DNA from: Kudoa neothunni
Taxonomy: Eukaryota > Animalia > Cnidaria
Assembly: GCA_964304625.1 (NCBI GenBank)
Contig: OZ199838.1
Span: 1,839,927-1,903,926 of the forward strand
Direction of reading: 5' to 3'
Length of the DNA: 64,000 nt
Position numbers and translations under genes: made by a program. Of the stretch, positions 1-64,000 are shown piece after piece. The notes beneath the pieces were generated by a model, which ran no database searches, was not told where the DNA came from, and saw only the letters and a list, made by a program, of their open reading frames with translations. Within the stretch, counting starts at the first letter, position 1. Each line of letters opens with the position of its first letter.

Positions 1-139
1 AATAATGAACTTTAACACAGAATTGCAGCACATATGTTACAAAAAAACAACGTATTATTTCAATAAAAATAAATGTAGTGTTTATTTAGAGCGCACAGAG
101 AGGTAAGGGGAAATTACGCGATGACGTATTTTCAATAAT

Positions 140-620
140 TTTTCCATAGTCTCAAGGATTTACAGAAAATCGATTATTCAATGTATATTAGTTTTCCTAT
201 AGATATTTGGACTAGTGGTCATTCATCAATATCCATCATTAATTTTACTGGCTAATGGATTACCATCGAATTCGCTCTCAAACAGACTGTCTTTGACGTA
301 AAAAAATTAAAGAATTCCATATGGGAGAAACGATTACCTCAGTAGTTTAAGAAATATCTGACACTTGGAATATTAAAAAAAATTATATTTATGTAACTGT
401 TAAAGACAATGCAAGAAATATTGCCATTGGAATAAATAATATTCATATTCTTAACCTTCCACATTTTTGCTCATTCTCTACAACTTGTGATGGTGGATGC
501 TGTTATAACCAGAAAAATATTGTTGGTGTATTAACGAACAATAAAAAATTGTTGAACACTTAAACATTCCTAGCTACCATACTTACGGCTTGAAGAAATT
601 CAAATTAAAATATACGCAAA
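140..620 (+). mobile_element. Decayed hAT (ZBED1/ZBED4-like) transposase fragment
   Basis: Translation across frameshifts and stops gives YISFPIDIWTS (cf. TTDIWTS), VKDNARNI (cf. TDNAANM) and FAHSLQLVM (cf. CFAHTLQL), hAT catalytic-domain motifs. Boundaries approximate. Confidence 0.75.
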
Positions 621-917
621 GATGTGGTTTCGGGGGAAACCCAAATATTAAAACGTAATAAACTCAACTTTCGAATCACTTCACCCTATCGAGGCTATTA
701 TTTATTAGTTTCGAATCATGATTATAATATAGATAATTAATATATATTTTTTAAATGAATAAATAATATCTTAGAAGTAAAGGTGTTTTCTCAGCACGTC
801 ATAAATATGTTACTCTAGATATTACTGATAATATTATATTATTATAAATATAAAGTGTTTGAATGAGTTGTGATAAAGATATTGTTTTCGATGAAGAGAA
901 AAAGTTGAGCCAATTAT

Positions 918-2726
918 CTAAGGAATTTTATTGTACGACTGCATCTGTTTGTTTTTCATAGAAATATAAGAACGACGTTTTACGAATCCAATGATAATGA
1001 TAAGTATAAGTACCCACATCACACCAAATCCAACACTTGCTTTTATCAGCGATGAGATGCATCGATTTTGTTTCGTCTCAATTTCAGAGTAAGTTTTCAT
1101 GTTTGTATTTGATTTGGCCATTATAGACTCAAACAGATTCTTGTTGTATTCTGAGTTTAAGTTAATCTAAACAGAGAGGGTTTATTTTGTATCCATTAAT
1201 TATGAACGACAATGACTACCTCTTTTACGCTTAATTCATTAGAAGGAGTAAACAAATATCCAATTGATTGAATAAAATATCTGAGAATACATCTATTAAA
1301 TTTTGTTGCATACTATAATTTAATTAAAAAGGCTAAAAATCAAATAATGACGGGTTTTAGGTGAAGGGGATTCGTTCCATGTAATATTGCTTCGCTGGTG
1401 TGGATAAAATCGTCAGATTTTAGATGTATCTCGGGTTTTAAGTAATAGCTGTAATAAAATACCTAAAATATTACAAGGAAAAAAAATATAAATTTTATAT
1501 ACTTTTAAAGGACTCAAATGTACATTATTTTTCTTAATGTTTGAAGAATGGGAACCAAGTGGGATACAATAATTTCTCGGTTCCCATTTATTTGGATTAT
1601 TTAAACATTCCTTTTTAACTTCAAATAAAAAATCTTTAAAATTTTAAATTAACGCTAATAATTTTCAGGCGATCAGCTTAAATGACATTTACTAACGTAA
1701 CTTGGACTTCCAGTAGTATTCGTATAAGTTTCACCAACAAGCATTGTTTTTAATAGTGCACAATCATGAGAAGAGTTGGTTAAACATGATTCCTAAATAT
1801 TTGTATTATAGGTGATAAATTATGAATAGAGGGGCTCAAAACAAACATAATTAATAGACTTACAATGTCATAAAAAGAATAAAGTCCCAACTCACGATAA
1901 ACAAAATCTATGTCACCGATTTTTTTATTGAGATTTGGGAAACTTCTATGTCGTCCAGTATCCTCCCCTAGACTGTCGAGAACGTTTCTATCAATATAAA
2001 TCATCTTTTCTGTGTCAATATATACGAATGGTTCATTTTCTTCAACCTAAATTTAATAGGTGCATCCTTTTTTTGTTATTTTTATTTACTAGTTTTAAGG
2101 AACGAGCTGTCTCAATATATAGTTTTGATTGAATTATATCATTCAGAAGAAAAATACTATAATTCCATGTAATATTTCGACTTAATCTCGCTAAATTTTT
2201 AGAATTTTTTGTCTGTATTTTGTTTATATTTCTATATAATAATATTTACTTTATCAAGGATTCATAATAGGATGTGTATTAGATTATTATAAATTACTGT
2301 ATCTCTGGAAACCTGCTATCTATCACATGGAAAAAATTCAGTCTATATTCCAATTCTGGAAAAATTAAATTCTCCACTAACGTATCGACAATTATTGATA
2401 TATCGGTTCTGTTGTAATCTTTTGAAAATAGCTTCTCAAGCAGTCCTGTGAAAAAACTTACTGATAAATTGGTTCGATTTAGTTCCTTACGATTTCTCAC
2501 AATATTAGGCTTTACCACTGTTTTGAGCTGGCCATTCGTCAAATTGAACAATGTTAAATCAACGACATGAAAACTTTGGTAAAACAAAATACCATACTAT
2601 AATCATAAAAGAGTCAATAACACATGTAAATCATGTCCAAAAATATACTTCAAGTGGGTTGGATAGATTGCAATGAATGAGAGTTATAAGAAATATTATG
2701 AAATTATATTTTTTAGCAATCATCAT
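918..2726 (-). CDS. Multi-exon orphan type I membrane protein (signal-like N-terminus, Cys-containing ectodomain, C-terminal TM and basic tail)
   Basis: Exons join through short GT-AG introns: ESCLTNSSHDCALLK..., KKECLNNPNKWEPRNYCIP..., ending in VGFGVMWVLILIIIIGFV-KRR and stop at 918. Candidate signal MMIAKKYNFIIFLITLIHC at 2726, but its splice phase into the next exon does not fit, so the 5' end is uncertain. Confidence 0.55.
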
Positions 2727-3320
2727 CTTGTACGGTTGTATAGAATTATTTTTCTAATCAACCTTTATCTGGATTAAACTAACAATATCTCCCATGTCGG
2801 TGTATTTGACGCCAATATTACATTCACCTGCCACTTGATCCATTTAACATATTTCTTTCTTACGTAAAATTCTAAATCACACCCCAATTAGTTAAATTTT
2901 TTGTAAATTACTTAAATTTCTAACATTGAGTATTTATTTTTAAATATTTGTCAAAATAATGTCGTACAAACAAAATGGATTGATAATAGTCTGAATTTAA
3001 TATATTTGAGTTATATATATTTATAGCTTAATTATTCGACTATTGAATAGTTATTATCTTTTCTTTTTAGTTTAAAATTTTTAACCAATATAAGTAGCTT
3101 GACGATATATGTCGATACTTTTGTCTGCATTATTTTGTTGATGAACGATTAATTCCATTCATTAAAATATTTATTACTATCTAATTTATTACTCTTCTTA
3201 AATATGAAAATAATATTATATAATACAATTAATTTTACAGAACTTTTATTTTTTCAAATTCTTTAAAACAATCAATAAAACATCTACATTAAATAATTTT
3301 CTACTATCTGTTTGGTATTA

Positions 3321-3357
3321 GTGCGAGTAGGTATTCCTCGAAAATACCTACTTGCAC
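3321..3357. repeat. 15-bp inverted repeat (hairpin), 7-nt loop
   Basis: gtgcgagtaggtatt-cctcgaa-aatacctacttgcac; one G-T pair, otherwise perfect. Confidence 0.8.
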
Positions 3358-4920
3358 GTCGTACCCAAAGTTTTAGTAAAAAAACATTCCTATAAGTAAA
3401 AATACGGATTTAATCCAAAAAAATATACTCATTCAAAATATATAATGTATTTTATTTTTACCTCATATCAAAAATTATTGAAATATTAAAATTTTTAAGC
3501 ATCATTTTTTCATATAGAGAACGTAATATTTCTTTGTTATTGATTCCTTCTAGAGAGAATATCGATTTTATAAATTAGGAGCCTTTATATATAAATTACA
3601 TAGGAAGTGGCTATTGACACGTAAATAATTAAATATAGCAGATTCTAAAAAATTAAATCTATAACCAGCTCGTAAGTTGGAGTTGCTGAGATTAAAAAGT
3701 CTCATTACGCATGCGGACATGCCGTTTAGGATTAAATTTTACCATGCCAATAGCCTCTGCCTTGTTTAGACTCAGACAATATTGATAAATAAAAATATGT
3801 TTCATTCTAAGAGGGTCACATTTTGATCTAGACAAGTTATCGATCGTGTACGCAGGTTGCATTTTGGTTTGAAATACTGTCAATTATCTTCTCTGTCATT
3901 TTTTGCATGTCGACTAGGAACTTTTTAAAATCACGTTACAATCAATTAAAAAATATTTTAGTTTATAAATATTTTTGACCAACGTATTTTCATTTAAAAA
4001 AATTTTGTAATCATTTTATCATGAGAATTTTAACATTGAATTTTTATAATGACAATTTAGTCAACTCTTAATTTTTATTAGACTTGAAAGTTTGAATAAA
4101 AAATAAACAAAAATGGTATTTTATGATATTTTGTTTTCAAAATTTTTTTCAATCAATAAAAATGTTACATTAAAAAACGTATTTAAATGAATACTGTATA
4201 ATTGTTGCCGCGTGTGTATCTTGTATTTAGGGTACACAAGGTTTATAGATTTTTATTTTTAATTTGTTTTAATATTTTCAAAACTAATTATTATGCTTGA
4301 AGTTTATTATTTTATAGTGCGAAAACTAAATGCGATATTCAATAATGTAATTTAAAGGATTAATTTTTGGAATGTTTTTGATAGATTTTTCTATGTAGAA
4401 TATTCATCACATAGAATAAATCTCAGAAATTCGTATTACTATTATATATATGGGGTAGATGTATCTCGTGTTCGCAAATCCCCCGCAAATTTTAATTAAT
4501 CCCCTCAATATTGATTTCGAGTATCACGACTGTTCGAAACTTTCCCTTTTAAACCCCTAAAATGACCTAACTTAAGAAGCCGATAGAGTCCTGATGTTTG
4601 AGAGAATTTCACCACCGATAAGATATCAGCGGATAGTTGTAGGATTAATGTATAAAGTTTAAGCTCAAAATAAATCCATTAGGCGGGATTTCCGCAGTTT
4701 ATTCATAGTTTATCCGAACATGAAGAATAAAAGTATTTAGAACTTACACTTAGACATAGGAAAAGTAAATCATAAAAATATGGACTTTTCACAATTCGAT
4801 AGTGGTTACATATTCTCGATAGAGGCCCCAATGTATGCGCATTTCTTAAAGCCGTTTATTGATCGTGCGGGGGTTTCGTTGGTGTTTCTATAATTGGGTC
4901 TTTTAAAGATGTTAATACAG

Positions 4921-7900
4921 ATGGAATGGATAGGCAAATCTATAGGTCGAAATCAAGCTATAACGTTCTACAAGTAGGTCCCTTACGTGTAAAATGTTAG
5001 TCAAATTTGAATTTAGATCGTGTTCAATAAAGAAATCCAACAAAACGCCTATTGTAGTGTCGGTTGGAGACTACGTTTTGATCCAAGCGGCCAAGAATGT
5101 TCGGGCGTATGGTTTAGTCGTCAATCTACTGGAAGATGATGATATCAAACAGATGTCATGCACAAAAAACACTCATTTTCGAGCAGATGTTCTATATTTA
5201 TACAACGGATCTATGCTTATGAAATGTGTATTAAATGAATTACGCAAATTGGTTCGATGTAAGTTGTCTCAATGAAAATATAATTTCGTAAGTTAAATTG
5301 TGATCTTCATTTTGATTAGCTCGCACATTCAATCCTAATGAACTTTTTGTGCCACATAACGTCGAGTTGGATATAGTTCCTAACAGTATGGCTACTATTC
5401 AGCTGGCTTCAATCATAGACACTATCAATTTGCAATTGGTTGATCCCTCCAAAAAGTCAGCGAGACCATCGTACGATGTGGTTTTTTCGAGATATGGATT
5501 CTCCAATCGATCAATTGTGAAATGTAGCGATGCAATTGAAAATAGTGTTAGTCTGATTAGAACTATATCTGGAATATCACCGCCACAAAAAGATGAAGGT
5601 AACTAAGATCCAGCTTTGTTTGAAAATTAATAATGATTGTTTGTTGTATCATTTTATTATTAAGAAATGCCCGATGTAAGACAGGGCACTCGCACACGCC
5701 CTTCTAGAAATGTAACCAACGTTGTTGGCCAAGTCTACAACGTAGGTTACGCGTGCAGAAATGAGAAAGCAATTCAGCCTGTTTTCTACAAGGATGAGTA
5801 GCTATGATTAGCGATAGTAGATGTATGTAAATTGTTGTAGTGTTACGGATCAATCCGAGGAAAGAGAGCCCCCACCTGTTCCTAGGAAAAGGGGCCGACC
5901 TGTTGGTTCTTTGAACAAGGTGAAAACCCCCAAAGAGTCGTCTACCAGTAACATCTTATTATAGCTGTTGTTGCTTATGAGATTTTAAATGTTCCCGTGT
6001 ATGTATAGACGATGTAAGTTTACCAACAGAATGCTCGGTGTTATTGGATGATGTTATTCCAAACGATATGAAAAAGTAGGTAGAGAATGAATTTATTTGG
6101 AAGATCGGCTGGGATCAGTCACGTATACGTTTCTAATCGAATTTTTATAGTGAAATTCATAAGACTAAATTCGATAAAGTTTCCTGTCGTGATAAAGAAT
6201 ATCGTGCTATATGGAATTTTCTTTCTAATCACCTAAACAACGCTACATCGGGTTGTATGTATGTGAGTGGTGTACCCGGTAGTGGAAAAACTCATACCAC
6301 TCTGAAGGCCATTGAGAATCTCATGAAAAAACAAAAATTCAAGTTCATTCATATCAATGGAATGAAAGTGTCGACTTCAAATCAAATCTACACCATTCTG
6401 TGTAAAGTAGATTATTTTATTTTTTTAATTGTTGCTTATGTAACTGTTCAAAGAATATACTAAACGAAAAAAAATCGGTGTCCCAATCGCTGATCTCCTT
6501 GTGTAATTATTTTGACCGCCCCTCATCGAAAAAACAACATAAAAAGAAACGATTAACAAAACTGTCCACCATTTTACTTATAGATGAGGTATTGTTTCTT
6601 TTTAAATTAGAAAAAAAATCATTACCATCTTATCAATCGATCACTTTATAGTTGGATTGTATATGTAATAAGAATCAATCAGTTTTGTATCATCTTTTCG
6701 AGTGGACCAGTTATAATTCGTCGAAATTGATTACTCTTACCATAGCAAATACTATGGATCTTCCTGAACGCTATCTTTCGAACAAGATTGCCAGCAGACT
6801 GGTAGTTAAATTGTTGTTGTTTATTTGATTCGAATCCATGATTCCTATTTTTGTTTCATAGGGACTTGTAAGACTTACCTTCCAACCATATAGCTACGAT
6901 CAATTGGTTCATATCATTCAGGATATTTATGTGGATTCGAAGTTTTTTGAAAAGGACGCTCTTCAACTTATCTCCAGGAAGGTACGTATTTCATGTAATA
7001 GAAATTATGGAGTGTTTGGCCATTCTGGATTTCTTTCTTATACTTTTAAATAGATATGTCCATAATCTCATTTAAAATTTTTTTAATATGTATTAGTTAA
7101 AATTTCAATAAATACAATTATTTAAATTATCATTAATTTGATTTATTTTTCTTTAATAATTATTTTAACATTCATTGGCGAATTTGCGTTTATAATTTTA
7201 ATGGTGGTAATATTCACGGGAAAATTGTGTTACAAATTTATGATTGATATCTACTAAAATTATTTAATTAATTTATAAATATTTTAGTTTTTTTCTTTTT
7301 ATGAAGACTAAAAATAGAATATAATAGCTTAAACTGCAGTGGTGATAAAAATTTTTAACTGATATAGTTTCTAATTGTATATAAATATATTTCGTTATGA
7401 TTAATCTTTTTCTTTTACGTTTTTAAAAGAAAATTTTAGAAAGAATCCACCGAATTGTTTCTTATCTATCAAAATCATATGTAAACAAAAAATAAATGAT
7501 TTATTGATTTATCAAGCTCTTAGAGAAAAATTTAATTATATAAGCACTTATAGCATTAATTGGAATTTAATCGTGATTTTAACTATGTGAGAAATTTAAG
7601 AAGAAACTCTAATTAATACATTTACATTTATGTAGACCATAAATATTTGGTCTTAATGATTTTTAATTCGCAATTATTCAATTCTCTTTGTTGTAATTTT
7701 TATATATTTTTCCTCAAAATTGGTAAATAATGTTGTTATTCTATATCTAATAATAAGTGTTAAATTTTGATATTTAGAAAATTATTACTTATAATCTTTT
7801 GAGAATAATAATTATTATACAAATTCCTCAAATTTTTAACTGATGAAATTGTGAACACGTATCCTTGTTGATAACCCCTAATGGTACTTAAGTTGAGCAA

Positions 7901-8752
7901 CTGCTGCTAATTTATTTGTTGTAGAATGCTTAGATTTATAAATAATTAATTGAAGTGCAAATCTAGTGCACTTTCTAATGTGTTAAATTAGGATAAATCA
8001 AGTAAACCAGAAAGCTGACACGACAATTTTTAAACAAATAAGCATTTCAAATTCTCGAATGTAGGTTGCAGCCGTTTCTGGGGATGTTAGAAGATGCCTG
8101 GATGTGTGCCAAAAGAGTATAGAAATTGCGAAATTATCATTGGAAAGTCAACAATCTGATGTCAAGAGATCCACCACCAGAAACACACGATATGCTACTT
8201 CTATGCATGTTTCCATGAGGGATGTGATAACTGCCGTCAATATTATGTTTTCATCTAGCAAAACCAACACCGTTAAGTGACTACGAGTTTTTTCTTTATT
8301 GGCTAAATTCTTGATAAGATTGTTGAGTGAATATGAAAAGATTTTGCTAAAGTGTATTGTCAATTGGACTAAATCAGGCAGCTCAAAACTCGCCTCTTCC
8401 GCCTCCTCATATGGGGCTGCTAACGGCGAAACTTCCAAGTCTATCACATTGTTTCAAGTATTTTCAATCTTACACAAGCAGTCATGGATTCACATGTTTT
8501 AGCTAAAATGCCTCATCAATAGTTATATTCATAGCGAGAATTGTGAGTTGTTTACCGTTTGTTTTGGTGGTGAAGTTGTATTTTCTAGTGTCACATGCGT
8601 CAGTCACATCCCAACAAATAGTAGCTATGGCTTTCGGCCTTATCAACAATAGAATATTGAAAATGGAATCTTCAGGAAACAATGCGATACACACTGAGGT
8701 TTCACTGGATATTCTTCCAGAGTCGGTCGCTGTAGCGTTGGAAAATGTTTAG
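4921..8752 (+). CDS. ORC1: Origin recognition complex subunit 1 (BAH + AAA+ + winged helix), multi-exon
   Basis: BAH-type start EWIGKSIG...VSVGDYVLIQ; CRDKEY...GCMYVSGVPGSGKT (Walker A); ILLIDE (Walker B); IANTMDLPER, KIASRLGLVRLTFQPY, VAAVSGDVRRCLDVC. One long intron 6982-8064, the rest short. Confidence 0.95.
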
Positions 8753-9057
8753 TTATTCTAATTTTGCGGGGAAATGTGTTTTCGAGCAAACGAAGACAGT
8801 TATGAACTTTTTGTTTGTATTTTCTAAGAGAGTTCTATTTGTGTTTCGTTATAATAAAAAAATCTTTAATTGTGAATGAAAATTCATTAAAATGTTGAAA
8901 TCACATATAATAACTCTTTTGTAAAACAATCTTGGGCGTGATAACGTGCCTAATGTCGAAAATTTAATAATGAAACCTTTAAAATGGCGGTATTAGAATT
9001 TTGAGCTAGGGCTTGTATTTATATAGCTTTTCTTAGATTTTCTGGGTGTTTTAGTCA

Positions 9058-11112
9058 TTAACATTTGTACTTACTCTGGGTCCATCGGACCCAGAGCATA
9101 GTTGTTGCTTATATTATGGCTCTCTCGGTGGAGTCAGAAAGTCAAAATTTAGTCTAGTTTCCTAAATATTTATGTAATATTTTTATTCTTATTTATATGG
9201 TCTAATAAGGTCTCTGTGGTTTTTTATTTAACCGACAAAAAATTACACCCTCTTATGTACAACCGGGGTCCAATGGACACAGTAGAATAATTTGGCAATT
9301 AACGCCTTTAAACAAATAAAAAACAATACAAACAAAGAAATATATTTAATAAGAAACTCTAAAAATCCAGATTTGACATTAACAAAATAAAATATTTCTA
9401 AATAATTGCACCTTTATTTGTTTTTTTGAGCCACGTTTAAAAATTATAAGTTGTTGCATACTTTGCCATAACTTATAAGATTTTTAATTATAATATAATT
9501 TATTATAAACAAAAGTATAGTTTTACACGTTGAAATATCTAGGAATATTTATTATTAACGATAGTAACATATTAATCTTTTGTCGCCCATGTAGAGCTGC
9601 TAATCTGTGTGGAACATTAACCTTTGATAATGCAATAAAAATGATTATAGAAAACTCAGAAGATTCTAACATGGATGTGAGTCTTTCTTCTGATGAAGAA
9701 ATAGATAACATTATTGAAGAACCAGTTTCAAGTGATTTGGAGAATATTTCTGATATTGAACAATCTCAAGAGACAAATTAATTAAATGGGAGTCAGAAGT
9801 ACCAACTAAGGTGGTTAGAACACGTAACCACAATATTGTACCAAATTATAAAGCTAGAATCCCAAATAAAATTAGGGAAAAATATTTTCTCCATTGACTT
9901 CATTCAAAAGTTTTATTGGAGATGACATTTTTTCAAAAATAATAATTTCTATAAACAATTTTATGGGAAAGAGAAACAATAAAATAAAAATTAACGATTA
10001 TGATGTTTGAAAATGGATAGATGCTACTTTATACCTTGAAATAATGAAAAACGAAAACTCTTCATTACAAGAGTTATGGAGTAAAGAAAAAGGTTTACCG
10101 TTTTTATCGAAAAATAATCAATCCTCATTAAAACTTAAATATGATATTATCTCTGAAAATATTCGTTTCGATGATCGCGTAGAGCGTGGCCATCAGAGGA
10201 AAGACTCACCCATTAATTTTGTATGGGACTCATTTATCAATAATTGTTGAAATTATTACATACCATCTGGGCAATTAACAGTGGATGAACAGCTATGTAT
10301 AACAAGGGGTCGTGTGAATTTCAAAACTTCTATACTGAGTAAACCAGGAAAATATGGCATCAAGATTTGGGTCATGGCAGATGCCAAAAATGCTTACTTG
10401 TGTAATGCCAAAATTTATACATAATAGTACATTACTGTAACCAAATTAGGACTGGAGTAGATGTTCTTGATCAACTTATTCGATTCTACACTGTGAGGAG
10501 AAGAACTCTGAGATGGCCACTTACAATATTCTATAATATTATTGACATTGCTGGTTATAACTCAATGGTTGTATATTTGGAAAAATATAATGAATTTAAA
10601 TTAAAATATAAAAACCGTACAAGGCGTCAATATTTACAAAACTTAGTTGATGAAATTGTTGAAACATACGGTAACAAAAATAGTGACCTTTTGCTTATCG
10701 AACCATCGAGTTGGTATAAAAAGGGTGAAAAAAGATGCTGGTTGTGACCCATTATAACAGACAAAAACTAGGACGATCTGATCTAAATGTGGAAAAACGT
10801 TTGTGAACTACGTTCAGTTTTATGTAAGAATATTCATTGATTTTTTATGTTTATTATAAAATTAAAAATCCATACTAGTATATTTGTGTTGCCATCCACG
10901 TCAGTAATGGCTTTGTGTTATATCTTGGTGTTTTTACAGCGTAGCGATAAATTATCAATATGATATTAAAAATATACCAAAAAAATTTTCTTCTACATTT
11001 ATGTGGTATTTATAATCAATTGGACAACGTTAAGTCCAATTTTACCGACTGGGTCCATTGAACCCACTTTGTACAGTAATGTGATTTTTTGGGGCGTATA
11101 TACGAGTGTTAA
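9058..11112 (+). mobile_element. piggyBac (PGBD4-like) element, internally deleted and decayed
   Basis: TTAA at 9058-9061 and 11109-11112 with imperfect TIRs and repeated gggtcca(t/a)...ccca subterminal motifs. Transposase motifs IRFDD, LTVDEQL, SKPGKYGIKIW, GVDVLDQL, RRRTLRWPL. Stops and frameshifts present; the segment with the second catalytic Asp is missing near 10421. Confidence 0.9.
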
Positions 11113-12599
11113 ATTACATAAAGCCGGTTGAAAAAATTTAATTAACTCGCCTTTCACCGAAATTTAATTAAAAAATAACCATAACCAAGGAGTTGTACCT
11201 GATTATTTAATGTTTATGGAATGATGAGGGCGCAGTCATTATTTAACTTTGAATCAATGGTTCCCAACTGAAATTCGGTAAGGTAGCGCCAAGGGTTAGA
11301 CGGGTTGATTGACGCGGAAACTCTTTATTGTTCTTTCTGCTCAACGTGTTCGAAAGATCCAATCATATCATAAAAATGTTATCAATTTTTATTTAACTAC
11401 AATAATTAAAACTGCGATGAAGAAAGATTCGCAAAAATGAGTTTTCTGCCTACAGTTTATAATAATTAATATTAAACATTCAAAAACTTATCATTACGTA
11501 TTGCGCTTTTTCTATGATGAATACTTAGCTTCTCTGTGAAATAAGTTCGATGTATTGTCCCCTTTGTAGTTTAATTGCATCAAGTTTACCCCTGTATAAT
11601 GGACCCCAAACGATATTGCGATGTATTTTCCCGCTATTTATTGTTGATTCCTAGTATTCATGATTTTTTAAGTCTTCTATCAAATATAGATTGGTCCAAA
11701 AATGTTATCAAAATAATATTTATATCTCTTAGTAAAATTTTAAAATAAATAGCACTTTCCGAGTAAAATGGAGCCAAGATTTTTATTAAATATTTTTAAA
11801 CAAAAAAGCTAAATAATTTCACTTTTCTACATCAAAATTAATTGATACAGTTATTTCATACCAAAAATCAATGAATAGAAAATACTAACGCAGGCGCACA
11901 TGCACAAATTTTTATTGTGAAGCCCTGGATTTTTGTTAAATAGTAACGATAATATTGACATTAATAACTATAACATTCCACATTTATTATATTAAAAGGA
12001 AACTATGGGCGAGAAATATGAAGAAATTTCTGTGTTAATCACAGATGGTGACTCTCTTCTCGATAAGAATATAAAAATGGATTTTTGTGGGGTTGAAAAA
12101 ACCACTGAAAACGAAGACAACTATTAAAAACATAGTTTTCATAAGGATATGATTCTTTTTACCTTTGAAGAATTCAAAATAAATCCGATTGCTTCCATCA
12201 TTTTTTCCATTTGATGTAATTCAAAAAAAGTATTGAGTATTCCAACAAATATGGGAAGAATCAAAATAAAGATAAACGATGAAATATCAAAACTGATGAA
12301 ATGTGTAAGTTTATTGTTTTTATTTTGTGCACGAGAATTCAAAAAGATCGTCAAGAACCTATAGTTGAATTTTTTTGTTCTGATGAAGGTGGACAAAGAT
12401 CTATTCTCTCTAAACAGGTTCAGTTAATTAGTAAATTAACAAGGGCGAATCACCATGATGATGTCGATAAGAGCGAAGAAAGTGAGTACACGGCAAATGA
12501 TTTATATATATATATATATATTATTAATACATTACATGGACGATTTATAATTTTTCGACTATCATCCGTCATTACGGCTGCTACATAAAGCAATTATTT

Positions 12600-13830
12600 T
12601 TGTATCCAAAATTGAATTTCCAATATACCGGACCGGATTTGTTGCAATCTAAATCAGATCAAAATCATGCGATATTCAAGATGTCAAGAAAACTGCACCA
12701 TCCTGAAGATAAGAGAGCTCTTGCTTGCTATCATGTTGTTAATAAAGGAAAGAGTCAGAAAGAAGTTTCCTAAGTCATCACTAAGTGACTTAGTTAAAAG
12801 ATAGAGAGTTACTTATTCATCCAAAAATTATTAGAGGAGGCATGAAAAATGTCATTTTAACCTGGGAACTTAACGATAACCTAATAAAATTACATGAAGG
12901 AAAATGGACTTTAACAATACAGGGTGTAATTGAAAAATTAGGTATCACAGTTCATCTGTCTATTTTTTGTAGGGAGCTGACAAAATTAAATTATACTTAA
13001 GTTGTGAAGCCAATCCCTGTTAGTAGTAATATCCCCTCCGTAAAAAAGGAGAAGAAACTTTACGCAGAGTGTTATATTGGAATGTCTATCGACGTAATAT
13101 ACAGAAATATAATTTTTGTGAAGAACACATTTTCTCTTTGCGTGATAAGAAATCGTGGTCGGGCTTTGTCAAGGGAACTCCAAATGTCGTAGAATCAAAC
13201 AATAAAGGATCAAGTGTAACAACCATTCTTGCAGTGGAATCAATTAATGTTATTGGATGTGAAGCTGAACTTGGCAACGTTAGTGGGAACGTGTTTAAAA
13301 ACATTTTGGTAATTCTTTCAGATATCCTTGGAGATGCCAAAAACTACATTATTGTCATGTGTAATGTTCGTTTTCACTAATTTATTCGGGATTTTTATGA
13401 CGTCTTTCCTTATGAAATTCATATCCTGCTAAAATATTCCCACTTTCTCAACCTCTACGAAGAGGTTAAAACTCAAATAAACGCAAAAGACCGAAGAAAT
13501 TCTCCAATTCAATATAGGGAAGATCTTTTGAATAGAATAAAAACATTTCAACTGTGGTGAATGAACATAAACCAAAAGAATATTTTCAGCAATCAGAGAC
13601 ATTCTTTGACCAATGTTTCCCCCCTATGGATATCAACTGTGATTATTTTGAAATAATATGGGTACTTACATATATATACAAATCCCTCATTATTTGACTG
13701 AAGTTTTTAAATAAATACAAAAAATATCCAATAAGTGCAAACTAAGATATTCCGGGTTTGAATGCAACGAATCCGGATTTATGTGAAAAATTGGTTTCCA
13801 ACTGATTTTGTCGAATCAGGTTCGAAACTA
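12600..13830 (+). mobile_element. IS630/Tc1-mariner-superfamily transposon relic
   Basis: HTH-like MSRKLHHPEDKRALACYHVVNKGKSQKEVS; DDE-region remnants RNIIFV, YIIVMCNVRFH (cf. IVMDNVRFH), LLKYSP. Inverted 20-mers 12633-12652 and 13757-13776 match 17/20. Outer ends approximate. Confidence 0.8.
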
Positions 13831-14872
13831 CCGTTATAAATTTTATTTATTCGGGGAATAAATATTGGAAAGTTTAAAGTTTTAAACGGAACCAATAGTT
13901 TTATTATCTTTAAACTCAATAAAAAGATGGTAGACGAGCAGCTAGTTTACCAACTTTACACGATATATGCAACGACAAAATTAACTCTATATGTATACTT
14001 GTTAACGCACAAATAAAAAATTCGCAGGTTCATGTATAAACATGTATTATTTTTAGAATTTAAAATAAAGGAATAATTTTTAGTGAAGACGTCATTCTTT
14101 TTCGATAGGTTTCATATATTTATGGGTTTAAAAATTGGGACCGAAACGTTGTTATCATAACATGGAGAAGCTTGATTTAAATATCGCAATAGCTCTAAGA
14201 TTTCGCCGAGATCTAAAAGGCTGGTAACTGCTGGTCTAAAATGAAAATTCTGTTCATAAATTAGGCATATCGGGAGTCTGGATGTAAAGTTACCCCCTGA
14301 TCCAGCGATACCTCGGGGAGAAAATATTAAATGCAGCGTCTGCGTACGATACGAGAACGGTATCCGTATAGTTGTGCTCTGTTAATGACCTTTCATTAGC
14401 GAAATAATGAGAATTAGTTTTATATTTTTTATGCCGGCCATAAAATGATTCTTTATATGCTATATTTGATGCATATTTTAGTTTATTTTAATTTATTATT
14501 GAGACGTCTATCTCTAGATTAAACGAACACATTTGGAATATAATAATTAAATTATTATTATAATTTAATAAAATTTTAGGAGGTCGGCAGTTAAAACGAG
14601 GAAACATGATTAGTAAAAAAAACATCGGCCCGAAAAATTCCGGGAATTAATCCCGTCGGAGTAGTGTGATAATTTTGAGCAGTATAAATTTAAATTTTAC
14701 AATTTTACTTTTTAATATATGTAAGAGGAGATAGATTAAGTTATAATAGGAATTATGAAAATGATTGAGCAATTATATTGGAAAAATACCAAAATCAATT
14801 ACTTTCTTAGTTTCATGATATATTTATAACTTTAATATTCCTATTTAATTGAATTAAATCTGGTTGCGTGAA

Positions 14873-17800
14873 ATGCTCAAAAATATTCGGAACCTAAAAA
14901 CGATTGCTAAATCACTTAAGCTTGGAGTTGTTCTTGTGCAGCCGTGAGTGTGGCCATTTTGAGGATGTGCATGAAAGTAGGGTTTGTAGGTGTAAATAAA
15001 TTCTTTTTGAATTCGTGTCTGTATATTAAGTAATTTAATGCACATAAATATAATTTAAACCCAAAATAAAGGGCCCACCGGTCACTAAGCAAGTATCACG
15101 GTTGCATTATAGGCTCTGGCCCTTCGGGCATGTATTTGGCTCAAAATCTGTTGAAAGTAAAGAAAATACGGAACAATTTTGTTTATCTATTATTCAGCGA
15201 TCAACTCAAAACAATATAAACCTCCATTTGGATATCTATGATAAATTGTTTACTCCGTACGGGCTGGTGCGATACGGGGTAGCGCCGGATCACCAGGATG
15301 TAAAAGTAATCACGAGAAAACCCAAATCCAAATATGCTATTTATTAATCTGTAGAAGGTGGAATCCACGTTTGAAAGAATATTGATGAATCCTAATGTTT
15401 CGTTGTTGGGTGGAGTTGATGTTGGAAAAAACGTTCGATTGAGCGAATTGATGGAACATTACGATTTCACTGTGCTGGTTAGTTTTTTTTGTATTTATCT
15501 CATATTATAAATATTTAAATGATAAATACGTAGTGTTACGGACAATTCAATCCCAAACTACTGAACATTGAAGGAGAGGTGTGAATGAATAATTGTCTTG
15601 GTCGGAGATTCTATATTAGGTTGACTAATTTAACGATTAGGAATTTAAAAATATTTACACTGGTCAATCATTTGTGAGTTGGTACAATGGGCATCCTTCA
15701 TCTTTGAAGGTATTATAAGCATTTTTTGGTTCTTTTATAATGAATAATTAGATGAGTCAACCAAATTTAAAAGTAAAGAATGCAGTGGTTATTGGATTGG
15801 GAAATGTGGCGATTGATGTAGCCAGATTGCTATTGACAGATTTTAATGATCCAAATGTCATTTCCTACACATAATAAGTATCGCTTTAAAAACTTTCATT
15901 ATGTAGAACGCTTACGACATTCCAGAACCAGTTTTGGACCGTTTAAGAGAGAAACAAATTGAAAATGTTTATATCGTTGGTAGAGGGGGTGTTGATAGAG
16001 TATGTGCATTGTGTTAATTGCGAGTTGTCCTCTAAGAATATTTCGATCTTTAGATAGCCTTCACAATTAAAGAATTTAGAGAGCTGACTAAAAAGTCTAA
16101 TGTTGTAATGAATTTAGACCCTTATTATGTCAAAAATTTAGTTATAGAAGGTAGATATTCGAATTTATTTGAGAAATAATCCCTTAAATTTCATATTATC
16201 ATTATAGAACATCCTAGAAACCGTCAAAGATTGTTAAAATTCCTAAAGGAACTGGCGTTATCATCGTAAAAAATTGGCGCCTATCTTACCAACTCACAAA
16301 TTTCGTTTTTAGATCCACTTCCCCAAATAATACTGGTGATTTGATGTGCAGTTTAATGTTTGAAAAAATACCCCAACAATTTTTAAACGGGTTGGACAAA
16401 AATGTTCAATCGATACTTTTCAAAGATAAAAATGTTTTTACTCTGTTTTTCTTGGTTTTTTAATTATCGTCAATTTTAGAGCGGGGAAATTGTCAAGGTT
16501 GATTGTGGTTTGGTAACGATTAGTTAACTGAATTTATTTTAACATCACTTTTTTTAGGTTGTTAGTTGTATTGGTTACAGTGGGATTAGTATTGATCCCA
16601 GCATCACTTTTGATTCTCAGAAGGGATGTATTCCTAATATGGATTCGAGAATTATATCTCCAACTGACAATAAAATCATTCCAAGTAAATATCAACACAA
16701 AAATTGACAGTTGAAGTTTTTGTGTAATTTAGGGCTATACTGTAACGGCTGGGTTAAAACTGGTCCTAAGGGAAATATTGCTAATACCCTGGCCGATACT
16801 TACAGTACCGGTGAGACAATAATGGAAGACCTCCTTCAAGGTAATGATTCTTCATTAACAGTAATATGTGCAGTTAACTCATTTATTTTGAATGTGTATT
16901 AAAATTCACATTACCATGAGATAATAATACACGCCTAACTTACATTACATTTAAATGTAGATTCATGGTTTTTTAATAGATTCTTTATTAAAATATTTTA
17001 GTTTTTTTAAATAATAATTTTATAATTCCAATATGTTTTATTTTGGATACCATAGATGAAAATCTGTAATTTTCTAGAATTTGTTAAGTATAAAAATTTA
17101 ATTTAGTAACATTTCCTCGTTGTTCATTTTATAAACCATATTATCTTAATAATTGTTAACCATTTCAAAGTTTGCGTTTGTTTTTTAATATTCATTTAAT
17201 TAATCATTTGTTTACAAAATTATTTTTTTAACACTCACAGTTATACATATAGTATGGATTATATAGTTATGTAACATTTTGATATATGAATCATAAAATT
17301 TAGAGTGGATTTATTTTAAAATAAGTATAAGATGGTTTACTTATTGGTTATCTCATAAATTTTTCCATAATTCGAGTCATTTTTATATCGATTAACAATT
17401 AAATAAAAATTTTCATCGCTCCAATTTAAACATATCACTTGAGGTTAAAGTAATGTCCATTATGCGATGTTAAGGATTCATATAAAAAGCTACGAAAATT
17501 AAATTAATCTCGATTAGTAGCTTAGTTCCTTCTCTGAATCAAATTGATGAAAAATTTGACTGTTATACCACCAAAACCTCATTAATATAATAACTGTAAT
17601 AACTATATTAATTATATTAACAATATTAACATATAATGAAAATATTTGTTATGAAAGTCTCAATAATATAATAAATTAATTAGTGTACAGTGAAACCACG
17701 GACTTGGATCATAATCCGTTCTAGAAGTGTGTTCGATCTTTGATTAATTTTTCCCTGCAAAGTAATGAAAATTAGTTATATCTGTTACCGCGCATCAAAT

Positions 17801-19198
17801 AAATGACCATTTTTATTTTTGAAAAACATTCTTACCTTGTGTTTATAAAATATAACGGATAAATATTAAATATAAACATAAAAATGAAAATGAAAATAAT
17901 GAAAATGAAAATAATGAAAATGAAAATAATGAAAATGAAAATAATGAAAATGAAAATAATGAAATAAAGGATAAATAATTTTTGGTTGTCATACGATAGA
18001 TTATAAAACTTTATCTTTTGATGACGTTCGCACAGTTTGCTTCATCGACTATTCTTCTAGAATTTTGTCTATTTTCTGTTTTTGCTCTAACTGGGTTTGT
18101 TCTGAGTACCCTTTCCATATTTGTTCGAACTCCGAGGTTGCACTGTATACATGATAAAAATATTTGACCAGTTAAAATTTATTCATAGAAAATTTAAACT
18201 TTGCAAATTTATAAGTTTTAGAAATAAATTGTTACGTTCACTATTTTTTTAGATCGAATTTATCTAACAGAAGATTTTCGTTATCGTTGCGATTATAAAT
18301 TTGTCCACCAATAATTCTGCATACCAATGTTTAATTTTATTAAAACTATTAATAGTTTTGATATTATAAGTTTAAATGAGTTATTAAAATTTATGAAATT
18401 ACTTGACTGGTAAATTAAAAATTTATTAATTTTAAATAAAATTTGTATTTTTCGCTGAAAAAATCCTAAAAGTTATTATTAAATATTATTTCCTTTATAT
18501 TATTTAGTATAAAAAATAAATAAACTAGAATCTATTATTATTTATCTCAAACAATTTAAGATAAGTTTATTTTATTTTTGAATATTTGATGAAAATGCAA
18601 ATTAAATATTTATCCAGTTCGCACGCGCATATTATATTAATACCAAGTCAAAATATAATTCTGCATTTGATTAATTTAGTTTATTTCAATAAACTTAATA
18701 ATTATTTAAATCTCCCGAATTCTCTAATAATATTCGAATAATATTCCTTCGGATATTGCATAAGACTTATTCCATGTTAATAATTACAAAATTAAGTTTT
18801 GTATCAATTCTATCGTAAAAAACGTTCTTTAATTTCTTTAATGTATTTTCATATATTACATTAAAATAAAATTATAAAAAAATAATAATAATTTTAGGCA
18901 AATTAGATCGACCCCAACCCTCTCCTTCTAATACCAACAACGGCCGTGACGATTCCAATAGCAAAATTGACGACTATGGTAAGAGTGCTATTGTTGATAT
19001 ATTGCAGGAGCGAGGTATTTGTCTGATTATCCAAACTATGACCGGCTATTTAAAAACTAATTTCAAGGTGTCCAGCCCAAAACGTTTAGCGACTGGAAAC
19101 TGATCAATCAGCAGGAGAAGCAGAGAGGAGAGAGAAAAAAGAAAATTCGTGAGAAAATAATAGACGAGAGTGTGATAGACAATTTGATTAAAAAATAA
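14873..19198 (+). CDS. FDXR: NADPH:adrenodoxin oxidoreductase (ferredoxin reductase), multi-exon
   Basis: CIIGSGPSG (FAD-binding GxGxxG), PYGLVRYGVAPDHQDVK, VVIGLGNVAIDVAR, AFTIKEFREL, GLYCNGWVKTGPKGNIANT, TFSDWKLINQQEKQRG...REKI. N-terminal basic, acid-free extension. Long intron 16841-18898. Confidence 0.95.
17688..18145. mobile_element. Tigger/pogo-type MITE in the long FDXR intron
   Basis: TIRs cagtgaaaccacggacttggatc and (revcomp) cagtgcaacctcggagttcgaac, flanked by TA on both sides. Confidence 0.8.
17880..17965. repeat. Tandem repeat of aatgaaaatgaaaat (15-mer, about 5 copies) inside the MITE
   Basis: Directly visible periodic sequence. Confidence 0.9.
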
Positions 19199-19426
19199 TT
19201 CACGCCAAAACACACACACACACATAGATTAGTAGTACAGACAATTTTTTACAATAATATTCACATAAAAAATCACAAAATCATAAAAATGTTAGAGTCC
19301 TATTGTACATGGTGTGGTTGATGACTGCAATATGCAGTAGATGCGAAAGTATAATGTGTAAAATGGCAGTAATTTAACCACCACCACCTTATTGATATTG
19401 ATGAACTACTCTATTTAACAGATGAG

Positions 19427-20623
19427 TTAATGTTTGATGTGGTTGACAGTGGAATTTTGAACTCCATTAGGATAATAGGGCCTTATGTTGTTAGGGTTGA
19501 TTTTGAGTTTGGATAGAATGAGTTTATAAAATTCTTCATAAAAGTTCGACATGCCATCATACCCAGGTAGAAAATTGATATCAATAAGTCCATAATTGTA
19601 GCCATTCACAATAATATCTATGCCCATCAATGTGAAAGGTATAACCTAAATTAGAGTAATCATATCATTAGAAAAAATAAGTAGATAGATAGATGGTACT
19701 TGTTGTAGACGCCGTATCAATTCATTCACAACATCATCATTCAACAGTTCATTATTGCCATAGCTGACATGCTGATGGTATCGTTTGGCGAATTTGTTAA
19801 GAAATGACACCGAATCAGGTTTCGACACTTCATGACTATTGAAAACAATAGAAGGATGTTTACAGCTGTGGTTGGTGCCATTTTCATTGGTGAATCCGTT
19901 GGTGTTGGTTGTTGAGGAGGAGCGTTCATGGCCATCACTAGATGGATCGATATCGATACTATCTTTGAAATTACGAATCGACGGTCGATTGACGATACAC
20001 CATGACGATCCAACAACAAATATTTTGCACATATTCATATCATGATTGATAAAACTTTGCGCAATACAAGGCACAATTTCGAGTTCATTCATCAGTTGAT
20101 ATGAATTGAAGATGAGTTGCATATCATGCGCACCAGGGCCTTCAGCAGCATTCAACGCCTTACACAGAATAGGATAGGTGACCCCCTTGGAGGAGAGTGA
20201 ATGAGTTAATTGTTCACAAGTTTGTTGTTTGATATGGTCGATTTTCACCCATGGAGGTACATAAACTCTATAGCGACCCAATTGAAAAGTGCTTTTCTCA
20301 CATATACAACTCATAGTGGCCCGATTCGCCAACTGAAAAACCATATCAATGCTATCAATAAACACACACGAAGTGGAGTGGATCTTTTGAAAGTTGTACA
20401 TTTCTTGTATGATATTCGACGCAACGACATCTCCTTGATCAGCATCTCGTTGATAATCACTAATTTTATGAATAATCATATTGAAAGGGCCTTGCGCTTC
20501 GAGCGAAAGTCTATCATCTATATTCACCACTTCAACATTGAGCGCGTTGAGTTTCTCTTTCACACAATCTAGTAGGCCGAGCGCTTGAGCTTTTTTCTCA
20601 GCCAGCAAATAACCGACACGCAT
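19427..20623 (-). CDS. ITPK1: Inositol-tetrakisphosphate 1-kinase (ATP-grasp), 2 coding exons
   Basis: MRVGYLLAEKK, QGPFNMIIHKISD, YPILCK, HDMQLIFN, QSFINH...KIFVVG, RPSIRNF, FNSHEVSKPDS. Intron 19646-19699 joins GIDII...LIDINFLPGYDG. Confidence 0.95.
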
Positions 20624-23600
20624 TTCAAATTAAATTTTGATTTATTTCGACTGCCAGGATCAGCAATCAATTAACACAACAACAAAGACAACTCAGTTAG
20701 TTTTTCGAACAATGTGGATAGGATGGATTTGATGTAATAGTTGTAATATTGATTGGCTAAATAACACAAAATCAATTATTGATGGATCAGTAGAGATCGA
20801 TCCTATTCTCCAAACATCTACTGTTAGCTAGCTAGCTGGCTCAAGTATCAAACTAATAATATTGAGGTTGGTTGATAACAGTAAATAAATATTCGGTTTC
20901 ATTAACAACCAAAATTAACACAACCAATTTCATCCAACCACACGGTCAATTGTTTTTCCAATAATATCATTATTAATTCCGTAAAAATTTCCAATTAACA
21001 GCGAGATTTTCGCTTCTCACCCACCCACCACCCACACCAGCACACAAATAATACCTACCTTATTGCGAAAAGAAAATTCACACACTATCACCCACAAATT
21101 TCCAGTTGAAAAAGTGTACCAATCCCAGAGGCACTCTATTTTCGCTAATCTTCGGCAAGGGCGAACCCCTTCGAACTCCCTCTGTGATTTTTAACCTAAT
21201 GCCACACATTATCGTAGGTATTAGCGTGATACGTTCGATAAGCACTTTCTAGATACTCATCCAATATTGGATCATTTGGCTGGGCGAGAATGTTTAGGTG
21301 GTTGTGGGGGGATTTGGTGTAATATTCTTTGTTGGGAGGCGGATTCTATCATTTTTAAGCCACTGTTAACAATGAGATATTCTGTTGGGTGGGTATGTGT
21401 GGATGATTTTGTGCGTAGGTGTCTGATTAATAGGGGGAGGGGGTTCGAGGTTGCAATATTTTAACTGAAATAGTTGTCGATTATTATTATTATTATCATC
21501 AACCAACCTAATAAGTTTGGTGCTAATCCAATCATACGATAGAATATTTCCGACCAACCAACAGCTTTAATACACTCACTGCTCAAAGTTGTTTTGGCGA
21601 GTGATTATTTTACCAATAAGCTCTTGACTGTTTTGTTTCCGATTGAGAATAACCACATGAGATCGAAAGCAACGCTAGACCTTGCATTAGGTTCGTAAGT
21701 CAATTTTTTGACTCTTAATATCACAAATTTTACTTACGTCTAATGTCACTGCTTTGAAGAAATTGTCACATCTCCAAGGTTGTAAACTAATGCGGCCATT
21801 AGCCAATAATACTACTACAAACAATCTTACTTTTTATTATTTTCTACGAGAACATAGATCTTTGCCATGTAACGATAAAAGTTTGAAATTATTTCGTTCT
21901 TTACACACATTATTTTGGTGGTATTTTATTGAAGATTTAAAGTATAATAACATTTTCAGTAAAATAAAATGAGTGTAACAACCTTTATCTCGCCTTTAAT
22001 ATGATTTTCAACGATTAAATAATGATTCGTGTAACTGTCACGCCTATTTTAGGCAGATTTCGTTGTGCAATTTTGAATAATATCTACACCACTCATTATA
22101 CGTTCTCATGCTTGGAAATCGTTTTTTTTTACTGTTATTTATCTAGAAAATTGGGTTTAATTAAACTTTTAACCCTCGGTTATTATTTTTTATTCAATTT
22201 TAAAATTTCAATAAAAACATTTATTGGTTTGTCTTAGATATTTTTCACTTGTTTATGTGGATTGAAATTAGTTGTTACTGTTTTATAAAGTTGAGGTAAT
22301 CTTATTTAATTTATGCTTTTGTAATTCTTTATTTTCATTTTTATTTTGACGTTTTGTGACACTTTATTTTTTAGATGTAGAATCTATAATAATTGACAAT
22401 ATAAAAAATTAATCATGATCGAAATAAAACTCATATGGTGTTTGAACTGATCTAAACGCGAAATAATCGTGTCTTGTGAGATCTGTATCGGTTAGTCAGC
22501 TATTTTATTAACCGACTATCCAAGTTCTACTCATAATACACTTTAGATATTATAAGATTGGTTAATTTAAATACTAATTACATTTAGTTTTTAACTGTAT
22601 TATTTAAAAATAAATATTGTTTTTTTAAAAAATTAAATTTGTGTACAGCTTGTAAGTTAAAATTGCAAGTATTAAAATCGACAGTGCGCGCATGCGAACA
22701 TGCAGCTGAAAATTTATTGTCCAAATAACCTCTATCTTTTTCATTTAATCGTGTATATTTGTTTTTTATGTTGAATGAAAAAGGTGAACTTAAAGTCAAG
22801 CTTATAAATTTCTTAAGAGAATTAAATATAATGAAAACTTCTCATAATCTTAATCTTTATCTAATTCTTTCATGCCGAAACCTTGTTCCTAATATGAAGA
22901 TGATATATTACGTAAAAATGGTTAGATATAACAAATTAATAAGTTAAAAAACTACAATCAAATTTTTTCAGCTATTATCATCAATTAACAGGGAAAATGA
23001 AAATCAAATAAAATCCATATTCGCATGTATCACAACCTCGTATAAATTTCAGAATGTTTTTTAAATGCTTTGAGAATTTAATTTTTATCGGATTTGTAGA
23101 CAATAGCTTGGTACAATCAATATGCTCATATCGATCAACTTTTTTGCGTACACACCAAAAAATATGTTAACACTTTATGTTAAAAAAATAACATATCTAA
23201 ATATATAATGAACTGATACTTTTTATATTTTTTATAGTATATCGAGTTTTAGTTTATATATATTTTTTTGCTGAGGTATGTGTATTATATTAAATTAAAA
23301 ATAGTAATAATAATTTATCGGATAATACACAACAATAATCTGTGTATAATTTTTTTAATTTCCCAACTTTTTAAATATATATGAATATTTTTTAATTATG
23401 AAAAATTATATTTGATCAAAAACCTTAAATGGAATATTTTGGGAGAGTGGGGGAAAAGTGCGGCCCGCTGACAAGTTTAAAAGGTCGAAAAATTTAGTGA
23501 GAGTACACGATTTTCATAATCTTTTAATCATCAAAACAATAACTGTTGGAGAAATATTTTAGATTTATAAACGTTAATTTTACGCGATTTAGTTATCCGA

Positions 23601-23929
23601 TTTGATATTTTATATATACTTGCCCCTTGCGCATGATTATCGTACCTTTCATTACAAACGATATGTTAACGAAAAAATTATTTATTGCTATATTTAAAAT
23701 GGTATAAAGTCGATGTAATTTGTATAATTTTTTAGATATCCCTAGGTTTTTAACCATAAATGTTTATAATAGAGGTGTATCAAAATTTATCAACTCAATG
23801 TAGGAATAGTTTTCTATTTATCTTCTTAATTTTCTCAAGTGATAATGCGCTCAAACTTTCCTTATTAATTTATTAATCGTCGTTTATTGACATCACATGT
23901 TTGTACAGCTAAACATAAACGTCTCCTGA

Positions 23930-24170
23930 AAGAGTACAATTAATGAAAAAAACCGTGATTTTAATGATGATTGGACTCAAATATATTTCTTCACACATTC
24001 AATGGATAAAGCGGCCCCTTGTCTCTATTTTGAATCAGTTCCCATATTAAAGAAATATAACTTGAAGCGGCAGTACCTAATGAATCATAGGGAATTCAGC
24101 GAGGAAACCAACGGTAAAAATAGAGAACAAACGGCCTTAAAATACTTTGAAAGTTATAAAAAGCAACATT
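23930..24170 (+). mobile_element. hAT (Buster/Charlie, GTF2IRD2/SPIN-like) transposase N-terminal zinc-finger remnant
   Basis: NEKNRDFNDDWTQIYFF...APCLYFESVPILKKYNLKRQYLMNH resembles the ENRxFxxEWTxxYFF...CLIC...KEYNLKRHYETKH pattern, with metal ligands partly lost. Confidence 0.7.
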
Positions 24171-24646
24171 AATCAATTCAGACTGAAAACCTTATGATAA
24201 ATATTTCTTTTATTTATTGATATCAATTTGTGAAATTGATAGAAATAATTAAGGGTAACAAATAATAATTTATGATAACTTTTTCGAGTGGAATTTTTAT
24301 TCTGAAAAATCATTTTACAACACCTTAAAAGATATAAATATTACATTGATAGTTACCAAAAATTACGATTTTTGTAATTTAAACAAATTTATATTTTAGA
24401 ATTGAAATATTTCGTAGTAAATTTTAAGAAAATTACTTCTATGCGTTGGTGATATTTAGGCCACAAAAAATTTGGTGTAATCTAAAATATCATAAATGTA
24501 ATTTTTTGGGTTAACTTTATTATACGCATATTTATAACTAGGATTGGCGAGTTTCGATTAAATCCGTCAAATTTTAACAAATTGTTAGACATTTATTTTT
24601 TGTTGATCGATAAAAATCGATTTTGGTATGTTAACATCGAATTAAG

Positions 24647-25665
24647 ATGGGTTGGGAACGAGGTGATATTATTAATTATTTAGTGGAGTGGGCTGATTTT
24701 GAGGCTGTTGGCGATTCCTTGTCTTGTAAATATTACAAGGTTCTGTTGCTGCTTAAACAGAACAGAATTCAAGAACATTTCAGTTCACAGAAATATTTGT
24801 CAATAAAGTCGAATGTTTCTAAAACAATACCCTTAAAAATATTCTAAATCTCGACAGATTGAAATTAAGGGATATTGAAATCGATTTGGTGAAGATTGTA
24901 ATTTTTGACGGTCTTCAATTTGATGCGATTAATAAAAAGTGTAACTTGAAGGTGTTCCTTTCTAAGTATTGCCCGGCGTCGAGATCCCCGCCAGATGGGA
25001 AAACATTGATTGATAAACATCTTTCGGTTGTATTCCAAGAAGGTATCGATAATATTTAATAACTGATGAGTCTCCTGATTCGAAAAATAGCCCAGTTTTC
25101 AATACATTAGCTTCTTTTCATGATTATGTTATTGATGAATGGAGAAATATAACGCTTGTTCAATGCAAATCCGTAATCATAGCTGATCACATATCCAGTG
25201 TACGGAATCGGTACGGCTAAGAATGGGATAAATGCATTTCGATTGTTTCTGACTCAGCACAGTACATGAACAAATATTTTAAGGATTTGAGAACCATGTA
25301 TCCAGCTATCTATCATCGGAATTCCATGTTTTTCACACATTATTCATTTGGCAATTCAAAAAGTTCCAAATTAATACTTTTCCGCCCTTTTATCGAAAAA
25401 TGGGAACTTCCTCGTGTTTTGGATATACGATGGTATAGTTCCTTTAACTGTCAAACAGATAAATGAATACTATCCTGCAGTCATTACTTTCTTAAAAGAA
25501 ATTAAAAATGATGAAACAGGAAAAAAATTATGCTCAATAATTGAAATTGATTCAAATAATTACATTATATTTTATTGTCAATTAAATATAAAGAATATTA
25601 ATTTAATATGGTATCTTAAAGACAATATAATTATCAAAATAATACAAAATTTATTCTTTGATTGA
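24647..25665 (+). mobile_element. Decayed hAT-type (CGGBP1-like) transposase
   Basis: Fragments LSCKYYK...IQEHFSSQK, ITDESPD...PVFNTL, IVSDSAQYM, DIRWYS across several stops and frameshifts. Confidence 0.65.
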
Positions 25666-25743
25666 CAAAAATTTACATTGCATATAAAGACAATTAGAAA
25701 GTAAAATAATACACACCAAACTAATCACGCATATTCAATAGAT

Positions 25744-26407
25744 TTAAGCTTGTCCGAAACGTTTTCTTTTAAAAGCAGGTGTTTGTTCCTGAATAATATC
25801 TTCATAACGTCTAGAAATGACCATAAAGGAATTATCTTTCAGTTGCTGTAGCGTCATAAGGGGCTAAATTTGAAAATACATCAATACTAAAACAGTGGAT
25901 GGTATAAAGTGTTACATCTTTGAAGCCAACATTTTTTACCCAACATTTATTGTTTTTTTCCTAATGGAAATTATAAAATTTCTAAATTCTTTTAATTATA
26001 CCTTTATAAATCCAACAATTTTATATGCAGACTGTCTTGTAGAACAAATAACATTTCTCGGGTTGTTTTCAATAAATATCTGACTGATAATTTCATTATT
26101 TTTAAGTTTTTTCATATCATATATTGTTTTCAGACTCAATTCTTTCGATTCTACGGTATAATTGAAAATCTAATCACAAAGTTGGATTATTGATTATGAC
26201 TGCATTAATGACAACCTGTTTGCTAATGGTAGAAAACAACAATTGTTGATTAGTCAAAACAAAACATGTAACCATAACATCCAGAGTAGGCAAACTAACC
26301 ATCAACTAAAACAATCAACATAACTTATTTTAATTTATGTATAATGAGATACTTCAAAGTTTTTAGTTGAATACAAGGCTATTTGTGAAGCTTCACTAAT
26401 ATTATTA

Positions 26408-26438
<31 letters not shown>

Positions 26439-28618
26439 GGGGTTGTTTAAAGTTGAATGGCGCCAAAACTCCAAATATTTTATCATTTGGAGACAGACAA
26501 CAATGGAGTTTAGAATATGGTCCATCAACTAAAAATTTAATAGATTATCTCAATACCACAGCATTTGATCAAATACTTAATAAATAATTTAGCTTAAATT
26601 TCTGGTACGTTTCCTTAGGAAAGTTTACAACCTAAATTAAAATTATTCAATTGTAAAAGCAATTTGTAGTTGATAACAAAATAACCAACCTGTACAATCA
26701 AACATTTCTTACTGCAACCCAAAAGAATAGCTCCATCAGCATGTTTATCAGTGTTGTAAACAGCGTGTGTTACGTAAGGTTTTATATTTGAAGGATAATT
26801 AAGGTTCTACGAAAATGATAATTTATTTGGCTTAATTAAAAAAAATACAGTTAGGTTTATCGTAGCGTCATCTCGGACCTAAAATCAAATAATTGGATCA
26901 ACTATTTAACTATTTCACTAAATACTAATTCCAGCGAATAACATCTGACTTCGTTTGTTGTACTGCAGCACAAGAAATCACCACTAGATGTAATAAGCAA
27001 ATCCTGAATATGATCATCTCCTTTCAATTTCAACTCAAGTAGTTTTTGAGGATAGGAATTCTCTTCACAAAAATTATGCATATACAAGTGGATTGTGTCA
27101 GATTCAAAATAAGAAATGTAATTGTTGGTTATGGTGATTTTTTGGCGCTATTTCGAAATTCAAAATCAGATATTATATCTATTAAAAATGTGCTCACTTC
27201 AGGAAAGAGACCAAAAGTACACAGTTTAGAAAGACCATCTTTTCCTACTTGATACATTTGACATGATCCGTCCATACCTATATTTCAAGTAAGGTATCGA
27301 ATCAAATTTGTATAGTTACTCGCAGATATAAGAATATTTTTCTTGGCGAATTCGAGCCTCACGATATCATTGGAATGGCACCGGAATTCAGAGCCTTGAC
27401 TCCATTTCTATTTGGTGTGGTAGGAATTCCGATCACAAAATAACCCAAACATACGTTATCATTGGTTCTATGGAATGATACAATTTTGTTGTCCACACCA
27501 CTTGCATACACTTGGTCAGATTGGTTTTTCTAGGAGTATAAGATAAATGCGAATCTCATGGATAATCACTTTATCGGATGCAAGAGCAAGAATTGACGCC
27601 TGGTGTGATTGGAAACTCTAACCAAATACATTTATATATACATTCATAAAAGAGTGATATTAATCAATGCATACGCTGATCAGAGTTCCAAATTGGGCAT
27701 CATAAAATTGGACTTTTCCGAATGAATCACCAACTGCGATTGTCATATCTCTATATTGGAGAATTAATTACGAGAATAAAACAAATCATCAACCCCAATA
27801 AAACAATAGACCAGATAGTGGCATTGACACCCAAAATTCTATCAGCATTCAACGTGTTCAAGCATTGATCTACCGAAGATTGTAATAATGTACAAAATGA
27901 AAGATTGCTTACTTTTGGTTACATCAAACACGTAAATTCTACTGTTATCAGTAGCACATGCTAACACTTCGTTGGTAGGATGCCAGTTGAGGCACAAAAT
28001 CTTTCCCAAACATTTATCAACCACTCGATTGAACACAACATTCGAGTCTGAAATGTCGAAAAGAATCACACAAGCATCGTCAGTTCCCACCTTAAAATGT
28101 GTATTTTTATGACGAAAATTTTTGTAGATTTTTAATGTGATAAAATGAGCCTTACAGCAAGTAAATGACCTTGGGGATGGACGCTCATACACCAAACACA
28201 ACCACTTCCGCCACAATTGACGTATTTCTAATTGGAAATAATTTATGGGAATAGTTTCAGAAAATTTTACCTTTGAAACTTTGCCATGAAAACCAACCAA
28301 ACACATATCGCTTGATGTGCCACCAAGAAGCAGGGTTTTTGGCCCAATCCACGCCATACTCAAGTAGAGAATGCTCTCGCATCCAACAATATGTACGCTT
28401 TCGCACCATAAATCAGTATCCTCAATATAAGTCCATATTTCAACTGATCCATCAGTTCTAAACAATCAATGAATGGCTAAGCATTTGAACGTTTTTTACC
28501 TAGCTATGGCAGACAAAATCTCGTTATCAAAATTTCCAACAGCTAGAGCTTTAATGGGGGCATTTTCAGTCTTTAAAAAATTGCAATGATGAAACTTGGT
28601 CAAATTCTGTTGAACCAT
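25744..28618 (-). CDS. UTP4: U3 snoRNA-associated protein 4 (cirhin), WD40 repeats, multi-exon
   Basis: N-terminus FHHCNF...IKALA...IARTDGSVEIW; ATIWSI...GDSFGKVQFYD; C-terminus ISRRYEDIIQEQTPAFKRKRFGQA matching the UTP4 end pattern (ERPLDDIIAQLPPPIKKKKFG). Confidence 0.9.
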
Positions 28619-29333
28619 CGCAACCTAGTTCAAAGGTGTTTAGCCACGTGTCGTGTCTTGACCGTTATTACAGAGTCACGCCAAAACTCTCATGCATTAA
28701 TTTTTTATGAACATTATTTATGATTATAATAAATTTTAATGCTAATAATAAACAAAATTTCGAATATTTAGATAAGAAAACAACGAGTTTATTCGATTTT
28801 TAATTTGAACATTATTTTTCTAGTCAGTATGGTATCGGAAAATAATATAGAACTCAATTAATTCGTTTCGAATGAATTTATCTTTAAAATAACAAAAGAA
28901 ATGAGAATTTATTTAGTTTTAATACTCTATTATATTTTCGATAACTGTTCGAAATTGTTCGCATAACATCGTTCATTTGTTAGAGGGAGTTGAATAAAAT
29001 TGTTTCTTGTGATTAAAATGTTACATTAATTGCTAAATAAATTATAACAGCAGATTTGCAAGTGAAATTTGCATCTAAGATTTCATAAAATGAAAAATAA
29101 GCAAACAGATTGTATTAGAAAATATTAGAGGAAAGTGATTATTGGGTCGGTATGTAATATTCAGGTGTCTTTAGTTTTGATTATACTTAATTATTTTTGG
29201 ACTCTAAGAACAATGCAAAAGTCAGAAATAATTAAGTAAGGCGGATTCTAAAAGTTAAATAGATATACAAATTGTAAGCAAAGGTACTGCGATTAAAAAT
29301 TTTCGTTCGCGCGTACGTATATACAGTTTAGGA

Positions 29334-30233
29334 CAGGGCGTCAAAACCTTGGGTTTTCCCCAAGATCTTAGGATTTTTCTACCAACCTTAGGTTCTTTAG
29401 GGTTTTTTAGCTTTATGCAAATCTTGGGGGTTTTTGTTTATTTTCAAAACTTTTAGATTATTTAATTCTTTGAGATCAGTTTATAAATAATAAGTTTTAG
29501 AATTAGATAGAATAATCGTATTTATTGTTTCAATCATGGAGAGAATTAAAATTATTCGTAACTTTAAAAAGATAACACGGTCGTCGGCAACGCGCTGTTT
29601 TCTAACCCCTGGATAATTGTTATTTAATCAATTGTTCGTATTATTCAGTGACTATATGTGGGTATTTCAACACTTTCATAAAAATTTTTAAAGTTTTTTA
29701 ATATATTTTGAAGTTAGTGACGTAATTTTATTTTAAAGTATGCGTGAGATTTCTAAAGGAGAAAAAAGGAGCATGGGATAATATTTGCTCCAATCAAGAT
29801 TGGTTAAAGTAGACGATTTTAAATATTGGCTATATCACAATGCTAATGACAGCATTTCCAGCTACTGCAAATATTGAACGAATTTATTCTGATATGAGCA
29901 CAGTAAAAACTAAACAAACTAACTCATTAAAGTTGAAACTGTAAAATGTAAACTTATTGCAAAGCAGTTGATCAGATGAAACAATAATACGTGATTGACG
30001 TCGCAACCAACAAAGAAACTAATATATGATGTGAGAAACTGTGTTGTGAGCTAACGATATCTTCAGCGCTTGAAAAATAGATCAACCTTCCTAAATGAGG
30101 GTTGTGAAGACGATTCAATTGAGGATAATAATTAGAAAACGCGTTTAAAATAAAGATTTTTGTTATTTTAATAATAATATTGTGTTTTCTTTGCGATTTT
30201 AGAGTTTTTCCTATAGTCTCATTGGACTCCCTG
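29334..30233 (+). mobile_element. Non-autonomous hAT element carrying a transposase C-terminal dimerisation remnant
   Basis: TIRs cagggcgtcaaa / cagggagtccaa (10/12); 8-bp TSD gtttagga / gttcagga; subterminal ctt(a/g)gg..tttt repeats; MTAFPATANIERIYSDMSTVKTKQTNSL matches the hAT dimerisation motif. Confidence 0.85.
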
Positions 30234-30241
30234 GTTCAGGA

Positions 30242-30959
30242 CAGTGTTTCCCAACCTTTTTTCTATCGTGCCTCATTTTTCTTGAAAATAAGTTCCCTGC
30301 CCCACCATTTTCAGATGTATTGATTTTTTAATTTAAACTGCTTATAATATTGAAGAAAACTCTTTATCATATTAAAAGTTGAAAGAAGTTAATATATATT
30401 TGTTTCCTCATTAAAATTAAAATATGTTCGATCAGATCTAATTTAATTTATAGATGGGTCTTAAAAATTAACATCTCTAGATCTTCATTTCGTCAAAAAC
30501 AGTGTCAATTGAAACTTGAGGTAATCTGACCTTCATTAGGAAATAATTTGTGTACAGGGGGCGAATGAACGGAAAACCAATAATATAAATACAAAATTAA
30601 TCAATATTATATTACGTTTAAAAAAAAAGGAACATACGATTATAAATGCGACAACATTGGAATTATAACTATACCGATTCTATTGGGAAAAGATCAAGTT
30701 AAATGTTTTTATTTATTTTTATATAAATTAATCATTGATTTCACAGTTTTTTATTATATTCATATTCGCTTAAACGTAAACAAGATCAATAATCGAAGTA
30801 TTGATTTCCATGTGCGTCACACTGCTCAATTATCTCACCATTATCCATGTTGCATCAACGGTCAGGATTTTCCACGTACAACAAGAGTCGTTCATTAGCC
30901 GCTCAAAGATTCCCATGCCTCACCAAAATTTTTCCGCACCCCACCGGTGGAAAACACTG
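30242..30959. mobile_element. hAT-Charlie-type MITE
   Basis: TIRs cagtgtttcccaacc / cagtgttttccaccg (12/15); 8-bp flanks gttcagga / gttgagga. Confidence 0.85.
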
Positions 30960-31526
30960 GTTGAGGATTTGAATTCCTTATGGAAATAATCTCTGCTTTT
31001 AAATAAATTAATTTCAATTTCACCTATCATATTCTTTTAAAAAATTAAATTAAATTATAGTTTAATTTTTTTCATCTATGGATAAAATTATTTTTTGCGA
31101 GAATTTCCGAAAAAAATATGATCAACCACCACTCATAAGGATGAAAGTATCAAGCTATTATTTAAATATAATTAATGCTAGGATCGCCTGAATACTTCAT
31201 TCTTTAGGAATAACCACTTTCATTTCTTAACCTCATAAACCATTTTATTACTAAATTTACAAAGCTTATTAGTCTAATGTTTTTTCGATTAAGATTTTTG
31301 TTTTATTTTTACTTTTAATTTTTAAAATTATTTACACGCTTTATATGAGTTTTGAAATGGAAGGTTACTTTAAAATAAACGTGGAACGGTTATAACTAAA
31401 ATATGAGAAATTCTATTTTTTAATATTTCTTGCGAATGAGAGTTAGTTACACATACATTAAATTGAGATTTAAATTTTTGCAATCGAAAAAGGTTTGTAT
31501 TGTTTTTAATCTCCAACAATCCTCTG

Positions 31527-31528
<2 letters not shown>

Positions 31529-31560
<32 letters not shown>

Positions 31561-31759
31561 TAGATAAATAAATAGATAGATAGATAGATATATATATATA
31601 TATATATAGATAGATAGATAAATAAATAGATAGATATATATATATATATATATAGATAGATAAATAAATAGATATATATAGATAGATAAATAAATAGATA
31701 TATATAGATAGATAAATAAATAGATATATATATATATATATATATATAGATGATAGATA
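31529..31759. repeat. Compound microsatellite (TA)n/(GATA)n/(TAAA)n
   Basis: Directly visible; accounts for the spurious YIYIY ORF at 31528-31797. Confidence 0.95.
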
Positions 31760-31762
31760 ATG

Positions 31763-32082
31763 CAGGGATGGCCAGACTTGCTCAAAATGGGAGCCACATT
31801 AAGTGAACTTCAAATTTTTCAGAATCATTGGGAGTAAAAATTATATTTCGAGGTTTGTTATTGAATTTATATTTCGTCTAAAAGTTTTGATTAATAATGG
31901 ATCAATGTTAAATTCATGCGTTCATTTTCATGATAACTACATGATCCTATGACTTTCAAAGTTTCCAAATAATTTTACTAGCATATTTAAAGAAACAATA
32001 AACCAAATATAAATTTTCAAAATCAGCACTTCAACCTCAAAGAGCCCCATGCGGCTCGCAAGCCGCGGTTTAGCCACCCCTG
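31763..32082. mobile_element. hAT Buster/Charlie-type MITE
   Basis: TIRs cagggatggccagac / caggggtggctaaac (12/15); subterminal gagccccatgcggctcgcaagccgc; degenerate 8-bp flanks, both with central TA (agataatg / atatagcg). Confidence 0.8.
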
Positions 32083-33287
32083 ATATAGCGGGATATACGG
32101 ATAGAAAATTATTTTATTAACATATAATTTATGCATAAAAAGCCTATTATTATATATCTAAAGATTAAAGTTTGAATCATGAATTATTTATAAAATAATA
32201 TGTAGTAATTGCATGTCCTTTGGAAGCGTTATACCACTTCGAGATGGGATAAAGATAGAGAGGAATTTAATTATTCAATGAAGACTCTAAATATCCCTCA
32301 AAAAATTCTGCCTTCAATGGAGATTATTGTTGAGATGGGATTAAAATTAAATATGATTAATTCATTAAAACTTGTTAAGTATGTCATATTTTAAATATTT
32401 ATATCTATAGGTTTTTAATTTAATAAATATATTAGTGCATAAATTTTTGTAAACATACAGTATTTTTTGTATACATAGGAATTTAACTCTATATTTATAT
32501 GATTAATTTTGTAAGGAAAATTATCAAGCTACAAATGTTATCAACGTTGATTATTATAATAATCAAACAAACAAAATTAGCGGCGTTTTATATTTAAATA
32601 TTTTTAACTATTTTATTAACTAAAAATAGTTTATTTATTAAGGATTCGAATGTTTTTTAATAATAGATATTTTCATAATCTATATATTAGACTCTTAGGA
32701 GTGTTGAGTATTCAAATGTAACTTTTCCATCGTTTAATATATCAAATAATACTGTCGCTTTTAATATTAGTGGTGCAAACTCAATAGGGTATAATTAATT
32801 ATTTAATTGATGTATTTCTTTAATCTTATTATCTTTTGATAATAATAAGTTGAAAGCTCATTTATAATATTTCTTGGCTAACCGAATATAAATTCCTAAT
32901 TGAAATCTATTGATAGTTCTTTCTCTGTTATAGAAATGTGTTATCGTTTTCTATTTTGGTGAGAGGTATAGACGAGTCTTATTATTCAACCCATTAACAA
33001 AATAGCCTATTTCTTATATAAATAGCTGACGTTGGGATTTGAAAAACATAATGAGTTAATTAAAAGCTATTTGATGGATTCTGTCAAGATGTGTAAAGAT
33101 TAACGATACAATATATAAGATACCAACTAATATCATAAATATTTTGTGAGATCAATACCACTTAGAGGTCACCTCAAATAAATTCAAATACTAAATAATG
33201 CTATTGTTTCATTTACCCGTATTAATAGTCTGGAATTTTTTATTAATACCTAAATTAGGGTTTTACTTTTTCAACGATTAATATGAA

Positions 33288-35108
33288 ATGAAGGAGTTAT
33301 TTCTATCACCGAAAAAACGTGTTAAAATTCTCATTTGGTTTATTTTTACAATATTCTTGGGAGACAGTAACGACGAAGACTCAAATTCAGCTGTTAAACA
33401 TCCTCATGAGCTGAATAATAAACATATCTATGATGTGATAATTGTGGGAACAGGAATGAGTGGAATCACTGCAGCCAGTGAGTTGCATGCGGTTGGCTAC
33501 CGAAATTTTCTGATTGTGGAAGCCAATTCTAGAATTGGTGGAAGAATCTTCACTCACAGTTTAATCGATCCCGATGGCTCAGTTAAAAGAATTGAATTTG
33601 GAGCTAATTGGATACATGGATACACCAAAAACCCATTATTTCAATTTGTGCGCAAATATCACATAAACGGTACATCAAATGAAGATACCATTGTTTTGAA
33701 ATTGCCAGTAAAATTCTTCAAATTATATTGATTTCATTATCAACATATAACACTTGTATTGGCGAATAGAGAATAACAAATGACTGGATTTCACCCGAAG
33801 TTGTATCGCAAAGAACAAAGGACGTGACCAATGATTTTTACAAAGAAAAAGCCCGATTAAAAAATATATTGAGAACTATTGATACCAACAGTAACTATTA
33901 CTTTTCCAAGTCTAAGTATCGCTATTTGGAAGACAGTTCCTTGGCAACGTTACTGCAGAAATATAATTGGACAACACATGGAGACCACCTGAAAGAATTG
34001 GTTGAATATTTTGAGGTGGACTGTAACATGGCAATGTCCTCTAACGAGATAAGTGCTGGATTACTTAAACGGCATAATTTTTCTGAATCGTAAAATATAA
34101 TTAGATAAATTTTTAAATTTAAACAATATTTTGTAGAGAATTTATCAGTGAAACAACCCAAAAAGATCAATATTTTATTACTGATCAGCGCGGAGTATCC
34201 CATCTGCTGAAAACTATGATAAATAGAAACTTTGGCCAAAAATACATTCTATTAAACACACCAATAAACTACATCAATCAAACTAGTGAATCAGTTCATT
34301 TGTTATCGTCCCAAAACAAAAATACTCAAACATTAAACGCTAAATATGTTCTAATTACAACTAGCGTTAAAGTTTTAACAAATGGTCAAATTAAGTAGTT
34401 ATATTCGACCTCTCTATTTCTCAATCGTATAACAACGTTAGGTTTATTCCACCATTACCTCAGAAGTATGCAAATATACTGAAAAAGATTGGAATGGGTA
34501 TCTACACAAAAATATTTGTGAAATATCCGTGTAGGTTTTGGCATCGAAAAAGCTATATATTAATGTACGATGATGATGGCGAGACGTTGTTTAAGTTTTG
34601 GCAGAATTTACCCAATCCAAATGAGCAGTCATGTTCTAAGAACAAAAATAATATCACAGACTTACACCAGAATAAGTATTCGCTCATTTTAACAACATTA
34701 GTAAATAATTTTGTGTTAATTTTATTTATGAACATTAAATAAAAATAGGTAGGAAAAGACGCATTATGGTTGTTGAACAAAACCAAATCAGAAATTTTGT
34801 CTCAAATCTATGCTGTAACAAAACGCGCCTACGGACCACATATACCCTACCCAATGGACATCTATTGGTACGATTGGTACGGTGATAAATATTTTGGTGG
34901 GAGTTTTCCAACCCATCTCAAGGGAATTTCACACAATGATATAGCTATTTTAAAGACCAACTTCAAAAGGTTGTTCTTTGCTGGTGATTGGCAAAGTGAG
35001 CATTATACGGGGTGTTTGCATGGCTCCTATTTCTCCGCTTACGACCGAACCCAAGATATAATCCAAGCTCTCAACAATCAATGGGATATATTAGATAGGA
35101 AAAGATGA
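33288..35108 (+). CDS. Flavin-containing polyamine oxidase, maize PAO1-like, with N-terminal hydrophobic signal/anchor
   Basis: DVIIVGTGMSGITAA, EANSRIGGRI, IEFGANWIHG, FITDQRG, MGIYTKIFVKYPCRFW, WYGDKYFGGSF, LFFAGDW...GCLHGSYFSA; four short introns. Start codon approximate. Confidence 0.9.
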
Positions 35109-36487
35109 TCGTCATCTAGTCGATATGTGCCTAAGAAACAGCGACTCATTATGTTAGATACTGATGTATATTTTATAATTTTTAAATATATTTTTATATT
35201 GTCTTCGTTTTTATCCACAAATAATGTATTTCTGATGCTACCCTATTGGTTTATGATTTCATCAATTTCTTATATAAATATTTATATACATGGTAAATAA
35301 CCAATTTTACGTAGTTTTATACTACATATGTTATAAATAATAATGTAATAATAGGTGTCATTTTAATTTTTAAAGTATATCGTGAATTTTTAGGAACGTA
35401 GAATTAAAGTAAGAGAGGGAATTTCCAAAAATTAAGATCACGTGATTAACAAATTAACTCAAATTAAGTATTTTCATCAGACACAAAATTAGATAAAACG
35501 TAATACATCTGATAGATATATAATAATAATAATAATGTGAAACCATATTACTTGCTCGTGAGGCGCGAAACTATCCCTATACTGCACATTAACGTGTACC
35601 TAATTAACATACGTCATTTCATTTTGTTTAAATAAAATGAGGAATCGTATCAGAATTTTGAATATTAATATATTAAAGCGACCAAAGGAATTTAATTGGC
35701 AAAAATACTTATTCACTGAACCAACATGTTTAGGACTAAATTCGATGAAAGCGATCTAAATAAATAAATAAATTTTTTTCCTACGTATAAAATAGATGCA
35801 ATACTCTCGTAAAATTATGTTTTCATTTAAAAATATCATATTAATAAAATATGTTTTATTTCGTCACTTCCATTGATTCAATTATCACTTCCAATCGGAA
35901 AGCTCAAATAACGTTATTATTATTATTATTATTTATTATTAAATTTTGATATTCTGTCAATTGTATTACATAATTAATTTTTATACAATTTTTATAACAA
36001 CAAAAAAACTATTAAATAAAAATTTATTTTCAACATCAAATGTAATTAAGAAAAAGTGATTTTGCATCCGCATCGAAACAAATTTAATGGTTACTGGGTT
36101 AAAAGAGTGTTTCATCATTTATAAATTATAGTAATAGAAATTCTGTTTATTATTTGTTTTTTTAGGGAATAATTGTTGTCTAAATTATATCATGAGCGCA
36201 TGAATTAAAATAGAAGCTTCAGGTGACTAATTTCCGCACTTTTTCCTGACCCCTGAAGGGATTATGCATGAATGGTTACCTTATGTAACAAATATATATT
36301 ATATTTCTATTTTATATGAAAAAGTTATTTTTAAAAACAAGAATATTTTTTATATCCAATATAAAATAAAAATAATACATTATTTGGTCATTGCGTTTTA
36401 ACACCTATACGTGTATTTCTATTTTATAGCATTATAGAGAATTGCACCTTCTTATTTTTAAAAATCTAAAACAATACCACATAAATA

Positions 36488-36749
36488 AGGATCGCAGTTT
36501 TTGGCTTTGATTTTTTGAAAATTCGATGGCTAAAATCGACGTTTACTTGCTTTTAATTTCTATTTTTGTAGAGATAATTTTCATTTTCCACTTTCTCTAT
36601 GTCGATCCAGTCAACAAGAAACTATCAATTTCTCTCTCGTTACTACTAATCTCAAGTTTTTCAAAAATTCGAATTTTACCATAAGATAAACGTCGAAACT
36701 TTTTAAAAATTCGACAACTAAGGTCGATATAATCAAAAACTGCATTCCC
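36488..36749. mobile_element. Short MITE-like element
   Basis: Inverted ends ggatcgcagtttttggct / ggaatgcagtttttgatt; internal aaaattcga repeats; ata on both flanks. Superfamily unclear. Confidence 0.5.
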
Positions 36750-38717
36750 ATACGTATTAAATTATCCTTATAATTATTTTTAAACTAAACTATAATATAA
36801 TTATATTTAAGTAATTTATTATATCTATTATGATAGTATTTGCGAATAAAATTAATTAATCTTTTCGACATTTCTAATACTTCAGATCAAATTTTTCGAT
36901 CTTCATTCGTAATATCAATATTAAAATTGTCCTAAAAAATGTGCGTTAATTAAGCGGTTTATTTAATACTTTTGATTAACCTTCTAATGAGTTTTGAGAT
37001 AAATTTTTACCCCAACGAGAGGTTAATGGTTGAATACTTGATTTGTTTGCTATTCGTAGGATACGAGTTTTTTATAATCATCTAAAAAACTTAACCATAA
37101 ATGATTTTGAAATATTATTACTAAAATTTAAATATTAAACGTAATACTAAATTATAAAAAGTATTGTCGCTTAATAAGTTCTGTAATTTAAAGGTGAAAA
37201 TGAAATGAGCCAAATAAAAATAGCTAATTCGTATAGTTCACAAGAAACATTATTTCAAAATCAATTGTTATGTAGGAATTTATTTGATCTGACGGTTCTC
37301 TTGCTCTGGCTGGGTTTTCATAAGTAGTTCAAAGCGTGTCACATTGTTGGTAAATGATATTTGAAAATCGTCGGGGTTTAATGAATTCCAATACTTATTA
37401 TTTGCATATACTGAAGTCGATAAGCTTGTTTCATATGCTATCCTGTGCTGAATAAATCTAGCGACTTCCGTATTCTATATTGAGTCATATTTTAAATGTT
37501 GAGGCAATTAGTTAATAAAAATTCAATAGATTCAAAAAATACACCTTCTAAATATACTAGTATAAAAATAACTAACTATATATTATATATTGTTAAAATT
37601 GACATTCATTTATTTATGTGTATAAATGAATGTTTTGATCCTTGTTTTACCTATACTTTAAATAACAACTTAACTTAAATTTATATCAGAGGTAAGGTAC
37701 CAATTCGAAAGTAAAACTTGAAACGTAGCATAATAAAAATTATGAAATTAAATGATGGATCTCAAATTTAGAGAGAAAACAAAGTTAAAATTAGACAGTA
37801 GTTATACTTTTAAGGATATAGATTATTTCTAAGTAGACAAAAATGTTGACAACCTAATTACAGCTTAAGCATATAAATATGTTATTTTGAAAGATAACAA
37901 AGTTACGATTTTACTAGTAAAATAGCGGGAGTTAGATTTTAATTAGCTGAACAGGCTTAATTTAAACTATTACCATACTTCGTTATATTGTAGATGCCAA
38001 TTAAAATGAATTATAAATTAAATAAATTATCATATCCCACTTTTTGAATGGAAACTAATTCATATCAAAACAACCAGAAAATATTATTGTACGCATTACG
38101 TCCTTACATGATTTAAACAGGGACTAACGGAAATTACGAAATGAATAAACTAGATTAATTTTTAAATTTATTCTTGAATGACTCCCGCCATCCCCTGTAG
38201 GGGTAACATTGCTCTAGGGTGAAAATTTTAATACCATGATATATTGATTTTAAAAATTTCTGACATCATTTATCTATTATTCTTTAAAAAAGATATATGA
38301 GTCTCACTCCAATTAAAAAACTCATAATTACAATTAATTCATATCTATAAGAAAAAGTAAGAATATTTCTAAAAGTACTAATATTTTTAGAATTATAAAT
38401 GGATTATATTTATTAAGTAGAATATACTACTAATGAACTAATTAGATAATCAATAATTAATGTTAAGATTACAAACAAAATCTTTATTAAGTATACGCGC
38501 AAGGCGCACTTCTAAACAACAATTATAGATTTCCAATGATGAACTACCAATGTAAATAATATAACCCACGAAAATATTACTAACGCGCTTATAATGTGAA
38601 TGAAAGTCGCTAAGCATTTGAAATCTATTAGATCAATAAGCTACGAGCTTAATTAACTTTAACCGAACAACTTTCCGACTGATTTTTAATATCGTATCTG
38701 ATCAATAGATTTTTTCA

Positions 38718-41074
38718 ATGAAATTGTGCTTAAATGCAAAAGAACCTCCGAGCGAGTTGCTTTTTGCGAATTTCAATCAGGATACACGTAAGTTGTAGAA
38801 TTGAATGGGAATTGATTTATACGATAACTAATGCTTCTTTTTATTATTTTGAAGTTGTGTGAATATTGGCACAAAGAAATGTTTTTCAGATATATCATTG
38901 AGTGAAGAGAAAAATAAGAATTTAAAATGCATTTATGATTTGGGTAATTTTTCTGTAGTAATGATGACAGTGGTTGTTGCTGCTGCTGCTGCTGCTGATT
39001 TTGTGGGGGCAGTAAATAAAAATCTAATGTATGTATTTTTAGAGGAAAAAGATGTTTACCTGGTCGAGAGACTATTTTCAAGTGGTTTGGTTGCATTTGT
39101 CACTTTATCCTCACCTAGACGAATAAGATTGTGGAATATTAAGTTGATTTATTTTGTGGATGCAGAGATTTTAAGTTCCAATTTAGAAAAATATAGATGT
39201 CAACTCATTCGATTATACATCCACTATTCTTAATGTTCTTCTCAATAGAAGTGTAATTATAGATTATATGTGCTTTACATCAAAATTGATTTTGATTTTT
39301 TTCCTATTAAGAGGATTGTAATTGTTACAGATGAAAATATTTACATTCATCAGTGTAAAGATATGAAAGTAGTTGCTATTGATTGAATCTGATAATGTTG
39401 GTTAGTTGGTTCATACAATCAGACATATAGCTACTAATTTGAGTGGATTGTGTGCGTTGTCGTCGAACGTTGATAATTCGTATATTGGCTTCCCTAGCAG
39501 TAACAAAGTAGACCTATTAGATACTATTATAGAAAGTTTGTTAACAATTGATTCAAGATTGGTGAACTACACATATTTGATACAATGAATTTGGTATTTG
39601 TCGCTTTATTTCACATATTTGCTGTAGCAGTTGAGGTAATAAAACTTTATGGTAGAAATCTGTCAAAGTGTTTCAAGCCCACGAAACCAAACTTGTAGCG
39701 ATTATTTTTAATTGCACCGCTACAATGGTGGCGACTGCGTCATCTAAAGTCTTTATATATATTTTAGATTGACTAGGTTGATATTTATTATATATAGGGC
39801 ACAGTTATTAGAGTTTTTCGCTTCCGCTTGGTCACACAATTTATGAATTTCGTAGAGGATTGAAACGGTGAGATATATGTGCTTCATTTGTCTGTTTTTA
39901 AATTTTTTTAACAGCTTTTTATCAAGCAAGTCTTATTGCCCTAGTTGCTATTTTAGTAATTAATACGAACGAATTGGGATCGGGATCTTTTTGAGCTTAA
40001 TTTTTTATATATTTGCTCCAATATGTACTCTAATACAAAAACTCGTTGTTTAATACTTTTTTATTGAAGATTGTTTATTTTTTATTAATCTTTATTTTAA
40101 TGTTATAAATACGAATGTTTTAAAATTATACCAATATAAGATTAAGTTGTTAGTTTGAAAATATGAGATTTTTTATTGTATATTTATGTAAATTTTTCTG
40201 GAATATCATACTAAAATAGTCCCGCATTTTGAATATATTTAGGCGAATAAGCTTTTAAAAACTTTATTTAATAAAATATAATTTTATTTATTATAGATCA
40301 GTAACGATCACATCGTTATCTTTCAGCCAAAATTCAGCATTTCTTATATCGGCCAGCGATACTAATACTATCCACATATTTTCATTCGACCATAAAACTT
40401 CGTATATTTGATTTTATTTATGGAAAACTAAAACAATAATTTAGAGTAAACAATGATAGAAACGATGAAAATTCGTTTTATTCTGATAGTTTATATTGAA
40501 AACCCTCAGTCAAATAATGGTGATTTTCTATTATACTGCAATCTGATGTAATTCTACATTAGCTATCGACTTCGATCATAATGAGAAAAGTTTTAAATCA
40601 AAATTGAAAAGCTGGATTTCATTGAGTTCCAGCAAAATACTTCCAAACAATGTGAACAACATTTTCAGAATCTCTCGTAATTTTGCCACCGTACGTCTTC
40701 CCACTTCAGGTATAATCGATAAAATATAGTGATATGGTTGTTTCATGTTATTTAGGTTTTTATAATATTGCAGCTATCGCCATGTATTGTTATTTGGTGG
40801 TTCAAATTGGAATAAGGTATATTTTAGCGAGAAAAATCAATATATAGTTCATGTTATCTCAAGCAATGCGATCCATTATGTTTATCTGTTAGATCCAGTT
40901 AATGGAGGAGATTGTGAACTTTTGCATGAAAAAAAGTTTCTCATCTCAATCACGATCATTCACCTATTCAAAATACATAATTTTATGTACTGTATATCTG
41001 ACAGTTTTTCTAAGGTTATCGAAATATTTTTTAATACTCAATGTTTTCAATATATTCCATTCATTAGTTGTTGA
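38718..41074 (+). CDS. WIPI2: WIPI1/2 (ATG18) phosphoinositide-binding PROPPIN, multi-exon; one frameshift in the given sequence
   Basis: LLFANFNQDT, VERLFSSGLVA, DMKLVHTIR, GLCALS, AHET...ATASSKGTVIRVF, YEFRRG, SDTNTIHIF, RNFATVRLP, LDPVNGGDC. 3' end uncertain. Confidence 0.9.
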
Positions 41075-41855
41075 CTTTTTATTATGAACGTGTTGAATAA
41101 CACTGTATTTTAATGTTATCCGATTCTCAGCTGAGTGATTCATTGTTATATTATATGTGTATTACTGTTTAAGAATTATTAATATTAATTTTTAACAGAT
41201 TTTCTTTGAATGTTGCCTTTTATTTATGCATTTATTATTTTAATGATTGTATTTTCGCGAGGTTAGTGTAGCACAAAATGATTCTTGGTTGTTATTATTT
41301 TATTTGGATCATAACTAATAAGGAATCGTCAAAAATATATTAACTTTGGTTATGAAATCCCATTATTTTTCTTGAATCGTTTGGCAACTGCTTGTGTTTT
41401 AATATAGTTTACCCCTCGTTACGAAAATACTCTGTTTAGCCTTGCTTTTGCACAACTAGTCGGAAACATTCTTATATAAATTTCATTTTTAAGTTTATTT
41501 AGTGTGTAATCATTATTGACTTTAAAGTATATACCATTTCCAAATGGAATGATATATCTGATTAATGCATTAGAAATTAAATAAAAAAGTTAGTTTTTCT
41601 AGTAATTAATAAATTTCGGCCTTAGTAAAAGAATACAGTAATAACATGGATGAGTATTTGGAATAATAAAAAATGAGGTTGTTGAATAAATTAAACTTCT
41701 AATTATGGTATAATAATATTAACCAAAGTACGGTCTATAATCTATTTTCCTTAATAACTTGGTCGGTACAAAAAATTACTGAAACGCTTCAATAACTAGT
41801 CTAAGAATTTTTATTAACATCAAGAAATTTAATTATACTTATAGTCATTTACAAC

Positions 41856-41890
<35 letters not shown>

Positions 41891-42299
41891 GTATATAAAG
41901 GCGAATTTATGTGTTTGAGAATACAGTAGCGATATGGGTCGTACGCAATTTTTTTAAAATTTTCTTGTTTACTATTTATTTTAATTCCAATTAAAATAGA
42001 TAGTTCGACCAAAAATAGATAATTTTTCAATAAATAATTGGTTTGAAACAAAATGTTAGGGTTGAAACTTATTATGTGGATCTAACGCAAAAATGACTCG
42101 AGAGCAGTGCATAATCTAAACTTAACCAAAAAAATAATAAATGAAGCGTAATTTTAACAAAACCAATCACTTTACACCACCAAAAAGAATCGAAATTACA
42201 AGTTTTTCAAGTTAATATCTTATAATAAAGATCCTAAGCTCCAATCGATGGAAAAATTCGTCAATAAAATAGCACGATAGTTAAAAAGGCCTAAACGAC

Positions 42300-42500
42300 T
42301 GGTTCTATTTTTGTGTCTTTTCTTGAAAAATATAACAAGCAACTTACTATTTCTAAGAGAAAAAATTTTATTATTCCTCGACTATTTCTTAGTCTACAAA
42401 AACATATTTGTCCAATGTAACACTGTTACTTTTTTCGTACACAACCAGTGTGCTTCAGCCACTGGATCATGGAATTGTTAAAAATTTTAAAAATGATGCA
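42300..42500 (+). mobile_element. Tigger/pogo transposase fragment
   Basis: KILLFLD...LSNVTLL...TTSVLQPLDHGIVKNFK matches the pogo PNTTSxLQPLDQGI motif; frameshifted. Confidence 0.75.
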
Positions 42501-43469
42501 CAAAATAAATCTAATGACGTCATTCATACATCAAATCGAATTTCAAGATAGTTGTTACATTGTAACTAGTGTCTTAGATGTTATTCATTGATAATCAAAT
42601 AATTAGAATATATTGTTATGTAAACCATAGTTAACATAACCGCTTTAGGAAATCATTTTTCCTCTCTGAAAATCCACTAAATGATGATTCCAATGATGTT
42701 CCTGATGATAATCAATTTAAACGTGACATAAATGAGCTGATTGAAGAGGAGAAACCATTAGAATAACAAATATTATTGAATGAAACTCTTGAATACAACA
42801 TAGTCGATACCTCTGAAATTTGGACAACACCAGATTTTCCTGATTTCGACTCTGATTATATTGATAAAGTTATTATATCAAACCAAGAGTAACCATATTA
42901 ATGGGCAAAAGTTGGAAAATCCTTTCTAACTAAAATTTTGGTCAATGCTTAACAATATAAACCGAATTGTAATGGGCTGGTCCAATATTTGAACAGTTTT
43001 TACAAAACATAATATAAAGGACAGTATTTTAATAAGAAAATATGTAAAGTTAATTTTTGAGTCAAATTAATTCATTATTGATTATATTATCGATGGGAAA
43101 CTGTTATTTTTGTCTTAACGCGTGAGCTTTTAGAATGTGTCCAGCGCAAAAATAGATTCAACACAGGGATTTTCATCTTCCCCATTTCTGCGTTGCATTC
43201 ATACGCTACTGTAATATTCTTAAATTGAATTTGGATCACATTTGATATCCACACCATATAATTCTATAACATTATAGAGATTAACGGTGAAGCTAATCGT
43301 TTGTGTACCGACGCTAACACTAATACCGCACCATCAGGATTGCCGACTCACAAACACGATATATAAGGGTTAAGTTGCTATTTACAAACAAACCCACAAC
43401 AATGATTGCACCAAGGAAGGCATTTAATAAAATTTTCAGTGGAGAGAAAAATTCCATTAATTATCTTTT

Positions 43470-44290
43470 AAATGTGGCGTTCTTGAGGAGCCAACTAGTT
43501 GCATTAAGTGTGGTGGAATTGGATTTTTGATCCACAGCAAAAATTAGCCATGTTGTGCAATGTCCTTCAGGAAAGAATCATCCATTTTTGGCTATACATT
43601 CTTCAAAAATATGAAACTTAAAGTTAACGATTTCATGGAGTCGGTATATTATCGGTTAGTGGGTGTAAAAACTCTTAATTTGATCATTATTACTGGTCAC
43701 TCTTCTCAAACTTTCACAAACTATCTCGCACTACCTTAGACAGATGATGACCGATAATTTATGATGCGAGGATATCATAATTGGAGGAGAAAACACAATC
43801 GTAGAAATTGATGGGTCCGAAGTTTGGAAAAATAAAATACAACAAAAATCATGGTGTTAATGGAGCATGGGTTGTTGGAGGTGTCGAAAGGACATCCGAA
43901 AGAAGAATGTCTCTAGTGGAGGTCCCTGATAGAACTGCTGAAACTCTAATAAAAAAATAAAAAACCTATGTCAAACCAGGCTCATTATCATCACCGACTG
44001 TTTCAAAAGCTACGCCATACTTCATAATCTTACATTCATCTCGTTGTTAACCACAGTATAGAATATGTAGATAGCGTTTCAGGAACTCACACAATACTAT
44101 TGAAGGCACTTGGGGTGTCATAAAATACCGAATATCTCCAAGAAATCAAACCTCATCAGTAATGAGGATGGAACTATTCGTCTGGAAGGCATTAATGAAT
44201 TTCTTGGTGAATTTCGATGAAGACGAAAAAATAAACATGACTTATGGATTGATTTTATACAATCTCTAAAAGTTAATCTACAATCGAACA
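43470..44290 (+). mobile_element. Merlin / ISXO2 (IS1595-family) transposase relic
   Basis: CIKCGG...TFFKNMKL; IGGENTIVEID..FGKIKYN; WVVGGVER; VPDRTAETL; TDCFKSY; VVNHS; NTIEGTW, with several frameshifts. Confidence 0.9.
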
Positions 44291-44547
44291 ATTCTTATTA
44301 GCCTTTTTGTAGAGTTTTGTATAAAATTTGTTTTTATAATAAATATAAGCATTATATTATTGTGGATTAGGGGGTTTAAACCAAATTTCAGCCTTGAATT
44401 TAAATAGGTTCAAGTTCATAGTGCATTTAAACGTGAAGAAATGATTTGATTTGTATTATTGTTCGTAAAAATGTCTATTTTTTTTATTCAGCATGGCCTT
44501 TTATTAGTTTAATTCGAACGCCCTAGCTTTCATAGTTTCCAAAAAGG

Positions 44548-44591
44548 GTGAGCGTGATGCATTTCACGCTCATCGCGCGTAGAAACACTAG
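44548..44591 (+). other. GC-rich hairpin followed by CTAG (Helitron-like 3' terminus)
   Basis: tgagcgtga-tgcatt-tcacgctca (perfect 9-bp stem), CTAG at 44588-44591. The next base is A rather than the expected T. Confidence 0.4.
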
Positions 44592-45682
44592 ATCAAATTT
44601 ATTTAATTAATTATGAATCGGTAGTAATGTTAAAATCAGGTAGACAAAAGTTTTATAGTAGTATAACTGTATCCTTAGATTTAATTTAAACCACCCACTA
44701 AATCAAAATTTCAGTAGTATAGTTCAATATAAAGGAAAGTTTACTTTTCCTAATTATTTAAACTATTTCGGTAGATAATAGACGCCGCGCAACTGGTTAT
44801 AAGAATGAGAATACTAAGTTTTTACCAAATAACGGGATATTAATTTTAACAATAAAAATTCATTTCCGTATATATATTTTAGTTAATAAAGTTTTTGTAA
44901 TATTTATAATCTCCCTAAAATAATCTTAATTTTAATTTCACTAATCACAATCTTTCAAAGCGTCATAATTTAAGAAAATTTATAGTATATCCTTTCTGTG
45001 GTCTAATTGAAAGGATTAATATATTAATTTTAATTGTTTTAAGGTAGTTTGATTGCAAAATATTTCCAATCGCGCGAAAAGATTGTTTTGCACTAATTAT
45101 TAATCATAATTATAATAATTTTTTTATATCTTCATCTAAGTTGCTCACGAATCCGTATTGTCTTAAGATGAGAAGTGAATATTGGGATTTTTAAAATACG
45201 CAGACCTATTAAAATACAATTACAATGTTGTTTAGTACGTGTGGAGAGTAGAGAAGAAGATTAATTTGGGTGTTCAATCCAATATTTAGCTAATAAAATA
45301 ACCTCAGACCTACTTCCGCCTAGCTTACATTTTGAAGAGAACAAAAATATTGTAATAAGATAGAGGAAACTGAATTTGGAAAAAAAAAAGAAATGTGCTA
45401 TTAAAAAAATGCGGAATTCCAAAATACATGAATTTAATTTATTTGAAGAGAAGTATTTCACTTAAGCTCATTTCAAAGGGGGTTCTAATTTGCGTATTTA
45501 ACGAAAATTTCCGAACAACAAAAACAAACTGTTAACCTTACTTAATTTGACTCAAAATATGATTGATTATTTCATTCCAAACATATACAATTAAATAATA
45601 GACTATTGAAAAAATATAACGAAAAAGGATAGAAAGACGCAACATATTAACTTCCGAAGATTAATCTCACATTCAAAACAAA

Positions 45683-47770
45683 ATGAACTCTCGGAAAATG
45701 TTCTATGAGGAATCTGTTGGTCAAACGAATCAATTTGCTACACAGTGTAAAAAGTAAACTAAGTATTAATGACGTAATCAAGCATTTTATCAATTATTTT
45801 AGATTGTGCGCTACTAAAAACTATTACAACGACAAGTTTGTGCATTATTTTATACGTGAAAACATTTTTGAATCTTTCCCCAACTCAACCAACAAATTAT
45901 CTAATAAAAGACTGTACTGTCCACCTGAAGTTTTGCGAGGTATCCAATTTCATATGTTAAGAAAAATAAAGCTACAATCTTATTTTTTGTGACTAGGATA
46001 CGCCATTAGAGTGTGTTATATATTTGAGGAAATATGTGACTTTATCGAGAAAAATCACTACAACTGTCAAATTGTAAATCTCGGGGCTGGTTTTGATACG
46101 TTACTATGGAGAATTCACGAAGTAATCCAGATTTGTGACTGCACTAATTAAAATTCCATTAGAAATACGTCTCCAAAATGATTCCATCAATAGCCTGGAA
46201 TGTAATTTATTATGAGCTAGATTTTGGTGGAGTGGTTGCTACGAAAAGTCAAATCATTCAACAACATTCATCGCTTCATCAAATATTGATTGAACCACGA
46301 ATATGTTATTTGAACAATATGAAATTTTATTTTTGACTCCGAAAATTAGTGCCATCTACAGGAGAGATTAGTTCCAAATTTTACCATTTGGCTGTCGTGG
46401 ATCTGAGACGTACGGAATTATTGAAAGAATCGTTGATTTCGCGCCAATTTTCAACTACGTATGTTTACACTTTAGATTATCACCCCCAATCAACCAACTC
46501 ATCAGCAATCAAACTAACATATTTAGACTACCGACTTTGTATGTTGCTGAATGTGTCCTTGGCTATTTGGAGGAGATAGAAATTTTCCGACTATTATCGA
46601 CACTTGGAGGGATTAGTGATTGTGCCACATTTTTAGAATATGATCCAGTATATTTTTGAGCCTTCACGTGAGCGCATGATTGTTATTTTTTTATTTGTTA
46701 GATTCTCGCCGACGATAAGTTTGTGTCAATCATGAAAGACAATCTTTACGTATAATGACAGCCGTCTTCTTTACCTATGTGTGTAATAATATTGATATTT
46801 GCGTGTAGTTGATTGATGTCAATTTTCGCGCTCTTTCGTGCTGTTCAACTATCCAAAGACATGTAATTATTTTCCATAGAAAAGTTTAAACTTTAATATA
46901 GAAAAATAAATTTCTTGACAACGGTTGGAACAGTTGTGAGGCATTCACCATCGATGAGATTTATAATAGTGAAAGGTTTTTATCTACGAGGAAAAGGTTA
47001 ATTAATTTTAAGATTTAAGTAAATTGCGAGTTTTTCCGATTGATATCTAATATCTATCCACTAGTTTAATATCACTTAGACTTTTCGAATAGTGATTATT
47101 TAACATCAAAATATTCTATTTAATTACACTTAATGAAGTTAAAAAATCGTGAGAAAATTTTTCCATAGAATATAGGGTTTCTCAATTGAATGCGACAATT
47201 TGCAACTGAACTCGGCACCCTTTTGGTTCTGACCAAAATTCATATTTAAACGTTAAAATCTCCGTAAATAAATACTTTTTATGATTTTTATATTAAAAGT
47301 CATACCCCAGTGGAAATCGTACGTACTTACACTTTATGATTAAATTCATTTCGAATACCAAGAATAGTTTTTATTTATGGTCTTTGATAGGTTCGCTTTA
47401 AGTATTCTTATTTCGATTTTATTCTTAGAGACAATATAACTTAAAATGGGGCCGCTTTTATATTAATATAAAATGTATGAACAAACGATCTCTTTAAGAA
47501 AGTACCGTGATATAAATGAAGCGAATGCATAAAAAGAGTAGAGAAAATTGAATGGGTTTATTTGTTATCTCAAAAAATGGGATTAGGAACAGAATTCTCT
47601 CGTTCTCTTAATCACGTGTGGGAGAAACTAACCAAGCTCATTGGTTTCTCTGGTTGAGTTTTTGCAGAGAAATTATTCTAAAATATGACCTATAAAAATA
47701 TTAAATTTAATGTTTTTTGTGCCTTTTTTTAATTAGGTTATAAATTTTTTAACAATATTGTTAAAGACCA

Positions 47771-47802
<32 letters not shown>

Positions 47803-49427
47803 GCTAGGTGCTATCTTCATGGTAATATTTAATTTGAATGAAAAAGAATAATTTTTTAAGAAAATTGTTTTCTGCATATAAAGTAGTTTTATCACAAAAT
47901 ATTACTATAAAAGAATGCGTAACTATTCTTAGTTGAATATTAATATTATAATAGCTTGAAGGAGATTTTCACCTTTAAGTATGGGGGTTTGGTCAGATCA
48001 AAAAATGTGTCGAGTTCAATTGCAAATGCCCCGAATTCAATTGACAAATCCTATAATCAACCACCTACGCATTAAGTAATCCCTGATAACGGAATAAGTT
48101 CAGTTGGAATTAAGGATACCTCATAAATTATCATGAAAATTCAAAATCCACTATCTAAAGGAGGGAAAACTATGCTCCAACTACATTCTAATAAAAATAT
48201 GACTCCATATTTTTATTTGATAGATTTAGTTGATGAATTTTTCAAAGCTTTAATATGTCGATCAATAATGCTACAATATTAATTTAATGTTAAAAATTTG
48301 TTTTCAGTGAAGAAAGTCAAGTTTAATGATTTATAATTTGTTTTGTCTCAGAAAGAAAGTCTATTCGTAGAATGTATCCAATGGGATAATAACTAATATC
48401 ACTTTTTATATAAAGTCATCTGTAGGCTTATTGATTTCTCTTCATTTTCTGCCAAGCTAATAATAGTGTAAATAAATTATTTATTTTCGCAAAATTTCAA
48501 TTAATATATGTTTCAATATTTTAGGGATAATAAATATTAATAGTTGTTTAATATTTTAAATGTTATTCAGATTACACCTATTAAGTAATTATATTTATTC
48601 CCTCTTTAGTTTGTAAAATAAAATTTGTAATTATAGATGTTCTGTATTTAATTGTTTTGATTGGTTCTTAAAACAAAATCTACACGTACTTTAAATAAAC
48701 TATAATTTGCTCTAGTGTACTGAGCAAAGATAATCTTTAAAATAAATTTTATACAGTTGTTACTAGGATTATACATTTTTTAAGTATCATATATAAATAT
48801 ATTTTGATATTTGACTAATCTATACTAATGTTAGCTAAAAATTTTACATATCCAATCTCATACTACGAAAAGTCGAGATTTTGCGCTATTAACTTTCAAG
48901 TTTATCCAAAAGCCCCAATTTCAAAGCTTCTTACTTATACTTAGTATATTGTTTTTTTTCTAAACAAAATTTAGAAGAAATCACAATTATTTTTAATTAT
49001 ATTCATAACTATCCAATATTCTATTGTGAGCAAAAAATTTACTATTTTATAATTTTTTGTGAATTTTTAGTAGATAAAAATACTTTATTAGATTCAAACA
49101 AATTAATCTGAAATAATACTTAACATATTGAGTTAAAAAATTTATATTTTACTCATTAGGCAGAGTTTTTCGAATAATGAAAAATTATATTTATCTATTC
49201 TATAAAGGATTATTTGATGCGTGAGTTTGTTAATTTTTCTAACAAAATTTTAATTTAGTTTAAAGTAATTTTTATAATAAAATTGAATCCCTTGACCTAT
49301 TTACAATCATTTTTGGTAGTAAATAATTATTTCCTTTAGAATCGACTGTATCGACATGATTGATGAGCCATATCTATTGAAAGACTTGATTTCCCATTAC
49401 TGTATAATAAAAGCAATCAAAAAATAA
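45683..49427 (+). CDS. LCMT1: Leucine carboxyl methyltransferase 1 (PP2A methyltransferase), multi-exon
   Basis: SVGQTNQFATQCK, PPEVLRGYAIR, CQIVNLGAGFDTL, YYELDF, YHLAVVDLR, PTLYVAECVLGYL, IDMIDEPYLLKDLISHYC. Last intron about 2.3 kb. Confidence 0.93.
47173..48053. mobile_element. Tc1/mariner-type MITE with ~100-bp TIRs in the last LCMT1 intron
   Basis: 47173-47273 (tagggtttctcaattgaatgcg...gaactcggcac...tctgaccaaa...aaaatctcc) is the imperfect inverse of 47961-48053; TA on both flanks. Confidence 0.85.
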
Positions 49428-49527
49428 TAGACATCAAATTTTATAATTGTTATTTTAATGTGTGTTTATTGATTAAATCGGCTATCTTTTATAACTGGCA
49501 TTATTCGTATGAATTATCAGATTGGTG

Positions 49528-51458
49528 TTAATGTACGTTAGCAGGATGTAAAGATGAGGAGGCGTCATCGAGCATAATTATCGATGATGAGGAAGACGTT
49601 CTTGTCCTGATAAATTGGGGCATCTCACTTTTCCTTCTCACAATTTCCATGTATTTTCGACGATGTTCTTCATAATACTGGGTTTTTGTGACCATTTTCA
49701 AGTCAAACAGAGAATCTCTGGGATTTAATTTAATATTATTGGAAAATGGAAAAATAATCTACCTAAGAATCAGGTTTCGTAATATGGCTAAATCACAAAT
49801 CTTATCATCAGTCACTAGGATATCGTAATAACACACCAATCAATATACGATTAAATGCTACAATCAATATTTCCAAAATGAGTTTTTCTCATGGGGAGCA
49901 CTCTGTTTTTCTCTATTACATTCGAGTTGATCATTGAACATAATAAAAATGAATCCTAATAATGAAAATATAAAATTCATTATTTCATCTTTATATGTTT
50001 ATTAAATGTGAAACTACTTGATCGAGCTTTAATTTGTGGGAAATCTTCGAGAGAATCGACTCTCTGCAATCGGCGTCAGCCACATTGTTAGGAAAGGGAA
50101 CGATGTTATTGCGAGAGAAGTCTTCAGTAATCTAACAAAATTAGAGTTGTATAGATTAATTAAAATACTCTTTTTTTGTAAGCTTTTAATTCAGCAGCGG
50201 TCATATAGTCAGACTTTGCAATGACAGGAATCAGGTTCATTTTTGACTGGATTCCATACATAAAGATCACATCATTATTCATCAGTCTAAAAGGGAATTA
50301 TATCGTTAATTAGCAGGAAAATATGTAGTGATATGTTCAACAACTAAATAACCTATGGCCAGTTGGAAAAATTAAATAAATGCAACAGTGGATAAGTTGA
50401 TCTGGTATCCGGGACAATGGTCGTCGTTTGAATGACTTCTCCTCATTCATGTAAGTATTCATCTGGGTTTTCGCTAGTTTGAGCACTTCCTCCAATCTAT
50501 CAAGATTATACTGAGAAATAACTAAAAAATGTATTACAAATCGCTCTCGTTGCCCTTCTCGTAACCCGCTGTGGTGTAAAATGTGAATTTAAATTTTTTA
50601 CCATCTTGTCTAATCACTACATTCGCAACATATTTCACATTATCTTCTCCAAACAACAACATACTCAGAGTATAACAGTTAATCCCTGTTAGTGTTATCA
50701 GAGTTTTCAGGGTCAACCTCATAATATAATTCATTATCGGGGTCAATACCAATCCCAAAGCGTTCCAACACCACTCTACCAAATAATGTGTTTAAAAATG
50801 ATGTTTTCCCCACCTTGTTTATGCCTATAATTGATATAAAAATTCAAATTATAGTAACCTAACCATCTTACCTACAATAAGTATATTGTATTCAATATAT
50901 TTTCCGTCCATGGGCAGTATATGTTGGTGGTGATCGGGGACAAAATGTCAAGATAGATTCCATCATTACACAAGTTTCCCCAGTCACGAATACTCCTCAA
51001 AATATCATTCATTTTAATATAAAACTGTGGAAACGAAAATGTTTTTATTGCTAAATAATATTATATTCACAAATATAGTAAAATTTTTAAATGATTACTT
51101 TTGTTAGAAAAATTTTCCAAAATTTTTTCTTTTAAATATTTTGATTCAACTGGTAACATTTTTTCCAAACCAATAATATCCACCATTTTGTCATAGATCA
51201 GTTCGAATTGAGTGACCCTTCGAGAAGAGACCGAGGGAGACGAGCTAGCCAACTCATCCGAAACTTCCAAACTCGATTCAAATCTTTTAAATGTTTGAAA
51301 TAAGTCGTTCAAAACTAAAATTTATTTTTTAAATAAACTAAAACAATATTTAAACACGTTTTGTGATCTTCCTGGACAAACAATTTCTCTAATCAATCAC
51401 ATTGGTCAATATATTTAAAATGCCGAGTGATTCATACCACAACCAAATCCTTCATCAT
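49528..51458 (-). CDS. Divergent septin GTPase, multi-exon
   Basis: YNILIVGINKVGKTSFLNTLF (G1), PDQLIHCCIYLIFPTGH, NLIPVIAKSD (G4), septin-unique-element-like RKTHFGNIDLTDDKICDLAILRNLILR...DLKMVT...YYEEHR. Start uncertain. Confidence 0.88.
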
Positions 51459-53029
51459 TTGATTCTCAAATAGCAACCCACAAACTAATCCTCTTTGTGG
51501 AACTTACGATAAACTTTCCTTCATGATCGACTAGATTTAAATACGATTACCTATTTTTAAACATACTGGAATAGAGGTGGTTTTATGTAGTTTTCTCATT
51601 AGTAAGTGGTTGGGATGTATTTATTGCTTTGGTTTCATAGAGTAGCCCCAATAATGCAATATACATTTTATTATTCACTATCGTACTACATTAAAAAGTA
51701 GTAAGGAATCTTTTTAGTATATCTCGTAGTTTACAAGTATAAAAATTGTACAATATATAGATGAAATTAAAATTCAAAAACGTTAAGTTTCAAAAATTTG
51801 GCAATTTTTTACACTAATTTCTTTGTGGAATAAAATAGCTCTAACAAAATCTATTTGGTATATTGCGTTAGCTTGACAATGATTGTAGACTTTACAATAA
51901 CATCCAACCAAACATGAACATTAATTTTTTTGCTTACTCTTATATTTTTTTAATATTTCCTCTCTTAAATGTAACGAAATTAACTATGAGAAGTATTAAG
52001 TGAATGAGGTTAAAATTGTCTTGGAAGACACTTCCTTTATAAACATCACCATAGTGTGAATTATGGCTTGTTTAAACAAATCATAATATTCCGCTTATTT
52101 GGTTATATTTTAAGTTTTATTTGAAATTTAATTGGAATATACAACCTTATTTCTATATTTCTCTATTCTCTGAGGATTATAATGAAATTTAACGGCAAAG
52201 AAATATAGAGTCACGACACAAGAGGTTTAAAAATAAACCAAAACTTATAATCTGATTTATTCTTATGGATATAAATAGAAACAATCAATATTACAAAGAT
52301 AAATTTGAAATCTTATCTCTAAGTTTATCTACACATTAGATATTTGATAGTTATTCTAATTTTACGTCTGTTGAAATGTACCCAATAATTAAAGAACAAT
52401 TTCTGCAAAACGAACGCTTTCATCATCATAGTAAAGTTTTCTGTGTTAATATTTTCTTTTAATGGCATATATAAGGCTGAACTTTTAATAATTTGATAAA
52501 GGCTTCGAAGTAATCGACTAATCTCTAAGCGATAAGATGATTGAGTGACCAGTATTAAACCTACGACGCTTTTTACTATTAACTAAATTTAATTTTAATT
52601 TACATGAATAAATTAAAACCTGATCAAATATAATCTGAAAGTTAGAAATGCAAATCTTTTGTTTGTTTAGTTTTTTAATCTGAGGATATGACTTAACACG
52701 TTTTTTTTTTATTAAGTCTTTTTTATTGTATATAAAAGCAGAAATCTAAATCTTTTGAATATTCAGATATCAATGAATAAGTATGGATCAAGAAATTGTG
52801 GAAAAATTTAGCAAAAATTTGGAACGGCTATCTTTTATATAACGGGCTGCAAACGGAAAATGTCGGATGAAATCGCACGAGACAACACAATATATTATAT
52901 TCAATAATTTTTCATTATTTCTTTAAAGTAGGTATTAAATTTGATTTCTCTATATTTTTAAGACACATACAATCCGATATGAAGTCATATAATGACTATT
53001 CATTTTAATTAGCAATGATCAGGCACTCT

Positions 53030-53400
53030 CTTTTAAAACTACCCTACCTAATTTCGATTCTATTTGTATGTACACCAATACCAAAAAACAAATATTTATG
53101 TCAAACTATATCGTGACAAAATCATACATTATTCAGACGATTGTAGCCCCTTTATTTTACTGCCCAGATTATAGGATTCTTTTCCAAATTATTAAGGACA
53201 ATTTTTTCATGAGCAGAACTGCCTCTTCTCTCGGAAATTTTGAAACACATTCATCTTACTCATCTACTGCACCAATAATTCAATATATTTCGCCTTTCGC
53301 CCCAGTTTCATTAATCAGGATAACGACATTTCTACTGCCAATTTTTTTACGTTCCTCCGTAATCTTCAACGTAAGAATACTTCTTAATAATTCAGTCCAA
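53030..53400 (-). mobile_element. Second Merlin/ISXO2 transposase relic
   Basis: KKIGSRNVVILINET, IIGAVD, K*RGYNRL...HDIV*HK...GVHTNRIE with multiple stops. Confidence 0.7.
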
Positions 53401-56349
53401 TCATTTATAGTTTTTGAAGAGAGAATTCCGATATTCTTTTGAATTTCATCGCAGACAACTATAATAAGGTGAATTTTTCGATTGCGACAGTTTAGAATGC
53501 CGATAAATAGAGCCAACTCGTAAATTTTGGTTTTTAAACAATAAAGATATCGGAAAAAAACAGATCTTGACAACTTTTATTGAATATAAGATCCATCACC
53601 GTCCCACATATTTATTTTTTTATATTGAAATCAGATTAAGATTCTGCAAAATTTTAATAGTATAAATTGTATTTATCATTAAAAATGCATAACTCATCAT
53701 ATTAATGGAATCATTATTTTTTAAATCAAAATTTCTCCCAACGTCTCCCATTTCCCAAATGTTCCACGACAGTTTCCAGCTGCTGCCCCGTTATGTAAAG
53801 AATATCCTTTGGAATTATCAATTTATCTGAAAATTGTCGCTCTTATGATTACCGACTTTATTGCAAATTTAGAGACGTGCTCGCACATATACAAAGAGTT
53901 CTACCAGACAGAAAATAAACATCAATTATATTGCACATGCCTAATTACTATTTGACACCAAAATTTGCGGATTGTAATGATAACGGTTAGACATTTTATT
54001 TTTTAATACATAAATTATTGATATACTACTTATTTTACAACAAAATAACAGAGAATATGTATAGACCTTCCAAATTGTATAGTTCATACTTTTAGCCATA
54101 ACTTTTATTCAATCCTTAATTATTTAGATTAATATTTTTAATATCTCAAAATAAAATGGAAGAATGATTTTAAACCATAATTTTAAAAAATTTAAAGATT
54201 TCTATGTAATAGAATCAATTTCAACATAAATTCGTAAATCTCTTAAATAAAATAACTATAATATCTGTATTTTGATATTTTTTTAGTTTATAAATAAACG
54301 GATATATTACAATATTCAAAATTTATTTTTATTTAACGAACATTGATGTTTTTTGCAGTTTGAGAAATATTGTATTGTGATATCGGTTAAACGTTACAAT
54401 ATTATTTCTTTTAAGAGAAGTACTCTACAAGATAATATGTAAATAATATATTTAAATATTTTAATTAACAAAGTATGAATAACCTATGTAAATTTTATTA
54501 AGTTAGAATAGCATTCAAAACTGTATTGTTTATAAATCTGGATGTATGAAATATTTCTCCGATATTAAATCATTAAGAAATTTGATAAAATTAATTATTA
54601 AAAATTATGTCAAAATGTATTCCAGCTAATAGCAGAGTATTTTATGCAAATTTATAACGTCTAATTTGACAAAAAAAATTTATTTGATAAACAAATTCTT
54701 CGCAGATAGTCTAAGTAGTTTTTATGAATGAATAAATAAATAAATCAGTTCCCGGCTTTTAAATAGAGTTACAATGATAGCTCATGAGTCTTGAGGATAC
54801 TATCCTTTTTCATAAAAGTTTTTCTTTACGCACATATTAGTTAAGAGATACAATTAACGAAGTATTTAAAGTGACCGAAAATTCCCCTTACTGTATTAAT
54901 AAATAATTTATTTACTGATTAAACATTAAAAGCTTATTTTATTAAGAAAGTTTAAAATTCTTGTTTCTACCTAAAAATTGATGAGCAAAATTAAGTAACT
55001 TCGCTGGAAAAGTCAATGAATGCATTCTTCTATATTTCATGAAGCTCGTAATGATCTAAACAAATCTTCCAATAAGAAAATACAAAACGAAATAAAGTTT
55101 CAAACCAATATCTGTCAAAATCTTAATTGGGAACCATCTTCTGATGATATGGACTCGCTTTTTACTAGCGTCACTGCTATCAAAATTATTCATCTTATTA
55201 GTACATATACCATAGTAACCTGAAACAACAAAATTTGTAGAAAAATAATTATAAGATTCGTTTAATTGTAAAATCTAAGATCGTATAATAGAATGGAGCT
55301 CGAGAGATGACTAGGAACCAAATTCTTTAAAACGGTTTCAATAAGTCGTTTATATTTAGAACAGTACAACGTACCTCTTGGCATTTTATGATCAAAACTT
55401 TTGACCTTGATCAAATTATTTCAACTTTTATAACAACCATACACTTTAAATTTTTTATATTTATTTCGCTGAGATTAGGTAAATATTCAGGTAGCGAAAA
55501 TGAGGAATTAGAAAAATTTTAAGACAGCATACCTATCCTCCGAATAACACAATTGAATAGAATGCATTAATATATAAAGATGAATAATATTTCGATATGT
55601 AAAATATTGTTTCAACATTTCAACTAAAAAAATGTGTTCAATGATATGGGGAAGGCTTCATATATTGGAATAAAATAATACTTACCTTTATATCATCATA
55701 ACATGGAAAAAATGAATGGATACATGCCAAAAAATTAGCAGCTTAACATACGCGACCAATCATTTGAAAGAAATGAATAAGTGCGAGAAAGTATATGATA
55801 TCACATACTAAATTTGGTTCGAGTGACAATCTAATTTTAAAATATATCGTTTTTATTGCGTAATATTATATGTTTTAAATGAAATCCTCAATATGGTTTA
55901 TTGTCAATCTTGTTTTGATAGAAAACTATTGTTACATTAATGGAACCCTCATTATTTATAGGGGTCTATTTTCTAGCATATTTTTCTTGTAGTTTTCAAC
56001 GATATAACAATTGAATATAAAAACTTTGGCGGTGATAGAGATATTTTTTGTGTTGTATAAATAACAAATAATTTATTGTTGTTTATTTTTTGGGGATATA
56101 GTTTTCTTGTGATACAGTGTGATTTTTCTGGCATCCGAAACAGTACATTAAATGTGAAAGATTATATCATTTACTCGCGTAACATGTTATTACATATGTA
56201 TTATTATTATTATACTTTCGTGAATTTGAAATTGATAATTCTATTGAATGAATGGTAACAATTGAATATTTAGTCAAACGGATCAATCTATTCATAGTTT
56301 TCTGTGTAAAATTAAAAATTTTAATCCTGATCAATTCATAGTAATTAAA

Positions 56350-59300
56350 ATGATGGTTATACCAATAAAGCTAAGATATCTCTCATCGATATATCTCCTT
56401 GTTTTTGCTTGTAACCATTTTTATGATTATTACTGTTAATCGAAATTAGTATCATGCGAAAAACATGCTCTTATCAACATTGATAATAACAGGATGAAAA
56501 TGCATTTTTCAAATGATAATAGCAAATATATTATTTCGCTTTCTGGATATTATATTGAAAACAGCCATAGACATTGTGCACTCCAGTATTATAACCATGA
56601 GGGAGCTTTAATGGAGAATGTATCTACATGCACTAAAGATATTGATGGTGCCACCTCGGATGCGACTAAAAAGATGTGCATTTACAAATGTAAAAAAGTC
56701 GAATTAAAGATTGAAAGAGAAGAATTAAAAAAAATTAAGATTATTAAGTGGTGTCAAGGGAAAGATGTCGAGGATGTAAAAAAATGCCCTACTAAAAAAG
56801 CATTCGCACTCGAAGGTATAGAAACTAAATCTGAGATTTTTTAACATTATTAATTAGATCTTTATATAAAAAGTTTATTGTCAGTGTCAAAGAATAATAA
56901 TGATTTTATTGCTTTAATTAGAAGTAAAGTAAACGGTGGATTTAAACTTAAGGACAGATCTATTGAAAAATATAACCAGGCAGCAACTACTGACTTTTAT
57001 ACTGAGAAGTCTGTTACACTGCACTCCAGGCCATATAAGGCTAAATATATTGTTGAATTTGAAAATCGTTCGCCGACAATATTATTGAATCCTAAAAAAC
57101 CTGATGAAGATTGGTTTATAGCGACGGGATCCAAAAGTACCAACTATTATACAATCACAATTCAAAATCCACAACCATCTCAATTATGCTACTTTGGAAT
57201 AAAACATATATATGATTCCCACTTTTCGTCTAATTGTTCAGATATGAATAAAGCGGGACCATGTCTTCGGCCATGTTACAAAGCAACATTGTTTCTCGAT
57301 GCTGAATTGGAGTTCGCCCAGGTACTTGTGAAACCCCACGAAATAATAACTTCCAAAGAATTTATACAAACTATCACATGTAAATTATACTTTATTTGTT
57401 GACTTTTATTGATTGTATAGTTGGTACTCTACAACCAAGTGTTACTAATATTAAAAAAGATCAAATCACTGTTGATTTCACTAATTTAAATAAAAATGAA
57501 GGTGGAAATGATGTTGAAAGTGGATCATCTATAGCTGAAGTCAAAATAATAGAGAAATTTCTTGGGGTTTCAAATATTTGGAAGACCTCTACATGCAATG
57601 GAGGATGTACAAACTTCGGGTCAATAACGATGACTTCGCTTATTCCAATGACAGAATACATTTTAAAAGTTAAAATAACTGGTCTTACAACATTTGATTC
57701 TCCAGAAGTAAAATATTACCATCGTTATGTTTATTTCAAAACTACAGGTAGCCGTAAATGCTTAACCATATTCTTATACGTTCAAATAGGGGATGCATTA
57801 TCAAAACGTGATCTTACACCTACTAACACCGCTGACAAAAATAATGAGTTAACATTAAATCCATCGAGTTTATTCGACCGTGGAAGTGAGGCCGCACATT
57901 GTGAACTTTATTATTCAGTGGACGGACAAGATTCTGTTAAATATCCTGCTACATGTAAAGTCGAAAATGAGAACAAATTTTGTTCTGGTTCTTGCGGTAG
58001 TGATTTCAATATAATTAATCTTGATCCAAAAACTAAATACAAAGTAACCGTTTGTCCCGAAAGTTACACATGTGTTTTAAGCAATGCTGCTGAAAGTAAT
58101 TTTTTATGCAATCACAATAATGATGAATATAAATAGCTAATGGAATCGATTATACAATGGATAAATCACAAGATGTTGATAAAAAAAAAACTACCATAAA
58201 ATTTACTCTTACAAGTGGCAGTTTCGGAGATTTATTGGCGTACATTCTCCTGGAAAAAGAATCAAAGAGAGTTGTTGTGGATTGTTTGAATAGTGTGTGT
58301 GATCCTACTGTAACGACTTCACCTGAAACCACTGCCACATTAGAATTTTTATGGGCTAAACTTAACACTGAATTTACTTACAAGCTAGTCGTTATCTACA
58401 AAGGTTATGCATTACCAAAGGAAACAGAAATAGAACGTAATTTTTATTAATGACATTCACTTTATTTCTTTAGGCGGTATTGAAAAAGGTGGTCAGGAAA
58501 TGAAACTATATTATAAAAAATCTGAAGGAAAATACAAAGTACAATTTAGTGGCGATCTCATAGAAAAGGGCGAAAAAGATTGTACTGTTAAAAAATCCAA
58601 TAATGAATTATCCGACTACGAGAATGCTAGTCAGAGCAGTGCTGAAAACAAAAAAAAATGCAACTTACTTTCAACAGAATTTGATATTGATATCACTAGC
58701 CAAAATAAACCTAACTACATTTCTGTCACTTATCCAGATTCTAAGGAGGTTCAAGTCCTGAATTCCCAGAAATCTGGTATTAATGGACCAATTTTTGCAC
58801 GATCGAGTTCTCCAGGTCCAACGTCAAATGGACAAGGAGGAGTTCAAGGTAAATCTGGGGGTGAAGACGGAGGAGAAAACGGTGAAAAAGATGAAAGTAA
58901 AGGAGATGTAAATAATGAGGGTAGAAAAGATGGTAAAACAGCACCAACCCCAGCCCCACAACCAAGAACTGAAACAAAACATTATAAATCCGGAAAAGTT
59001 TATTCATACTACATAGGTATTATCCAAATTATTGATAATTATAACATTTTTAAGATGATTATGAAGAAATATCATACTTAGCCAAATTAGAAGAAGATAA
59101 AATTAAACTGGGTTCACATAAGTGTGACTTATCGTGCAAAGCACATAAAGATGACCAACATCAGGGAACTATTTCTGAAACAAAAGATAATGCCGCATCA
59201 TGTGGATTTGGTAGTTATTCTATTCAATTCGATGAGCTTGTTAATGACTATTATATAAGCTGCCCCAAACATCTGGACTTTCATTATTTTTACGACAATA

Positions 59301-62300
59301 CGTTTATTAAAACATATGCACCAGTGTTTAGCAGATTTTATTACGAATTAGCTGATGTAAATGAATCCACGTTCACTGTTAAACTTGTCAATCCAGAGCC
59401 ATCTGAAATGTGTACATTTGAATGGATAGACGCCACAGCATCATCTTCTAATAACGTTTTTTCAAACCATTGCTCAAATAAGGAACACTGTTATTTCAGC
59501 ATATGTAATAGTTTTAAATTTGGAAATATTTCACCAAGTGTAAAAGCAATAAAAATACGAGTCCTAAAGTTAGGAATGCAACCCACTGTTGGTTACCAAA
59601 ATAATATATACATATGTAAGTTTGAAATATTTTTAATATATATATATAATGTGATTTTTAGTAAAACATGGTAATGATGCTTCTGTGAAAACAGAAGGAG
59701 AAAACATTAAAATAAACATTTCTAAAAATAATAAAAATGAAGCTGGTGACGCAGTTAGTGATCCACCTGTTACATGTTCTCTATCATCTTGGAACACATA
59801 TGCTCCATTGGTTTCTGAAAACGGAAGAAAAACAATAAATGGTTCACCAAATTGTGTTTTCGGGGATATACAAATTACTCCTGCTCCAACTCATTTGCCT
59901 AATGATATTATGGTAACAATGATAAATATTCCTGATTATTTACCACGAAAATATTTTTACCATAAAACAAGTATTGTAAGATTTTAAAATACATTATAAT
60001 ACTTTTATTAGGTCAAACCAATGACCTTCCCATTCAAGACACATCTATCACCGCTACTGATGTTGGATTCACAATCACTGCAACTACAAATGCCCCATCA
60101 TCAAACATGTGCACTATCTACATAAAAGAGAAAGATAAATTATATTATCCAGCTGTTTGTTCAAGAGATGAATTGTGTGTAAAATCATGCAACTCCGAAT
60201 TCACTGTCATTGGACTTAACTCGGGCACCACCTATGACATTAAAATTGTACCTAGTGGAAGCTATAGAATTGAAACCATAACCGACAAGAAAACAAGTCT
60301 AATTTTTTTATATATTGTATGAATAAGTGAAAAATAGATGGAAAAATGATTGAATTCGAAATTTCAAATGATTCTACTAGGAAACATCTTATTATTAAGC
60401 CTAAGTCTTTTAATGATGCCAGAACCGCAGACTGCTATTACCAGCTTTATAAGCATGAAACAGACGAAGGTAATAATAAAATATTGTTTTTATAAAATTC
60501 ATTTAGCTTCAACTACAAAAATTGTAAAATCATGTATCGGTTGTAGTACTAACGTTCCAAAATGCGACAATATTCGATTCGATAATATATATGATAATAA
60601 GTATAAGTACAGGTTAATGGTTTATGCACACCAAAAGTCAGCACCCTTTAAAATATCGATACCAAGTAGTTTATTAAAATATCTCGTTTGTCAAATTTTT
60701 ATAGGTTTTCCTCAAAGTGGAAAACTTAGTCAAAAATTTATACCATATAAGAATAATGAAGCTGAAAAGTTTTCAATTACACTTTCCGATTTCCCTCAGA
60801 ATAATAAGTGTGTAATAAAAATCTCAAGTTTTGATGAATCTCTAAAATTCAACAAACCACCATTTTGTACGGATATAGCTGGAGATGATTGCTTAGTGGA
60901 ATGCACCAAAAATGACCTTAAAGTCGCATATATTAATTCAAAAGTTGATCGATATATATTGGTTTGTTTTGGAAAGGAAGACGCAATTGCCAAACGTTGC
61001 GAGTACGTTCATATTTTCCCCATAATCATGAGTAATTAAATTATAATTATATTTATAACATTGAATAATAAAAATTAAAGAATTAAAATTTTGTATAATA
61101 TTTTTATAGATTTCAAACAAGATAACACATATGCAATATCTCACAATGATGGAAAAATTGTTGTCTCTTACAAATCAAACTCAATAACTGATTGGAATAT
61201 ACAATATGACGGAAAGGATGATGCTTATAGTGTCACAGAAAAGACCAACTTGAACGTGAAAGCTTATATTGATAATATAGAACAAAAATCCGCCTCTCTA
61301 TCAATTGATAGATACTTGAGTTATTATAAAATCGATTCAACACTTTTGTGGCCAGGAATATTCTATTACTTAAATAATACTTATTTGAATGTTAACATTC
61401 CCCTAAAATCTCAGATTATTTATTCTGTTTCAGGCATAGATACTGACAATAAGAAACTTAAAATTAAATTTTTTCCTGGGCCATATAACTTTGAGGTTTG
61501 TCATATCAAGGTATTTGGAGTAAATGATAAAGACCCAGATGACGAAAATACTGTCCTGAATGGATGTACCGATGAAAAAAAAGAGTGTTTTCAACTTTGT
61601 CAAGATGGTATTATTAATTTGACGACAGGCAATGAGAAGGTTGGAGTAACTGTAAAAAGAAGATTCGATACTGCTGGATTCAAGCAATACTTTAAAAGTA
61701 ATATTAGGTTAGTTTATAAAATAACATGAATTTTTAGGAGGTGATTCGGGTATTAGTTTAGGCGACATAACATCCACAGGTGTCATCCTTAGGGGGCTCA
61801 ACGTCTATAAAGATATGAAAAATGGGAGTGGTGATTCAATCTGTACCATTAAAGTATATCGAGCGAATACTCCTTCCACTGAAACAATTGCTAAATGCAG
61901 TAGCAGTAGCAGCGGCAGTAATGATTGTAACACTAGCTGCGATGCGACCTACTCTATCACAGATTTGACAGCTGGTACAAATTATGTAATTTCCGTATCG
62001 GTAACCAATATCGGATTTAATGAATATAAAAAGAAAGTGTCATTTCGAACATGTAAAAATCATTCTAATCATTGCATCATTCAAATTATATTTAGCTGAT
62101 GGTGAAGCATTAACCGAAATTATTTCATCTCCAACCATAAAGGCTGGCAATGCTACATTAACAGCATTTGCAACTCATAATTCTTTGCCAATCTGTAGAA
62201 TTTACCTTAAAAAGCATGGTTCTGATGAGCCTAAATATATGGCCACATGTGATGGACTGGGAGCTTGCGAGAATAAATGCGAGAGTGAATTCAAAATTAT

Positions 62301-63275
62301 CAACCTCGAATTAGGATCAACTTACAATGTAATTGTTGAACCATCTGAGGGGAAAAAAGAGAGGAAGTATAATGTTACAACAAGTATTTGAAATCCAAAA
62401 TGCTATGGTTGAGAACATTTTTTAGAGAATCTTGCTATTACTATTACGCATAAGTTGGGTGGAGGAAGTGATTTGGTAATTGAAGTAACATTCGAAGGTA
62501 AAGATGAAAATTCAAGGTGTCCGTTCTTCTTGCAGGAAAAAACAGACAACAATCAATCACGACCAACTGTTACATGGTGTAATGATGATGAAGATTGCTT
62601 GGCTAATAACTGTATTATCAACGTCAATGCATTGTCAAAGGATAAGGATTACATAATGAAACTAAAAGTGAAGGATCATTCACTATATAATGAACATACT
62701 ATTCCGTGTAAATAATTTATTTAAATATTGTAATCTTTATCATCTAATAATATAATTTATGAAGATTCGAGGATGATTCAGGCTACAGGGTAATAAAATT
62801 CTAATTATATAATATAATTGTAATTGTTTTTTAGTAAATTTCATCCAAGCCATATTAGATTAAAATATTTATAGAAGAAAATGTGAGGAGCGAGTATGCC
62901 AACATCGAGATAGAAGATATCGTTCAACAAGTAGTTAAAATAGTTGAGACAGGGTAAAAAATGTTTTTGTAATATTATCCATAATATATCATTTAGTAAA
63001 TTATAATAAAATCAATTTTACAATATAAATCCTCTAGATAGTAAGAATAAACAAAACTTTGAAGCCGAAAAGAATAGTCAATCGTAATTTTTATATAAAA
63101 TTCATAATTTAACATTAGATAGGTTTGTCAGAATTTACATGTAAAAACATAACTTTGAAGCTATATAAACTTTTTTAGATTATACGCAATGGTATCCGTC
63201 GTAGCTTCACTACTGTTGATTTTATTCGTAGTTATTTATAAGAAGAAATCTAAGGACTATTCTTATGAGCTATAA
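56350..63275 (+). CDS. Giant (~1,900-2,000 aa) type I membrane protein of tandem Cys-containing FN3-like modules
   Basis: Signal peptide MMVIPIKLRYLSSIYLLVFA; over 20 exons, mostly phase-1 module exons; repeated C-x-(I/L)-Y...C...C-x3-C...L-x-x-x-T-x-Y-x-V pattern; TM LYAMVSVVASLLLILFVVIY and tail KKKSKDYSYEL. Confidence 0.85.
62789..62874 (+). other. Candidate [D1,2] stwintron 1 (internal intron 62790-62834 splitting the donor G|TAAATT of an external intron ending at 62874)
   Basis: acag|G|gtaata...ttttag|TAAATT...atag|aa. Single canonical splices from the 62790 donor all run into stops; two-step removal restores the frame. Confidence 0.7.
62953..63037 (+). other. Candidate [D1,2] stwintron 2 (internal intron 62954-62996; external G62953 + 62997-63037)
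   Basis: acag|G|gtaaaa...atttag|TAAATT...ctctag|at; same context as the preceding junction. Confidence 0.6.
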
Positions 63276-64000
63276 AGAGAAGGATCCATTCAACGTATAT
63301 CACCTCAATTATTTAATATATTATTAAATAATAAAACAATTATTTATTATTTTTTACGAGTTGAAGTATGTAATTCTACATGATATTTTTCTCGTGACGT
63401 AATTAGTCCAGCTTCAGCGTAATTTTTTTCTTATGGTATAACATTTCTATTTTATTAATCTAAAATATTTGAATTGAATTGAATAATAGAATAAATTGAT
63501 GATTGATTCTTTGATAAAATGGACAATGTGTTGTACAAACTAATATTTGCGCTTTAATATAAAGGAAAGTCCATTTATTAATTTATATTTGTCAATATGT
63601 TTATTAAAGTATACAAAATAAATGCAGAATTCCACGTTTTAATATAATCGAAGGTATTTAAATATCTTAGAAGGAACCCTATTAATTTTAAGGTAAAGTA
63701 TAGATCACATTAGTATACATTGCGAATGAAATATAAACGTTATGGAGAAACCACGTAAATATATTTTGTGAACAATATAACATTTCTAACGGTATTTGAT
63801 GAATATCAAGATCCCGTAGACCATCTTCAACAATAACGATGCTTTTATGACGTTTTCCATGATATCATAATCCGGAAATATATTATTAAATTATTTGTTG
63901 TATGTTCTAATATATAGGGATTTTATAGACGACGATTAGGTACTGAATAGATCATCAATTTTGAATTTATCTATATCAATAAAGATATTGATCAACAAAT

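Follow-up and report, generated by a model that had tools for sequence, protein, structure and literature searches.

Two consecutive junctions of probable [D1,2] stwintrons in a surface-protein gene family of the myxozoan Kudoa neothunni

Stwintrons are known from filamentous fungi, the [D1,2] cases coming from Pezizomycotina (PMC12403724, PMC5639578, PMC9024468), as a sequence-only reading of the locus studied here had stated. In the fungal examples, pairing of the nearest splice sites removes the inner intron first and the rebuilt intron afterwards; the intermediate is detectable and one-step missplicing occurs occasionally (PMC12403724, PMC5639578). The literature we searched, from which most subscription journals were absent, contained no stwintron from outside fungi, with all experimental papers concerning ascomycetes, and this agrees with the remark in the sequence-only reading that its author was aware of no report from such a lineage. 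No such structure is described in the passages searched of the 2025 Kudoa genome paper (PMC12239612) or the 2026 myxozoan intron paper (PMC13644364). According to the former, the Kudoa neothunni assembly was built from low-coverage HiFi reads, with almost no parasite RNA, and comprises 40.2 Mb in three chromosomes (N50 12.0 Mb, GC 30.4%) with a median intron of 49 nt (PMC12239612); the latter describes myxozoan branch signals as very weak (PMC13644364).

The stretch analysed here (the window) comprises 64,000 nt of this assembly, and its source, suspected from the letters alone to be an animal, is indeed a myxozoan; a fragment of its 18S rRNA likewise has a myxozoan look. Near the end of the window lies a gene with two successive junctions (referred to as junction 1 and junction 2) that both read exon, G, a complete GT..AG unit, T..AG, exon. 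The relevant features are as follows.

About 56350 to 63275, plus strand: host gene, a type I membrane protein of about 1,960 amino acids (gene model with about 22 intron positions, nearly all in phase 1; the 5' part and an acceptor near 59054/59081 are uncertain)
62426 to 62707, plus strand: last FN3-like exon (profile and structure-model comparison)
62708 to 62764, plus strand: ordinary phase-1 intron, 57 nt, with a weak AAG acceptor (AAG in 22/26 paralogs)
62765 to 62788, plus strand: exon, 24 nt (length constant across 26 paralogs and the distant homolog L053)
62789, plus strand: lone G that begins external intron 1 (unchanged in 26/26 paralogs and in L053)
62790 to 62834, plus strand: internal intron 1, 45 nt, GTAATA..TTTAG (39-50 nt among paralogs)
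62835 to 62874, plus strand: remainder of external intron 1, ending in TAG (41 nt including the lone G; rebuilt donor GTAAAT)
62875 to 62952, plus strand: exon between the two putative stwintrons, 78 nt, stalk helix (third-position-biased variation)
62953, plus strand: lone G that begins external intron 2 (paralog comparison)
62954 to 62996, plus strand: internal intron 2, 43 nt, GTAAAA..TTTAG (38-47 nt among paralogs)
62997 to 63037, plus strand: remainder of external intron 2 (42 nt including the lone G; rebuilt donor GTAAAT)
63038 to 63083, plus strand: exon, 46 nt (paralog comparison)
63084 to 63122, plus strand: ordinary phase-2 intron, 39 nt (paralog comparison)
63123 to 63140, plus strand: microexon, 18 nt (26/26 paralogs; 21 nt in L053)
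63141 to 63178, plus strand: ordinary phase-2 intron, 38 nt (paralog comparison)
63179 to 63275, plus strand: transmembrane (TM) and tail exon to the stop codon (sequence reading)

The host protein consists, in order, of a signal peptide, Cys-containing FN3/Ig-like beta-sandwich repeats, a stalk, one TM helix and a short tail. The match to the Pfam fn3 profile is weak (E 0.009), and the last repeat is predicted to form a seven-strand sandwich with FN3/Ig-like structural matches, none of them below E 0.001. Database searches were run exon by exon, exons being joined for frame checks only. Most paralogs share a conserved S-E-Y/H motif in the stalk exon (62875-62952) and a Y-D/E-L motif at the very end of the tail (63258-63275). 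The intron at 62708-62764 is longer than usual (50-76 nt among paralogs), and its conserved weak acceptor could slow splicing beside junction 1. The region 63084-63178, considered as harbouring a zero-length or a 4-nt exon, proved to contain a real 18-nt microexon between two short introns.

Our re-reading confirmed the coordinates of the two junctions and the lengths of their introns (45/41 and 43/42 nt) as originally proposed. Excision in two steps, the internal intron first and the rebuilt external intron afterwards, keeps the frame open through the TM exon as far as the stop codon at 63273-63275, which had also been claimed. In the window gene one-step splicing between the visible donor and the external acceptor, or a halt half-way, leads to a stop before the anchor; removal of internal intron 1 alone does so after about 12 codons. 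Skipping of the 24-nt exon was rejected as an option, giving an immediate stop. The nested signature occurs twice in the 64-kb window as against a mean of 0.09 in 100 block-wise dinucleotide shuffles, none of which contained two. The sequence-only reading went too far in stating that no one-step splice rescues the frame at junction 1, as the AGs at 62887 and 62890 are in frame (products of 98 and 101 nt, using GAG acceptors within the coding exon), and in naming 63041 as the sole rescue at junction 2, where the AG at 63077 is in frame too; splicing to 62887, 62890 or 63077 would, however, cut into conserved coding sequence.

The locus could also be checked against a public DNA run (X1), as had been suggested for the two GGG runs. 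A 3,106-nt contig from this run spans 61837-63400 without a gap and with six substitutions, none of them in the GGG runs, both of which are thereby confirmed; one of the substitutions, G>A at 63041, removes the nearest one-step rescue AG at junction 2. Since it differs from the assembly at six sites, X1 probably represents another isolate or allele and may be an independent sample. Three RNA runs (X5-X7), which may or may not contain the organism, contributed no reads to 57500-63400.

The middle 78-nt exon matches 63 places in the genome, corresponding to a surface-protein gene family with about 60 members, of which we read 26 paralogs. The arrangement G[GT..AG]T is present at all 52 of their junctions, a count that is partly circular as the loci were chosen by a sequence pattern; nevertheless, 15 of the 52 junctions, with varied donors, were missed by that pattern and conform anyway. 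Roughly 14 further family places outside the set of 26 show a pattern match at about the expected offset. The internal units measure 38-50 nt and the external ones 33-56 nt, with a GC content of 0.14-0.19; in both size and GC they resemble the flanking ordinary introns. Among 13 non-redundant paralogs the median identity of the AT-rich intronic parts is 68%, but none departs from the lone G, the GT, the TAG or the T after it. In the ordinary introns of the gene, position -1 is G in 2/18 cases and the AG is followed by T in 3/18. The rebuilt donors resemble the ordinary ones (A at +3, 0.96 vs 0.98; T at +6, 0.73 vs 0.65; figures partly biased by the selection pattern), and they agree with the Kudoa donor logo in the myxozoan intron paper (PMC13644364). 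The base preceding the lone G is itself G at 51/52 junctions, which may strengthen the rebuilt donor or reflect an encoded residue. Counting against the stwintron reading, T is scarcer in the external acceptors than in those of ordinary introns (0.38 vs 0.50).

After two-step excision, 24/26 paralogs have a reading frame that can be aligned and stays open through the TM helix. L043, L045 and L047 have lost the usual acceptor; in each, the following AG is 3 or 9 nt further on and preserves the two-step frame. The exceptions are L048 and L052, in which one extra base (G or A) before junction 2 breaks the frame; that of L052 is possibly a homopolymer error in the low-coverage assembly. L048 as well as L036 carry frameshifts upstream, being either pseudogenes or assembly errors. 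A candidate third stwintron in L048 turned out to be an ordinary long phase-1 intron. We also considered whether one junction had been copied from the other, or one half from the other half, and rejected this as there is no sequence similarity: alignments of junction 1 with junction 2 gave z of -0.9 to 1.4 and self-complementarity z of -0.1 to 3.3 (plain shuffles), with no convincing internal symmetry. At junction 1 of L011, L018, L025, L030, L034, L035 and L050 and at junction 2 of L038, the external intron contains no stop and its length is divisible by three; judging from sequence, the intermediate in these paralogs would encode a TM protein with an insert of 12-14 amino acids.

A search of 1.84 billion proteins with a profile of the last FN3-like exon returned one credible relative (P0009, E 6e-6), other matches being partial. 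Its contig, L053, encodes a protein with 26-31% identity to the family and conserved cysteines, and it shares the 24-nt exon with the family; its middle exon measures 81 nt, both of its junctions are nested in the same manner (39+36 and 37+37 nt), and the frame is open to the TM exon; the internal acceptor at its junction 1 is CAG, not TAG. L053 was recovered by protein profile alone, with no DNA pattern involved. The run that contains L053 also contains an ortholog of ITPK1 (52% identity), and the two are assumed to come from one organism, a species different from Kudoa neothunni. The ITPK1-like gene of the window (19497-20623, minus strand) has one intron, which is missing in both of its relatives, L054 and L055; the intronless ortholog as a sign of an RNA run was dismissed, as a clearly genomic contig is also devoid of that intron. 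A search with exon profiles for spliced, transcript-derived relatives found none and returned only L053, a contig of genomic type.

Several other explanations of the two junctions have to be weighed. The full 86 or 85 nt could be removed in one step from a non-canonical GG donor located one base upstream of the GT, which would produce an identical mature mRNA and frame with no intermediate, and introns of 80-100 nt are spliced in the family; yet the invariant internal YAG and TAA(A/T)T, found at intron-length spacing in all paralogs and L053, would then be left unexplained, which makes this scenario very unlikely. A conventional single GT-AG splice joining the visible donor to a distal AG in the next exon (62887/62890 at junction 1, 63041/63077 at junction 2) would employ fully canonical dinucleotides, and in-frame AGs suitable for it exist at junction 1 in 26/26 paralogs and at junction 2 in 23/26. 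However, the bases that would have to be removed show codon-like variation (entropy at the three codon positions 0.70/0.42/1.02, matching the remainder of the exon), and 77% of them are purines and 12% T; the rescue at junction 1 is a YAG in just 7/26 paralogs; and the +4 AG at junction 2, present in 16/26, is missing in the three paralogs without any rescue and lost in X1. As the internal site and the in-frame YAG would both remain without explanation, we accord this route very little probability.

It is likewise improbable, to a high degree, that splicing is confined to the internal introns and mainly produces a secreted protein that ends in the retained segment, with the TM exon rarely or never reached. 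Such a scenario would accord with the stop met about 12 codons after internal intron 1 is removed in the window gene and with the frequent intron retention in Myxozoa reported in the genome paper (PMC12239612), but the retained segments are intron-like (GC 0.18) and without a conserved peptide, segment 1 is stop-free in 7/26 paralogs, and coding conservation extends over the downstream exons and the TM helix in all paralogs and L053. Forms spliced in this way and fully spliced forms can coexist as isoforms. Finally, one surplus G in each GGG run might be imagined as an artefact of the low-coverage HiFi assembly (PMC12239612), and two paralogs do have a further G. X1, which shows no indel here, refutes this provided that it does not represent the assembly's own reads, from which its six differences set it apart; moreover, the lone G of L033 and L053 follows an A, outside any GGG run, and 54 junctions from two species have the same layout, so that an artefact is scarcely credible.

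We thus come back to the reading that both junctions are [D1,2] stwintrons in an animal, which on the sequence evidence is probable. A complete internal GT-AG intron separates G1 from T2 of the external donor at 52/52 junctions and at both of L053, excision of the internal intron in the 26 paralogs would rebuild a canonical donor and leave an external intron of normal size, and the frame is restored by two steps, not by one step to the same acceptor, in 24/26 of them and in L053. The paralogs, the distant homolog and the separate DNA run strongly support the original proposal of stwintrons, the order of the two steps being predicted from DNA. By the mechanism envisaged, the major spliceosome would pair the nearest sites and remove the internal GT-AG intron, the lone G would thereby be joined to TAA(A/T)T to form a Kudoa-type donor (GTA..T) behind an exon ending in AG, and a second ordinary splice would take out the external intron of 33-56 nt; both junctions would have to pass through the two steps to hold the frame into the membrane anchor. 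One-step or halted splicing would end translation ahead of the anchor in the window gene and could thus yield a by-product that is secreted or degraded, and its regulatory use is a matter of speculation. A universal stop switch is unsupported, as the retained external unit of junction 1 is stop-free in 7/26 paralogs. A broader idea, that obligatory donor-splitting twin introns have been kept across species of about 30% identity and that the ordered second step switches a large variable surface-protein family between membrane-anchored and secreted forms, is tentative and rather unlikely to hold in full.

The proposal that the genome at large uses two-step splicing stands for one gene family and gains nothing elsewhere. 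Across the genome the strict pattern had 12 matches with G before the GT (at least four of them family members), 21 with T and 17 with a non-T after the AG, and the loose pattern 508 vs 1330; these crude patterns thus reveal no excess of the nested signature outside the family, contrary to what the scan had been expected to find, and the feature accordingly looks family-specific, although isolated instances elsewhere are conceivable. AT-rich [D1,2]-like pattern matches apart from known family places occur at C1:6943942, C2:6053211, C3:1354968 and C3:2222979. Nor can the supposed restriction of the spliceosome to very short introns be upheld. The host gene has an ordinary 78-nt intron (61032-61109), whose counterparts in paralogs measure between about 46 and about 100 nt and have no conserved internal site, so that the argument from a size limit fails. 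Loss of the EJC as an explanation is ruled out as far as Mago nashi is concerned, this gene being present in the Kudoa neothunni genome. There are two Mago nashi copies, separated by about 39 kb and scoring identically (C2:11544138-11584194). A copy of the 18S rRNA gene (L001, from about 1965 onward) is interrupted by an AT-rich insert of coding-like appearance, which may be a retroelement.

If our interpretation is correct, obligatory re-splicing from a rebuilt donor can become fixed in a metazoan retaining an EJC core gene, and about 60 natural variants are available for testing intron definition. As gene predictors cannot model these junctions, the membrane anchor of the family is probably mis-annotated.

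Among the described systems, the Kudoa junctions most resemble fungal [D1,2] stwintrons, in which a U2-type internal intron likewise lies between G1 and T2 of the external donor and both units are of ordinary size (PMC12403724, PMC5639578, PMC9024468); in both, missplicing in one step leaves a surplus G behind and so shifts the frame. Unlike them, the Kudoa case concerns an animal and is predicted from DNA, and its two junctions are consecutive, flanking a single exon of 78-81 nt. The pair has been inherited by gene duplication in about 60 paralogs, and retained in the homolog of about 30% identity, instead of spreading as similar sisters to new positions; in contrast to the sister stwintrons of Hypoxylaceae, the pattern counts give no excess outside the family, and junctions 1 and 2 are unrelated to each other. 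With the alternatively spliced [D1,2]/[A2,3] stwintrons (PMC5587772) the family shares the property that the two routes would yield one and the same mRNA whenever G opens the downstream exon, as it does in 7/26 paralogs at junction 1 and in 3/26 at junction 2. In the window gene (A at 62875 and at 63038) and most paralogs, unlike in those stwintrons, the next exon starts with A, and only the [D1,2] route therefore holds the frame there. Recursive splicing at AG|GT in Drosophila and human (PMC10156609; cited in PMC6616335) is similar in removing consecutive pieces, the first splice creating the donor of the second, but there a whole GT follows the AG, giving a zero-length exon, and one-step splicing produces the same mRNA. 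The internal AG in Kudoa is followed by T and then A, not by GT, and hence forms no zero-nucleotide recursive site; its external GT is split by the first intron, its units are of about 40 nt, and one-step splicing from the visible donor shifts the frame. EJC-repressed re-splicing at regenerated exon-junction sites (PMC8184009) also uses again a site formed at a fresh junction; that event is aberrant and suppressed, whereas the second step in Kudoa would be required and conserved.
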